Positions 1 to 64,000 of a stretch of 64,000 nucleotides of DNA are shown piece after piece. The translations under genes and the position numbers were made by a program. This stretch comes from Schizochytrium sp. TIO01 (lineage: Eukaryota; Protista; Bigyra: Labyrinthulomycetes), in contig SMSO01000032.1 in assembly GCA_004764695.1 (NCBI GenBank), forward strand, positions 8,898,483-8,962,482, given 5' to 3'. The stretch's first letter is position 1. Each line of letters opens with the position of its first letter. Below the pieces are notes generated by a model. The model worked only from the letters and a program-made list of their open reading frames with translations. It made no database searches and was not told where the DNA came from.

Positions 1-1
1 G

Positions 2-385
2 CGCGCGGACCAGAACAACCCTTCTCTATCAGACTACGATAGTCACCACTCCGGGTCGTCACGAACAGACTCTGGCACAACAACAAAATATTCTCATGGT
101 TCAGATAAGGCATCTACTCTGAAAAGAAGGCTTGATGAAATGAATGCACGACAAAATTCCAGGGAGTTGAAGATGCGCAAGTCCAAGAGAGGGTCTTCGC
201 GCTTTCATGGAGTCACATGGCATCGCCGTGACCGCCGTTGGATCGCTCGGGTTTGGCACCACGGACGGATTGTCCATTTAGGCTCATTTGTACTTGAAGA
301 GGAAGCTGGTCGTGTTGTCACGGAGTGGCTCCAAGCGCATGGCCACACGCCTTCGACTGACATCTCTGAATCAAGCATCGACTAA
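2..385 (+). CDS. AP2/ERF DNA-binding domain protein, 3' part (5' end outside window)
   Basis: Frame is open from position 2 to TAA at 385. SSRFHGVTWHRRDRRWIARVWHHGRIVHLGSFVLEEEAGR matches the AP2 consensus (S.YRGV.W....KW.A.I......LG.F..EEEAA). Confidence 0.85.
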   Translation, partial: RADQNNPSLSDYDSHHSGSSRTDSGTTTKYSHGSDKASTLKRRLDEMNARQNSRELKMRKSKRGSSRFHGVTWHRRDRRWIARVWHHGRIVHLGSFVLEEEAGRVVTEWLQAHGHTPSTDISESSID

Positions 386-1490
386 GAGTTAAAGAGATCC
401 CTGGCTAATAGCGCTGATTATCGCACGATTTATACATGCATGGGGAATAACTTGCCCTCTTTTTCGTGATACGCGTTCCTGTGATAGTATACGCCTGTGG
501 TGTTCTGGAGCTGCTTGCGAATTCGTGAAATAATGGAAAGTTTTACAACTACAACAACAACAAGGGGGGGGAGAAGTAACTACGATCTCTGTCTCACGCA
601 ATCTCACGCAAAAGATGATGTTTGCACATTAGCACATGCTGCTACATCTGCTTGAATTGCCTTCTGATTAATGACTATATATCCTTACGACTGTTCAAAT
701 GACTTGCATTGGGCCAAGTTCTCTTACTGGAAATATAGAAAATGACTGATCGAATATACACCTATGAATGACATTTTTTGACGTTTACTTGATATTAGTA
801 TTTCTCAAGATGTTTGCTTGGCTTTATGAAAAGTTATCAGTCCTTGCTATGTTCCAAACTTGCTGTACTCGAAGAGAGGCGTACATTCGCAACAAGGTGG
901 AAATCCACCTGAACCTTGAACGGGTCTAATTGTATTCAGAAACTGGGTCATTCAGCACAGATAGTAAATGGATAGATAAGTAGATATATATTCGAAGTCC
1001 CGGTAGTTACAAACCAAATGGAAGCACATTTGCGAAGGAATTAGGAATCATAACACTCATATCTGGCGTTAATTTTGACACGTTCCTCTAAAAAGCATAC
1101 TCAAATTACATAAAGCTAACTGGAGTGAAACATGGGACCCCATATATGATCAAAGTCCCTTCAGATGTCTATCCATAAACAATATGTGTTTGAAATCTTG
1201 TTGGCATGATAAGCTTGGCGACTCACACTATCCTCAAGGTGATACATTCATCCAGTAGACGATAGTTAATGAGACATTACTCATAGAGTGTTATCTTTCA
1301 AATCTCAAACTCAACCTGTGTTAGAAACAATGAACCTTTTACTGCAGCATACCGCAAGTTGCACGCATCAGTGCAGCATAAGACCTCAGCGATTTAGTCA
1401 AAGACTGCTTCATGCCTACGACACTAGAGCTAAATTTGAAGCTCAAGGACAATCAATCTATAACATGGTTTAACTCGTCTAATTGCATAC

Positions 1491-1700
1491 AACACATAGA
1501 GTGTGATTCATCATGCCAAGCAGGACAGTATTGGAATTCATAGCTCTTAAATAAACTAAGGAGTTTATCACTTGCACTAAGTGCACACCGAGCACATAGT
1601 GTGTGAATCACCAAGCCAAGCCAGGTGTCTTAGTATTTGCAGCTCTTTTGCAGCTCTTATATCAATTAAGAAGTTGCTCCTTGCATTTAACTTCAGACAG
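1491..1700. repeat. Degenerate two-copy tandem repeat, about 100-bp unit
   Basis: 1491 aacacatagagtgtgattcatcatgccaagcagg...agctcttaaataaactaaggagtt...cttgcac aligns with 1591 agcacatagtgtgtgaatcaccaagccaagccagg...agctcttatatcaattaagaagtt...cttgcat. Confidence 0.65.
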
Positions 1701-4095
1701 CGCAGAAAGAGTTACCCACCATTATAAGCCAGGAACAACATGCATCACATCACTACCTTTAACTCCCACGCAAACAACCAAACTTACCGTATGTGAATTC
1801 TCTCTTTTTGTTGGAACTCCAATTCAATCAGGAGATTAGCATACAAATTGCGACTTATTTTGAATTAAAAGTAGGTTACAGTATAGTTAGAAGGCTTTAA
1901 CCCAACTCCTATATATCTGCGATATTTAGACAGCAGAAAGTCGAGATTCTCCTTATGATGTGTACTCAATATGAAATCTCGCGAGCTTTGTCATGTTAAA
2001 TTTAGAGACTCGCCTCTTCTATTCAATGAAACACATCACTTACTATGGGCTGCTTCAGTCAATGCATATGAACCGTTGTACAACTGGTGGATCGTGAACA
2101 GGCTCTTAAGCTACAAATATAGGTGTTACTTTCATGCAACTAAAGAACCAAAAGTCCATTCTGGGTTCATATACACAATTGGTCGAACCCTCCTTTTGGT
2201 GCGCGCCGATGCACAAGCGTGCTAGGGTGCACTCCTTCAAGGAATAATGGATTTGAAAAAAAATTATCTTGTTCCTTTGCATTTCAAAGCCCATGTTAGG
2301 TACTATCAATCCCCATCAACTTTTGTTCCCGGGAAGAACCCAAAATCTTGCGACATTATACTCGTCCCTTAAGTGGTTAAAACGCATGCAGTTATAGTTA
2401 CGAGGAACACCTTGCAAAAACCAAGATTCAGATTGTCCTTCCGGAAAGAATAGATGCTTAGTTTTCGGTGGACGCCTGCTCCTACTGATACATCGGTGCA
2501 TGACATCCGTCCCGGCCAGCCATAACTATAAAGCAATTGATATAATGCTTGCACGAAAGTGCCAACAGCAGCAGGCGCCATCAAGCTTCTTCCATCTTCA
2601 AAGCTATGCTACCCATAAGATTACTAAGTAAATGCCTATGTAGTAGTCTACTTTTGTCCAACTCAAATAATGTGGTCTGTGTTGAGAATAGCCATCCACC
2701 CCAAATTTGACACGCACTAATTATCCCACAGGATGCATGCGCTCTCACAAAATCCATAGCAACATCTACAAAACAGGACTTCTGAAATCTTTTCTTTTGG
2801 CTCTCCTAAGACGCCTCTCAAGTCTCATGCTCGTATCAATCCTTTAGTCTAAGATGGTGATCCCTTCCCTAAGGAAATCTGTGACCATTTATATATTACT
2901 AAACCTGTGTATTTTTAGTATGACTATAATAATTTTTATTAATATTGCCCTCACTGATACACGTGGTCATGTGAGGGAATGTTTATGATCGTCTCGCGGT
3001 AGCCCACACTAGATTGTACAGGCGCGGAGGAGGTGTGTACTAATAGTGAGCTAATGGTGTCTCGCTGTATCCTTCTATGAGTACCCTTGTATATTTTTAG
3101 TTAAGTTAGTGATTTGTGCAAATGGACTCAGGGCCTGGAGAGCTGGAGACAATCCATTTCATGTAAGACTGCTTGCACAAAAGTGCATACAGACTCGTTG
3201 CAGATGAGCTAGAAGGAGAGCTAACGACTTGCGAAAGGTGTTAGGCTCTAGTAGTACAGGCCTCTTGTAGGCAAGATTGCTAACTTTGAAAGGGGAGAAA
3301 ACGGGAGTACACAGCAAAAGCACAGAGTATTAACATCGTCGTGCAATACCTCACCAGGGTGGCGCACAACGAGCAGCGACGTCAGCTCCAGCGACGTGGC
3401 TCGCTCTAGTCGTAGCGAGCGCGATTGTTTGGACGTGGTGGAGCTGGAGAAGAAGACCAGAAAGACGAGTCTGAGACGTAAGCGTAACACAGGGTCCAGC
3501 TTTATCTTCCGTCTTCAGCTTTGTCTTCCTCTTTGCTCTTCGCTCTGCCTCATAAAAGACGCGTTGCTCAAGCACGACTGCTCCAGAACGGGTGTATCCC
3601 AAATCGTCATTCAGAGCACAGCAGTCCAGCAAAACCCTTCAACATAGATTAAGCAGGAGGGATCACTCAGCACCTACGACTTTAACTATACGTCAAACTT
3701 GAGTCTGTTGCTTGCATCTCACATACATTTGTGCGTGGGGAGGAGAGAGAGAGGGTGAACGTGTTTGATAGCTTTGTTGTTGGCAAATCTACATACTTCA
3801 ACCAGAAATCCGTATATCCACCTGCACCCCACCACTGTATCCCAGTGCATTTCTCCTGCAAGTATTGAAATTGAGTAAAAGACAAAGAGGTTAAGTGTCT
3901 GACTCATATTTGATATCACAACAGCGCGAGCCAAATCAATAAACTCAGTGTTCGCTTAGTTGCTGGTTGCTGCCGCAAGGAATCATTGTTCGCAATCAAT
4001 TAGAGCATTTCTGAGACAAACACTGGCCAAATCTCTTCTTGCCTGCTTACTTGAAGCAGGCAACATCAAAGTGGATCACCTGCCCGAGCCTTGAA

Positions 4096-6084
4096 ATGGT
4101 CGTGGTGGTCAAAGCCACGCTTTATAATCACGATCATCATGAAGGCAGTGATGCTGAACACCAAGCTGACATCTTTCTAGCAGAGATCCTCCGCAAAGCT
4201 GGATATGATTGCGAGGTTGTGGCTGAAGAGCTTACGGCTGACAGTGTTGTAATCATTAATCTTCCGGGAGAGTATCCAAAGCAGATCTTACAACAGCGCA
4301 AGCTCCAGCAAGAAACATTGGATGGGCCACATAGCACCAAGGCGATCCACAACCTTGAAGTTGCACTACTCCGCAAAACACGGGAGGCCCAAGAGCTTGA
4401 TCACAATCTGAAGGTTGCTCTGAAATCAATCAAAACCTTTCATAGACAACAAAATGAGTTGTTTGATGAATTTGTGGCTCTCCGTGATAAATATGACACT
4501 CATAAAACCAAACTGCGCCAAGTGCTATGGGACTTCATCCCAAGTCAATTGAAGGGGTTTGAAAATATCCCTCAAATCGACCACGAAGTCAACGAATCCG
4601 AAAATAAAGTTGGAGCTTGGTGCACAGGTCAAGTTCTTGGCGAAGGTCAATTTGCCACTGTGAAAGCGGTTTGCTCTGGCCCTGGCGAGATTCTTGCAAA
4701 CACGCATTTTAGCTCATATGACCTTGCTATGAAACGAATCAACAAGGATCGCGTTACTGACATTCGCAATATGCGTCGTGTCAATAATGAGATCCGCCTC
4801 CTGCGTGAATTACAGCATACGTCCCTGGCTCGTCTTGTCGATGTTTGCCATACGGAGACTTATCTTTATATAGTTCAGGAAAAGGGCGGACTTGATTTAT
4901 TTGAGCATTACCGCGCAAATCCTGGCCCGTGCAATGAGGCTTTTGTTCAAAGTGTTTTCCAACAACTTTGCTCCGCAATCGCCTATCTCTACGCTAATCG
5001 TGTAGTCCATCGAGATATCAAGCCAGAGAATATTCTCATTGATGAAATCGGTCGTGTTAAGCTTGTTGATTTTGGTCTTAGTACTTATCACTCCTCTGAA
5101 ATGACTTTGGAAGACTTTTGCGGCACACCTGGTTTCTTTGCACCTGAAATGTTAGTTGAAGCGAAATATTCTAGTGAGATGCTCGATGTATGGAGCCTTG
5201 GCTGTGTCTTACTTGAAATGCTCCTGGGGCACGCGCGTTTTGCTGAGGTTTGGATGCCGGCTTACGCTTATGAAAACCTTCACGATGCCAAACAGTTCGA
5301 TAACGAGCTTGGCCGCTGCATTGGAGCAGTAAAAGCAATTTTCGGTGAACAGATTTGCTCAAGGGGACAAAATGGTACACTGAACTCATCTGCTAGTTCA
5401 TCTGGTACTGCAAAGGCTGTCGCCAAAACATCCCCATCTCTTCCTTCTTCTATGCATGAAGAAAGTAAACTTGCGGACGCCGTATCTTGCACGCTTGTTG
5501 CAACATCCTCGGAGCCATCCATGTCCTTAAAATCAGCATCGGCTGCTGATCTTCTTGGAAAGCGTGATGCAGCAAGCAAACATCGCTCTCGCGTTCGCCG
5601 AAGCAGTGAAACCTACCCGCATGCCATCACTCAGCACGTTAATTTTAGAGCATGTGTACAGGCCTTGGATGAGCAGCAAGCTCGTTCGGCAGATTGTAGA
5701 GACTTCCTGCTTGCCATTCTGGTGAGAAGCCCCCACATGCGTTTAAAGGCCTCACAGCTTATGCAGCATCCTTTCATCGATCCGATGCCAGATCTTGTAC
5801 CAGGCCATCAATCGCTTACGACCTCGGAGTATTGTGAAAAGAACAACAGGGGTGACCACAATAGAAATGTGGCAGAGTCCAAAACCAGTAAGGAAATCCA
5901 GACTGGTGAGACCTCACCGTCAAACAAGAATCTCCAAATTCATACGGAAAAGGCTTTGAATGATCTCGCACGAGCACGACTTCCTCCACTTTCTCCTGCT
6001 TCTCCTCAAGTTGAGGGTATGCAAGAACTTGTAAAGCTTGGTGATGATCTCTTTGCTTACCATTCCCTCTCTTCATGGTCATGA
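4096..6084 (+). CDS. Ser/Thr protein kinase (CAMK/AMPK-like) with N-terminal coiled coil
   Basis: LGEGQFATV Gly loop, AMK lysine, HRDIKPEN, DFG, CGTPGFFAPE and DVWSLG are all intact. First ATG is at 4096 (the ORF track starts at an upstream TTG). Confidence 0.92.
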   Translation: MVVVVKATLYNHDHHEGSDAEHQADIFLAEILRKAGYDCEVVAEELTADSVVIINLPGEYPKQILQQRKLQQETLDGPHSTKAIHNLEVALLRKTREAQELDHNLKVALKSIKTFHRQQNELFDEFVALRDKYDTHKTKLRQVLWDFIPSQLKGFENIPQIDHEVNESENKVGAWCTGQVLGEGQFATVKAVCSGPGEILANTHFSSYDLAMKRINKDRVTDIRNMRRVNNEIRLLRELQHTSLARLVDVCHTETYLYIVQEKGGLDLFEHYRANPGPCNEAFVQSVFQQLCSAIAYLYANRVVHRDIKPENILIDEIGRVKLVDFGLSTYHSSEMTLEDFCGTPGFFAPEMLVEAKYSSEMLDVWSLGCVLLEMLLGHARFAEVWMPAYAYENLHDAKQFDNELGRCIGAVKAIFGEQICSRGQNGTLNSSASSSGTAKAVAKTSPSLPSSMHEESKLADAVSCTLVATSSEPSMSLKSASAADLLGKRDAASKHRSRVRRSSETYPHAITQHVNFRACVQALDEQQARSADCRDFLLAILVRSPHMRLKASQLMQHPFIDPMPDLVPGHQSLTTSEYCEKNNRGDHNRNVAESKTSKEIQTGETSPSNKNLQIHTEKALNDLARARLPPLSPASPQVEGMQELVKLGDDLFAYHSLSSWS

Positions 6085-6801
6085 ACTCAACCCTTTTCTC
6101 GATGTACCCATCCCCTCACTGTTACTCTACTAGGTATTTGGTGCAATTCTTTCCTTCTTCTTTTTCTCGTTCAGTTCAGTAGTATAGTCGCCCTCGCAAC
6201 GCTTGGGAACAACTTTACTCCTAATACTTTGCGAATTTGAACGCAAGGAGGATGGCCATGGAAAGATTGAGAGAAATAGTTTTATTTTTAAATTATTTTT
6301 TTTAATCATGAGCTTTGCTTGTCGGGATGCCATGCCATGTCATGGCCCTAGTGGTGCAACAAGTGTGCAGTAGATACTACCACCAAGAACCTCTAAGGTT
6401 GCATTTTGATTTTGGTAACGAGGCTTGTTTAACACTTAGCTTGCTACAATCGAACCGCCTTGAACGAGCAGCAATTTTGCCTTTCATTAGTCTTGTTTTA
6501 AAAAAATACGCTTTCAATTTTTAAAAATTAAAAAGAGAAATAATCCTACTCAGTCGTAAGGAATATATAAATGACGCAAGAGTCCAAATCGAGGAGCTGA
6601 GATTTTGAAATATGAAGATCCACAGTCACCAGGCCAATTTATAAAATACCTGTATGTTTGAATAAGCAATCAAATATAATTTGAGATCACTGTCGAACGA
6701 AACTAGGAATAATAGACACAAAAGGAAAAGGAGTGGAAAACCACAGAGATGAATAAGGATGCTAAGCAAAATGACAGTCTGTGACATGAGCCCAAACTCC
6801 C

Positions 6802-9036
6802 TTATTCGCTATCAGAATCGTCGTCATCCTCGTCACTGCTTTCGTCGTCACCAAAAATAGAATTGAAAATAGCGGAGAAAATACCACTATTCTTTGATGG
6901 ACTCCTTTCGTCCTTCTCTGATGCCGAAAGATCCGGAAGAGATGAGGAACGATGACTCTGCTCACCTCGGCTCTTCGTTTTTGAAGATGTATTCTTCCCT
7001 TTAGTCCTATTACGGGTATCTACAGAAAAAGAGCGCTTCCGTGAGATTTCTTGGGTTGCCCCTCGTTTGGATTTGGCCTTGTTTTCTGAAGCAGTAGATG
7101 AAGAGGAAGAGGAAGAAGACTTTGATGCTAGCTCTGTCATACTATCTTGAAGCTCTTGAAGTTGTTTTCGCAAATCACCTGCATATCCAAGATGCAGACG
7201 AGCCTCACTAAATCTCAGCCGCCTTTCTGCTTCAAGTTCCTTTGCAAGGCGGTCGCGTTCCATAAGAATCAGTTCAATCGATTCACTACGCTCTACTGAA
7301 CGCTTCATTCGCGATTGAGAGGACAATGACCCTCTCGAAGTGGAGCTATTTAATCTATCTTTCACTAGCTCCTTTTTATCTACATGGCTCTCCGGATTTT
7401 GGTTTTCTGCTGGAGCCAATTCTTTCTTGTCAGCTTGATTGAAAATCTCACCAGATCCGCCATTCAAAGAGCTACCGACAAGAGGCGGCGGTGCTGCACT
7501 ATGATCATTATCAACAACAGGAGTTGAACTGGCCCATGACGCATGCGACTCAATTGATGAGCGTCGAAGAGGTGAGGCGACTGAAGCAGTCTCATCCAGA
7601 AGCGAAAGCAGACGCTCTTCCTTTTCATGCAAGGCGGAGCGCAGGAGAGCGTTGTCTTGTAGTGAGCGTTCTAGTTCCATGTCACATTTTACATACATAC
7701 TTTGCAGGTGCTCCTTGTGATCAGACACTCTTTGAAGTTGTGCTGAAATGTTACGAAACTCATCTTGTAGTTTCGATATATACTTGAGCACACCGTTTTG
7801 CTCCAGGAGTGTTTCAATGGTCTGCCGCAGGGCGACAATCGTCAAATCTTTCTCCTCATTCATTCGTCGAAGCTCCTGAACCTCGTCTGCGTCTAACTGG
7901 CTGGCGCGTCGATCGCGACGAGTATGGGATTGTTCACCGAGACCTAGGCTTTGTTTCTCTCCGCGCAAACGTTCTGATGGTTTTTCAACAGAGAAGCCAG
8001 TTTCCTCTTGGTTCCCAAGAACTGAAGAAGTCTCGCTCACTACCATCGCCTGGTTTTCATACTCACTTTGTGCAAAGCTGTTGCTCCTCAAGGTACCTTC
8101 GTCGGCATCATCGTCTTGAAGAAATTCTATCTGATTGAAGAGTGCAGCAAGAGCACGTCGGATAGAGGGCGTCTTTGCGAGCTCAATAGGCATTTTACCG
8201 GCCTCATCTTGTGTTTCAGGCTTAGCACCAAAGGTAATCAGAGCACTGGCAGTTTCCACGTGGCCTCCCTCGCAAGCCTCATGCAGTGGTGTTCGACCCT
8301 TGCTGTTGGCGCCCTCGATCTTTGCCCCAGCCTGAACTAGAACTTCCAGCAGTTCTCTGCTCTGCCCAAACGAAGCTGCCCAGTGCAACATGGAGTTTTT
8401 CGCTGGTGTGCCATCGTTAGCGTTGGCATCAACGCCTCCTTCGAGAAGCATCTTCACTCGAGCCATATCGCCCGCTGCTACCTGCTGCAGCAGCTCCTGC
8501 TCCAACACCTGCACAACACTGGCGTCAGCAACATCTACTGGTCTTCTACCCTCACTATCGACCACGTCCGTGCGGGCTCCTAGCCTCAATAATGCCCGTA
8601 CAACATCAATCTGTCCATATTCGCACGCAACTAATAACGCCGTTGTCGAGCGCTTTTTACTGCTTACGCCGGCCTCTGGTCCTTCGACAGGTTTCTCGTG
8701 AAGTTGGTCATCATCATAAATTTGAGTTTCACTATTGCGATCTTCGGATACAGAACAAACTTTGGTAGTGGAGCTTGGATTGTGAGGATCGTTCAGAAGA
8801 GTGCTGTCGTCGATATGTTTATCATTATTGATATGATCATTGCCATCGTTGCAGCGATTCTGATGGGATCCAGCTTGGCGAAGGCGCTCAGGGCGTGGAA
8901 GTGCCACGTGGAGGACAGCGTTTACGCCCACACCATGGTTTTCAAGTGCGGTCTTGACGACATCAGTGCGACCTGCAGCACAGGCACGGGCCACGACGTC
9001 CTCAAGAGCAGCCTGGGCGCCCTCTGCAGAGTCCAT
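6802..9036 (-). CDS. Ankyrin-repeat protein with C-terminal coiled coil and acidic tail
   Basis: Ankyrin repeats TALLVACEYGQIDVVRALLRLGA, SMLHWAASFG and GRTPLHEACEGGHVETASALITFGA; heptad-rich segment downstream; first ATG at 9036. Confidence 0.88.
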   Translation of the reverse strand: MDSAEGAQAALEDVVARACAAGRTDVVKTALENHGVGVNAVLHVALPRPERLRQAGSHQNRCNDGNDHINNDKHIDDSTLLNDPHNPSSTTKVCSVSEDRNSETQIYDDDQLHEKPVEGPEAGVSSKKRSTTALLVACEYGQIDVVRALLRLGARTDVVDSEGRRPVDVADASVVQVLEQELLQQVAAGDMARVKMLLEGGVDANANDGTPAKNSMLHWAASFGQSRELLEVLVQAGAKIEGANSKGRTPLHEACEGGHVETASALITFGAKPETQDEAGKMPIELAKTPSIRRALAALFNQIEFLQDDDADEGTLRSNSFAQSEYENQAMVVSETSSVLGNQEETGFSVEKPSERLRGEKQSLGLGEQSHTRRDRRASQLDADEVQELRRMNEEKDLTIVALRQTIETLLEQNGVLKYISKLQDEFRNISAQLQRVSDHKEHLQSMYVKCDMELERSLQDNALLRSALHEKEERLLSLLDETASVASPLRRSSIESHASWASSTPVVDNDHSAAPPPLVGSSLNGGSGEIFNQADKKELAPAENQNPESHVDKKELVKDRLNSSTSRGSLSSQSRMKRSVERSESIELILMERDRLAKELEAERRLRFSEARLHLGYAGDLRKQLQELQDSMTELASKSSSSSSSSTASENKAKSKRGATQEISRKRSFSVDTRNRTKGKNTSSKTKSRGEQSHRSSSLPDLSASEKDERSPSKNSGIFSAIFNSIFGDDESSDEDDDDSDSE

Positions 9037-10986
9037 GACAGTCAGGTCCTGAGTCAACCTACTCAGTCTGAAATTGTTCAAAAGCTTCTCTGAAGGATAG
9101 CAGAGTCACCCACTACCTCAGAACCTTCGAAGACCCCCCACAGATGGACTCAGCCCCAGCGGGCCTGCCCAATCACCTGGAGGCTGGAGGTTTTGATCGA
9201 CGTTTTGATTGAGTATTCAATTGACTTTTGTGTTTCCACGGTTGTTTAAACATGCATAGTCACTTCAACTCCTAGCACTGCTCTTAGCTAACCCTAACGT
9301 GATGAGGTGTCAGGCTGGTTCTCTTCCATCTCAGGTATGTATGCTTCTAGGTAATACCAAGGCACTAAGTCATCGTTGAGAATGGCACAATCCTGCTCTG
9401 CTTTTGTGCTCGTCTCTATCACATGTTTCTTGTCAGTTTCGCCACTTGTCCATCAAATTACTAGAGTGTACATGACCTCAAATACTGGCAATGAGTGGTG
9501 GACCCATCAACTAGGCCTAGTCGCAAAATGCTCGTGATTCTCAAGTGATAGCTGATATCAAATTTTAAAATTCTGATTTATCGCTTACCATCCAGGAGAA
9601 CTAGTGTCTGAAGAGAAGTTCGGCAGGGCGAGAAAGAGGCTTGACACTGCGGTGCAAGGTGCTATCATTTGCCAAAATTTGCATGGTTTACATGTGAAAG
9701 ACTGAAATTAATGGAAAACGTTAGCTTCAGCCAAGCTACAGGAAGGCTCAACATACCTACCTAACTCTAATCTACACGTTAATCATCTACCTTGCAAACT
9801 CTACATTTTACGTCACTTAAGAACGTTTGCATCATTTCAAGCATTCCTATTTGTGTTGCTTTACTTTTGGACGAAGCTTCGAGAATTAAATTGCAACTCT
9901 AAGCCATCAGAAAACTTTGGATAATAACTAGATAGAAAGACTGGACATCATTAGTAAGAAGGAGCGTGGTTGTCTAAAGTAATAAGCTATTCCTCTAACT
10001 AAAGACAAAGGCAGCCTTTTATGAACCAGTGCATGCAATTAAAAAAAAAAAGGAGCAAAAGGTTGCCATTCTCATAAAATGCTTAACGTTGCAGTGGACG
10101 TCAAAACCAGTATAGTACTCTTTGAACTTAAAGATGTCTCACAAGTCATGGCCGGGATTTGTCTTTCAAATAACGTATTCCTCACATCAACGACTTTATA
10201 TAGCATAGCGAGAGATGTTAAAATCAGTTTGACGAACCGATGCTGGCCAGGCCAGGTGATGTCATCAGTTGTGAAGGACTGCGAGTTTATCACAGTCAGC
10301 AAAAGAAGATGAACAAGTGAACAATCAAAAAAGCTGCCCACACCTTTAGCAATTTGATTGTTTACACGTTCTTCATTGGTATTGTCAACTTCACAGCCAT
10401 AATCTAGAAGACGTATCATTTTCGATATCTAACGACCATTGGTACCCGAAATTGACTGGCAAGCCACCAAAATAACTGATCTGATTTTGTTTCCACGTTT
10501 AAGCAGTGAGATATCCATTACCAGTAGCTCAGTTGACGGTCTGGATCGACGCGTATAAATACACAATAAAGAACGCGCCTGCAAGGAAGATGCTAATGTT
10601 TGTCTTCCCAATTGTGCTGTCGCTCGAGTTCGAGTTATTCGATGTGCGCGAGCTGTTCGACCTCAGGCTCCGTTGTCTGAATTCGACGCATTTAAGTTGA
10701 GGTTTTGATTATGACTCTTAAGATTTGAATTCGAATTTTTGAAAATGTAAAATTTGAATTTTTCGATTCAGATTATGAACAAAAAAAATCATTTTGATTC
10801 CTGGTTCACTCATTTACTCAAATCAATCCCCAATCGATGGACTAAAGTGCGGCACTCCTCGCCGCCGCAAACAGTCGTCCGAAACAGCCTCCAAACTCTT
10901 TACGTGCCTCTCATCGCTCCTACTTCGCTGGCGCCCTGTCGATCCCGTTTTTGCTCAAAGAGATTTAAAGCGGAGGCGCCGCCGCC

Positions 10987-13900
10987 ATGGCGTCAGGCGC
11001 GATGGCCGCTGTGCTGAGCGACCTTCAGCAGTTCGCGCGCGCGTTGGAGAATGGCGCCTTTGAAGACGGCGTGGCAATCATGACGGCACTAATCACGCAG
11101 GACCCTCGTCGTGCGAAATTCTTTGCTTACCGTGCAAAAGCTTTGCTGCTCATGGGCAGGCTCGACGACGCCCTCTCAGATGCAGCGCAGGCTCTTAAAA
11201 GAGACCCAAACCTTGCGCTCGCTAACCTGTGCAAAGGCTGCGCTCTTGTGGGACTCGGCACTGCCACAGGTAATACTGCAATGCTCCGTAGCGGTGCCGC
11301 AGCCATGCAAACCGCCAGGAAAGAAGATCCTCGTGTTGAGCACCAAGCTGTCTTCAAAGCCTTCGAGGCAACGCTCCAGGACCACATGGCGCGCGGAAAT
11401 CAGCAAGCAAGAACCTCCGTAGCGCAGAATGACTTCGGTGTAAGGATACCAGCCGCCGCTACTACCGCAGGAGCGTCGACACTCATGTCTCAATCGACCG
11501 CCTCATCAACGATATCGACAGTGACAATGGCAGCGCAAGCGGTGTTGGAAAAACGAGGGGAAGATGGGAAAGAACCACAAGCGATGTTAAAGATAAAAAA
11601 TAGGGGCTCTGCAAAAATGTTTGCGCAAGGAAGTCTTGAAAAGGATGAAAAAGAGCAAAGAGAGGCGGAATTTGCATGGAAAGCTGCAATGCAAATGGTG
11701 AGACCAAAGGCCCTAGAGGAGGAAATGCTGTGGCTCACGAGCGACGTGCTGCTGGCGAGTGCAGCATTGACACGTGGTAGTATGAGATCGGTAGATGGAG
11801 CTCGCGAGTTCGAGGTGACGGCACTCATAAGGGACAGACGTTCGCTGGAGGACGGAAGACGTATGGTGGCGATGCTTATGGGAAGCGTGAAGGAACCAGC
11901 ACTCAAAGCAAATGCAAGCTTGGGATTCTCGAAACTGCAATTCTTTGTGCACAAAGCGACTGCAACCCGCATGTTGCAAGCTTGTCTCAGGTCGTTCCTT
12001 GCTGTCCTTCGTGAGGATGCTCTGGTAGAGTCATATGAAGATTATGTGGCCAATGCACAACAGACAGTCTTTACTTTGCTTAGCCAGGGCGATACAGCGT
12101 TGTCACTAAAGCAAGGTTCCTGTACAAAACTTGCGCTGCGCATCATCGCGTCATGTCTCGCCTCCTCTGTACCCAAAGAAGCCGTAATTCTGCTTGGTTT
12201 GCGGTTACAACTACAGCACCGTTACCGTCACTACGTCTCATCATCACCATCAGTATCCTTATTGCCAGATTTCTCTTCAGCAACACCACACCGTTCTTTT
12301 GCAAAGAACAATGAAAAGACTGCGCAGCCTTCTCCTGCAAATGTCGAGGGGGATTCTCCCAAGTGGGACAGCCTGCTGCAAGAAATTGACATGAGCCTCG
12401 AACCTTATATTGACCTTGAAGCTATGCGGGCTTGCGATGAGGTCATTGACTTCCACGAGCACTGGACAGGCGCACCACCATGGCTAGGCGGTGTTGACTT
12501 CACATCTGACAAGGAGCGCATACATTTCGAAAACCTCACAAAACAAGCGCAAGCTACACTCGCTGCGAGTATGTCTGAAGACCAAGACTACAATCCTTCC
12601 GCAGATGCTACAGCAAGTGATGATTTGGAAGCTGCATTTGCATACACTAAAGTCATTGATGTGGAAACAGGGTATGGCCCCTGGAGCCTTGTGCCGTGGC
12701 ACAGAGCAACGTCAGCGCAATCTGAGTTACCGCCAGAGCCTCGTCATGATGTTTCCCGGGGATCAACTTCATTATCTGACTTGACATCTGAGAGCAAGAA
12801 ATCTGACGAGGATTTTTCTGAGAGTGAGCTTGCGAATGCCAAACTTGTAGAGCGTTTGGCTGAAGCCTGGAGCCAGTTGACTAATAGCAATGAAAGGGAT
12901 CGCCTGCGGAGCTTTAGCATGGAAGACCTGCAACAGGCTTCACAAGCTCTCCGCGGAGAGATCCCTGGCCGCCCTCTCGATTGCGAGGAGTTACTACGTG
13001 AAATGCTGCCAGATTCAAGCAGCGTTTTGCGAACGACAGCTCCTTATAATATATTCACTCTTGCTTATGAAACTCCATCTACGGCAAAACAGGAGACCTT
13101 AGAGCGATTAATTGGAGAACTTCGTGAGGTATTCTCAAGAGTGAATTTTGGGAAGCTAAATGCGTCTACTCTGTCAGCTCAGCAACTAGGGCGCCCCCTT
13201 CGCTTGCCATCTCCATCTGGAACGCATCCGACGCCGCTTCTGGAGACAGATGCAGGTAAAACTTGGAAGCGCGTATTGAATGAATTTGCAGAAGCTGAAA
13301 ATAGGCTTCGTGTAGCTAGCAAGGCAATTACCTCATCTGCAGCCAAAACTACAGTAGCACCTGCTTCAAGTTCATCTTTGCAAAACCAATCTACCCTGAG
13401 TAATTTAGAGCAACTGTCTACCTTGCCATCTCTCGATGAACGCCTCATTCCTTGCAGCGCTTTCCCCCCGGGTCTTTGTGTCTTGGTTGATCTCGCTAAG
13501 GGGTACCCACTGTACGGCTATGAACCTTATTGCGGCGGAGAGATGCTTGAAGAAGAAGCTTACTTTGTCATGCGGCCGCGTCACGACTCATCTTCATCTT
13601 CAAATCCCTCTTCCGCCTCCTCTGCCGAGATTCCATCCTCACTTGCTTTCGCAGAAGGCTGGTTGGTGAGCAAGCGGTGTGCATCCGCGTGTTTCTCCGA
13701 GCGAAACCTTATACCTGTCTATTTGGGTGCTGTACCGATTCGATGTGAGTGTGGACTGTATGGCGTGGAGGGTTGCTCTTTAGACCTTGCTCCGGCAGGG
13801 CACTCTACGAGTTCCTGGCTTCCTGAGCTCAAACTAAAATCTAGCTCGACGAGCGTACCAAATTCAGCAATGGCTCCATCTTCCTCTGCGATCTCTAATG

Positions 13901-16900
13901 CTTCCTCAAAGCGTCAAGTTGTCATGTATGTTGACAACTTTTTGGACACCGTTTCCCGTAGAGTGAAGAACGCTAGCAAACGGAAAAAACGCGTGACGGT
14001 GGACAACGAAACCAGCTCAACGAATACTTCGCATATTTCGCTGGACTTGGAGGGGACAAAGGACTTCAACTCATCGAATAGGCACGTTCACTCAGCAGTT
14101 TATAGACCCGCAGGATGTGCAGAGGCAAGTCCTCATTGCGGTGGTTGTCATTTCTCGTCCGGCACAGAAAGGGAGACAGCCTATCAGCCTCTAGCCGCAA
14201 AAGTGGCTTCTAACCATAATCAGGAGACCAATGATCTAGCGTTTTTCAAGCGTCTTTTGCATCTTGCGCAGATTGGCCCCGCTCTCGCAAATGAACTCCA
14301 GCATGAACTCCATCGAGGCAGGGATCTTTTGCAGGGATATGCAGCCAAACGCGATGAGGTCTTTGCGCAAGGAGAACGCCTTTTTAATCTTATGAATATG
14401 GTGACGTATCTTCAGGCGCTCGAAAAAATGCATCAAGAGACGCAGAATCTTGCTCTTCGTCATATTGACGGACCCAAGTCTAGTCTTCAATCTTCTTCTC
14501 GGGGAGCTAAAGAGAATATTGAACACTCTCAAGCTGCAAGTATGATATTCACTCGCTTTATTGACTGTGTGAGTAAGCTTTGTCAGAGCATGAATGCAGT
14601 TGAACGCGTATCAAATTCACTATTGGAGGTTACAATGGATAGTCCCATGCAAACTATGCGATTTCAAGCAAGCTTGAAACGCTGTCAAGCGCACGGACGC
14701 GTCAGCGAGGCCTCGACTAATACTAGCAATTCAAACTTAGCTTCACGCACTGATGATATCAATGGTGGTAGCAAGGCTAGTGAAACCTTTTTGCCATCTG
14801 CAGTAGAAGTATCAAAAGGAGAACCAACAAAGCAGCTAGCAGGAGGGGCGAGTGTACTAAATGCCCTAGTTTCACGCGCAGCTTCAGCCGGGAAGTCTGC
14901 TCGAGAAGATATGGTGGTAGAGGAATCCTCACTTCGCTCAGCACTGGCAGCTCAGCAAGCTTTAGAGCTCTTCTCCCATGAGTTTCTTGCGCCCGTGAGC
15001 AGACTCGCAGAGGAAATTTGCGTAGCAGCAGCGGTGAACCCCTACGAGAATTTCGAATCTGATGCTACAAAGTCAATAACATGCGAGAAACAACACATCA
15101 ATACCAGGGACTTATTTACTGATAATACTCCTGGGGATGTTCGAGATGCTTCTGATGCTAAGAAAGCAGACGCTAATGAATCCCTTGCCGAAACTTGGGA
15201 TAGCTGGCGGGAAGATATTAATGATTGCTTACAAGGTGTTGTAGAAACTCACGAGCTTCGCACAATGATGTGGAAACAAGAGCAGTTTACAATGGGTAAA
15301 CCAGCATCTGAATTACATCACCAGGAAGCAAGGCGGATTCTGAAAACTGCAGCAGAGTTGTATCCTTCTCCAACCATTGCTCATGAGCTTCCATCCTCAC
15401 ATCGTGAGAAAATCATTACACTCTTGCAATCAGCGGCTGATACACTAGCTGTTGCATCACAAGTCAGTCAAATTCGAGCAGGTTCAGCGTCACCTGAAAC
15501 TGGTTGGAACGCTCGCTCTGCTGATGAACAGGTTCTTTCAAGTGTACGCACCTTATACAAAGACCAACTCTCACTTTTGGGTAAAACAGCAATTCTTGAT
15601 AGAGACATAGGTCATTATGTGCAAAAGAACTTCTCGAGTGAGGAAGATTTGGAACACATTGGAGAGCTTGTTGCTGCTACACAACAACGTCTAAGTGCAG
15701 CTCGTAGTGATTTTGCTGACTCCTCAAGAGCGCTCGGAAACCTCGAGCGATCTCTGCGCTGTAATTTGACTATGAGATGTCAATTCTTCACAGCAACTAT
15801 TGCTCAGCTTTTGATTTCACGGCTAGAGACAGTTGCGCGCGAGACTGCTGCGCATGCTAAACAGTATGAGTCATTATTAAAGGAGGTCGAAAGGGGCTCA
15901 TCAGAATCTGCAAAAGCTTCACAAGTGTCGAATACATCCACCTCTGCTGCTTCTTCAACGACTAATAAGCAAAATACCTTAGGTGGAGCACAAAAGTCAA
16001 GAAAGTCAAAAAGCAAGAAAAACAAGAAAAAGTCCGCATGCTCGAGTCAGACGTTGCGTGAAAAGGCTACTTCGCCAAGTCCTGAGGATGATAACTTGCA
16101 AGACTCAGCACCGGTTTCAGCCCCTGATACAAATGTTGATTTAAATGTCTTCTCAAATACACAGAGTACAAGGAGTGGCACATCTGTGAATGAGGTCCAA
16201 AGCATGAGAAAAGCCGAATCGATGTCCTCACTTGTCCTTGATTCTGTGCCAGAAGAACAAAACATAAAGGTTGAGTCTATGGAATCGCCGATGGACTCAA
16301 AGGAGGAGTTTTCTCTCCATGTTAAACCAGACCTTCCTGAAGCAGACGTCTATGTCTCGGAAGACTGGACCACCGTTGTTAAATCCCGTTCTAAAAAAGT
16401 ACAACAGAAAGAGCAACAGGAGCATTACCGTCAACAGCAGTCATCACAACATAAGAAGAGTAATAAGACTATGCATGGAGGAACAGCCGATTCTGGGGTA
16501 TCTTCCCCAAGTTCGATTTTGGTCCCATCCCCTACTCACACAAATGAGCAAAAGAAGAGGAAAAATAAAAAGGGGAAACCTGTGAATACGACAACAAACT
16601 CCAAGAACAACAAATTGGGAAACATTTCAAATACAACTCCTGCTGCCTCTGCTGCCTCTGCTGCTACCGTTACCCCTGCTACTACTAGTACTACTACTAC
16701 TGCTGATGGAGTTGTCGCTCGTGACGATAAGAGCGCCACCAATCGATACGATAAACCATCTCAATCACAAATGAGGAGTTCAACTCAGGAGACCACCGTT
16801 CCCCTTCCTAGCTCTGAGTCAAATGATAAGCTCAGAGACGTTTCGACTTCCAAGACTTCACGAAATCAAGGCGAAGAAATCACAATGAATGAGTTAGGCA

Positions 16901-18570
16901 ATGTCGTTTCTTCTATTGCAATCAACAACAAGTCTTTGACTTCACCGATCAATGGTTATGACGAAGCCTCCGAGCCTGCCACTTCATCTTTGACTGACTC
17001 AAAACAGTCGAAACAAAAGCACCCCACATCGGTCGCTTCGAACGAGTTTAACAACGGAACTAGGTCGAAAGTTGAGGATTCGGTTGTTGGAGGGGTTCCA
17101 ACAACCGCTTTGAATTCTGCTGAGGTTTCCTCACTACATCAGTCTAATATCTCTACTGAGAAAATTGATCATGAAAAATCAGACTCTACCTCAAAGACAA
17201 AGAAAACCAAGAAGAGCAGGAAGAAGAGACTTCCAACTTCCTCAGCGGAAGCAAATGTTCCTGTCATCGATCCCATGGACCAAGCTGACGTTGGTGACGA
17301 GGCAGTTGCTATAGATAATGTTGCATCTGTCTTAACGCCTGCGCCTGCTGACGTTGCATCACTTTGTGATGACGAAAATGACAAATGTGGTAAGGAAAAT
17401 GTCGAAACTATTTCTCGAAATCCGGAGGATAGTGACCACGTATTAGCAGTTAGTGCCCGGTCATCTTCGGCCCTTCCATCAGTGTCTAATATTTGCCGGC
17501 CGTTCTTGCAGGGACACTGCAAAGAGGGTGGCAAGTGCCTATTACGGCACGTGACTCCTCTTGAACTTCATGATGAAATGGTTGCTTGGGAATCGAGCTC
17601 AAAGACCGCAGATCAGAAGCCAGGTACCGATAAGAACGGGAGATATCATTCTGAAAACTTAGATAAAATGCAAGAGTTACCACCCGAGTTTCACCCTGCA
17701 ACGAATATTTCACCTCAAGTCCCAACTGCCCCACCTTCTGTAACTTATGGTATTCCATATAACCAAATGCCGATGCCTCAAATGTTTCCTGGTATGCCAG
17801 TGCCTCCACAATTCCCGGGTGGATGGCAAAATGCACAGCCATACTACTACCATTCTGGGATGCTTCACCCCCCAACAGCGCCTCATCATATGATGCAAAT
17901 GCATAGTTCTCCTTATCCGTCAAGGTTTGCAGAAAATAATTCATCAGAGGCACCCTCAACCCTCAACGAGTCGCATTTAGCAGAGAATGGTGCCGAGGAC
18001 GTGCCATCTGTGGGCTTGGTGCCTGAAAACAGCGCTGACGAAGAGGATGACGGTCAGAGTGGACATCTTTCAGATTATGATGAAGGCGCTACACCGCATA
18101 CGGTGGAGTCTTCTGCATCTGGTGATAATAATGATAACGTGGATGATCCAAAAGATGGTGATAATAAGTTTCGTGAAAAAGAAGAACTTTCCGCAAACTT
18201 CCAGGGATTTGGTTATGGTCCCGGCCCTGAGGCGTTCCCACACGCCCATGGACAACCTGCTCCACTCCACCCGATGTATTTTCCTTTGACGTACCCCATG
18301 CCAGGTCCTTATTTCCCTCAAGGAATGCAACCCCCGCACCTACCCCTGCACCCACACTCGCATATGATGATGCATATGGGTCTACCTCACCCAGGAATGG
18401 CTATGCAACACATACCACCACCAGCAGCAGCAGCAGCAGCAGCACCCCTACCCCCTCCCCCAATGCATCTTATGCAACAACAAATGCCTCAACAAATGCA
18501 ACAGCCGATAAAGCAACATGTGCAAGACGAAGCAGGGAGCTCGTCAACAAATGACCAGAGTGATGTCTGA
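10987..18570 (+). CDS. 2527-aa intronless protein: N-terminal TPRs, helical middle, low-complexity region, CCCH zinc finger, Pro/Gln/Met-rich tail
   Basis: Single 7.6-kb ORF with a GCCGCCATGG start context. TPR-like FFAYRAKALLLMGRLDDALSDAAQALKRDPNLALANLCKGCAL. C-x7-C-x5-C-x3-H finger CRPFLQGHCKEGGKCLLRH at about 17494-17550. Confidence 0.88.
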   Translation: MASGAMAAVLSDLQQFARALENGAFEDGVAIMTALITQDPRRAKFFAYRAKALLLMGRLDDALSDAAQALKRDPNLALANLCKGCALVGLGTATGNTAMLRSGAAAMQTARKEDPRVEHQAVFKAFEATLQDHMARGNQQARTSVAQNDFGVRIPAAATTAGASTLMSQSTASSTISTVTMAAQAVLEKRGEDGKEPQAMLKIKNRGSAKMFAQGSLEKDEKEQREAEFAWKAAMQMVRPKALEEEMLWLTSDVLLASAALTRGSMRSVDGAREFEVTALIRDRRSLEDGRRMVAMLMGSVKEPALKANASLGFSKLQFFVHKATATRMLQACLRSFLAVLREDALVESYEDYVANAQQTVFTLLSQGDTALSLKQGSCTKLALRIIASCLASSVPKEAVILLGLRLQLQHRYRHYVSSSPSVSLLPDFSSATPHRSFAKNNEKTAQPSPANVEGDSPKWDSLLQEIDMSLEPYIDLEAMRACDEVIDFHEHWTGAPPWLGGVDFTSDKERIHFENLTKQAQATLAASMSEDQDYNPSADATASDDLEAAFAYTKVIDVETGYGPWSLVPWHRATSAQSELPPEPRHDVSRGSTSLSDLTSESKKSDEDFSESELANAKLVERLAEAWSQLTNSNERDRLRSFSMEDLQQASQALRGEIPGRPLDCEELLREMLPDSSSVLRTTAPYNIFTLAYETPSTAKQETLERLIGELREVFSRVNFGKLNASTLSAQQLGRPLRLPSPSGTHPTPLLETDAGKTWKRVLNEFAEAENRLRVASKAITSSAAKTTVAPASSSSLQNQSTLSNLEQLSTLPSLDERLIPCSAFPPGLCVLVDLAKGYPLYGYEPYCGGEMLEEEAYFVMRPRHDSSSSSNPSSASSAEIPSSLAFAEGWLVSKRCASACFSERNLIPVYLGAVPIRCECGLYGVEGCSLDLAPAGHSTSSWLPELKLKSSSTSVPNSAMAPSSSAISNASSKRQVVMYVDNFLDTVSRRVKNASKRKKRVTVDNETSSTNTSHISLDLEGTKDFNSSNRHVHSAVYRPAGCAEASPHCGGCHFSSGTERETAYQPLAAKVASNHNQETNDLAFFKRLLHLAQIGPALANELQHELHRGRDLLQGYAAKRDEVFAQGERLFNLMNMVTYLQALEKMHQETQNLALRHIDGPKSSLQSSSRGAKENIEHSQAASMIFTRFIDCVSKLCQSMNAVERVSNSLLEVTMDSPMQTMRFQASLKRCQAHGRVSEASTNTSNSNLASRTDDINGGSKASETFLPSAVEVSKGEPTKQLAGGASVLNALVSRAASAGKSAREDMVVEESSLRSALAAQQALELFSHEFLAPVSRLAEEICVAAAVNPYENFESDATKSITCEKQHINTRDLFTDNTPGDVRDASDAKKADANESLAETWDSWREDINDCLQGVVETHELRTMMWKQEQFTMGKPASELHHQEARRILKTAAELYPSPTIAHELPSSHREKIITLLQSAADTLAVASQVSQIRAGSASPETGWNARSADEQVLSSVRTLYKDQLSLLGKTAILDRDIGHYVQKNFSSEEDLEHIGELVAATQQRLSAARSDFADSSRALGNLERSLRCNLTMRCQFFTATIAQLLISRLETVARETAAHAKQYESLLKEVERGSSESAKASQVSNTSTSAASSTTNKQNTLGGAQKSRKSKSKKNKKKSACSSQTLREKATSPSPEDDNLQDSAPVSAPDTNVDLNVFSNTQSTRSGTSVNEVQSMRKAESMSSLVLDSVPEEQNIKVESMESPMDSKEEFSLHVKPDLPEADVYVSEDWTTVVKSRSKKVQQKEQQEHYRQQQSSQHKKSNKTMHGGTADSGVSSPSSILVPSPTHTNEQKKRKNKKGKPVNTTTNSKNNKLGNISNTTPAASAASAATVTPATTSTTTTADGVVARDDKSATNRYDKPSQSQMRSSTQETTVPLPSSESNDKLRDVSTSKTSRNQGEEITMNELGNVVSSIAINNKSLTSPINGYDEASEPATSSLTDSKQSKQKHPTSVASNEFNNGTRSKVEDSVVGGVPTTALNSAEVSSLHQSNISTEKIDHEKSDSTSKTKKTKKSRKKRLPTSSAEANVPVIDPMDQADVGDEAVAIDNVASVLTPAPADVASLCDDENDKCGKENVETISRNPEDSDHVLAVSARSSSALPSVSNICRPFLQGHCKEGGKCLLRHVTPLELHDEMVAWESSSKTADQKPGTDKNGRYHSENLDKMQELPPEFHPATNISPQVPTAPPSVTYGIPYNQMPMPQMFPGMPVPPQFPGGWQNAQPYYYHSGMLHPPTAPHHMMQMHSSPYPSRFAENNSSEAPSTLNESHLAENGAEDVPSVGLVPENSADEEDDGQSGHLSDYDEGATPHTVESSASGDNNDNVDDPKDGDNKFREKEELSANFQGFGYGPGPEAFPHAHGQPAPLHPMYFPLTYPMPGPYFPQGMQPPHLPLHPHSHMMMHMGLPHPGMAMQHIPPPAAAAAAAPLPPPPMHLMQQQMPQQMQQPIKQHVQDEAGSSSTNDQSDV

Positions 18571-18847
18571 TCATTGAAAGCATACGCACAGCTCCATCTT
18601 AGGCATCTCGGGCGGAATTGCAGCGTTGCAGATGTAGATTTGCAACTGCATTGTAACATTTTATTTCCTTTCTTGCAGACGGATCAACTGATCCATTGGC
18701 AAGACTCTTAAGTTTTTTCATTTTATCTTTAGGGTGAGCTGATAATGCGTCAATTTATCTTGTGTGAAACCTACTTTGTGAAATGTAGCTCATTCTACAA
18801 GATTATTAAGAAAACAAGGCGCTGCAAACTTCCGGTACTCAAAGTTA

Positions 18848-18850
<3 letters not shown>

Positions 18851-18880
<30 letters not shown>
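18851..18880. repeat. (TA)15 microsatellite
   Basis: Perfect TA dinucleotide run. Confidence 0.95.
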
Positions 18881-18884
<4 letters not shown>

Positions 18885-19807
18885 CGCATGCGTTGATTAA
18901 TTTCACCATTCACCAAAACTTCATTAAAACAAGATGTGACCATGTAGACCTATTGAGTTGAGATTAATCTAAGTAAATATTGCATTTGGTTTAACATGCA
19001 AAATAACACTGACCTTTGTGATATTGTTTGACTGACGTCCCTCCACTTTTCTCGTTGCAATGACTACTGCGCCTTCGGTCGATGCGTCAATGCATTAGAA
19101 AATGAATACGGAGAGTCCGAGTCAGCTTTGAAGGATTTTCAAAGAAAAGGTAAATTGACAAGAGTAGTAGTAGTTCCGATTACCACTATAATCAACAGTA
19201 GGGTGGGTGGAAGTATGTCTGGTTTAAAATGATTATAATTCTGGTTATTTTTTTAAAATTTATAGTTAAAATACATTTGACATAGGTAGGCCTTTTGGTT
19301 GAAAAAAGGAAAAAAATAAAGTACCTTGAAGGTGAGCTCATATGAAAAGTACTCCCCAAAATAAGTTTGACTGTGTTGATTATATCATTTTCAAAAAATG
19401 ACTGACTACTACCAACATAGAGATGCCGCTAAAAAAAAACAAGCTCATTAGAGTGGTCTTTCCCGTGTCAATGAATAACTCAATGCCCATCAACGAAATT
19501 TAGGAGTTTTCGAAATCTTAAATAATCTAAAGAGGGTTTGGAAAATGCCCGACCACCTGAACGAAGGAGTTATTGTTTTTTTCCCATGGCAATGGGCTTC
19601 CTTATTAGCAGTATTTGTAGTAATAAGTATGAACTCTGGTAGTTAGTGAACCAATTGAAAAGTTTTTCTCATCTCAGGAAGAACTCGAGACAAACTGAGA
19701 TTGACAAGCGGCCCGCGCTCGTCGAGAAAGGACGCCTTGGCGCCTGAAAACTCATACACATCAAAGGAGATACACAAAAGGTAGAGGGGACAGGGGCGCA
19801 CATTAAT

Positions 19808-22501
19808 ATGGATAGTTTTCTGTTTGCAGATGGCCGTCATCTAGGTGACACAGAGGATGACGACCCGTGGGACCGCGACAGCAACTCCATTGAGGAAAAC
19901 GAAGTGACTGGCGGCGGAGAGGGCGTGCGGGGATCCCGAAGAAACGATGAAGACCTCGACGAGACTCTTATTGGCGAAAGCCTCTTGGTCAACGTGCCAC
20001 AAAGCAGAGCTGAATCTCCGCCGCCACCCCCTCCTCCGTTGATGTCAAAGGATATGACTGCATCGGACGACAAAGGTGACTCTAAAGGCAGTGTAGACGC
20101 TACCTCGCCCCCACCTCCGCCTCTATTTCCAGATGCAAAATCTGAGAATGGGCCGTCTGCTGTATCAGGAGGATTCAAAGTAGAGGTGATTTCTGAGACT
20201 AAGCCTAGTCCCGGCGCAAAACCCGCATCAGGAAAGACCCCTGCGAAGCGACCGTTCTTAAAGAAGGGAAGCCGGAACTGGGACTGGGCTGCCTCGGCTC
20301 AAAAGCGGAAGGAGAAACAACGCGAGAGAGCTGCTGAGGTGGCCAGTGCACCATCATTTGGAAAGTCGCAGAGTAGAGAAGGTATCCTCAGCGATCCGAA
20401 GCCTCGGCCAAACTCTCTGCCGGAAGACAGTGAAGGGTCGGGCTATCAGCAGTATGGACGTGCATCTGCTTCAACAGCACACTACTCATCCTTCCCTTCT
20501 GATGGAGAAGATCAGCGGTATGAAACTAGCCGAAATTCGACCTCATTCTTTGACGACGCGCTTGTCAAAACACCGCACCAGCAGCAAACAAGCACATCGT
20601 ACTCAGAAATAGGAATGTTGCATGGTGATCACGATATCTCCTCTTATTCTAACATGGATCTAGCGGGTTTCCGGGCATCCTCTTCTTCGTCACCCTTTAG
20701 TGGAATGGAGCATGCGAAACATGCTATCCATGCTTCAGAACATCATGTCAAGGAAGAGCTATCTGATGCGAACGCCTCTATTTCGTGGAGAAAAGGCGCA
20801 GGTTTACAAAATTTAATGATGCAAGGCAGGCAAGGCAGCGATCGTGATGAACTTTGGAATTTTACTCGACATCAAAATAATCTTGGTCAAAATTTTAATG
20901 GAAGAGACCCTTTGTCTCACTATGCCATGAGCTCCCCTTCTGCGGCATGTGTTGGCAGGGACTATGATTCTGCCGACGACGAGTATCATGATAATCTTAA
21001 TTATGCTGCTGGTAATGTGCTAGAGCTATCCGTCGATGGTGACGGCGATAGCAATGCCGAACTTCACGCAACATCAACTTACCAACAGGTACCACAGTCG
21101 CGGCTTGTGCAGCGCATGTTTCGTACTCTTGATCCAGATGTTGCAACTCATGCCGTGGAAGAGGATCCCATTAATACCAACAAACAAGCCACTCGCCAGC
21201 TCGAGGCGAAAACACAAAATCACGAGAGCAAGGCAAATGCTGCATTTGCAGCTAAATTGCAAGAAGAGATGGACCGCTTTAGAGAAACGAATGAGGAACT
21301 AAGAATATCGTTGCAACAACTCGAAATAGACCGTCGAGAGTTAGCTCGGGAGCGCTCGGATCTCGAAAGAGAGAAAAGGCAACTTGGGAAAGAAAGCAAT
21401 GAGCAAATGGAGCAGCTTCGTGCCGAAATACGCAAGGAGCGTGCTCATCTCCAGCGTGAGCGAGTTGCCTTGGAACGCCAAAAGCAACACGTGGAGGTGC
21501 TCCGTGAGACTGTCCGCGTCGAGCGAAAGGATCGCGGGCAGGTTGATTCTTTGCAGGCGACGATTACTCGGATGCGTCTCAATGAGAAAGAAAAGGCTAG
21601 CAAACACAAGGAGGCCCTTCAGAGTAAACGTCAACGTATCACTGATCTTGAACGGGAGGTTGAACAAATGCAAAACGCATTGCGATTTGCTGAAGAGCGG
21701 CGACTTGATCTTTGGGGGCAACTCACCCAAGCTCAGGATCGTCTGGAATCAAGCGAGGCAGATAAGGCACAACTTCGTGGAGAGATATCCTCACTTCGTG
21801 AGGCCCTCTCTGCGCAAGCCCAAATACAGCAGCATCAGAATGTGTTTGAGCAAACTCAGCGTAATCAAGATATTTTGAAAATGCAAAACTCCTCGCTACA
21901 TCATGTTGCAGAACCTGTTTCTGAGCCTGTTCAAGAGGAACCTCCTTACGGAAAGGAAGATGACCCTGAAAAACACAATATAAGATCCGGTCCAAATAAG
22001 TTAGTCGATCAGGCGATCCAACACAAAACGCATAAGCATGAACAAGGTTTAGCTGCAAAACACATGGATTCGAAGCAACAGAGCTTGCCAGAAAAGTCGC
22101 GTCGCAAAATGCGTGTTCACAGCGATGGGTCAAGAACGATTACTTACCCGGACGGCACATTGAAGGAGATCCTCACCTCTGGTGAGCAGACGATTACATT
22201 CCCAAACGGTGATATCAAGAAGAAGATTCCACATGAGGGTATAGAAATATACTATTTCGCAGTGTCTGACATTTCACAAACGACCTACCCGGATGGAATG
22301 GTTGTTTGTGAATTTCCTGATGGTCAAATAGAGCGTAAGCTTGCCTCAGGTGCTCAGGAGGTGTTTTATGTCGATGGCACTGTAAAGACCATTCGCCCAG
22401 ACTCGTCGGAAGAAACTTTATTCCCTGATGGAACAAGAGTAGAAGTATCTGTAGATGGTACACGGCGTGTCACTCGCCCCCCAGCTCTGCAATCTGCGTA
22501 G
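19808..22501 (+). CDS. CENPJ: Centriole protein SAS-4/CPAP (CENPJ) homolog
   Basis: N-terminal KRPFLKKGS motif, central coiled coil, and C-terminal TCP10/G-box Gly-rich beta repeats (ITYPDGTLKE, ITFPNGDIKK, YYFAVSDISQTTYPDG, FPDGQIE). Confidence 0.88.
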   Translation: MDSFLFADGRHLGDTEDDDPWDRDSNSIEENEVTGGGEGVRGSRRNDEDLDETLIGESLLVNVPQSRAESPPPPPPPLMSKDMTASDDKGDSKGSVDATSPPPPPLFPDAKSENGPSAVSGGFKVEVISETKPSPGAKPASGKTPAKRPFLKKGSRNWDWAASAQKRKEKQRERAAEVASAPSFGKSQSREGILSDPKPRPNSLPEDSEGSGYQQYGRASASTAHYSSFPSDGEDQRYETSRNSTSFFDDALVKTPHQQQTSTSYSEIGMLHGDHDISSYSNMDLAGFRASSSSSPFSGMEHAKHAIHASEHHVKEELSDANASISWRKGAGLQNLMMQGRQGSDRDELWNFTRHQNNLGQNFNGRDPLSHYAMSSPSAACVGRDYDSADDEYHDNLNYAAGNVLELSVDGDGDSNAELHATSTYQQVPQSRLVQRMFRTLDPDVATHAVEEDPINTNKQATRQLEAKTQNHESKANAAFAAKLQEEMDRFRETNEELRISLQQLEIDRRELARERSDLEREKRQLGKESNEQMEQLRAEIRKERAHLQRERVALERQKQHVEVLRETVRVERKDRGQVDSLQATITRMRLNEKEKASKHKEALQSKRQRITDLEREVEQMQNALRFAEERRLDLWGQLTQAQDRLESSEADKAQLRGEISSLREALSAQAQIQQHQNVFEQTQRNQDILKMQNSSLHHVAEPVSEPVQEEPPYGKEDDPEKHNIRSGPNKLVDQAIQHKTHKHEQGLAAKHMDSKQQSLPEKSRRKMRVHSDGSRTITYPDGTLKEILTSGEQTITFPNGDIKKKIPHEGIEIYYFAVSDISQTTYPDGMVVCEFPDGQIERKLASGAQEVFYVDGTVKTIRPDSSEETLFPDGTRVEVSVDGTRRVTRPPALQSA

Positions 22502-23053
22502 TTAATTACTCTCTCGCTCTCAAGTGCAAAAAGTCGTTTCCCGGCGCTTGTCCAATATCATGTATAGTTTTTAAAATTACACCACATTTTCAGCAAGAAG
22601 AAAAGAAAATGTTCACACACAAGCATTTTAAACTTAACCTTTCTGTGAAATAGCAAAGAATAATTTGAAGCATACTTTTAAATAAACAAAGAAGAAAAAG
22701 AATAAACCATATTGATGCTATTTGTTGCCCTATCTCAGTAGGCTTCAGTCCTTTTAAAAACATAAATTGCATTATGCCCTATCTATATGGAACAACTCAA
22801 AGTAAACATGTGTAATTCAAAACAAAGTAGGGTATATTATAAAAGTTACACACGGTGGTTAGGTTCCCGTTAAAAAGGGCTCTTCGTTAATTGAATGTAC
22901 ATCTAAACCACTGTCAAACCTTGATCAATCGATCTTCTTGCGAGCGCGAGGTGGAGGCTTCCGCGCTGCAAGGTTAAGCGACTTGAGTGGCACAAGTTGC
23001 GTGCTGCTCGTAAAGCTTGAAGGTCCTAAGTTTGGAGTGCGAGGGTGGGTACG

Positions 23054-25015
23054 ATGCGTGTGGCCACTCCTGAGATTGCGCTCCATGTGGACGACCACGG
23101 AAAGAACGGCCCAGTGTATGGCGTTGATGTTCACCCAAAACTGCGCGTGATGGTCACTGGAGGAAGCGATAACGAGATCAAGTTTTGGACCTTTGGAGAC
23201 GCAGATCTTGAGAGTGAGAGCCCTTTTACCTTCATTTGCGGTTTTCAGGCCCACCACAAGAGCGTCAACGCAGCTCGATTTTCACCTGATGGCTCGATGC
23301 TCGCAACATGCAGCGATGACGGCACGCTGTGCATCTTCAAACCAGAGCATAAAAGTAAGGATAATAGTGCCGATACAAACTCGACTTGCATACTTGGCTG
23401 GGACGAAATTCGTGACGAGAGGGATGTGAAGCGTAAATTCTTGCGTGGCCATACCAGCGATGTCATGGACCTCGCATGGGCCAGTGACTCGCGTATGTTA
23501 GTTTCTGGGTCTGTGGATGGTAGCGTCATCGTTTGGGATGCAGTAGAATGCAAAGTTGTGCAATCGCACCATGAGCACGGCCACTTCGTGCAGGGTGTGG
23601 CATGGGATCCCTTCCGACACCATTTTGCATCGTGCAGTGCAGATCGTACTGTAAAGGTCTTTAAGCAACGAGTCACATCTGGAAAGACAAAATCGAAAAG
23701 CAGCCAGAAATCTGGCGCATCAGCAGATGGAACTACTGGTGCTAATTGTGCTGTTGAGCTACCGAAGTTCTCCGTTGCGCACGAGTTGACACACCGCCAG
23801 TATCCAGATAAGTCTCGCAATTCTGCGCAGAGCGACGAGGCAGAGGAAGATGCGTTGCAGGATGTAAGCTCAACAATGCACCGGCGCCAGATATTCCAGC
23901 ATGATACAGTACCAACAATGGTGCGCAGGCTGTCGTGGTCTCCAGATGGCTCACTGTTGATAACGCCAACAGGTCAGATTCGACACCGCGAGAACACCAC
24001 ATACTGTTACTTACGAGGTGCTTGGCAATCGCCGGCTCTTCACTTTCCAGGGACTGGCTCTGCTTCAGTAGGTGTGCGCTTCTCACCAGTACTATATGAA
24101 TTGCTCCCAGGCGCAAAGCCGTGGCTCAATGTGCCCTACCGTATGGTTTTTGCCATCATTACTTTGGACAGTGTTTTTGTTTATGATACTCAACACCTTT
24201 ACGCAATCGCTGCAGCCGAGAACCTTCACTTTGCGGAGCTCACAGATATTGCTTGGGGTGACAATGGGCAAGCTCTCATTGTCTCTTCTCGTGACGGTTA
24301 TTGCTCGCTAGTGAGTATGGAAGACGGTGAGATTGGTACACCTCTTCCGCAGAGTAAGATCCCGGCTGTGGTGAACGGAGATGTCCGCCTACCCGTGCTC
24401 ATCAAGCCTGAGGATAGGAACCCAGCCAAAACCAATATTAGCACGCCACAAAGGAAGAAATCTGTAGCTTCGCCCCTACGTGTAGAAAGTAAAGAGGTTA
24501 AGGAACCCATTAGTTCAGAGGATTCTGCTTCAGTTGTCGAAGCATCGCCCCAAACATCGCCTGTGAGACCTTCTCAAGACGCTAAAAAGGATGATTCCAG
24601 AATTCAAAATGAAGCTAGTGAGTCTACAAAGAAGCGACGTATCACCCCCACAAATATTCAGACCTTCTTCAAGGCTGCAAGTGGTGGTAGCAAATTTGAA
24701 CCCGATGAAAGCGAAACGAAATCGTCTATACAAGAGGACAAAAATGATAAACCTCAGGCAGCAGCACAAGAGAGTCCAGCTGTAGAGTCTGCTGATGATG
24801 CTGCAACGACAAAGACACTTCAGCGACGCCGCATTACACCTGTGCAAGTGCAGCCGTATTCACCAGCGACCTCAGAGGGTGTCAAATCTGAATCCGAAGA
24901 GACTCCCAAGCAGAGCAAAAAGAAAATTGAGTCGGTTTTACAAGATCAGGAGCAGCTAGGACAAAATACACAGAAAAAGCGCCGCATTGCCCCTACCATT
25001 GTAGAGGTCCTCTAA
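23054..25015 (+). CDS. CHAF1B: Chromatin assembly factor 1 subunit B (p60/Cac2), WD40
   Basis: MRVATPEIALH N-terminus, HFVQGVAWDP, RRLSWSPDGSLLITPTG, PYRMVFAI, NLHFAELTDIAW and SSRDGYCS; C-terminal RRITP B-domain-like motifs. Confidence 0.92.
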   Translation: MRVATPEIALHVDDHGKNGPVYGVDVHPKLRVMVTGGSDNEIKFWTFGDADLESESPFTFICGFQAHHKSVNAARFSPDGSMLATCSDDGTLCIFKPEHKSKDNSADTNSTCILGWDEIRDERDVKRKFLRGHTSDVMDLAWASDSRMLVSGSVDGSVIVWDAVECKVVQSHHEHGHFVQGVAWDPFRHHFASCSADRTVKVFKQRVTSGKTKSKSSQKSGASADGTTGANCAVELPKFSVAHELTHRQYPDKSRNSAQSDEAEEDALQDVSSTMHRRQIFQHDTVPTMVRRLSWSPDGSLLITPTGQIRHRENTTYCYLRGAWQSPALHFPGTGSASVGVRFSPVLYELLPGAKPWLNVPYRMVFAIITLDSVFVYDTQHLYAIAAAENLHFAELTDIAWGDNGQALIVSSRDGYCSLVSMEDGEIGTPLPQSKIPAVVNGDVRLPVLIKPEDRNPAKTNISTPQRKKSVASPLRVESKEVKEPISSEDSASVVEASPQTSPVRPSQDAKKDDSRIQNEASESTKKRRITPTNIQTFFKAASGGSKFEPDESETKSSIQEDKNDKPQAAAQESPAVESADDAATTKTLQRRRITPVQVQPYSPATSEGVKSESEETPKQSKKKIESVLQDQEQLGQNTQKKRRIAPTIVEVL

Positions 25016-25431
25016 TTTTTACCCATAGGATTGCTCTAAAGACGGTGGGTAGAGATGACCTCGATGGGAAAATGTGGCAACTAAGAAGCTATCACAGTGT
25101 CCATAAGTCGCTTATAGTACTGGTATCACTAGTGGCAGCAATGTTGAAAGGCTCATAAGGGGCCATTGTAGCCCTCATGTTCTCCGTTTACATTACCTTT
25201 TATGTTTTTTTCCTTTATGTATGCACCTTATAGGGTCTGCGTACCGACTAATATGCTAATATAATAATTCATCTTACTAGTACAAATATGAAAGCGACCC
25301 CCTTACCTTCTATAGTATAAAGTAGGCCAGGTGCCTAGTTCATTTATGGACCTCACTATCGTGTTGGCAAGCCAAAAAAATCTTTGTAAAGATTACAACA
25401 TAGTATAAAAAGATTATAATAGAGAATCAGT

Positions 25432-26875
25432 TTACGGCTGAGCATGAATTACAATGGGGTCATGAGTCGTGGTATTGCTAAGTGGTTGGGTTTGCTCACT
25501 CTGCTGGATCTGTTCAGGAGGTTGCCAAAGGCGTATAACTCCGGGCTCGTTGGGTGAATTAGGAGAAAGTTCTCCAGAGACAACAATAGGGAGCGTTGGG
25601 TGCGAATCAACCGCCACGACCGGCCCTTGGTGCCCTGCAAGTCTAAGTGAGACACGCTTCGTCTGCAAATCCCAGAGATAAACATGACCATCCTCCGAGC
25701 CACTCATGATCGCTGCAGCACCTTGATGCACGGCAAAACCAGCTTGCACACAATACCGTTCATGTAAGTGGCCTCTGTACCTCTTGAGAACCTTTTCCTG
25801 AGCATAATTCCAGAGTTGAAGGGTACCACCAAAAGTTCCAATCAAAACAAACTTTCCGTTCGGTGAAAACGTAGCGCTTGATACAGGCGAATTTTGATTT
25901 TGCAGAATGGTGCGAATGCAATGTCCTGTTTTACAATCCCAAATACGTACAAGTCCATCAAAACTTCCAGAGACTACCAATGAGGCATCGCGATTAAAAT
26001 TAACGGACGTAATCGGGTCCATGTGACCAGGAATTGTTAAAAGGCAGCGGCCGTCCTGTACACTCCAAATACGGATAGTACAATCGAAGGAGCCCGAAAC
26101 GATGAGATCGCCATGCGGGCTATAATCTACAGCGAAAACGATGTTTCGATGGCCATGAAAGGTTCGAACCTCTGTGCCAGAAGTTACATCCCAAAGTTTA
26201 AGGGTCATATCGTCGCTTGCTGAGCAAAGGTATCGCGAGTCAGGAGACCATGAGATAGTAGAAATTCCACCTTCATGACCACACATTGTACGTCTATGTG
26301 TACCCTCGACTGGGTCCCAAAGCATAACTTTACCATCGGTGGCTATCACCTCCAAAATAATCCCATTCCCAATTCGTGAGGTTAGTTTTCCACAATCTTC
26401 AAAGTTACTGTCATGCTCAATTCATATGCTAGTAGCAGAGAAAAAACAAATCGCTCAATCAACATAAAAGCAGGGAAAATAAAAAACCGATCAAACCCTA
26501 GGTGCTAGCCTAATAAGCGCAACATTCGCTGTTGTATCCTCTTTATATGACTTGCCTGGGGGCTGAAAGAATACAACGACATAAGAAACTGGTCGCTGTT
26601 TTTGCAAGAAGCAAGTGCTTCTGGATCAAGAGGTTGGTTTACACGAAGCGCAGGGGTTTCTCTTTTCTGCGCTTTTACTCCAGTAAAGCAGTACCTAGTA
26701 GTACTACTGTTTCCTAGAAGTACTACACTTTGTTTTTTTCTTAGGACTTACATGCCGTTGCAAGGAGCTTGCCATCGGGCCCGAACTTGACACATGAGAC
26801 GCTACCTTCATGGCCCTGGAGAACATGACTCATACCCAGGCGCAGGCGCGGCATGCGCTTTACGTCCTTGCCCAT
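25432..26875 (-). CDS. WDR5-like WD40 protein, diverged paralog B (2 exons: 26875-26752, 26342-25432)
   Basis: Exon 1 MGKDVKR...GHEGSVSCVKFGPDGKLLATA ends at a GTAAGT donor (26751). The AG acceptor at 26344-26343 restores ATAS-TDGKVMLWD in frame. WDR5-type motifs SASDD, SGSFD, GHMDPITSVNFNRD and SGSEDG. Confidence 0.85.
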
Positions 26876-27333
26876 GGTGATTGCTGCTTGAAGGTCTCCT
26901 TGTCGCTGAGCGTGATCGAGTTTTGCTGTGCCAAAGAGTGATTATGATCAGAAGGAAGTAGGTATTATGGACAACTAGGTACTCTTAATCATATTAGATT
27001 GTGATAGTAAAATGTGTGAGGCATCCTTGTTTGAAGCTAAGCGCTAGGATGCCTTCATTGGGTCAACATATAAAGCTAAAACTATAGACGCGACGGGTTT
27101 GGAAAGCATATGCAATAAGTATATGAATAAGATCACTGCGAATTGCTCCCTTAAAATTTTACTTGCTTCTCTAGAGAAAAAGGAGATATATAGAAAAATA
27201 TCAATACATATATGCGCGAATGTCAAAATATTGTTGACAATAGATGAACTTGGGTTGTGGATTACTTGACAGGAACGATGTGCTTGCTTAGGTATTTATA
27301 GGTGTTAATAAAGCGGCTTGAGAATTTCTACTC

Positions 27334-28815
27334 TCATGGTTCAGACCTTTCCTTTGCATTGTCGTCGCCGTCATCATCGGCTTTTTGATCACATTCAATG
27401 TCGTTCTCAGAGTTTGGTTTAGAATTTACCTTGGGATAGTTTTGTGTAGACTCGGACGGAGTCTGATCGTATTCCTTCTGTTTTGATGGGTTCTGACTAG
27501 GCTTTTCGTTTGATGAGCGCTTATGCTTCAAAGACTTCAATTGCATTGCGGATTTTTTGGACAGAGCTGATCTGTTAGAACTGGACTCTGATGTTTTACT
27601 GTCTACAGGGGGGGCGCATACACTGATAGACGCCTCCTCGGGACCATCCTGACCAGCTTGGTGTCTCCAAACACGCACAATAGGGCGTGCCGTACGGCCA
27701 TCAGGAACTTCGCCAGATGCAAGAAGGTCTTGAGTTGGATGCGCATCAACAGCGAGGACAACACCAACATGGCCTAGGAGTCGCTGAGCAACCTTGCGCG
27801 TTTGTACATCCCACACGTAAATTTTGTGATCTTCCGACCCAGAGATCACCCAGTGCCCTGATGTGACAGCAAAACTAGAAAGCATACAATAGCGCTCATT
27901 AATGTGACCCTTGTAGGTTTTAGCGCATTTCCCTTGTGAATAGTTCCATAAACGCAATGTAGAGTCAAGTGTGCCTGCAAGAATAAATTTTCCATTTGGA
28001 GAAAAGGTTGCAAATGATACGGCTGGATTGGTATCTCCAATGAGGGTTTTTAAACATTGGCCACTGGATGGGTCCCAGATGCGGCAGAGACCATCATACG
28101 AACTAGATACCACCATGGTGCCCTCACGGTTAAAGTTTGTAGATGTCACCGGGTCCGAGTGTGCTGGGATTGTCCGCACGCAAGTTCCTTGGCGTACATC
28201 CCATAGTCTGACCGTGGAGTCAAAGGATCCTGTATTTTCGTGAAACACAATCAACGTGATAAACAACAATTTTCGCTTGCATCTGTGAGTACTTCTGACT
28301 TCTTCTTCTGTATTTTAAACCTTTGCAAAATCTGAAATTTATAAAACACGCAAGCAACAACCTTGTACGGTTAACGCATTTTACTTACCTGTGACAAGTA
28401 CATTCGCCTGTGGGCTAAAGTCAACGCTAAAAACATACTCGCGGTGGCCCTCCATTGTTCGCAAGCATTTTCCAGTTTCTACATCCCATAGACGCGAAGT
28501 GGTATCATCTGAAGCCGTACACAGAAATCTCGAATCTGCAGACCAACACACTCCAGATATACCTTGTTTGTGGCCCCGGATGCGCCTGTGGAACTTGCCT
28601 GATGACGCATCCCATACGATGACAGTTTTATCTGCACTTGCTGTGGCAAGCATCTTGCCCGAAGGCGAAAACTTAACGCCAGATACGCCTGCATCATGGC
28701 CTTCAAGCTTTAACCATGGCACATAGTTCGGTTCTTCGCTCACGAAGGTCTTGTTCTCCCGTGACTCCGCAGCCTGGGAAGGTCTACGATCTGACAAAGC
28801 TGACAATGAGGTCAT
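27334..28815 (-). CDS. WDR5: WDR5-like WD40 protein, paralog A (2 exons: 28815-28389, 28229-27334)
   Basis: GTAAGT donor at 28388 and AG acceptor at 28231-28230 join LVTG-SFD. Near-canonical WDR5 motifs PAHSDPVTSTNFNREG, SSSYDGLCRIWD, GQCLKTL, FSPNGKFILAGTLD and SGSEDHKIYVWD. Confidence 0.88.
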
Positions 28816-30010
28816 TTAGGCCAAGCTTAATCACCACTCTCGTCGCGCTCCTGCCCAAAACTCTGCAATTTTGACAAATTGTTGAAATTTGGTTTCGGTT
28901 CTTCACAGTGGTGCGCTTTCGTTTATCCTTAAGCAACCTATGCTACTCCTCTACAGATGTCCAAGGCGTCAGCAGAGCAGCAAATGGACACGACGACGAT
29001 GGGTAGAATCCCTCCTCCTTCTCCTCACTGTTAGCCTTCTTGTGAGACTGCACAGAGTGATAAAGGCGACGGGGGAGAAGCAGCCTCTACAGTTCACAGA
29101 CTCAAGTGTCACGCGTTGCGATTGCGAGATCGCGGAAGAGAGAGATTTGCTGCCGTCATGCCTGAGGCAAAAACCTGAGAAAAGGCAAAAAGGCGGAAAT
29201 TTTTTTAATTTTTTTTTTTTGGTTACGGGCCCACTCTAGAGAAAAATAGAAGATCACAATGGCAATGGAAAAGCGCTTGATAGAAATAGCATTATTTCCT
29301 CTGTTCGGATTAGGCCATTGCATTTAAATCGATCCTGCAAACCGATTGACCCTCAAAAATAATGATGCGCTCGGCTCATCATAGTCAAGCACAACTCACC
29401 ATGATTGTTGAAGTAAGTGTTGCTAAAAATCAACTTGCGCAATTCGCAAATGATGGAATATACAAAGTCAATTTACACGTGCTGAACCTATGAGATCAAA
29501 TTATAGGCAGACAAAAGAGAAGTTTGTTTGTATTGGGGTTATCCAAACATGAATTTTAAAGACGAAGAGGAATATGCGTTCCGTTGTCTATGGTATTACA
29601 GTTTTTGAGAATCTAGGAAATCAAGCACAGAGCATGTTTCGCGATACGGAAAATACATCACAAAATTTGCAATACAGTGTATACAAGTAAATGCACTGAC
29701 TTTGCACAAGGTACCTAGCTAGTCAGTTCTTTTCTTGGCAAAACTCAAGTGTACCTGCATAAATAAATATTACCACCAATATAATGCTCCCAGAATATTG
29801 AGAGATTAAATAAGGTAACGCGGGGAACCTCTGTAGGTCCACTCGCTCGTACAATCACAGCACAACGTTTGGAGTCCATCGCAACGCGAGCTCCGTGATT
29901 TCTCTCACGTCTTCGGATATTACAAACTCGTTGACCCAGCTAAGGCCCTGCAGAAACTGACTCTTGGTCGAGATAGCTCAATTCCACTATAGGCAAAGTG
30001 TCAGCTGGCC

Positions 30011-31180
30011 ATGGCGGGCTCCGCAGTGGAAGAGCAGTCGTTGTCAACGACGATTGTGCCTGTTGTTGAGGGGGTGTTTTGTTCGGACAGCGGCAATGTC
30101 ATAGTTTGCAAACACGAGGACGTGCGCAAAGTAAGTTTCATGGTGCACTGAGTTCTATGCTGATAGATGTAAAGTCTGACGCGAAGTTTCTTTGTAGGTA
30201 TATGAGCTTGGATGCTATGGGTCTTCTGCAACAACAGCTTCCCTGAAGCCGCTCTTCATGCGAAAGAAGAGGCGTCGGTTTCGTGATTTAGATGCAGATG
30301 CAAACCATGTGGAGCCATGGAAGCTTACGCTATTGGAGGCCTTTTATCTCATGTCACAAAACCAGCTTGAGGTGGTGTCCGGGAAAGACGGCAAAACCCT
30401 TTCGAAAGAGGAGGCCTGGGCACACTTTCGGCAGTCTTCAGCTTTTTCTAGTCCAAGGCGGTTCGCTGTGATGTACATGGCCTACAAACACCTTCGTGAC
30501 CAAAAGTGGGTCATCAAGATGGGCCAGACATATGGTGGCCACTTTGCGATTTATCAAGGTGACCCTGATTTTTTCCATTCTCAGTTTTGCGTAGTGGTGA
30601 GAGATGTAGAAGAAACTGCAAGTAAGTTGCAAATGATTTCTAATTCAGATTAAGGCTAAAGGAAGGGATGTAAATTCAAAGAAAAAGAAATGTGTCATGA
30701 GTTTTACATATGCATGGTAGAAAAAGAGGAGAAGAAAAAAACAATCAAAGCGGATTGAAGGAATATATGTGGGGTGACGATGAGGCGATCCCAATAACAA
30801 CGATGCAGCAAACTAACTGAGTCTCTTGAGCATGTGATATAGATACTTGGTTGGATATCACTCGCGAAATGCGAGTTGCAAACCAAACAGGGAAAGAGTT
30901 AATGGTGTGCGAAGTCTCCGACCTGGCAGATGATGCGAAGCCAGACTCCACCGCAAACGTCGAGTTCGCCATTATGTTGCGCTGGGTTCTTCAGCACGAG
31001 CAGGTAGGAAAAGAACGTCAGCCACACCGAAAGTTAGCGCAAAAGCTAATTGACCCTGCACAAAAAGTTGCACAACACAAGAACAAGAAGCGTAAAACCA
31101 CTCGACCGCCACGTACCGCTCCATCTGCTGATGCCACAGGGTCAACCAGTACGACAAACACTGATCAACGAGCAGTTTAG
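30011..31180 (+). CDS. tRNA-splicing endonuclease catalytic subunit, Sen2-like (3 exons: 30011-30130, 30198-30621, 30843-31180)
   Basis: GTAAGT donors at 30131 and 30622 and AG acceptors at 30196-30197 and 30841-30842 give a continuous frame. Motifs LTLLEAFYL, YMAYKHLRDQKWVIKMGQTYGGHFAIYQGDPDFFHS (Tyr, His) and RVANQTGKELM (Lys) supply the catalytic triad. Confidence 0.85.
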
Positions 31181-31410
31181 ATTCCTTCTTTGCTTTCGTA
31201 ATGTTCCTACAATTAAAAAAAAGCAGGTGCTAGTAAGTTGTTGTTCTCCCGTATTGTCAATCATCATACAGGCGAGATCATCACCACTTCCCTTTTAAAA
31301 TAACAAATGAGAAGGGCACGAACATGCGAGCCTGTGTGCAATTTTTAGTGTGTATTTATGGATGAATCAGCAATCAGCGTGTTTTTATGTGTATTTGCAG
31401 CGATCGTTGC

Positions 31411-32229
31411 TTAGTTTTTATTCTTTGCCAGCGCAGTCTTGACAAGCTTGTTAACCATGGACGGAACCTCTGCGTCCGTGAGGAACTCGCATGCACGAAT
31501 GGCATTGCAAATCAGTGCAATCTCCTCTGCACGAGCTGCGTTCACCCAAACACTGCCATTGGCACCCACTGCCACCTCGTATGCAATATGATTGGCGATT
31601 GCGGGCAGAATCGCACAATTATCGTCCAAGAGACGGATCGCGAGGCCTAGCGAGCAGTTAAAAACGTAACCTCCTTTGAGTTCACCGTACAAAGATTCTC
31701 CAGTCATCCAGTCCTTCTTGGGCCCGTTCACGACCATGCAGCTGAGTTCAGGGTCCATGTCCTTGTGGACCTGGGCTACACGGCAGTAGACGAGAGTGCC
31801 AACCTCAAAAGTGGGCCGGTTACGTTTGCTGGCTCCATCAAAAGCTAGCGTGGGCAGTTGAGCAAGAGAACCGCAGCGAATATCTACGTGGTATGCTTCT
31901 GCAAAGGTGTCGGTAACCACGCCAATGACGTTGTCTTCTAAATGAGGTCTGTAGAGATGGTCATAATGCTCAACCCAGTAGATGTTGGGCTGCTGGAAGT
32001 GCAAAACTCCAGCTTGGGTGACGACAACTTTGTCTCGAAGCTGGTGAAGCCCATCACCAGTTTTGATTGTCTTTCCAAACCTAGAGAGTTCCTCAGTGAC
32101 ATCCTGACCTACAAAGACAGCAGTAGGCTTGAAGCTGGCAAAATTGGCTGGCACGCCACCCATTTCAGTCTCCATGGACTGCAAAAACTTGCCAGCAGCA
32201 TCATCGCCCGAGTCGACGGAGGAAGGCAT
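31411..32229 (-). CDS. EXOSC3: Exosome complex component RRP40
   Basis: S1/KH motifs LPTLAFDGASKRNRPTFEVGTLVYCRV, DPELSC, YGELKGG and YEVAVGANGSVWV. Confidence 0.95.
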   Translation of the reverse strand: MPSSVDSGDDAAGKFLQSMETEMGGVPANFASFKPTAVFVGQDVTEELSRFGKTIKTGDGLHQLRDKVVVTQAGVLHFQQPNIYWVEHYDHLYRPHLEDNVIGVVTDTFAEAYHVDIRCGSLAQLPTLAFDGASKRNRPTFEVGTLVYCRVAQVHKDMDPELSCMVVNGPKKDWMTGESLYGELKGGYVFNCSLGLAIRLLDDNCAILPAIANHIAYEVAVGANGSVWVNAARAEEIALICNAIRACEFLTDAEVPSMVNKLVKTALAKNKN

Positions 32230-32955
32230 CCTGGCACGATAACTCGCACCGGTTTATAATCAACAAACCCACGAATCAAGACTGCGTGCCTTCCTGTACA
32301 AGAACCTTTTGGTCTCCAGCGCTGCCAGTGATTACTTATCCACTTAATTGTTGCGGTCCGTCATACTAATTATACTAATTTTAATTCATAATACCAAGCA
32401 TACTACCATGTTGTTAAGGGCTGCTACTACTACTCATCCTGCTAATCATTATGAGCGAATCATTCATGAGTATAAGAAAGGAAACAAAAAAGAACGACCC
32501 TTGAGAAGAACACTCTGCGGATCAAAGGAACGTTCGTTCTTTAGACACTCTGTTCTGATCTTCTTCATACACGAATCTTGTTTATACAATCCTCACTTTA
32601 TTTATTCTTTCTTCAAGTTGGTTTCATCTTTGAAAAAATATACAATCTTTGAACTGCTTTGGCACTTTGAGTTTAACCTATTAAAATCGCAATACCTGCA
32701 TTTCCTATGGTGACGAAGTGGGGCAAGAAAAAACAGAAGAAGCATCGTTCTTTGCTAACTAATCTTTTTTTTTCCTTTTTTTTTAAATAAATAATTTTAA
32801 TCGTCTGGAGCTTTATAATAGCTGATAAGGCCCAATCGCAGGTTAAAGACTAGCTCAAATGATGAATCATCAAAGGGATGAGACAAATCATTATTTTGTT
32901 AAAATAAAAACAAAAAACTCAAACTTTGAAATAGTCAACTTAAACTTTAGGGCCA

Positions 32956-33390
32956 TTAGATTCTTGCAAGCTTTAAGTACAGGACAGGGTATACCTGCTT
33001 TGTTTTCATCGCATGCTTAGGCTTAAACTTCGATTTCCCCATAAGTTTGCAGTCTTTGACGTAAAATTTGTAGCCCTTCCTTTTCGCATTCTCAAGGCTT
33101 AGAACCCGGCGGAAGCAAGCATCCTTGGATTCTCCGGAGCGCATGAGTTGATTGATATCTTCGGAGAAGGCCATATCGAGTGTTCCCGCGGCATATTTTT
33201 CGGAAGAGGGATGGAGTTTCAACTTGAGAACCTTTTTCTTTCCATTATTCTCATAAAGATACAGGTCCAGAGTCGACTTGGTCATGTACTTATTCTTGAT
33301 GGGTTTGAGGAGTTCGAGTCCATCGTATTTCTTCAGTACCATGTTGGTCTCATCGGTCTGATGCCCCTCGAAGCGTGCATTGGAAGTCAT
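32956..33390 (-). CDS. Orphan Lys-rich protein (144 aa)
   Basis: ATG-initiated, protein-like composition, followed by an AT-rich 3' region. No family recognised. Confidence 0.5.
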   Translation of the reverse strand: MTSNARFEGHQTDETNMVLKKYDGLELLKPIKNKYMTKSTLDLYLYENNGKKKVLKLKLHPSSEKYAAGTLDMAFSEDINQLMRSGESKDACFRRVLSLENAKRKGYKFYVKDCKLMGKSKFKPKHAMKTKQVYPVLYLKLARI

Positions 33391-33680
33391 CCTGTCCTTG
33401 TAAGAGACCGTTCACTGATTCGTCGTTCGTTGCGGTTGGAGTTTGTTTTGTATTTGCTGACCTTAATGTGCCTATCACAATCTTTCTTTCTCTTTGGTGA
33501 TTTGGGTTTGCTTTCGTATTCTGTTTCTTCGATGCCTCTCTCTCTCTCTCTCCCTTCTTTCCTTCTCTTGGGCGATTTCGTATCCCACTTCTTCGATGCG
33601 TCTCACAATCTTATTTCGAACGTCTCTCTCTCTTCGGTGGTTGGTGGGATGGTTTTGATGTGTCTCGTCTCTCAGGGTGT

Positions 33681-33872
33681 GCAAAAATGCAAAAGCTGCC
33701 GTCAGTCAAAACGTCCAAGAAGCCACGGAAGGAACCTTGCAGAAACTCAAGAAGATGATGCAAACGGAAGGAACCTTGCAGAAACTCAAGAAGATGATGC
33801 AAAAATGCAAAAGCTGCGTCAGTCAAAACGTCCAAGAAGCCACGGAAGAAACCTCGCAGAAACTCAAGAAGA
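33681..33872. repeat. Nested tandem duplication A-B-B-A-B' (B = 39 bp)
   Basis: A = gcaaaaatgcaaaagctgc(c)gtcagtcaaaacgtccaagaagcc at 33681 and about 33799. B = acggaaggaaccttgcagaaactcaagaagatgatgcaa at 33725 and 33764, with a variant at 33842. Confidence 0.92.
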
Positions 33873-35425
33873 GCCAGATGGGTGAGTGATCAGAGCGGCT
33901 TCCAGTTTTCCGCAAAATACCATATTTGATAAGAACTCCGGCAGTCCCAGACTTGAAGCTCTTCGAAATGCTCTGGTCATAAGCGAATATTGTCCTCTCT
34001 GAAGTTCGGAGGGTCACGAGTGTGTGCCAGCAAGCTTTAGGTTCTATGGTCCAACACAATGATGGCGAGCCTGACTTATAGTTGTATTCTTGGCTCATCG
34101 CTCATGTCATCACTCTGTCAGGCAACTGTGTCTCTTCTACATTTTTCATTTTTTATTTTTCGAAATACTTATATTGACGGCTCTAGGTATGGGAAGCAAA
34201 CTTGGTATTCGGGAATTGTTAATTTGCCACAGAATGTCCATCGCTAGGTTTGGAAAAAGTGAAAGATAGACTCTCCTGAACTTTAAGTTCGTGAAAGACT
34301 CGCTGTTCCGTATAGTGTAGTGCGTTCGCCTCCAAGTAGGAGCAACGCTGCTTCATTAGACAAGCACCACTCACCGCAGACCTGACACATTATTCGGCTT
34401 ACCAACGCCTGATTGTATCACCCCGATCCAAGTTTGGATAGAGTTCTTGATAGTATTTACTATGATCTATCTTTCGGCCTTTTGCCGTGTTTTCCCCGTG
34501 ACCTCTGGCGTTACTTATCGTTCTCCTTCACTACTCATATTAATTAAAAAAATAATAATGAGTTGCGGAAAGTAAGTTGATAAACTAAATTCATGCTCAG
34601 GTAACTAAGTGGCTCAGTAATTTCCTACCTAGCTACGACGCAACTATTGAAGTAGAGACTTCCATCCTCGCTAACAGTGTCTCGAGACCCTTCTGAACCT
34701 GTGCAACACTTCTTGCTCGTGTGAGGTGAGTGGAGTCGAGTTATAGGGATGTTGGAAGGATAATAAAGACAGCCGTACTTGAAAATAGATAATGAAAATA
34801 ATAAAAGAAGTTTTCGTCTGTCGGGAGAGTTCGAATATTAGTATGCGAATTTTTCTTCACGATTGTTTCAACTTGGTAAAAAGCTCAAGCAAAACCATTT
34901 GCAACCTACAACTTCAAAGCGGCTTGTACCAACTGTAACAGCCAGGATGTCAGCCACATCTCAGCTGACACGCATAATTTCGAGGCATCTCAATGAACAT
35001 CCTGGTGCCAAAGGTGTCTCCGGCGCTGTTTACCGTGGACTGCGGAGGTCAAACACGTGCGTGCAATATGCATGTGCCAAGTTCACTTGAGCACGATGGT
35101 TCTTTTATCATGAGGAAGCTAGGCTGGGGCTAGTAGTTGCATAGATACTATTATACATAATCATTTTCTTGCAGCAGAGATAGTGTACAATCTTGCGTAT
35201 CAAATCAAACGAGCGACTTGGGAACCACTGTTCCGGAGAAGTTGCGATGGAGCGGATTGAATCGGGATGAGATATTCTTCTGGAAGGCTTCGCGAAGGCT
35301 CAGAGGTCCGAATCGGGGTTCCGGAGAAGCAAACCTGGAATTGACGAGAAGCCCTTCCTTCTATCAGACTCAGGTGAGAGATCCATTCATCTACTTAGAA
35401 TAGGTACATATAGTCCGCTATAACT

Positions 35426-35833
35426 ATGGCTGATACGGTGAGAAACTTCGTTGAAGATCTATGCGAGGTCCACGTCGATAAGACGAGTACGGAAGCGGTG
35501 CGCTTCATTCTAGAGAAGCATGGTGCAGGCAGCGGCCTTACACGGTGGCGCCTTGATGGCGCAGATGATGGCTTTAAGCCACCATCTACAATCTCAACAA
35601 AAAAGTTTTTTAAGAAGCTTCGACACGTCAGAAGGAAACGAAACAAGAATCGTCAGTCACGGTTGAAATTGTCTGAAGTATTTGAATCAATATGCAAGAA
35701 TATGGATAATTATTGTGTAGAATCATCCAAGATTTACAGAAAAAAGAAGGCGAGAGCAAATGGGAGGGGTTTTCGAAAATACTACAGTGGATATATAGTA
35801 ATTGCTCCGCGCCCAAGATCTCTTCAGAGTTAG
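35426..35833 (+). CDS. Orphan basic protein (135 aa)
   Basis: ATG start (actATGG), K/R-rich NLS-like segments, AATAAA about 50 nt after the stop. No family recognised. Confidence 0.5.
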   Translation: MADTVRNFVEDLCEVHVDKTSTEAVRFILEKHGAGSGLTRWRLDGADDGFKPPSTISTKKFFKKLRHVRRKRNKNRQSRLKLSEVFESICKNMDNYCVESSKIYRKKKARANGRGFRKYYSGYIVIAPRPRSLQS

Positions 35834-35991
35834 GACTCGAAGTCTAGCTCGACCCCGCGCAATCGTGTGCGCCTTAATTGATAAATAAAATATATCTACT
35901 TTTTCCGTTTTTGCTTGTAAGCTTATTATTTGGAAGGGGGAAAGAAAGCCTGACGAGAGATAATTTCTAAAGGAATTTTTTGTTAATATAG

Positions 35992-36016
35992 AAAAAAAAA
36001 GGGGGGGGGGGGGGGG
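35992..36016. repeat. A9-G16 homopolymer tract
   Basis: Nine A followed directly by 16 G. Confidence 0.9.
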
Positions 36017-37874
36017 TTACTAATAGACATGCTAGTGTACAAAAACAAAAAAACTGCTATTGTTGTGGTGAATAAATATTTCACAACAGAATCAAAGCAG
36101 TTTCCTGAACTAGCACATTCGGCCATGCAGTCAATAGCTCAAGTTACTTGTTAGGGCTTAGTGCGCAGCATAATATTTTGACAGGGATTCTTGCATTGAT
36201 CACTGAGGTAAACAGATTGTTTATTTTAAGGTGGGAAAAGCCCACGTTGATGAGGACCTGTTTAATTTTCACGATGAAAGGGGAATACCTGATTTGAAAT
36301 AGTTCATATGCAGGTAAGGTTTGCGCTAAACCTTTCTTCAATATTACCGGGTTCAATCTTTCAGATAGAATATTAAAAATAAGGTACCCCTTTATTGAAA
36401 TGAAGCAAGCTTCACAAACGCCACTGAAAGCAAAGAAGCAGTTTTACATTTGGTGACTGGACGAAGGTTAGTTTTAAAACACGTTATTTCTTTTTAATTT
36501 TTTTAAATGAACAAAAAAAAAAAAACAATTTAAACAGATATATATATATATATAATTTGAAAAAACTTATATACGTACATGATTTTTTAGCAGGTTGATG
36601 CCATAAATATAGAAACAGATTCAAAGGTCTTTTCAGACTCATTGGACACGTATGTATGTAAAGTTAGTTGTGAGTCCGTCAGACCCCACTGTTAGTCATG
36701 TTACATTATCAACAGAATGCATGTGCATCGACCACTTAGCACGCTTTCACAACTCCTAGTAGGCGGAGTGTTATACTAACTTAAAAGCGTAGACTGTGAG
36801 GCGAACGCTTCTTACAAACGAGACGATAGTAAAAGACTTGCAGATGTACTACCTGCGCCAGGTCCTCGTGCTATAATAATACCGTCCAGGTCGGCCGAGG
36901 CAGCAAGTTATGACGGTTTTAGTCAAAGGAAGAAAATTCGTATCTAATATGAAGCCTTGAGCGATTCTGTTGTCTCCCAAGAAGGTAAGATTGGGGATAA
37001 CCATTTGTGAGGTGCGTTTTACTTTTAGGTTGATTGTTGATTCGAGTACCTGCTGCAACCGACACAAGGCTTGTCGATGTGCATGCAAGCTTCGCACATC
37101 AAGTGTTAGAGCAGAAGCCCCATCGCTCTCATTGATCGAGTCACAAGCCGAGCTTCGAGGGACATAATAAGAAGCATTCATACATGTTTGTCTGGGCTTC
37201 CTTAAGCATTGAGCTTTAATTTAACGATCTGCTAATACCACTGACAGGTTCTGAACCTGCTGATTAGTCTCTTTTTACATACTTTACTCTTGCCATCGAC
37301 CTACGAATCGAAGTGGTTCTATTCTGATCATTATTCCCTCGTAGGCAAAATCTCAAACTTTGCAGGGCAATCTTGACGAAAAGTTACAATTGTAAACAGT
37401 CTCGCCATGGTACAAGAGGGGTCGGGGTCTCCTTTCCGGTCCTAATGCAACATGGACTATACACCCACATCCTTGCACCGGGGCTGTAATGAACGGCTGT
37501 CCTGACTTGAGCTTTTGTCCGAGATCAAAGCGTGTAGCGCATTATCTCCGGTCGAGAGCTGCCAAAAGACAATAGAAAGATATGATTACTTAATTAATGA
37601 TAGTACATCGCGATTGAGAGCGACATTTCCAACTTATGTTCTATAAGCTCCATAAGTTCCCAAGGTTCAAATCGTTGGTTACGCACCACATCTTTCCCTA
37701 GCGAACTTCTAGTATTGTCCATAGCTCTTATCAATAATGGAAAATACATGGAATGGCAAAATCCCAAACCAGCGCAACAGGCCTAAACCAAAAGCGATTA
37801 TTGGAGCAGGCCAGACAAGAGCGCGGTGATAAAGACGGGCATCTCAAGTTTGCAGTGCTCGAATTTACCGGACG

Positions 37875-38882
37875 ATGTCGGAGCTTACATACGAGCAGAA
37901 GCGGTTAGCCCGGATTGAGGAAAACGAGCGCATGCTCTCAGACCTTGGGCTCAACCTCGGTGTAGAAAACTCTGACGCCAAGACCAAACGTGAGTCTCTA
38001 CGCTCCAAAACATCCCCTACTACACGCTCTGGTGTGAAACGTCAGCGAACGGGTCCCCGGCGTGGTGTTGTTGCCTCTGCCCCTGCTGGCCGCCCAGCTC
38101 GGTCACTACGGCGTCAAGTGCCCAAACTTCGGAAATCACCAAGATTACATGGCAATGTTGCTAGTGGAACGGGCCCTGGAAATGCTGATGCTGCTGTTAG
38201 TGAAGCTAGCGATGATGGAAGTAGCATGATGCCTTCTGAGGAAGACGTAAATGTGGATAACGAGATCGAATTCGAGAATGAGGCAGCAGCAGAGCTTGCT
38301 GAGAAATGCAAAATGCTCATGCAGGCAGAGCCCGACGGCGGCAAGAGAGACCGTCGTAGAAGATTGTTTCTGGTTCCTACAGGGAAACGTGGAGTGAACG
38401 ATCATACGCTTGAAGAACCTGTGGCAGAGGTGGATAATATGTACCTATGGGGGTTCTGTGAAGGACTGTTTTCACGCATTTTTGTCAATATTCGCCCGGG
38501 AGATATCTTTCTCATGACAACAGCAGGAGAAGGCGCATTCAATAAAATTGCGCGAGTATGCGAGACTCGAGTAGTGAGCAAGTTTGATGCAGACAGGTTT
38601 TGGAAGCGTATGAGCTTTTCCATGGGAGGCACAAGCAAGAACAATGTTGGCTTTCCCCTACTTACACCAGTTGACAAACCCATTGAGATCGATTGGGACA
38701 AGCAAGAAACTCTGCGAAGCTTTGGTTACACAGACCATTTGCAAGCTTCACGCTGGATTAAACCAGAGAAAATGAATACTGTTCGGGGGAGTAAAATTTT
38801 TGCAGACTGTCTTCAAGAACTTGGACTTGATCCCTTTCTCACGGACGAGGAACTCAAGCTCGCGGAAATATGCCCTAAGTGA
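37875..38882 (+). CDS. Nuclear protein with WDR76/Cmr1/CDCA7-type N-terminal helix and C-terminal EVE/PUA-like domain
   Basis: N-terminus LTYEQKRLARIEENERMLSDLGL, LRKSPRL motif, acidic linker. C-terminal domain LFLVPTG..HTLEEPV..LWG..IRPGDIFLM..ADRFW..FGY..LQA. The CDS itself is secure; the domain naming is by eye. Confidence 0.8.
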   Translation: MSELTYEQKRLARIEENERMLSDLGLNLGVENSDAKTKRESLRSKTSPTTRSGVKRQRTGPRRGVVASAPAGRPARSLRRQVPKLRKSPRLHGNVASGTGPGNADAAVSEASDDGSSMMPSEEDVNVDNEIEFENEAAAELAEKCKMLMQAEPDGGKRDRRRRLFLVPTGKRGVNDHTLEEPVAEVDNMYLWGFCEGLFSRIFVNIRPGDIFLMTTAGEGAFNKIARVCETRVVSKFDADRFWKRMSFSMGGTSKNNVGFPLLTPVDKPIEIDWDKQETLRSFGYTDHLQASRWIKPEKMNTVRGSKIFADCLQELGLDPFLTDEELKLAEICPK

Positions 38883-40653
38883 AGCGTAAAACCTTGGCAC
38901 GAATAATGTTGCGCATATTTCAAATAGAACAGCTGGCCAGAGGCTAGGTTGCAAATAATCTCATGCATCTCTGCTTTTAATTTTACCGAGTACACATGCG
39001 TAAAAAATGATACTAGTCTGTTGCATAGGTTTTGCAGAGCCGACCTTAAATGCCAACTCTTGCATCATCTTGCAGCATAGTAGTTCTAGCAATTGAACAA
39101 GGATTAACCCATGCCTAAAACTCTGCTCAGTGTTTTTACCTTTGGAAGAACTTAATAGTGGTCAAAGCTTCACCCTGCAAGTGTTGCTAAAGCTCGCATA
39201 GCCCTGTATTTCGCCTAGCTATATACAAGAAACCCTCCCTCGAGTCATCCTCTCGTCATGTTTCGACTCCAATAAAGACGCGTCCTTCACATCAATATTA
39301 CCTTGATACTGTTATTTTATGCAATAAACTAGATTACAATGTCAACCAGCCTTAGCCTGCTCATCAAAACTCTAAAATGCTGCCGCAGCTTGAAATATTA
39401 ATATTTAAGGCCCTAGAATCTAAGCTTGTTTGTTGTTCTTGCAAGAGGTGTGCACGTTACTTACCTCCTACCTAGGATCTTTTGGAATGTGGGAAATCTA
39501 ATACTAAGCCAGTCTCCCCCCAAAAGATTCGGACGCTCTAAATTAGACCTTTTATCAAGGTGTAAAAAAACCCTCAAACAAGGATACTAGACCGTGAGAA
39601 AAGCAAAAGTCAAACTTATGGGGCTCCTTCCGCTCTTCTTTTCGATGTGTAAAGTGCCGATACTAAACCATACTTGAATGAACATTATGCATGAACTAGC
39701 GGTAGGCAAGTCATCCATCAGGGATTTTTTCCTTTTTCCTTCTCTACGGCTGCTATGAGTATTTCTGAATCACAATTAAAGAAGAATGTATTACGACTTG
39801 AGAATTGGAATATCAGCGCTGCTTCGTTCGTTTCTCTTTTGTACTAGCCTAACTACTATGTTCCGAATCCAAGTCCCCAATGGTCGTTCTCTGCAACTAA
39901 GTGGTAGCTCTGTAGCAGCACCACTGTCATCCACATTATCATCAGCAACAGCAGCAGCAGCAGCAGTAGCAGTAGCAGCAGTTTTTAAAAGGGTTGCGCA
40001 ACCTTGTTCGCGTAGTGTTCTTCTACCAGTTCTATCTAAGAATGGAGTAGTAGTCAAAATTATCATGGTTGATTGAAGAGCAACCCTGAATACATGGTGC
40101 TTGGCCGGGGATTTCTCGTTGCAGTCGCTTCAATTGAGAATAGAATAGGCTTTCAAGTTGGCGTTCTAGATGAAATGAGCCAAAAGCTGCATTCTCCATG
40201 ATGATGGTGCCGATGTTATCTGGCTGTCATTGAGGTCTGTCTAGTGATATTTGCACTCTTCAACTTGTGCACGCTGAGAACAAGTGCGCTACGAGATTGG
40301 CGCGTTCTACCTGAAATGCCCCGTCTCCCTCCTGGTTGTCTTTACAAGGAGGTAATAAGATCTCCTTGAGTGTGTTGTTTCTGCAGTCGAGCAGCAACAA
40401 GCTGTTGGTCGAATCAGAGTCAACCATAATTCCAGTTCGCGAAAGCAAGCAAACTCGATAAATTCGATGACAAATTTGCAGGGAAGGCGAGGACTAGAAA
40501 TCATATAACATTAGTTAGCTGCGAAGAACTTGAGGAAGCACAAATAGATCTCATTGTTGAGATTCATTGCGCAAGATTGAATAACTCTGAAAGCAAACCC
40601 GCAACAGCAAATCGATTGACGAGCAAGCAATCGGTGGGTGTTAGTTGAGTAGG

Positions 40654-42600
40654 ATGCGACGTGCTACGTTGAGATCGCTGGCGGCGCTGCCGGTGGCGCT
40701 TACTGGCGCTGCGTTGGCGTTCCCTGCCTCGGCGCAGAATCAGGCGCCTGAGAGTCAAACGGGCTTAAACCTGGTGCAGCTCTGTGTAGTTCATCGCCAC
40801 GGCGCAAGGACCCCGATCGGTACGTATAAAATAAAAAATGAATGATGGAGAGTAAGGCATAGGAGGTTATTTCTCGGCCTCTCCCCCATTAGGAGCGGAG
40901 ATTACTTGGGCAACGGCATGAGAACACAAGACAGGACTAACTAGGAAGGAAACTGTTTCTCTGGGAATCTCATAATGAATCTTGTTTTGTTTCGTGATCC
41001 TGCACTATTATGGGACGGCTCGTGGTGAATCATGGTGAAATGGTTGGCACGGCACTGCATCATGGTGATACCTTGGGGATTATGCAACGATTGTCATGTG
41101 AAACGTCATAGGTGTGCATGATAAGGAGAATGCAGCTACTTGGCTTGCCTCCGAGGTAGAAGAGTACGTTTGCATTGCTGGATAATGTATGCCAGACAAA
41201 ACATAAACAAAGGAAAATCTGTTGAAGACTCACGGGCATCCCTTTCTGAAAATTTTAACGTAAGCATGATCTGATTTGTCCTGTTGATGAACGCAATTGT
41301 GCTGAACAGTAAACTAAAGCTAGATCTTGCATCTATGCGTGTCGTAAGGCAGCACGAGACAAGCGGCAAGTCTGAAGAGCTAGCTGCGAAGGATGTCAAC
41401 AATGTTGATCGTGCTGAGCACCGCGCCCACGGCACTCTCGAAGTAAGTTTCGATCCTAAAAGAAGCGCAGGAGGAATTAATTTAAATGAACGATAAACTC
41501 ACAGAAAGGTTAAAACTGGTACAATAATTTTGTAAAATAAATAGGGCGGAGCATGGCCGGCACGTCTTACATTTGTAGGAATGAAGCAGGCTATTGATCT
41601 TGGCACTCGCCTTCGAAAGGAATACTTGGAGGGTCAGGGCTTCCTTGGTGGTAGCTGGACTACTGCAAAAGACCACGTTTATGTTCGATCTACCTCAACG
41701 GAGCGAACAATTGAAACTGCGCAGGGTGTTTTAACAGGCCTTTTCCCGGGCCAGATCAAAAAAGATTCGCCCGCAACAATCTATCTTCGTGACACTGATG
41801 AACCAGAGTGGGGCGCGCCCAACTTTGGAAATTGGTGCCCTCGATTAAAGGCACTGTGGAAAGAGGGAATTTCCACAATGAATAAAGAGTACACTGATGA
41901 GCAGAAAAATCTTCTAGAAGAGCTTAAATCTAAGGTCTCCATTGATATCCCAAGCGAAATGGGCGGATTCATGCTCTCTGTTTATCGTGACGAGTTTTGG
42001 GCTCGCGACGCCCATGGAAAAGCTCTTCCGCAGGGTTCTGACCAGGTGAACAACCTGTTGGATAGGTTGCAAAAGTCAGATGCTGATCGCATCCGTGCCA
42101 TGTTCTCTGGTGGCAGCGATAGCACGCGCGATGAGGCTACTCGCCTGCATGCTGGTCGCATGTTAGTTCGCATTGTCAAGAATCTTGACAAGGATCCTGA
42201 TGATGCACACCGCCTCATCCTCTACTCTGGCCATGACTGGACCATCATGATGTTGCTTATGGGTCTTGACCCGGACGGCACTGATGAACGTACCCGCAAC
42301 TGGCCTAATTTCTGCAGTGATCTCACCTTTGAGCGCTGGCAAGACGGCAAGACAAAGCAGGAGTATGTGCGTATCATTTTCGAGGGCGAGGCTCTTCGCC
42401 TTCACCACCTCGAGCCGCACCCGGAGTTCCCTGACCTGTACACCAAGGAGAGTATGCACAAGGCCCTTGCCCCATTTCTTCTTGCCGAGCATGAGATTGA
42501 AGAAGCATGTAAGCTTCCTGAGAAGGCGCAGAAACCCTCAAACAAGTCGCAAGAACAGCCAGTTAAGGGCTCGGCTTCATGGAGTGCCTTTACTAATTAA
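40654..42600 (+). CDS. Histidine acid phosphatase, ACP6-like (4 exons: 40654-40819, 41112-41163, 41310-41442, 41545-42600)
   Basis: RHGARTP motif in exon 1, LTFVGMKQAIDLGTRLRKEY, VRSTSTERTIETAQ and LYSGHD. Donors GTACGT/GTACGT/GTAAGT with AG acceptors keep the frame across all junctions. N-terminal targeting-like peptide. Confidence 0.88.
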
Positions 42601-43237
42601 AGTGTGCACTCGAATGCTGGCGCTAGTAAACTCAAAAGATATTCGATACAGAAGAAAGCCCTGAAGAACATAGCCAATTGTGCTGCCACGTTATTTTGTT
42701 TTACCTTGATCACAGCCCCTCTAGCGCTTTATTCTTTCCCGCTGAATGCAAGCTAAGCAGCGATAAAGTTTAAAACATAGCAAACTTTAAAACTAGTGAG
42801 ACGCATTTAAGCGATACTATTTATTCAGTGGTGAAGGTAAGGCTTGCTTCAAAAGTTGCGGTAGCAATATCTCACAAAGAAGATACATCATCCATACTCA
42901 AATGTAAACGAGCTTGTAAAAAAACTAAAAATGAAATATCGATTCGGATTATTTCGATTTCTATTACAGACGTTTGTGTTATGGCTTCACGTTTATCTCA
43001 CCAGAAATTTTTGCTACAAAACCAACCCAAAGTTCTACCATGATACAAAAGGGAAAGCGCATGCACAGTGTATAGAGTCGTCAAAAGAATGAGACTGATT
43101 ATGAATGCTTGATTTTTTCATGAAAAGTTCATGTACGATATTGAACCGCATTGTATCATATTATTGAATAAAATCACATTGCATGATTCGAATTTTACTC
43201 GTGTCGATGCATATCCACTGCGAACTTTCAGAGACCT

Positions 43238-43747
43238 TTAGAAACAGCAGTTACAGTCAAAGGGACATTCTGCAGTGTTTCCTCCTTGACCAATTCGCAA
43301 ATCCTCCTCGCGGTATAGGCGAAAACCACTTTCGGAATCAATGCCCACAGGCTGAATATCATCTGCAAGGAATCCAGATGACGCTGCCTTAGCCTCCTTG
43401 GCAGCTTCCTTCTTTAGGCGCTTCCTCTCAAGGCGAGCTTGCTCGGCCTCCTTGGCTGCTTCTTCTTCTTCTTCACGACGTTGCTCCTTGATCTTCTTAA
43501 CCTTGGCACCTGCGCTCGAGAAGAGCTCGTCAAGGTCGGCCAGAGCTTTTTTGCTCTCGCCCTTCTTCTCTGCATTGCTCTCTCCTTTCTTGCTCACGCC
43601 CTTTTTAACCTCACCCTTTTGGGCAACCTTGGAGTTTGCCTTCTTCACAGTCTTTTTGTCAACCTCAACATTAGCCGAGCTCACTTTGGTCTTCTTAGTG
43701 GCGCTCACTGCATCTTCGCTGTCCTCCCGAGAGCGCTTGCGACCCAT
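43238..43747 (-). CDS. DUF1764-family Lys-rich protein
   Basis: LDELFS motif and the characteristic C-terminus GFRLYREEDLRIGQGGNTAECPFDCNCCF; first ATG at 43747. Confidence 0.85.
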   Translation of the reverse strand: MGRKRSREDSEDAVSATKKTKVSSANVEVDKKTVKKANSKVAQKGEVKKGVSKKGESNAEKKGESKKALADLDELFSSAGAKVKKIKEQRREEEEEAAKEAEQARLERKRLKKEAAKEAKAASSGFLADDIQPVGIDSESGFRLYREEDLRIGQGGNTAECPFDCNCCF

Positions 43748-45296
43748 CCTAGAGGCTTTCTCAAGGTACTGCCACTTCTGTTCCACGTTAAAAGGCAAAA
43801 AAAAACTGCCTTGAAGCCGGCTATCGGTAGTGCCTTCGCCCTTTCTCGAGCCCAATGCTTATCGCGAAAGAGATTGGTTTGCAGGCCGCGCGCGAGGACA
43901 ATGTCATTGACGAAGTAATTTCCGGAGAACCACTCGTTAGTTTGAACCGGTGTCTTCGTTTACTATTATGGCTATGGAAAGTGTATTCTCTATTGTAATT
44001 ACTATAGCGAATATTTAAATATCCCATTTATGGTTTTCAATTCACTATTGGCCAAAGGTCAATTTTCAATTTGAGAAAAAGGGAAACCAAAATAACCGTA
44101 CGATTGACAGTGTTATAGAAAGGCCTCAATGAAAACGACGACAGATGACGCAGAGTCAAAGTCCAACTGTATCATTTTTGACCCAAGGGAGAGGAGCTCT
44201 GATCTAAAAAAATGATAAAAACGCTCGTTGCGAGAGTTGGGATTACAGCCAGCTTGATGGCTCGAAAGAAAAAGAAAATTGTGCCACAGGGCCGAAAATA
44301 GCTGGGCGAAAATACAAGTATACTCCTCCGTCGAATGAATGTCTCAACATGACGAGCACTTTTCCACGACGGTGTTCTTTACAGTGGTGAGCGTCTATTT
44401 TGTGTACTTAATGGTTTACGCCCTCATTATGATGAAGCTCGACATGGTATGCTTTTCTGTAATGGCGCGGTTAATGTACGCAAAAGGACTAAAAGATCGT
44501 AAGGAACAAGTGCCCCACTTCAATTGAAACTCTTTATCGCTCAATTCAACAGTTTCCTTGACACATTGCCAACATCTTCGTGCGGATGTAAGACGGTGCA
44601 TTACACCCATTTGTGTTGCCGGAAAACGCGGGCTGAATGACCAGACTAGAAATGAGCTTTGCCAATGCATCAAAATTTGGTGTCTATAACCTTTGCACTC
44701 ACTCTAAATTTTAACCTCACCGTTTCTCATGGCTACTAAATTGCGTTTCTTGAGGTTTGGTGTGGACTTTGTAGTGTACCAATCCACTGCAAAGTCTATT
44801 TGAAAGCTGATCAAAACAAGAGTATGATTTGCTGTCCCTGCTCAAGAGGTTTTTTTGGAAAGCAATGATGTACATGCGCAAGAAAGTTCTCTATTTCGAT
44901 TGATTCATCTCTTTCGGTGAGCTGAGAATTTAATCCTGTTTCCCTGCATCTCTACTTTGTAATTTCTACTTCGCAGTCGACGTTGTTTCCCTTCTCCTAC
45001 CTGCGAGGCGCGGTCAACGCAATCGACGCTCTACCTGCCTTGGTTCCTGATTTCGGAGTTCTACTCTAGAGAGTAACTCAGGGTTCGAGGTTTGTCAGAC
45101 TACCCCTTCAATTTTCCCTTGACGGTATTCCCACATATGTCATGGTTAAAATTGATTAGGGTAGAGTACATTTGACTTTTTCCATTCACCAAGTTAATTA
45201 ATTTAAAAGAAAATTAAAGGGTACTACCCTGTTAGAGTTTTTGTCGAAGTGAAGTTATCATTATGGGCCAATACTTAGGCCTAACAGTAGTAAGTA

Positions 45297-45340
45297 AATG
45301 AATGAATGAATGAATGAATGAATGAATGAATGAATGAATG
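45297..45340. repeat. (AATG)11 microsatellite
   Basis: Eleven perfect AATG units about 165 bp upstream of the zinc-knuckle gene ATG. Confidence 0.95.
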
Positions 45341-45504
45341 ACCATAAATCAGCAAACAATCGCTGCACAGACCAATCGCAGCGTGGTAGCACTTCTAATC
45401 TGTCAGGAGGACGCTGACCTCGGTGCTGCGTCTGCTGTCTTCGGGGTGTCCTTTTGCTGGTTTGTGTCCTGCTACGGCTGAAGTGGCAAACACAGGAGTC
45501 AGGC

Positions 45505-47109
45505 ATGGCGCGTGGAGCAGCAGGAGCGTCTGCGACTTCGTCAGCAGCCTTCGCGAGCTCAGACTCTTCGTCTGATGAGGGCGGAGATGAAGAGCTGCGC
45601 ATGGTTCCTGAGCTGGACTCGCCTGTTGTGAATGGTTCTGTTGAACCCACAGGAAAAGAAGCCTCAGGTCCAGGTGAGCAACGAAACTCATACACCCTGG
45701 TGAATGTGCAGGAGTCAGACTCCGAAGCAGATTCCGAAGCTGACTCCCAAGCTGTTCAAGAGGCCGGGGGCCAGAAGAGAAGAGCATCTACATCCTCAGC
45801 AGCCTCCACGAGTTCCAAGAAATCTACGGCTTCAAGGAAATCTGCGCTTTCCAAGAGATCGAAGAACTCTAAAAGCGGAGCAGCAAATGCAGACCATACT
45901 GCATCAACATCATCCTCAGGTAAAGCTGAAGCCTCACATAAACGAAAGCGAAGCGACGTTGACCTTGACGATGATGATCGTGAGGTCATGAGTGATGATG
46001 AGGTCATGGAAATTGGAAGCGATGACAGCGACGTTGATGACGAAAATGCTCAAGACGATGTAGTTGATCTGCAAAGCGACGACGAGGAGGAAGCTGCTCG
46101 GAGGCAAGCTCGCGGTGACGATGGTGCTGAGAGCGACCACTCTAGTGATGAGGAAGGGCTTGATAACGATGACGATGATGATGAAGCCGAGCTTGAGGTT
46201 TCAACTCGCCGACAAAGCGGAGGCGCTTTTCGATACTTTGATGCACCTAAGTGTCACAGGTGCGGAGAAACTGGTCATATTGCAGCAGAATGTCTTAGCA
46301 ATACAACCATTCGCTCATGTCTCTTGTGTGGCGAGACTGGCCATGAACAGAAGGACTGCCCTCAAGTGCTTTGCTATAAGTGTGGCCGCTCAGGACATTT
46401 GTCGCGAGACTGCACAAGTTCAGTTGCTGTGGTGGTGAACTATCAGGTCGCCAAACCTCGCTTACAAATCGTTCACAAAGATCTCCAAAATGTTATCTGC
46501 ATGCAATGCTTTGAAGTGGGCCATGTAAACTGCCGCGACACATCATACTCCAAGGGCCTTATAAGCAATAATAACCGCAGCAGGCAAGTACCCCTAGGAA
46601 GTTGCTGCAACTGTGCTGGATCACACTTTTCTGACCAGTGTAAGAAGCCACGTGTTGACGAACTTGGGGATATACGCGGCTTTTCATCTAATCTGGCAAA
46701 GTGCTATAACTGTAATAAAGTTGGGCACATTGCATCTATGTGTCCAATGCCCTCGCGTCGCCGCAAGAGCGCGCCCGGTCGTTTCGACGACCACCGTTCT
46801 CCAGCACCTTTCCGCGGAGGTGACAGGTATCGCGACGACAACAGGCGCCCTTCTAATAATCGGTTTCGCAATGATGATTTTCACCGTAATGGAGGCGATT
46901 TCGACGACGACTTTCATCAAAGAGGTGATAGACGTAGGAAAAAGCAAGAAAGCTACGGTTTTGGAGGCTCGCGTCGCTCGTCTGGAGGTGGCGGAAGGAA
47001 TGGTGGAAACGGCGGTAGGGGCCGTCAATCAGAAAGAAGTGGAGGTAACCATGGCGGATACCGATCCCAATCTCCTAATGATCGCCCTCACAAGCGCCGT
47101 CGCCGTTAA
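45505..47109 (+). CDS. Multi-CCHC zinc-knuckle RNA-binding protein, Air1/Air2/ZCCHC7-like
   Basis: RYF precedes tandem knuckles CHRCGETGHIAAEC, CLLCGETGHEQKDC and CYKCGRSGHLSRDC, a degenerate CMQCFEVGHVNC, CCNCAGSHFSDQC and CYNCNKVGHIASMC. Acidic N-terminus and RG-rich tail. Confidence 0.8.
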   Translation: MARGAAGASATSSAAFASSDSSSDEGGDEELRMVPELDSPVVNGSVEPTGKEASGPGEQRNSYTLVNVQESDSEADSEADSQAVQEAGGQKRRASTSSAASTSSKKSTASRKSALSKRSKNSKSGAANADHTASTSSSGKAEASHKRKRSDVDLDDDDREVMSDDEVMEIGSDDSDVDDENAQDDVVDLQSDDEEEAARRQARGDDGAESDHSSDEEGLDNDDDDDEAELEVSTRRQSGGAFRYFDAPKCHRCGETGHIAAECLSNTTIRSCLLCGETGHEQKDCPQVLCYKCGRSGHLSRDCTSSVAVVVNYQVAKPRLQIVHKDLQNVICMQCFEVGHVNCRDTSYSKGLISNNNRSRQVPLGSCCNCAGSHFSDQCKKPRVDELGDIRGFSSNLAKCYNCNKVGHIASMCPMPSRRRKSAPGRFDDHRSPAPFRGGDRYRDDNRRPSNNRFRNDDFHRNGGDFDDDFHQRGDRRRKKQESYGFGGSRRSSGGGGRNGGNGGRGRQSERSGGNHGGYRSQSPNDRPHKRRRR

Positions 47110-47687
47110 ATGTGTTCTGCATGTACCATGATGATCGTAGTAGTTTGCCCAATTACCTACATACCTTTTCTATTATATTAACTGGTATTTAAAAGGATCA
47201 ACCATCATCATTTGTCCCCTCTCCTTTTTTTATTATACATTGTGGTTACTAGTTTCGTAAACGAATTGTTAGCCTTAACGCGAGCAAGGGTAGATTCTTC
47301 ATTGCCCCTCTTCCCTCCCCCCCTCAAAAAAAAAAAAACTTGCTCACTTAACATGCTCAGATGAAGTATTTAGAGTGCATTGAAGATTTGGCAAGTTCTT
47401 GGGAGTTGGGTATCCTACGCTATCTGCATCTTGTGAATAGCTTTTCAAATGCAAAATCATATACCAAATTTCTGTATGAGAATCGTTCTAATTCAACTTT
47501 CTTTTATTACTTTTACTTTTCCTTGGGAGTTTTATCTCTAGAATACCCACAGCGCTCTCACGCCTGCACTTCTTCGTCTCTTGCATAGTCACCAGCTTTT
47601 AAATAGTCTCCCCATCTTCAAAGTTATACCGTTTTCTTAAGTGGAAGAAATCAGACTAGTGTACGACTCAGAATGTGGGTTGATCTA

Positions 47688-50429
47688 TTACTTCTTTTTA
47701 CGAGGTGCTTTTCCAGGCTTTGCCTTTGACGAGGAGGCGGTGCTCTTCTTACCTGCACTCTTTCCACCCTTAGACGTACCGGCCTTAACAAGGGCTTCGA
47801 TGTCGTCGTCATCATCATCATCGTCATCGTTGTCTTCGTTATCGTCCCCGCCTTCGTTGTCGTTGTCATCATCTCCAGCCTTGGACTTCTTCTTTTTGGT
47901 TGGTTTAAGTCCAGCAATGCCTTGTTCATTGACCAAGGCTTGAGAAACATGGCCCAACTTGTTGTACTTCCGTGTAAATGCACTCTTCACATTTGTTGGA
48001 ATGTTGAAAAGCTGCTGATCGGCGTTCTCTAAGCGCACCTCCTGCATAGTTTCGAAGACATCATCGCGGCTGAGACCATAGTTGACCATGGTCTCGATCG
48101 AGCTATCAATATCTTCCACATTCCCAGCGCGCAACGGCCGAACAATGTGGTCACGTAGAGTATCAAGGTAATCGAGTCGCAAAGTTTGGCTGTTAATCAT
48201 GGTTCTTTGGCGCATGTGCATGGCGGTTTCTGTCAACAGCCGCTTCTTTTTGCCGCGGGAGGAGTTCTTTCCAAGCCACTCTGGGAACCCTGGGAAGCCG
48301 ATGTTTCCGCGACTCAAATATGCTGTCCTCATATGCAAAGCTGCGGACAAGGGTAAAAGGCCCCATCGTTGGTTTCCACGAATCTGCTGCGAAACGATAT
48401 CTGCATCACAATTTGAGTCTGCGGCTGCGGAAAGTCGCTTCAGGACATCAATTGGATCATCTCCAGGACGTTTGCTACTGTTTGCTGCCTTTGGATAGTT
48501 CTCCGCAATCATAAGGGGAAGAATGTCATAATCTACGAAGAAGGCGTTGAATCGCAAATCAAAGGTCTCAGGTTTTTGAGACTCGCGATACAAATAACCA
48601 CATGCGTCAAAATGACTCAAGGCAAAGGTCTGATCCTTTTTCATTGCATTCTCCTGACGCTGCACATCCTCAAAAGCCATAGTATTAGAAGTAGACTTCC
48701 ACATTTGTAGGAGGCCTACGATTTGGCGAATGTCCCCCATGGAGGACCTCACCAATCGGTCGATGGCGTTTGGCATCACGTCCATGCCTTCGCGTTTGGC
48801 AATTTCCAGCACGCGTTTTGTCACAGACGGTGCCTGGGGACGTTGAAACTTAAGGTCAAAGCAGTAGTTTGCAAGAGAACGCACTGCTGATTTTTGGCGG
48901 TCGTTACAAATGCAGATAATTGGGACGCGCGACTGTTTAATAATTTGAATCAACTCTTGGTTGCCACCGCGATCGTCTGATGACATACCATCGACCTCAT
49001 CCATAATAATCACGCGCTTTGACTTCCGCGTTGCTTCGTTCTTAGAGCTTGAACCCAAACCCATTACACTTGCGCTGTGTGTTGCACTACCAACAACTTC
49101 ACGGACAACGCGTTTAGAGCGAGCATCACTGGCGTTTAACTCAATGACGTCATAGCCGGTTGCTCTTGCCACAATTGTAGCTGCCGTCGTTTTTCCGATA
49201 CCAGGGGGTCCAGAGAGCAGGGCTGCCTTGGCGCCAGGATTCTGCTTGTTAAACGGGATCTTTAGCGACTTCTGAATGTGCACTCGGTCCCAGTTTTGTA
49301 ACCATCGAACAAGGTCTGTTACGGCCTTGTTGTTACCAACAAGGTCATCTAACTTAGTTGGCTTGTATTTGTCCACCCACAACATTCCATCGTAATCAGG
49401 CGGCGGTGTTAGATGAGACGCAACCTTGCTTGAAGATGAGGAGGATGAGGAGGACTTTGCAGATGAAGAAGCTTTGGCAGTAACGTCTGCACTCTTCGAG
49501 GTCTTCATAGACACCTGCGTAGCCTTCTGCTCGGCTACCTTTACAGTACCTTCCTCCGCTTTAGCACGCGCTTCATCGAGAAATTTAAGAAAGGCAGACT
49601 CCTCAAGGATAGCGGTGCCCTTTTCAACAGCAGTTTTGTATTTCTTTCCCATGTTCGTGGGTCGTCCATCTTCGAGAATGTGGCCTGCAACAAGGTAGGT
49701 AGTACGACCACTGACAGAAGTCGTCACTTTGGCGCCGAGGCGCATGAGCTCATCGGCAACCTCCTCTCGAGACTCAAAGCCTTTGACTTCTCCAGTAATG
49801 ACGATAGTTTCCTTGTTTAGAGGAAGGCGTGGGTCATCCTCAGGCTCTTTCTTGGCACTTGCAGCCGCACTGGATTTACGAGGGGATGTGGTTTTGGCAG
49901 GCTTACGTGGAGACAAAGCTTTGGTTGGTTTGCTTGGAGAGCTTGCAGGCTCGACTTTACGTGCTTTAGTCGGCTTCGGAGCATCGAAGTTCGTCTTCTT
50001 GGAATTGCTAGCAGAAACATCCAGCACAATATCATCATCTTCGTCAAGTTCAACATGCTCAGGCTCAATCTTTCGTTTCGGTGCGGAGGATTTGCTGCTG
50101 GCCGAGGTTGTTTGCTTGGCCTTTTTCTTGGAAACCATCTTCACATCATCGTCATCTTCGAAATCGTCATCATCAGACTCTACGTCCTCATCTCTGTAGA
50201 TCGTGCGTTTCTTGGACTGACTCTTTTCAGACTGGGAAGAAGCTGGCTTTGAAGGTACTGATGTCTTCGAATCAGTCTTGGTCTTGGTTTTATCTTTGGA
50301 TCCCTCAGACTCGTTCCTTGACGTAGATTTCGACGTAGGTTCTGTCTGCTTGACAGCCTTGCTTTCCTCCTTTTTTGTTGCAGGATTGTGTGCAGGCTTG
50401 CTGAAAAAGCTGCGGATATCACCCTTCAT
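47688..50429 (-). CDS. RFC1: Replication factor C large subunit
   Basis: N-terminal PIP-like DIRSFF, BRCT domain (TIVITG...VTTSVSGRTTYLVAG), LWVDKYKP, Walker A GPPGIGKTT, ELNASD, Walker B IMDEVDGMS and the RFC1 C-terminal FPEWLGKNS. Confidence 0.97.
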   Translation of the reverse strand: MKGDIRSFFSKPAHNPATKKEESKAVKQTEPTSKSTSRNESEGSKDKTKTKTDSKTSVPSKPASSQSEKSQSKKRTIYRDEDVESDDDDFEDDDDVKMVSKKKAKQTTSASSKSSAPKRKIEPEHVELDEDDDIVLDVSASNSKKTNFDAPKPTKARKVEPASSPSKPTKALSPRKPAKTTSPRKSSAAASAKKEPEDDPRLPLNKETIVITGEVKGFESREEVADELMRLGAKVTTSVSGRTTYLVAGHILEDGRPTNMGKKYKTAVEKGTAILEESAFLKFLDEARAKAEEGTVKVAEQKATQVSMKTSKSADVTAKASSSAKSSSSSSSSSKVASHLTPPPDYDGMLWVDKYKPTKLDDLVGNNKAVTDLVRWLQNWDRVHIQKSLKIPFNKQNPGAKAALLSGPPGIGKTTAATIVARATGYDVIELNASDARSKRVVREVVGSATHSASVMGLGSSSKNEATRKSKRVIIMDEVDGMSSDDRGGNQELIQIIKQSRVPIICICNDRQKSAVRSLANYCFDLKFQRPQAPSVTKRVLEIAKREGMDVMPNAIDRLVRSSMGDIRQIVGLLQMWKSTSNTMAFEDVQRQENAMKKDQTFALSHFDACGYLYRESQKPETFDLRFNAFFVDYDILPLMIAENYPKAANSSKRPGDDPIDVLKRLSAAADSNCDADIVSQQIRGNQRWGLLPLSAALHMRTAYLSRGNIGFPGFPEWLGKNSSRGKKKRLLTETAMHMRQRTMINSQTLRLDYLDTLRDHIVRPLRAGNVEDIDSSIETMVNYGLSRDDVFETMQEVRLENADQQLFNIPTNVKSAFTRKYNKLGHVSQALVNEQGIAGLKPTKKKKSKAGDDDNDNEGGDDNEDNDDDDDDDDDIEALVKAGTSKGGKSAGKKSTASSSKAKPGKAPRKKK

Positions 50430-51125
50430 TTTCTCCTCGTCAACTTTGCCCTGAAAGCACTCTGCTGTCTATATTCGACTTTTCTGTGTCGCAGAAGCTT
50501 GCTGAGGAGGTTTTCCACCTCGATGCTGGGTCTTCCGTCGCAGACTACACCAAGCAGAACGCGGAGTTAATCCTACTGAGTACGGCTGCCCGCCCTATCA
50601 GTAGCTCCGCGGATCCCTTGCGCCACGGAAGCTCTATCGATAGGTTTTGGTTGATTGAAGCGCCAAGGATTTTGACATGTCTCTTTCTTCTACTACCTAA
50701 CCACGATCAACGTAGTTGAGCAAGTATTGCATTGTTAGACTAAGTACTATTAACTAAAGGCTTAAGCCTTTGCGTTTCGTAGCACTAATATGAGATATGA
50801 TAGTATGCATCGTGACTTGAGCATAACGCAAGGCAGACAATTGGGGAATTGTGCAAGAGCAACAAATGTTGGTGTTCATTGTAAAAATTAAAAGGTCGAA
50901 TATACTATACTGGTTGGCAATTTTAACAACATGGTTGTTGTTTGCTACTTTCTGGTCAAGTTCACGGTGGTTGGATTTAATGTTTTCAAGGAGCATGCTT
51001 CGTGAAGATAGTTTGTCGGTCGAGATAATCGGAGCTGCAATAAATACATAAGAAATGGAAAGGGATCCTTACAAGAATTGAAAACATAAAAACGAAGGAT
51101 AACATGATAGTTGTTGGCTGGAAAA

Positions 51126-53243
51126 CTAATTAAGAACCATATCACGGAGGAGCTCTGAAATACGCTGATCATTCTTAGCAATGGAGGCCTTGAGAGTGGC
51201 AATACGGCTTTGTTTATCTTTGATGTTCTCATCAATTTCGGTAAGTTTTCCACGCAAGGGGAGAAGTGTTTCGGAAGTGACACGTTGTTCATCTTCCATA
51301 GCGTCACAGCACTTGCGATACTCATTTTTCCACTTGTCGAGTTCCTTGGACATGGCTGTGAGGTCTTCGTGCACGAAATCCATGCACTTGCCCAGTGGGT
51401 TAGTGCTCTGGCAAACAAGTTGGATCGCAGACCTGATCTTGTCCACGTCCACGACACCGGCAGGCTTGCCTTTGCCACCCTTGTGGAGACCCTGTCCGAT
51501 CTTACCCATAGTAATGCCTCGCGAGGTCGGCCGCTCATCAGATTTAGCTTCGTCATTCGCCTCTGGGCGTGTGTCTGCTGCATCCTGCTTCTGTTCGTCA
51601 TCAAGAATATCTCTCACAAGACGACTCTTGAGCTGCTGCTGGCCATCGTCTAGGGAAGGGTCCATGTTCTCGTTGGCACCACTACGCCGACGGCTGAGAG
51701 CACCATCCTCATCCTCCTGCTCATCTTCATCAGAGTCATTATCACCTTCCCGCATCACGCCAACTGGAGCTCCCTGACCACGGGAAGGTGGTTTCTCCAT
51801 AGCACCAGCAGTGCGTTCTCGAATTTTAGGTGGACGCTTGCGAGCTGTCTGCGGTCTGGCGAGATTTTTGCGATCCGAGGGTTCTTCAATTGTCCTGCGG
51901 TCAGTTTCTTTAGATTCGGGGCCTGTGTCTTCGGACTCCTTGGCCTCAATTGGTGAGTTTTCTTCGGCTGCGTCATTTCGAGCAGCGGAAGAGTCTGCTG
52001 CGCTTCTTGTCGACGACTTACGTGGACGCTCCTCACCGCGGACGTTGTCGGGTTCCATCTGCTGGGAGGAGCGAGAAGACCTGCTGTTATGCTTGGGCAG
52101 GTCTTCCTCCTCATCATCATCATCGCCACCCTTTAGCTGCACTTGCTCGGTAGCAGGAGCAGCTTCACCCCCCCCCAATGCAATGCGAACAGCCTCACTT
52201 GGTGGAACTGCATAAGCCTCGGATGAGGTTGCCAAAATAGCCAACATTTGTAAGAGCATGTTTGTCTTGTCAGACTCCTGACCAGCAACAATGCGAGAAG
52301 CATTTGCGTCTACTGGGACGCCACTACAAATTTCTACAAAACGAATAAGTTTCTCAAGATACCCGAGCTTGGCTTCCTTTGAGGTGCATTGCTTGGAATC
52401 TAGCTCTTCGCCTTGGAAGAGGCCTTCCATGAGACCTGTCGCGCTACGGAGGCTAGTCATTACATCGTGGATAAAGCGAAAGGGGGGGCGGCTCAACAGT
52501 TTTTCTGTCATTTTTGGCTTGCGAATGATATCACCATAAAGACGAATAGTAGTGCCAATGTCACCGTCCACCCCGCTAAGTTGGCCAGATTCATGATTTG
52601 ATTTAGTCTCACTAGGCTCAGGCTCCTTTGACTCTGCCGGCGGAGGTGCTTCTGCTGCCGAGGAGTTTGAACGTGATTTGCGGCGGGGCTTCTCCTGCTC
52701 TTTTGATTCATCTGTTGCAGCTGAGCGATCTTCAGCCTCGCCCATTGGCGCAGCTTTTGTAGACGGTTTTTTGCTGCTTTCTTGATGATCTTCTGCTTTG
52801 GACTCGCCTCCTTGTCGAGGTACACGTCCAGGAGGCACGCCGTCAAGCGCCAAACGTGATGCAGCTGCGTAGTCAATAGTACTATCCATTGCTGCTTTTG
52901 CAAGGGCTTGGAGCAGAATATTTGTGTTAAGAGCCTCAGCGCCAGCCACAATCTTTGCCTCGCGTACGTCAATGGCTTCCCCCATGCAGATACTTGCAAA
53001 GGCAATAATTTTATGCAAAAAGTCTAGCTTTCCTTGTTTACTGTCTTTGATGTTTCCAGAATCTTGCTCTTCAGCAGTGAGCAAAGCATCTACAAAGCCC
53101 GTCTTGCTATTCATCCCCATTACAATGTCGTGCAAAAACCGGAAAGGGGGTCTCGAGAGTAACTTTTCCGTCATCTTCGGTTTCTTGATGAGCCCCCCTA
53201 CGAGAGATTGGGTCTCAGCGATGGCATCCTCGAGCGATGCCAT
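51126..53243 (-). CDS. TRAF3IP1: Intraflagellar transport protein IFT54/TRAF3IP1 (MIP-T3) with two N-terminal CH domains
   Basis: KPKMTEKLLSRPPFRF(L/I)HD occurs twice; RPQTARKRPPKI motif; C-terminal coiled coil IQLVCQSTNPLGKCMDFVHEDLTAMSKELDKW. Confidence 0.93.
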   Translation of the reverse strand: MASLEDAIAETQSLVGGLIKKPKMTEKLLSRPPFRFLHDIVMGMNSKTGFVDALLTAEEQDSGNIKDSKQGKLDFLHKIIAFASICMGEAIDVREAKIVAGAEALNTNILLQALAKAAMDSTIDYAAASRLALDGVPPGRVPRQGGESKAEDHQESSKKPSTKAAPMGEAEDRSAATDESKEQEKPRRKSRSNSSAAEAPPPAESKEPEPSETKSNHESGQLSGVDGDIGTTIRLYGDIIRKPKMTEKLLSRPPFRFIHDVMTSLRSATGLMEGLFQGEELDSKQCTSKEAKLGYLEKLIRFVEICSGVPVDANASRIVAGQESDKTNMLLQMLAILATSSEAYAVPPSEAVRIALGGGEAAPATEQVQLKGGDDDDEEEDLPKHNSRSSRSSQQMEPDNVRGEERPRKSSTRSAADSSAARNDAAEENSPIEAKESEDTGPESKETDRRTIEEPSDRKNLARPQTARKRPPKIRERTAGAMEKPPSRGQGAPVGVMREGDNDSDEDEQEDEDGALSRRRSGANENMDPSLDDGQQQLKSRLVRDILDDEQKQDAADTRPEANDEAKSDERPTSRGITMGKIGQGLHKGGKGKPAGVVDVDKIRSAIQLVCQSTNPLGKCMDFVHEDLTAMSKELDKWKNEYRKCCDAMEDEQRVTSETLLPLRGKLTEIDENIKDKQSRIATLKASIAKNDQRISELLRDMVLN

Positions 53244-54903
53244 TGTGTCTCGTATTACTTTCCCCAGACTTGGTTGTCCTTGTCTTCAATCTATTTTCGT
53301 AAAGCTCTCTCTCGAAATAGCAGGGTTAAGTGCCACGCGCGCAAGCGCTGTCGCCAGTTGTGAAGATGCGTTGATCTTATGTGGACAAAGTCGCTTGATG
53401 TTGCTCTATGTATATGCCTCTGTGTCCAAGGATGTCCTCAACCCCGGTCAAGAGCAGGTAGGTTGTCAGTTTGCAGATGCAGTAGTTCTGCTTTGAGCCA
53501 CTGCTAAGTGCTTTGTACCCTCTGAGGATACTGCGAGCTAGCGGCCTTTCACGCTGAGCCCTGACCGAGGCCTTGGCTCTTTGCGGACTTGCTCCAAGTC
53601 TCTGCTTCGAATTGCGGCTCCTTGGGGAGTATAAAAGGTCCTCGAACCAGGTCCCCGTGCGCCGGCCCGTCTGATTGTATTGTGCTATGCTACCAGTGTT
53701 GCTTCCCACGTTTTCTGACACCTCGCAGAATCGCTCTTCTGCAGACAGAACTCTTCTACAAGTATAAATTTGCCTGTTGCGCTGCCTCTTCAAGCTGCAT
53801 AAACGAATCCATGCAACTTTGCCTCACTAATAGAATGAACTTGCGAATAACAATATTCTTCAATTTGTAAGTTACCCCCCAACCAATGTAAGAGACTTAG
53901 CCTTTGCTCTTACAAATACACACTACTTAGTAATATACCACCTATATAACATTATGCAGCCCCGAAGCCATGCCCATGCGAGCTTCGTCTTGAAAGCCTC
54001 GTGGCTACGTTCAGGTTCGTGCGCTTAGAGTAGTTTCTATGATCTTCTAGCAGTGCCATGCATTTCGAAGATGATGACACGTACACTGATTCTGCCAATG
54101 GTCCGCCCATATGACCGTTGAGATATGTGGGGTTTCGCAAGTTCCAGATGTTCTATATTGAAACCGACAGCTAATTGAATAATTGGGCAAGGCCTGGACC
54201 CCGTACCGACCGAGGCATCCGCTGTGCTCTCGGCGGCGCGCGACGGAGACCGGCGCGTGAGAGGATAATTAAACGCAGTGACATACCTTCGTCGCTGCTG
54301 ACCCGGCCTGGTTTCCCAGCGAGGGTAGCGCGGTGAAAGTATTTGTGCTAGGTGGTGGTGGATCCGTTTTGCTCGCGCGCTTCTTTCTCCTATTCTTCTA
54401 GTTTTGGCGGCAGTGTTTTGGCGCGCTTTTGCGTGCAGTGGCCTTGGGTTCCATCTTTGCGCTTCAACCATTCATTTGTTCGCAAGATATTTGCTGTGCA
54501 TCTTTGTTTGATCGTGGAGACATTATTGTAGGTTCGCATACTTTGTGGAGTGCCATTTATTTTCAAACAAGCTCTTGCACACACAAGTTTAGATCAGAGT
54601 ATATCTATATTTCTTCCGGTGAAGGCCAACACATATAATTGCATCTGATAGTGCCATTGTGCTTCTTTTGAACTAGAATCACTTCAGTTTGGGGGGATTT
54701 AATTTGCTTGGAGTCGTAGCTCCTGTCCTACATTTTGTTCTTCTATTTGGATAGGTTATCAGGAAAACTTTTAGTTCATCCTTATACGTGTGGGTCGTCT
54801 GTTTGCTATTTGTTTATTTTGGGGAAGGGCTTTTGCGAAGTCTCGGCTCACTAGAGTTTTCTTTGGTTAACGAGACATTCAGGTAAAGATACAGGCGGAG
54901 ACG

Positions 54904-57417
54904 ATGTCGGCAGCATCTCCTGCCCGAGCCTCAACACCGCTGGGGTCCATGTCTACAACAGGCTCAGAGGTATTTGCCGACGGCAAGAGCAAATCAGAAC
55001 GTATTCAAGAACTTGTACACCAAATGAAAATGGGCAACATCACCAAGAGCGAGCTGTTCACTCAACTATCATTGCTGCAAAGGACATCATCTACAGGAAC
55101 TAAGAATCGTGGAGCTCCAGATGACGCCAGCCATGGTGTATCGGTGGTGTCTGAAGAAGAAGAGCATGAATCTGGTAGTGAAGTTCAGAGTAGCGTTGCG
55201 GAAAGCCCTTATGATTTCATACTTCACCGGTCAGGTGCTGAGGGTCGCGGCTCAACACCGGAGCGACGCGCCCAAATTCTCCAGCGTTTGTTCGAGGAGA
55301 AACGCCGGCAGCGCCAGAAAGCGGCAACGCCATCAGTAGGAACTTCTGCATCTGTAGCCTCTGGAAGTAGTCACATGCGACCTGATACTCCTTCAACTTT
55401 GGAGAGCGCTGATGTACATCATGGTAACGTGGCTGCGTACTCGCCAAGAAGCGCGCGGCCTTCATCAGCCACCTCGTGGGTTCCTTGGGAAGGCGCAGAT
55501 GATGGCAATAATATTCATCATTCGCATACGACCCAGGATGATGCACACCAGGTACTTGAACGCATGCGGCGCCAGCACGAGCATCACCAGGGCGGAAGTC
55601 AGTCCGCCGGTGGCGACGGGCAAAGACCACGACCTTCGTCAGCGCCACGACCGGTAGGCAGAAGACCTGATCTTTCACAGCGTGGAAGTGCAAGCTATTG
55701 GTACGAAACTCGTAAACGCAGGATGCAGCAGGACTTATTGGAAAAGCAACTTGAAGAGTGCACATTTCGACCCAAGATCAGAGACCTGCCCTCGGAATAT
55801 GGTACTGGAAGACACCCTCGCGTGCGAGGTAACTTTCAAGAACGTGTTGATACTTGGAACCAGAGAAAACGTGAAGAGACTGAGCGAAAACGGCGCGAGA
55901 AACAAGCTTCGGAACTCGATGGATGCACGTTTCAACCACAAATCAACCGCAGCAGGAGTCGAAGTCGCGGTCGGCCAATGACCCCAGGACGCAACAGCGA
56001 TGCAGGATCTTCTATCGGCTCGCCAATTTCGGCTCGACGTGCTGATGAAGATGTATATGGCGATGAAGATGGTCTTCGAGAAACTATGAGTGAGGCTGGC
56101 GCGTCTCGGCATGGCAGGTCAAATCCCTATGAACGTCTTTACCGTCAGAACAACGCAGAGAAAATCGCTGCAATGCAAGCCAAGGCACGTGCTGATGAAG
56201 AAGAACGCATGCGCCAAGAGTGCACTTTTAAACCAAAGCTTTCTGATTCTGTACAGTTCCCTGGGCGCTCACGGTACATGAAGGGCACTGCGTCTCAACC
56301 AGCCAGTGCTCGTGGAACTCGCGGTGTGGGAGAGGTGATGTCTGAGAGTGGAGTATCAACCCCTTCGTCACGAGCACGTCGCAAGTCTGCGTGGGATGAA
56401 CAGTGTACATTTACCCCGCAAACAAACCCTGTACACCCCAAGATGGAGGCTGCTCAAGTTTATCTTTCAAACGATATCTTCACTCGCTTGTCTCAGCCTC
56501 GCGAAGCACTGTACCAACGTCGCGAAGCAGATTCAGGAAGTGAAGTGAGCCCTGGCAGCGGGGATGATGACCGGGTTATGGATATGGAGACCTTTATGGC
56601 AAGTCTTGGTGATGCGCAAGGGGATGCTAACTCTTCAAAGGGGGGCAAACAAAGGCCGGGTTCTGCACCTCGTCAGCGACCATCAACAGCTGAAGGAGCA
56701 AAGGCATTGACGGCGGAGGAGCGCAGGGAGCGTCGTAAGTCGTTTGAGGCTTTTCTGGCCCGCCAGAGTCACAGTACTGTGCGCAAACAGCAAAAGATTG
56801 CACAGGTAGCGCAACGCACCAACCCTTCTCATAAGCCAGAGCTTTGCGCGAAGTCACTCTCCATGGCAAATCAACGCGCGAAGGGAGATTTTCTGCAGCG
56901 GGTTGCAAAGGGTGCGATCCGGCGTGAGCATGAGGCTGTTCGCCGGAAGTCAAGTAGCCTCGACCCAGAGTGTACGTTTCATCCTAAAATCACGCGTGTT
57001 GGCCAGTCCCGGCCTGCGCGCACGACGCTGGAGATGAGTCGCGGCGATAGTCTTCGAAAGGAGACCAACGCTCGGCTCATGAAGTTGCGTGTGGAGCAGG
57101 AGGAGCTCCAAGATTTGACGTTCACACCTGAGTTCCAGGCACGCCACAAGGCTGCTGAGGGTCGCCTGAAGATCCTCTCCGAGCCAGACACTTATATTCG
57201 TCGCTTGCAGCACAAAGATACTTTACAGTCTCATAAACAAACCAAGGCTGCTCAGGATCAGGAAATGAAGGAGCTGGAGGAGTGTACATTTAAGCCCGAG
57301 ATTCATGATGCGCCAGCGTATGTGAAGCGGATTGTCCGCTCGCTGGCCCTCGCGAAACCTGCTCGAGAGGCTCAGGCTGCAGCTGAAAAGGAGCACGCCC
57401 GTCCCGAGTGGCGTTAG
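54904..57417 (+). CDS. CTFxP-repeat protein, probable microtubule/flagellum-associated
   Basis: 837-aa ORF with seven (C/L)TFxP repeats (ECTFRPKI, GCTFQPQI, ECTFKPKL, QCTFTPQT, ECTFHPKI, DLTFTPEF, ECTFKPEI) and RPxSAP motifs. Function is inferred. Confidence 0.8.
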   Translation: MSAASPARASTPLGSMSTTGSEVFADGKSKSERIQELVHQMKMGNITKSELFTQLSLLQRTSSTGTKNRGAPDDASHGVSVVSEEEEHESGSEVQSSVAESPYDFILHRSGAEGRGSTPERRAQILQRLFEEKRRQRQKAATPSVGTSASVASGSSHMRPDTPSTLESADVHHGNVAAYSPRSARPSSATSWVPWEGADDGNNIHHSHTTQDDAHQVLERMRRQHEHHQGGSQSAGGDGQRPRPSSAPRPVGRRPDLSQRGSASYWYETRKRRMQQDLLEKQLEECTFRPKIRDLPSEYGTGRHPRVRGNFQERVDTWNQRKREETERKRREKQASELDGCTFQPQINRSRSRSRGRPMTPGRNSDAGSSIGSPISARRADEDVYGDEDGLRETMSEAGASRHGRSNPYERLYRQNNAEKIAAMQAKARADEEERMRQECTFKPKLSDSVQFPGRSRYMKGTASQPASARGTRGVGEVMSESGVSTPSSRARRKSAWDEQCTFTPQTNPVHPKMEAAQVYLSNDIFTRLSQPREALYQRREADSGSEVSPGSGDDDRVMDMETFMASLGDAQGDANSSKGGKQRPGSAPRQRPSTAEGAKALTAEERRERRKSFEAFLARQSHSTVRKQQKIAQVAQRTNPSHKPELCAKSLSMANQRAKGDFLQRVAKGAIRREHEAVRRKSSSLDPECTFHPKITRVGQSRPARTTLEMSRGDSLRKETNARLMKLRVEQEELQDLTFTPEFQARHKAAEGRLKILSEPDTYIRRLQHKDTLQSHKQTKAAQDQEMKELEECTFKPEIHDAPAYVKRIVRSLALAKPAREAQAAAEKEHARPEWR

Positions 57418-58367
57418 GTAGTAGGGTAGAAGGTACCATCTCGTAACATGACAAATTGCTAATTTTTCTACTTGTGTCAGTTGTTTTTTTCATTTCGAGT
57501 CCATCACTGCGACGTTTCATTGTTGGCAAGGTTTGTATAGTTCATGCAGAAATACCTTTGCTTCTTGCATAGCCTTGCATAGCTTGTCAAGTGAATGATC
57601 ATTGTAGGTTGTTGTTTTAAGTAGTTGATGAAGGTCAAATTGAATCAGTGAATAGCATTTTAATCTTTTGTTTTGGTCTTTAGTTTTTTTTTTGTTTCTT
57701 TCAAACGGGTAGATGAAAGTGTCGTTGAAGGTTTGTGATGATGAGGATATAGCGTGACTTAGCAAAGCAGGGTCGTCATGCGGGAGAGCAGCAAAGAATT
57801 TAACTAGCCAGCTATCTTTCCGCCGGTACTTTGCCCGCACTAGTCCTTTGGAGGAGGTTGAGTCAGTGAGATGAGAAGCTAGAGCTTCGGCATCTTTTTT
57901 ATATGAGCGCACAGGGAGTCAAACCCCTGGCAGTGGAGAGAAAGTAGTGATTGGTAGAAGTGTTGTTGTATAGTTGTACGAAAGGTTGAAATAAGCGAAA
58001 GTGGTGCTTCTCAGTTAATTGCTCCGCAGTACCGCTGTCGATTACATTCCTATCAGAGAAAAACGTGTTCCCTGTGAACTCGTCGATGTGGTAATATCGG
58101 ACGCAACTGAGCCACCAGCAAACAATCTGTTACGGACAGGCATTTTCTCTAGCCCACGACCGCCAACCTATTATCAAGGCCACATCTCCCACACTTGCTA
58201 TGATTGAGGCAAGCCAATGCACCAATTAATCAGTCAATGAATCCCATTAATCAGGCGTCCATGCGTGCATTCCATGTCTCGATCTCGCAAGAAGCGTGTG
58301 TGATTGAAGAGGAGGAGAGTTTAGTTGGTGAGCCAATGAGACGGAGAGCGCGTCATCTCTTGCCCAT

Positions 58368-59111
58368 TCACCCGCGGTGCCTGTAACGGTTGACGCGCTG
58401 TACCTTCATACCTCTGGCGAGCGAGAGGTCCTCTGGTGAGTGCATCTTGCCGAGCGCATCAAAGAAAGCGTAAACTACCGACGAGGTGGTTGTGCGTCCA
58501 ATCACCTTGGTCGTCGCGTTTTCGATGCCGACCACATCGCACAGACACTGAATAGTCGGGCTGGAGGTGAGACCGTTGTACGGCTTACAGGCACGCAAGA
58601 GAACACGCGTGTTGTTCTTCTTACCGACCACGTCGTAGAAGAGACCCTTGTCCTCGCTCAGCTCCACAGGCACCCAGTTCGTCAAAGCGTTGCGGTAGGC
58701 CTTATCAATGGCGGCGCGCACAGTGCGTCCCTTGCCGACCGCGAAGCCACCAGCGCCGTTGCCGTTGCCAGCGGCAACGAGGGCGCGGAAGGAGTTCACA
58801 CGGCCTCCCTTGGTGGTCTTGCGGGTGGAATCGACGGCAAGCACACGCGAGACGATCTGCATGCGAGGCTGCGGGGCCGGGGTGAAGCGGTTGCGCTTAG
58901 CAGGCTGACGGCGAGCGTTGTTTCCAGAGTCTGAGCTCACATCCGAGCTGCCCACGCCCTTGTTTGCGCGGAAAGGCTGCGCAACCTGACCAGGGGCAGG
59001 GGAAGAGGACGAGGACGAGAAGGCGCGCATGAAGGAGAACGAGGGAGACACCGGGGCAAGACCGGAGCATGCGGGGCGGAACACGCCGCGGGAAAGAGCG
59101 GCGGAGAGCAT
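58368..59111 (-). CDS. MRPS5: Mitochondrial ribosomal protein uS5m
   Basis: S5 motifs RKTTKGGRVNSFRALVAAGNGNGAGGFAVGKG and AIDKAYRNA; Ser/Arg-rich transit peptide MLSAALSRGVFRP; ATG in a GCCACCATG context. Confidence 0.9.
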   Translation of the reverse strand: MLSAALSRGVFRPACSGLAPVSPSFSFMRAFSSSSSSPAPGQVAQPFRANKGVGSSDVSSDSGNNARRQPAKRNRFTPAPQPRMQIVSRVLAVDSTRKTTKGGRVNSFRALVAAGNGNGAGGFAVGKGRTVRAAIDKAYRNALTNWVPVELSEDKGLFYDVVGKKNNTRVLLRACKPYNGLTSSPTIQCLCDVVGIENATTKVIGRTTTSSVVYAFFDALGKMHSPEDLSLARGMKVQRVNRYRHRG

Positions 59112-60522
59112 GGTGGCACGCGGGAGGAGAGAGCAGGGGTGAGCGCAGGCGCGGAGGCGGCTTTGTCTTCTGCCTTGGCCTGCTTTTGCCTGCTCCTGGC
59201 CTTGTCTGTGCTCTATCAGGTTTCTTGTGTTGGAGACGCGGGTTTGTTCTACTGTAGGAAACAATTTGTTTCATAGTATAGATATATATTTTCCACTTTA
59301 CTTCATTATTCTCTAGTGTCCGAAACTGCCTTGCTTTGCTTTGCTTCGCTTTACTTTGCTTTACAATTATGCCTCTCTTGCGAAAGGTCAATACCCACTG
59401 AAGAATGCAGCGAATAACTCACTTGCAGTGGACACGCTACAGTAGAGAATGCGCATTGTCTATAGTGCCGTGCTCCATGTAGGCGCAACTCAACATTCCT
59501 TCAAGTCGTTGCTAAAGAAACAAGTACCGCCTCTGCTGACTTTAGCTCTTCTTTCGCCGTGCCATCATCGCTTCGTGTCCTGCCTGCTCTCTATTGTTCG
59601 CTATCGCCATGATTTCACTCACTCACTCGTTCATTCATCAATTCATTCGCATACATCTGTCGATCGACTATCGATCGTTCGATTGATAGCCATAGTAAGA
59701 GCACTACTGCCATCGGTACTGCCAGCCAGTGCTAAGGTTAGGACTAGGTGCTGCTAGGCGCAGGATGTTCTCGCCTTTTCCATCTTTTCCTGTGGCTCTG
59801 GGCAAACGGGGAAACTTTAACGCCGGCTAAACTTAGGGCTTCGGGGATACAGGGGTGAAAAAGCCGAAGTGCGAAAACCAAACTTCTTCTATTTTAAAGT
59901 TAGAAAATATTCTATAGCTTCAAGTTGGGTAAAAACCCAAGCTAAAACGATTGCTTATTACATGCAGGGAAGGACTGGGTACCACGGTGCCTGATGTGAA
60001 GCAAGTTGCAAAGTATGTGGTGAGGTCGTTTAACAATTTTGAAACATCGAACAGATGGTCTAGGTTGAGAGGTTGCGTTAGTATCAGAGTTAGATTGTCA
60101 TACAGGAAAGGCACATCTCTCCCTGCCTACGACCAATGTATTATTGCGTTTAAATTAAGAAGACGCTCGGAAATGCATGATAACGCATAGCATTCATATC
60201 TTTCAAATGCTGAATTTCTTTTGTTCAGAAACACGCGTCTATCCCTAAAGCTAATCTGAAAGTACATATGCGCAAGTCTGCTTTTGCGAAACACAGGGAA
60301 ACGCATTTCCTTAATTTCACAAGATGGGATGTTTGTTAATTTCGTAGGTTTAACGTAATCACATCTGTTGATATATTTAAACAAAACTAACAGCGCTAAT
60401 GGTGTTACATGGAAACCCCCCTCACCCCAGCATATCTTGTTGTTTAGATTGCTTGGGTCTAACTTATGATACATTGACAGCTCTTTCATTCAGCCTGAAA
60501 GGTATCCATGGAAATGCAGATG

Positions 60523-61989
60523 CTATCCCATGAAACCGAGGAGTGGCTTAGCAAGTGCGCGAAGTGACCGGGACTTGGCTAGACTAGGCTTCATTCGAAT
60601 GATCTGACACGCAGTGTAATCAGAGAAAACCTCGTTTGTCTTAGCTCCATAGTGACGCATATCTGTTGGTGTCATAGGATCGTGTTCACCGCCAAACGAG
60701 AGCGGCTCAAGATCAATAAGGTGAAAGGCTTTAGCAAACGGTGTGCTCTCAACAACATCTCGTGCAATAAGATTCAATACGTGCACACGAGGTGCAGTCA
60801 TTGCCCACTTCCGACGATCAGTAAAGATCTTCTTGTAGTGAATAGGATGCACCGTAGTAGTGGTCAGATAAAATATATGCTGAAAGCTCGACTGAAGTGC
60901 GGCGTGGAGAATCTCTTCAAGTCGGTCCTTATAAAGATTTGTATCTCCATAAGCCGTTTCCCAAAGCCCCGCAACATTAATAAGAAGTACACCACCCCGA
61001 GATGAAGTTTTGAGAGCCTTGAGGTAGTTGTCTACGATCGTGCGATTACTCAATGGGCCCTTGTTAACTTCGCAATACGTATTAGGCCGTCGGGTCTGCC
61101 ACTGGGCGCACATATATGAAGGCTGAGAGTCACCCATTACAGTGATTGGGATTTCATCCCGTACCTCACATGTCCGGGTGTCGCCTTTATACCAGTGCCA
61201 CACTGTCTCCTCTGATTGGCGTACAAGCCATTTAGCATCAGCTTTGTCATTTATAAGATAGCTATCAGCTGCGATTTCCTTTGTCATTGAGCTAGAGATA
61301 TTGCCAAGGAAGCTGCACTTGGACGCTGGGTAGTTAACTAGGGCATCCGCCATCGATGAGTACTCCAGGCGCCAATGCAAAGAAACTGTGCCTGGGCAAG
61401 GGACATCAATAGATAAGCTAAAATACAACTTGAAATGGGTTTCATTTAGTTGATCGCGCTTGGTCAACTCCATCAAATTGGACCCAAACTGCATCCCATC
61501 TGTCAAGAAAACCTGCTTCCATTCCAGCGCACCATCGTGACACCATGGTCCACTGATACGAATAAAAAGAACTGGATCAGGGTACTCAGTTTCAATAGAG
61601 AACTCAAGAAAGTCGGTGCTCTGGACAACCTCTCCACCTTCCTCCGTGTCATCATCTATCGACACACTCAACTCCAGACCTTGACCGTACTCTTTGTCAT
61701 CATCCATGTCATCATCCATGTCACCTTCCTTGCTAACTTCTTCTCCATTAGGCCCTCTATTACTCATCACAGTGTCGTTCTCTGCAGCCGGGGTACCTTG
61801 AGCGTTGAAATTGGACTCGACTTTCGAAGCCGTAGTTTCGAGCGACGCTTTCTGCAATGAAGGTGCAATACCTATGATGGAGTACACAGGGTTTTGCTCG
61901 ATACCAAAGACCACCAGCGCCCATACGAAGGAGAGCAGAAGGCCCGACATGAGCAACATGCGGGGCATTTTGCCCACCGGCACCGCCAT
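60523..61989 (-). CDS. Type II membrane protein with SGNH-like (PC-esterase/TBL-type) acyl-esterase/transferase domain
   Basis: N-terminal TM helix (LLMSGLLLSFVWALVVFGI), acidic stem, GDS motif (VMGDSQ), INVAGLWE block and DxxH (DMRHY). Start taken as the ATG at 61989; an upstream in-frame ATG exists at 62079. Confidence 0.75.
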   Translation of the reverse strand: MAVPVGKMPRMLLMSGLLLSFVWALVVFGIEQNPVYSIIGIAPSLQKASLETTASKVESNFNAQGTPAAENDTVMSNRGPNGEEVSKEGDMDDDMDDDKEYGQGLELSVSIDDDTEEGGEVVQSTDFLEFSIETEYPDPVLFIRISGPWCHDGALEWKQVFLTDGMQFGSNLMELTKRDQLNETHFKLYFSLSIDVPCPGTVSLHWRLEYSSMADALVNYPASKCSFLGNISSSMTKEIAADSYLINDKADAKWLVRQSEETVWHWYKGDTRTCEVRDEIPITVMGDSQPSYMCAQWQTRRPNTYCEVNKGPLSNRTIVDNYLKALKTSSRGGVLLINVAGLWETAYGDTNLYKDRLEEILHAALQSSFQHIFYLTTTTVHPIHYKKIFTDRRKWAMTAPRVHVLNLIARDVVESTPFAKAFHLIDLEPLSFGGEHDPMTPTDMRHYGAKTNEVFSDYTACQIIRMKPSLAKSRSLRALAKPLLGFMG

Positions 61990-62580
61990 TGTCTCTACGA
62001 TGGCAGGGTGCTGACGACAATACCGTTCTACAGCTCCTCCATTACCAAGTCTACTGTCACGTTTGTGAGAATGGATCATTAGTAACTAATACCGTCACGT
62101 AGCTTACTTTTAAAATAAAAAGAAAGTTTTTCGAAGCCCCAGCGCTATCGCCGCTAATTCGCTTTTCAAGGAAGTTTGAAACTACAGCATGCACATGCCA
62201 GAGAGAGGTGACTTGCTTTCCGCGGAGACAGAGCTCCTTTCTAGAATCCTGACTTTGCTGTGAATTTCATTCAAGTTGTGACGTCCAGATTCTAAACGCC
62301 GCGACCAGCACCAGCATCGCCAGTGCTAAAATACCAAGTTTCCCAGTTTTCGCTTTTATTTCTCATGGAATTGCAAAGTTTAGAGATTTTTTACATAGTT
62401 CCTCCTAGTGCCTACCTACGTAGCTAGAGTACATAGTCAGATAGTAGAGTTTTGGAGTTTTTCTCGTATGACTTAAGTTTATACCCCAAATGAAGTTCCT
62501 AAAAGATTTTATGGAGTTGCCTCTGATGTGAGTAACCTGAGTTCGATTGCTCCATCGATAATAGCTACTTGCAATTATAA

Positions 62581-63209
62581 TTAGGATTCACATGGGACCT
62601 CGGCACAATGCAGCGGCAACCCTTCGCCCCAAGCGGCGTCTTTAAGGTCAGGAGGGTGGGAGGTTGGTTCATAGACCCTTGCGTGCTCACTCAGGTTGTC
62701 CTGGGAACGATGGTGCTCACATGGATTGCCGCGGTCGTCTACATGGCCGCAAGTGCACTTCTCTGGCAGCCGGGCACCTAGAGAAACGTGCAACTTTAAT
62801 TTCGAGTCCATGATGAAGAGGCGGCCGTCGTCTCGCGAGAATGAAAAAGTGGAAAAGTCGAGTAGTGTACCAAAGAGTCTGAAATCAAAAGTTCGTTTTT
62901 CTCGAGGCAGTTGAGGGTGGCAACAACTTCGATTGAGAAATTGATAGAACCTAGTGCCTTTCTACTCGGTTCACTCTAGGAAATGCAGAGGTTGAGCTGA
63001 CTTGTTGACCAGCACGAGAGACTATATGTGTACTCGTCGAGAGAATACAATCCTTTTGCTCTGTACATCTGCCTGATGCTACAATCTTGGGGAGACCTCC
63101 AGGTTCCCCGACTCATAACATATAGCTTTTTAAGACAATGTAATTTAGAAATGAAATTGAGATATTTGATCATTAGAGCCTTTTGTTTCTCAAGCAGTAA
63201 GGTATGCAA
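62581..63209 (-). mobile_element. Degenerate Mutator-like (MULE) transposase remnant
   Basis: SWIM finger LHVSLGARLPEKCTCGHVDDRGNPCEH followed by VYEPTSHPPDL. An upstream broken frame has LEKQKAL...LHCLKKL, resembling MULE SDRQKGL...HxxCxxHL. Stops and a frameshift are present; no TIRs identified. Confidence 0.55.
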
Positions 63210-63443
63210 CGGCGCGTATTGTAAAAGTGATGGTAGTTCTTGGTACTGTTGTAGTTGCAGGTGGGCGACTCTTGTTTGTTGTTTTCTTGATCACGGCGAA
63301 CAAATTTAGACACGCATGTACACACGAAGATGAATTGAGTGGGGCGGGATGCAATAGAATGCGATGGCAAGGAGCGGTCAGATAATGTTTGAGAGCGAGA
63401 AGAAAGAAAGTTTGCAAATGGGGTAAAATCAATGTGTAGTAGA

Positions 63444-63844
63444 TTAGTTGTTGAACTTAAAGTGCATGATGTCACCATCAAGGACCTGTTACGAATAAAT
63501 TACAAAGGAACACATCATGTGTTGAGTGTTAGTATGTTTGTTTGAATGAGTACTGTGTAAGAAAGTGCGAGGAACTCTCTGCGCCCATACAGTTAAAACA
63601 GTATTGTGTTTGTTTGTGGGGTGGGACGAAGATATAACTTACCTCGTAGTTGCGGCCCTTCATCATGAGCTTACCAGCGGCCTTGACGGCAGCCTCGCTC
63701 TTGAGCTCCATGAGGGTGTCGAACTGCATAACATCAGCAGAGATAAAGCCCTTCTCGAAATCAGTGTGAATGATACCAGCAGCCTTAGGCGCCATGGTAC
63801 CGACCTTCAAGGACCAAGCGCGGACCTCATCCTTGCCGGCAGTG
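63444..63844 (-). CDS. OLA1: Obg-like ATPase OLA1/YchF, last two exons (63844-63643, 63485-63444)
   Basis: [34 protein letters not shown]...GRNYE, then a GTAAGT...AG intron, then [13 protein letters not shown]. This is the YchF C-terminal domain; the 5' exons lie outside the window. Confidence 0.95.
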
Positions 63845-64000
63845 CTGTTGTATTACCAAAGTTTCATTAGTAAAAATGTCAAAGTCGATCGCATAATTTG
63901 CAAATTGCCATAAAAAGCGTGTCAGTCATTTCCTATTCTTTTCAGTATAGTTACATCAAGTCCGCCAAAAAGCAAAAATACCCATTTTGCCTTGGCTGCT

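What the first reader, a model, noticed from the sequence alone, without database searches (positions are those of the whole stretch)
37875..38882. Candidate new chromatin reader: WDR76/CDCA7-type N-terminal helix fused to a prokaryotic-type EVE-like modified-DNA-binding domain
Seen: an intronless 335-aa ORF with N-terminal LTYEQKRLARIEENERMLSDLGL, a basic linker with LRKSPRL, an acidic stretch, then a globular domain (about 38361-38830) LFLVPTG..HTLEEPV..LWG..FVNIRPGDIFLM..ADRFW..FPLLTPVD..ID..FGY..LQA. Established: the YExxRxxxIxxNxxxLxxLGL helix plus RxSxRL is the N-terminal module of WDR76/Cmr1 and of plant CDCA7-like and B3 proteins, placed ahead of a DNA-reading domain. WDR76 and CDCA7 associate with the HELLS/DDM1 remodeller. 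EVE/PUA-fold domains read 5mC/5hmC DNA and are fused to nucleases in prokaryotic modification-dependent restriction systems. From memory, the motif order of the C-terminal domain (xLxPxG, TIxxPV, WG, IxxGD, xAxxLW, GY..QG) matches the N-terminal reader of bacterial/archaeal EVE-like HNH endonucleases, and no nuclease domain is present here. Inference: a prokaryote-derived modified-base reader has been grafted onto a eukaryotic remodeller-recruiting module, giving a CDCA7-analogous adaptor that could target modified (viral or transposon) DNA for chromatin remodelling or silencing.
Basis: partly seen in the sequence, partly recalled or inferred. Interest (0 to 1): 0.85.

Follow-up and report, generated by a model that had tools for sequence, protein, structure and literature searches.

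The report
Candidate protist reader of methylated adenine
A marine protist gene joins a DNA-binding fold related to archaeal restriction enzymes to a short helix that likely recruits a chromatin remodeller, so it is predicted to read methylated adenine in the cell's own DNA, a mark whose readers in protists are still being sought.

Summary
The 335-aa ORF and all quoted motifs are real. The host is a thraustochytrid-like protist. Residues 163-332 model confidently as a PUA-superfamily fold. By structure (Z 11.4) and by a chain of profile matches, the nearest characterised relative is the N-terminal domain of Thermococcus gammatolerans McrB. That domain is YTH-like and binds 6mA DNA; the 5mC/5hmC reader VcaM4I is more distant (Z 8.0). 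Haloarchaeal relatives are fused to McrB GTPases or HNH nucleases. W192, W243 and F260 align with three McrB aromatics. The eukaryote-side family forms one clade, keeps the N-terminal helix in many members, and has PHD, SET and Tudor-like fusions. In published tables, the relative Hondaea has HELLS but no CDCA7, UHRF1 or DNMT1/3/5/6. Aurantiochytrium has AMT1 and 6mA, no METTL3/14 and no symmetric 5mCG. Best reading: an adaptor that likely reads endogenous 6mA and likely recruits HELLS. The ligand, nuclear location and HELLS binding are untested. I could not show that the helix is homologous to those of CDCA7 or WDR76.

The parts
37875..38882 (+). ORF, 335 aa, no intron seen
   Evidence: orthologue in Hondaea fermentalgiana 69% identical over the domain
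37884..37952 (+). N-terminal helix motif, aa 4-26 (helix aa 6-23); candidate remodeller-binding helix
   Evidence: AF2 helix, block pLDDT 77-89; Y6, E7, R10, I14, N17, L24 invariant in 15 of 15 rows of A4; also on Myb and FYRC-like proteins
37953..38150 (+). Basic disordered linker, aa 27-92, ending in an RxSxRL motif (aa 86-91); possible nuclear-localisation or DNA-contact segment (inference)
   Evidence: RxSxR follows the helix in every helix-bearing row
38151..38327 (+). Acidic stretch and helix (aa 93-151)
38361..38870 (+). PUA-superfamily domain of the TgMcrB-N / prokaryotic YTH-like branch, aa 163-332
   Evidence: mean pLDDT 88; VIA Z 11.4, rmsd 2.8, 138 aligned to 6p0g; hhalign 98.5% to haloarchaeal readers, whose profile hits 6p0f at E 4.6e-7
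38397..38405 (+). N175-D176-H177: candidate base-edge residues; either N175 or H177 may match TgMcrB N19
   Evidence: N in 29 of 30, D in 24 of 30, H in 19 of 30 eukaryote-side rows; register unresolved
38448..38450 (+). W192, first pocket aromatic (aligns through A6 to TgMcrB W53)
   Evidence: W in 30 of 30 eukaryote-side and 21 of 21 prokaryotic rows
38601..38603 (+). W243, second pocket aromatic (read by eye against TgMcrB W115)
   Evidence: W in 29 of 30 and 19 of 21 rows
38652..38654 (+). F260, third pocket aromatic (aligns through A6 to TgMcrB F121)
   Evidence: F 28 and W 1 of 30; W in 18 of 21 prokaryotic rows
37763..39350 (.). Extent of transcript-like contigs
   Evidence: 3 of 3 runs guessed to be RNA, from three studies; weak hint

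Best explanation
This protein is likely a nuclear adaptor whose McrB-type PUA domain is predicted to bind N6-methyladenine in the protist's own DNA and whose N-terminal helix would recruit a chromatin remodeller, most likely HELLS. Shown: the fold, the kinship to archaeal restriction readers, the conserved aromatics, the absence of a nuclease and the conserved helix-linker-domain layout. From literature: the TgMcrB domain binds 6mA DNA better than unmodified or 5mC DNA and barely binds RNA; a thraustochytrid carries AMT1-made 6mA just downstream of active start sites; another thraustochytrid has HELLS without CDCA7. Inferred: base flipping into the W192/W243/F260 pocket, specificity for 6mA, nuclear location and helix-HELLS contact. 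The likely effect is positioning or sliding of nucleosomes next to 6mA-marked linkers, by analogy with what CDCA7 does at hemimethylated CpG.
For: Fold: the top VIA-align match among 48,161 chains is TgMcrB-N 6p0g (Z 11.4, rmsd 2.8, 138 aligned, 22% id). Next are PH1033 10.1, an ASCH 8.5, YTHDC1 8.3, VcaM4I 8.0 and THYN1 6.5. Foldseek ranks MJECL36 and TgMcrB-N first and second. Sequence: family profile A3 to haloarchaeal profile A6 gives 98.5%, E 1.8e-15, and A6 to 6p0f gives E 4.6e-7. Of 30 haloarchaeal ORFs typed by motif, 12 carry an McrB-like P-loop, 5 an HNH zinc motif and 13 neither. Ligand of TgMcrB-N: passages of PMC7544203. Chromatin fusions: PHD (P0059, E 3.5e-7), SET (P0077, source's own name) and weak Tudor/chromo-like N-termini (P0012 E 0.002-0.004, P0078 E 0.06). 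Host context: Hondaea has HELLS GBG28394 and no CDCA7, UHRF1 or DNMT1/3/5/6 (PMC10538959 supplement). A. limacinum has AMT1, no METTL3/14/4, 6mApT strand correlation 0.49 and 5mCG strand correlation -0.006. All 3 labyrinthulomycetes in that table have AMT1 and lack METTL3/14; 0 of 10 ochrophytes and oomycetes have AMT1. Codon use and GC3 of the gene lie within the range of its neighbours.
Against: No binding data exist for any family member. The base-edge register is unresolved: helix alpha-1 of the archaeal domain is modelled as a loop here, and three alignments place N175/D176/H177 differently. PUA pockets change ligand easily, since VcaM4I and TgMcrB share the fold. PH1033, of unknown ligand, is only 1.3 Z units behind. 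The helix profile found no CDCA7 or WDR76 protein among the 7,991 candidates scored, and the same helix sits on Myb and FYRC-like proteins, so it may be a general module. 6mA in A. limacinum is low (0.18% of ApT) and marks active genes, whereas HELLS/DDM1 is known mainly from heterochromatin and repair. No named family member came from ciliates, Chlamydomonas or early fungi, the best-known 6mA organisms (only 5 of 27 clusters looked up name an organism). The window's species is not established, and HELLS and AMT1 could not be checked in its genome. The domain has no net positive charge (21 K/R, 21 D/E).
Confidence: 0.4

Rival explanations
1. Defence reader: the domain recognises modified bases on foreign DNA, such as giant-virus or endogenised viral DNA carrying 6mA, 5mC or 4mC, and brings HELLS to package or silence it.
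For: Nearest prokaryotic relatives serve restriction. The two best feature-level Atlas hits are stand-alone giant-virus clusters (0.94), and the best viral fold match has E 4e-7. Thraustochytrids host large DNA viruses (title of a cited paper; search listing).
Against: No nuclease or defence neighbour: the gene lies among ordinary eukaryotic housekeeping genes, as does homologue L001 next to GRASP55/65. A 6mA reader would also bind the host's own 6mA. No symmetric 5mCG in A. limacinum and no DNMT1/3/5/6 in Hondaea, so silencing through host 5mC is unlikely.
Confidence: 0.22
2. Lesion reader: it works like WDR76/Cmr1, binding damaged or unpaired DNA (alkylated adenine, single strands) and coupling HELLS to genome maintenance in a lineage without 5mC.
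For: In Neurospora the HELLS homologue MUS-30 co-purifies with WDR76, is dispensable for DNA methylation and protects against alkylation damage (PMC4714748 passages). TgMcrB-N binds single- and double-stranded 6mA DNA alike.
Against: No repair domain is fused in any family member scanned. PHD, SET and Tudor-like fusions point to chromatin marks rather than lesions.
Confidence: 0.14
3. The domain reads modified DNA, but the helix is a general protein-binding module that engages some partner other than HELLS.
For: The helix also occurs on Myb (P0084) and FYRC-like (P0085, P0086) proteins. Homology to the CDCA7 helix was not detected. Green-algal members lack the helix pattern.
Against: Its modelled length (18 residues) matches the 19-residue CDCA7 helix 112-130 (PMC12885070 passage). 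From memory, its spacing of R, I, N and L resembles CDCA7 and WDR76. Hondaea keeps HELLS without CDCA7.
Confidence: 0.15
4. RNA reader: like eukaryotic YTH or DCD proteins, it binds methylated adenosine in RNA.
For: 26 Foldseek matches at E <= 0.001, most of them YTH domains. Prokaryotic YTH-like domains in CoCoNuT systems are predicted to bind RNA (PMC11090510 passages).
Against: No Pfam YTH or DCD match in 27 of 27 rows at E <= 2. TgMcrB-N shows little affinity for RNA. METTL3/14 are absent from the three labyrinthulomycetes tabulated. No RNA-binding fusion seen.
Confidence: 0.09

Closest known systems
N-terminal domain of Thermococcus gammatolerans McrB (PDB 6p0f/6p0g; prokaryotic YTH-like reader)
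   Same: Best structural match (Z 11.4) and linked by profiles through haloarchaeal McrB/HNH readers; aromatics at matching positions.
   Different: No GTPase or nuclease; eukaryotic host; helix alpha-1 shortened; joined to a helix and disordered linker; about 20% identity.
CDCA7 (HELLS adaptor for hemimethylated CpG)
   Same: Layout: short N-terminal helix, disordered linker, C-terminal DNA reader. The related Hondaea has HELLS.
EVE domains (VcaM4I EVE-HNH, THYN1, PH1033)
   Same: Same superfamily fold; 2 of 27 family rows hit PF01878 weakly (E 0.002).
   Different: Below the Pfam cut-off; VcaM4I (Z 8.0) and THYN1 (Z 6.5) are more distant than TgMcrB-N; the ligand is probably not modified cytosine.
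Eukaryotic YTH and DCD domains
   Same: Same fold class; Trp-lined pocket.
   Different: No Pfam match; a separate lineage closer to archaeal restriction readers; chromatin-type rather than RNA-type fusions.
RAMA, HARE-HTH, ASCH and SRA domains recruited from restriction systems into eukaryotic chromatin proteins (PMC4738411)
   Same: Same evolutionary pattern: prokaryotic reader, eukaryotic fusions to PHD, SET, chromo and Tudor; RAMA, HARE-HTH and ASCH were proposed as 6mA readers.
   Different: This family is not among those listed in the section read, and its nearest solved relative has measured 6mA preference.
WDR76/Cmr1
   Same: Reported HELLS-family partner, also where HELLS is not needed for DNA methylation; similar N-terminal helix (recalled).
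   Different: No WD40 repeats; helix homology not shown.

Membership tests
PUA superfamily (EVE/YTH/ASCH-like) | PUA-type beta-barrel fold | tested here: met
   Model pLDDT 88; all 7 chains with Z >= 8 are PUA-superfamily domains
TgMcrB-N / prokaryotic YTH-like readers | Detectable sequence homology to the branch | tested here: met
   A3 vs A6 98.5%, E 1.8e-15; window domain vs A6 96.3%, E 2e-9; A6 vs 6p0f E 4.6e-7. A3 itself found no PDB chain, so the link is transitive
TgMcrB-N / prokaryotic YTH-like readers | Aromatic pocket residues kept | tested here: met
   W192, W243 and F260 conserved in 30, 29 and 28 of 30 rows. They match W53, W115 and F121 of 6p0f through (W115 read by eye in a gapped stretch); that these three form the cage is recalled, as the paper is not held
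TgMcrB-N / prokaryotic YTH-like readers | Asn-type residue reading the adenine edge (YTHDC1 N367; N19 at the like place in TgMcrB) | tested here: inconclusive
   N175 or H177, depending on the alignment; acidic D176 lies between them
TgMcrB-N / prokaryotic YTH-like readers | Preferential binding to 6mA DNA | not testable with these tools
   Needs a binding assay
Type IV restriction enzyme | Nuclease or McrB GTPase domain, fused or adjacent | tested here: not met
   No Pfam domain in P0001; neighbours scanned are ordinary eukaryotic genes; no PADLOC match for the window's domain
EVE (PF01878) | Score above the gathering cut-off of 23 bits | tested here: not met
   No hit for P0001; best family rows 18.4 and 18.3 bits
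YTH (PF04146) and DCD (PF10539) | Pfam profile match | tested here: not met
   0 of 27 rows at E <= 2
CDCA7 | zf-4CXXC_R1 zinc finger | tested here: not met
   No Pfam match; the domain is a PUA fold
CDCA7 | HELLS-binding helix (HLBH) homology | tested here: inconclusive
   Isolated 18-residue helix; no CDCA7 or WDR76 hit, but these searches are weak for 20 residues; the published alignments are figures I could not read
CDCA7 | Binds HELLS/DDM1 CC2 | not testable with these tools
HELLS is listed for Hondaea
WDR76/Cmr1 | WD40 propeller | tested here: not met
   No WD40 match in P0001

The most novel reading that the evidence does not exclude
Thraustochytrids and other marine protists that lost 5mC and CDCA7 but kept HELLS have rewired the remodeller to N6-methyladenine. 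An archaeal-type restriction reader, perhaps delivered by a giant virus, was joined to a CDCA7-like helix and now steers HELLS to 6mA-marked linkers at active genes. This would be a dedicated reader of AMT1-type 6mA, and a case of HELLS serving an activating mark.
Probability: 0.27. Interest if true: 0.9.

Novelty: new variant of a known kind. Interest (0 to 1): 0.7.

Why it matters
The 2025 survey of 6mA across eukaryotes says that identifying readers is key to understanding the mark (PMC12695648, passage). This family gives a concrete, small, soluble candidate whose nearest solved relative has measured 6mA preference. It sits in a lineage with 6mA, no METTL3/14 and no symmetric 5mCG. It also offers an answer to what HELLS partners with in species that keep it without CDCA7 or maintenance DNMTs. 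Both questions can be tested with one binding assay and one pull-down.

Tried and rejected
No Pfam, PHROG or PADLOC family and only one unrelated weak NCBIfam hit for the window's protein or domain; phrog_14240, unnamed, matched 4 of 27 rows (best E 1e-5) and was not followed. Sequence searches of the PDB with P0001, A1, A3, A4 and the helix alone gave nothing meaningful. Pattern scans found no close relative in IMG/VR or GTDB; these need near-exact motifs, so they exclude only close relatives. The domain alone found nothing in plasmids; the link came from family member P0056. A3 matched 0 of 301 Actinomycetota and 0 of 301 Pseudomonadota genomes, and 5 of 301 Halobacteriota genomes, 3 of which are GNAT-fused proteins matched over a short motif. 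A6 matched 2 of 201 Actinomycetota and 0 of 201 Acidobacteriota genomes. The helix search reached only family members plus three other proteins. The Atlas gave no usable feature hit for aa 1-92, and one plant B3 cluster aligned at TM 0.34, below its bar. No run was on record as RNA. No complex prediction was run, because no HELLS sequence was available. Recent horizontal acquisition was rejected: the gene's GC3 (0.445) and codon index (0.773) lie within the neighbours' range (0.41-0.75; 0.75-0.82), the family is broad, and homologue L006 is split in three pieces with candidate GT/AG ends. The careful tree did not finish; the quick tree has no outgroup and long branches meet, so it names no donor. 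No earlier findings of this scan matched.

Full report
Observation. AlphaFold2 on the full protein gives a free helix at aa 6-23, a disordered basic then acidic linker (aa 29-120 below pLDDT 50), a helix at 122-151 and a folded C-terminal domain. Contigs from 3 of 3 runs guessed to be RNA span about 37765-39350 without a joint, while a fourth run continues through both flanks. This is a weak hint of an unspliced transcript. The identical protein is also in a transcriptome collection.

Host and neighbourhood. Of 16 other long ORFs scanned, 14 have a Pfam match at E <= 0.05, among them a kinase, CAF1B/HIR1 and WDR5 propellers, RRP40, RFC1 and MIP-T3. This is an ordinary eukaryotic chromosome segment. 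The nearest named homologue is from the thraustochytrid Hondaea fermentalgiana, 69% identical over the domain. The window's CpG and ApT observed/expected ratios (0.86, 0.91) are close to those tabulated for Aurantiochytrium limacinum (0.86, 0.89). That fits this genus or close kin but does not prove it. No genome is held. GC3 and codon use match the neighbours.

Fold. The domain model has mean pLDDT 88 and pTM 0.85. VIA-align against 48,161 chains ranks the N-terminal domain of Thermococcus gammatolerans McrB first (6p0g, Z 11.4, rmsd 2.8, 138 aligned). It is followed by PH1033 (10.1), an ASCH domain (8.5), YTHDC1 (8.3), VcaM4I (8.0) and, further down, THYN1 (6.5). Foldseek puts MJECL36 and TgMcrB-N first and second, then mostly YTH domains. 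The ESM Atlas structure search lists prokaryotic proteins in 9 of 10 rows (one has no taxon), including clusters with HNH, Mrr, NmeDI_C and AAA_5 domains. Its two best feature hits are stand-alone giant-virus clusters.

Sequence kinship. phmmer over 1.84 billion representatives found 42 proteins at E <= 0.001. Of 27 domain-bearing clusters looked up, 5 name an organism: Hondaea, Cymbomonas twice and Tetraselmis twice. The rest are unnamed and are assumed eukaryotic; some short stand-alone ones could be viral. One member, P0056, matched a Halobacterium plasmid HNH endonuclease (E 8e-4). The family profile matched 5 of 301 Halobacteriota genomes; two hits are McrB-like GTPases with this domain at the N-terminus. 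One of these found relatives in 46 of 151 genomes of its class. Of 30 ORFs typed by motif, 12 have an McrB-like P-loop, 5 an HNH zinc motif and 13 neither. Their profile matches the eukaryote-side profile at 98.5% and hits TgMcrB-N at E 4.6e-7, with PH1033-type EVE proteins only at E 0.1-0.3. So sequence and structure agree on the TgMcrB branch, which Bell et al. describe as YTH-like and hard to tell from EVE (PMC7641849 section 13). In a quick unrooted tree of 30 eukaryote-side and 21 prokaryotic domains, each group forms one side of a branch (SH-aLRT 99). Long branches meet and there is no outgroup, so no donor can be named (fragments and near-duplicates were left out).

Pocket. W192, W243 and F260 are kept in 30, 29 and 28 of 30 eukaryote-side rows. 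They correspond to W53, W115 and F121 of TgMcrB as read from the alignment; that these three form its cage is recalled. TgMcrB-N binds single- and double-stranded 6mA DNA better than unmodified or 5mC DNA and has little affinity for RNA (PMC7544203 passages). YTHDC1 reads adenine N1 with Asn367, whereas VcaM4I uses Glu15 on cytosine N4 (PMC7897488 passages). Here the like place is N175 (29 of 30) or H177 (19 of 30), with D176 between them. The alignments disagree, and this segment is modelled as a loop. Specificity therefore leans to adenine but is not settled.

N-terminal module. The helix pattern followed by RxSxR occurs in 12 of 29 domain proteins tested and in 5 of 5 further partial members, so the fusion is a family trait. 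It also occurs on a Myb protein and two FYRC-like proteins. Other members carry a PHD finger, a SET domain by the source's name or weak Tudor/chromo-like domains. CDCA7 binds HELLS through an N-terminal helix (PMC11343034 section 11) of about 19 residues (PMC12885070 passage). WDR76 co-purifies with HELLS-family proteins in Neurospora and, weakly, in human cells. My searches did not link this helix to CDCA7 or WDR76. The resemblance is from memory, and the published alignments are figures or a supplement I could not read.

Epigenomic context. In the supplement of PMC10538959, Hondaea has HELLS (GBG28394) and DNMT2 but no CDCA7, UHRF1 or DNMT1/3/5/6. In PMC12695648, A. limacinum has AMT1 and no METTL3/14/4, three 6mA peaks after start sites, 0.18% 6mApT, an ApT strand correlation of 0.49 and a CpG strand correlation of -0.006. 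All 3 labyrinthulomycetes listed have AMT1; 0 of 10 ochrophytes and oomycetes do; 8 of 9 chlorophytes do. Cymbomonas, Tetraselmis and Hondaea are not in those supplements. Of the modifications these papers survey, the one available to a nuclear reader in this lineage is 6mA.

Mechanism and odds. Best reading (0.40): the domain flips 6mA into its aromatic pocket, and the helix recruits HELLS to set nucleosomes beside marked linkers. Rivals: reader of foreign modified DNA for silencing (0.22), helix with another partner (0.15), WDR76-like lesion adaptor (0.14), RNA reader (0.09). That the domain is a base reader of the restriction-derived PUA type is much more secure than any one ligand or partner.

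Novelty. Recruitment of restriction readers into chromatin proteins is a known pattern, and RAMA, HARE-HTH and ASCH were proposed as 6mA readers (PMC4738411 section 16). This family is not listed there or in the two sections of Bell et al. that I read. No description appeared in the listings of paper searches, and it has no Pfam model. The library lacks most subscription papers, including the TgMcrB paper, and unread supplements could list these proteins. I rate it a new variant of a known kind, interest 0.7.

What I saw of each paper: PMC11343034 passages, section 11 and supplement captions; PMC10538959 passages and part 1 plus rows of supplement 1; PMC12695648 passages, sections 7 and 10, supplement 2 whole and rows of others; PMC7641849 abstract and sections 13-14; PMC4738411 passages and section 16; PMC7544203, PMC7897488, PMC4714748, PMC11090510, PMC12718391, PMC12885070 and 10.1101/650028 passages only; Hosford et al. 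2020 nothing (second-hand and recalled).

Noticed in passing
window:25432-26325:- and 27334-28116:-: Two neighbouring ORFs both match the WDR5 propeller (297 and 208 bits); a tandem duplicate or exons of two copies, next to a CAF1B/HIR1 gene at 23054-25015.
   Followed up: no
window:10987-18570:+: A 2527-aa single ORF with only one weak TPR match.
   Followed up: no
window:54904-57417:+ and 60523-62079:-: ORFs of 837 and 518 aa with no Pfam match.
   Followed up: no
window:58368-59111:-: Ribosomal S5-type ORF with GC 0.62 and GC3 0.75, far above the neighbouring genes.
   Followed up: no
   Followed up: partly
proteins P0077, P0059 (Cymbomonas), P0072, P0074 (Tetraselmis): Green-algal members: two reader copies plus SET, reader plus PHD, and reader plus a segment that looks chromo-like by eye (no Pfam hit).
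   Followed up: partly
proteins P0084, P0085, P0086: The same helix plus RxSxRL module heads a Myb protein and two FYRC-like proteins, suggesting a wider, unmodelled protist module.
   Followed up: partly
L127-L161 (Halobacteria genomes): The TgMcrB-type reader is common in Halobacteria (46 of 151 genomes) on McrB, HNH and untyped partners, yet 0 of 27 aligned rows match Pfam YTH at E <= 1 and the best EVE match is E 0.02.
   Followed up: partly
L002:4839-6284 and L003:2038-3531: Two homologue loci both have a family-4 glycosyltransferase gene nearby.
   Followed up: no
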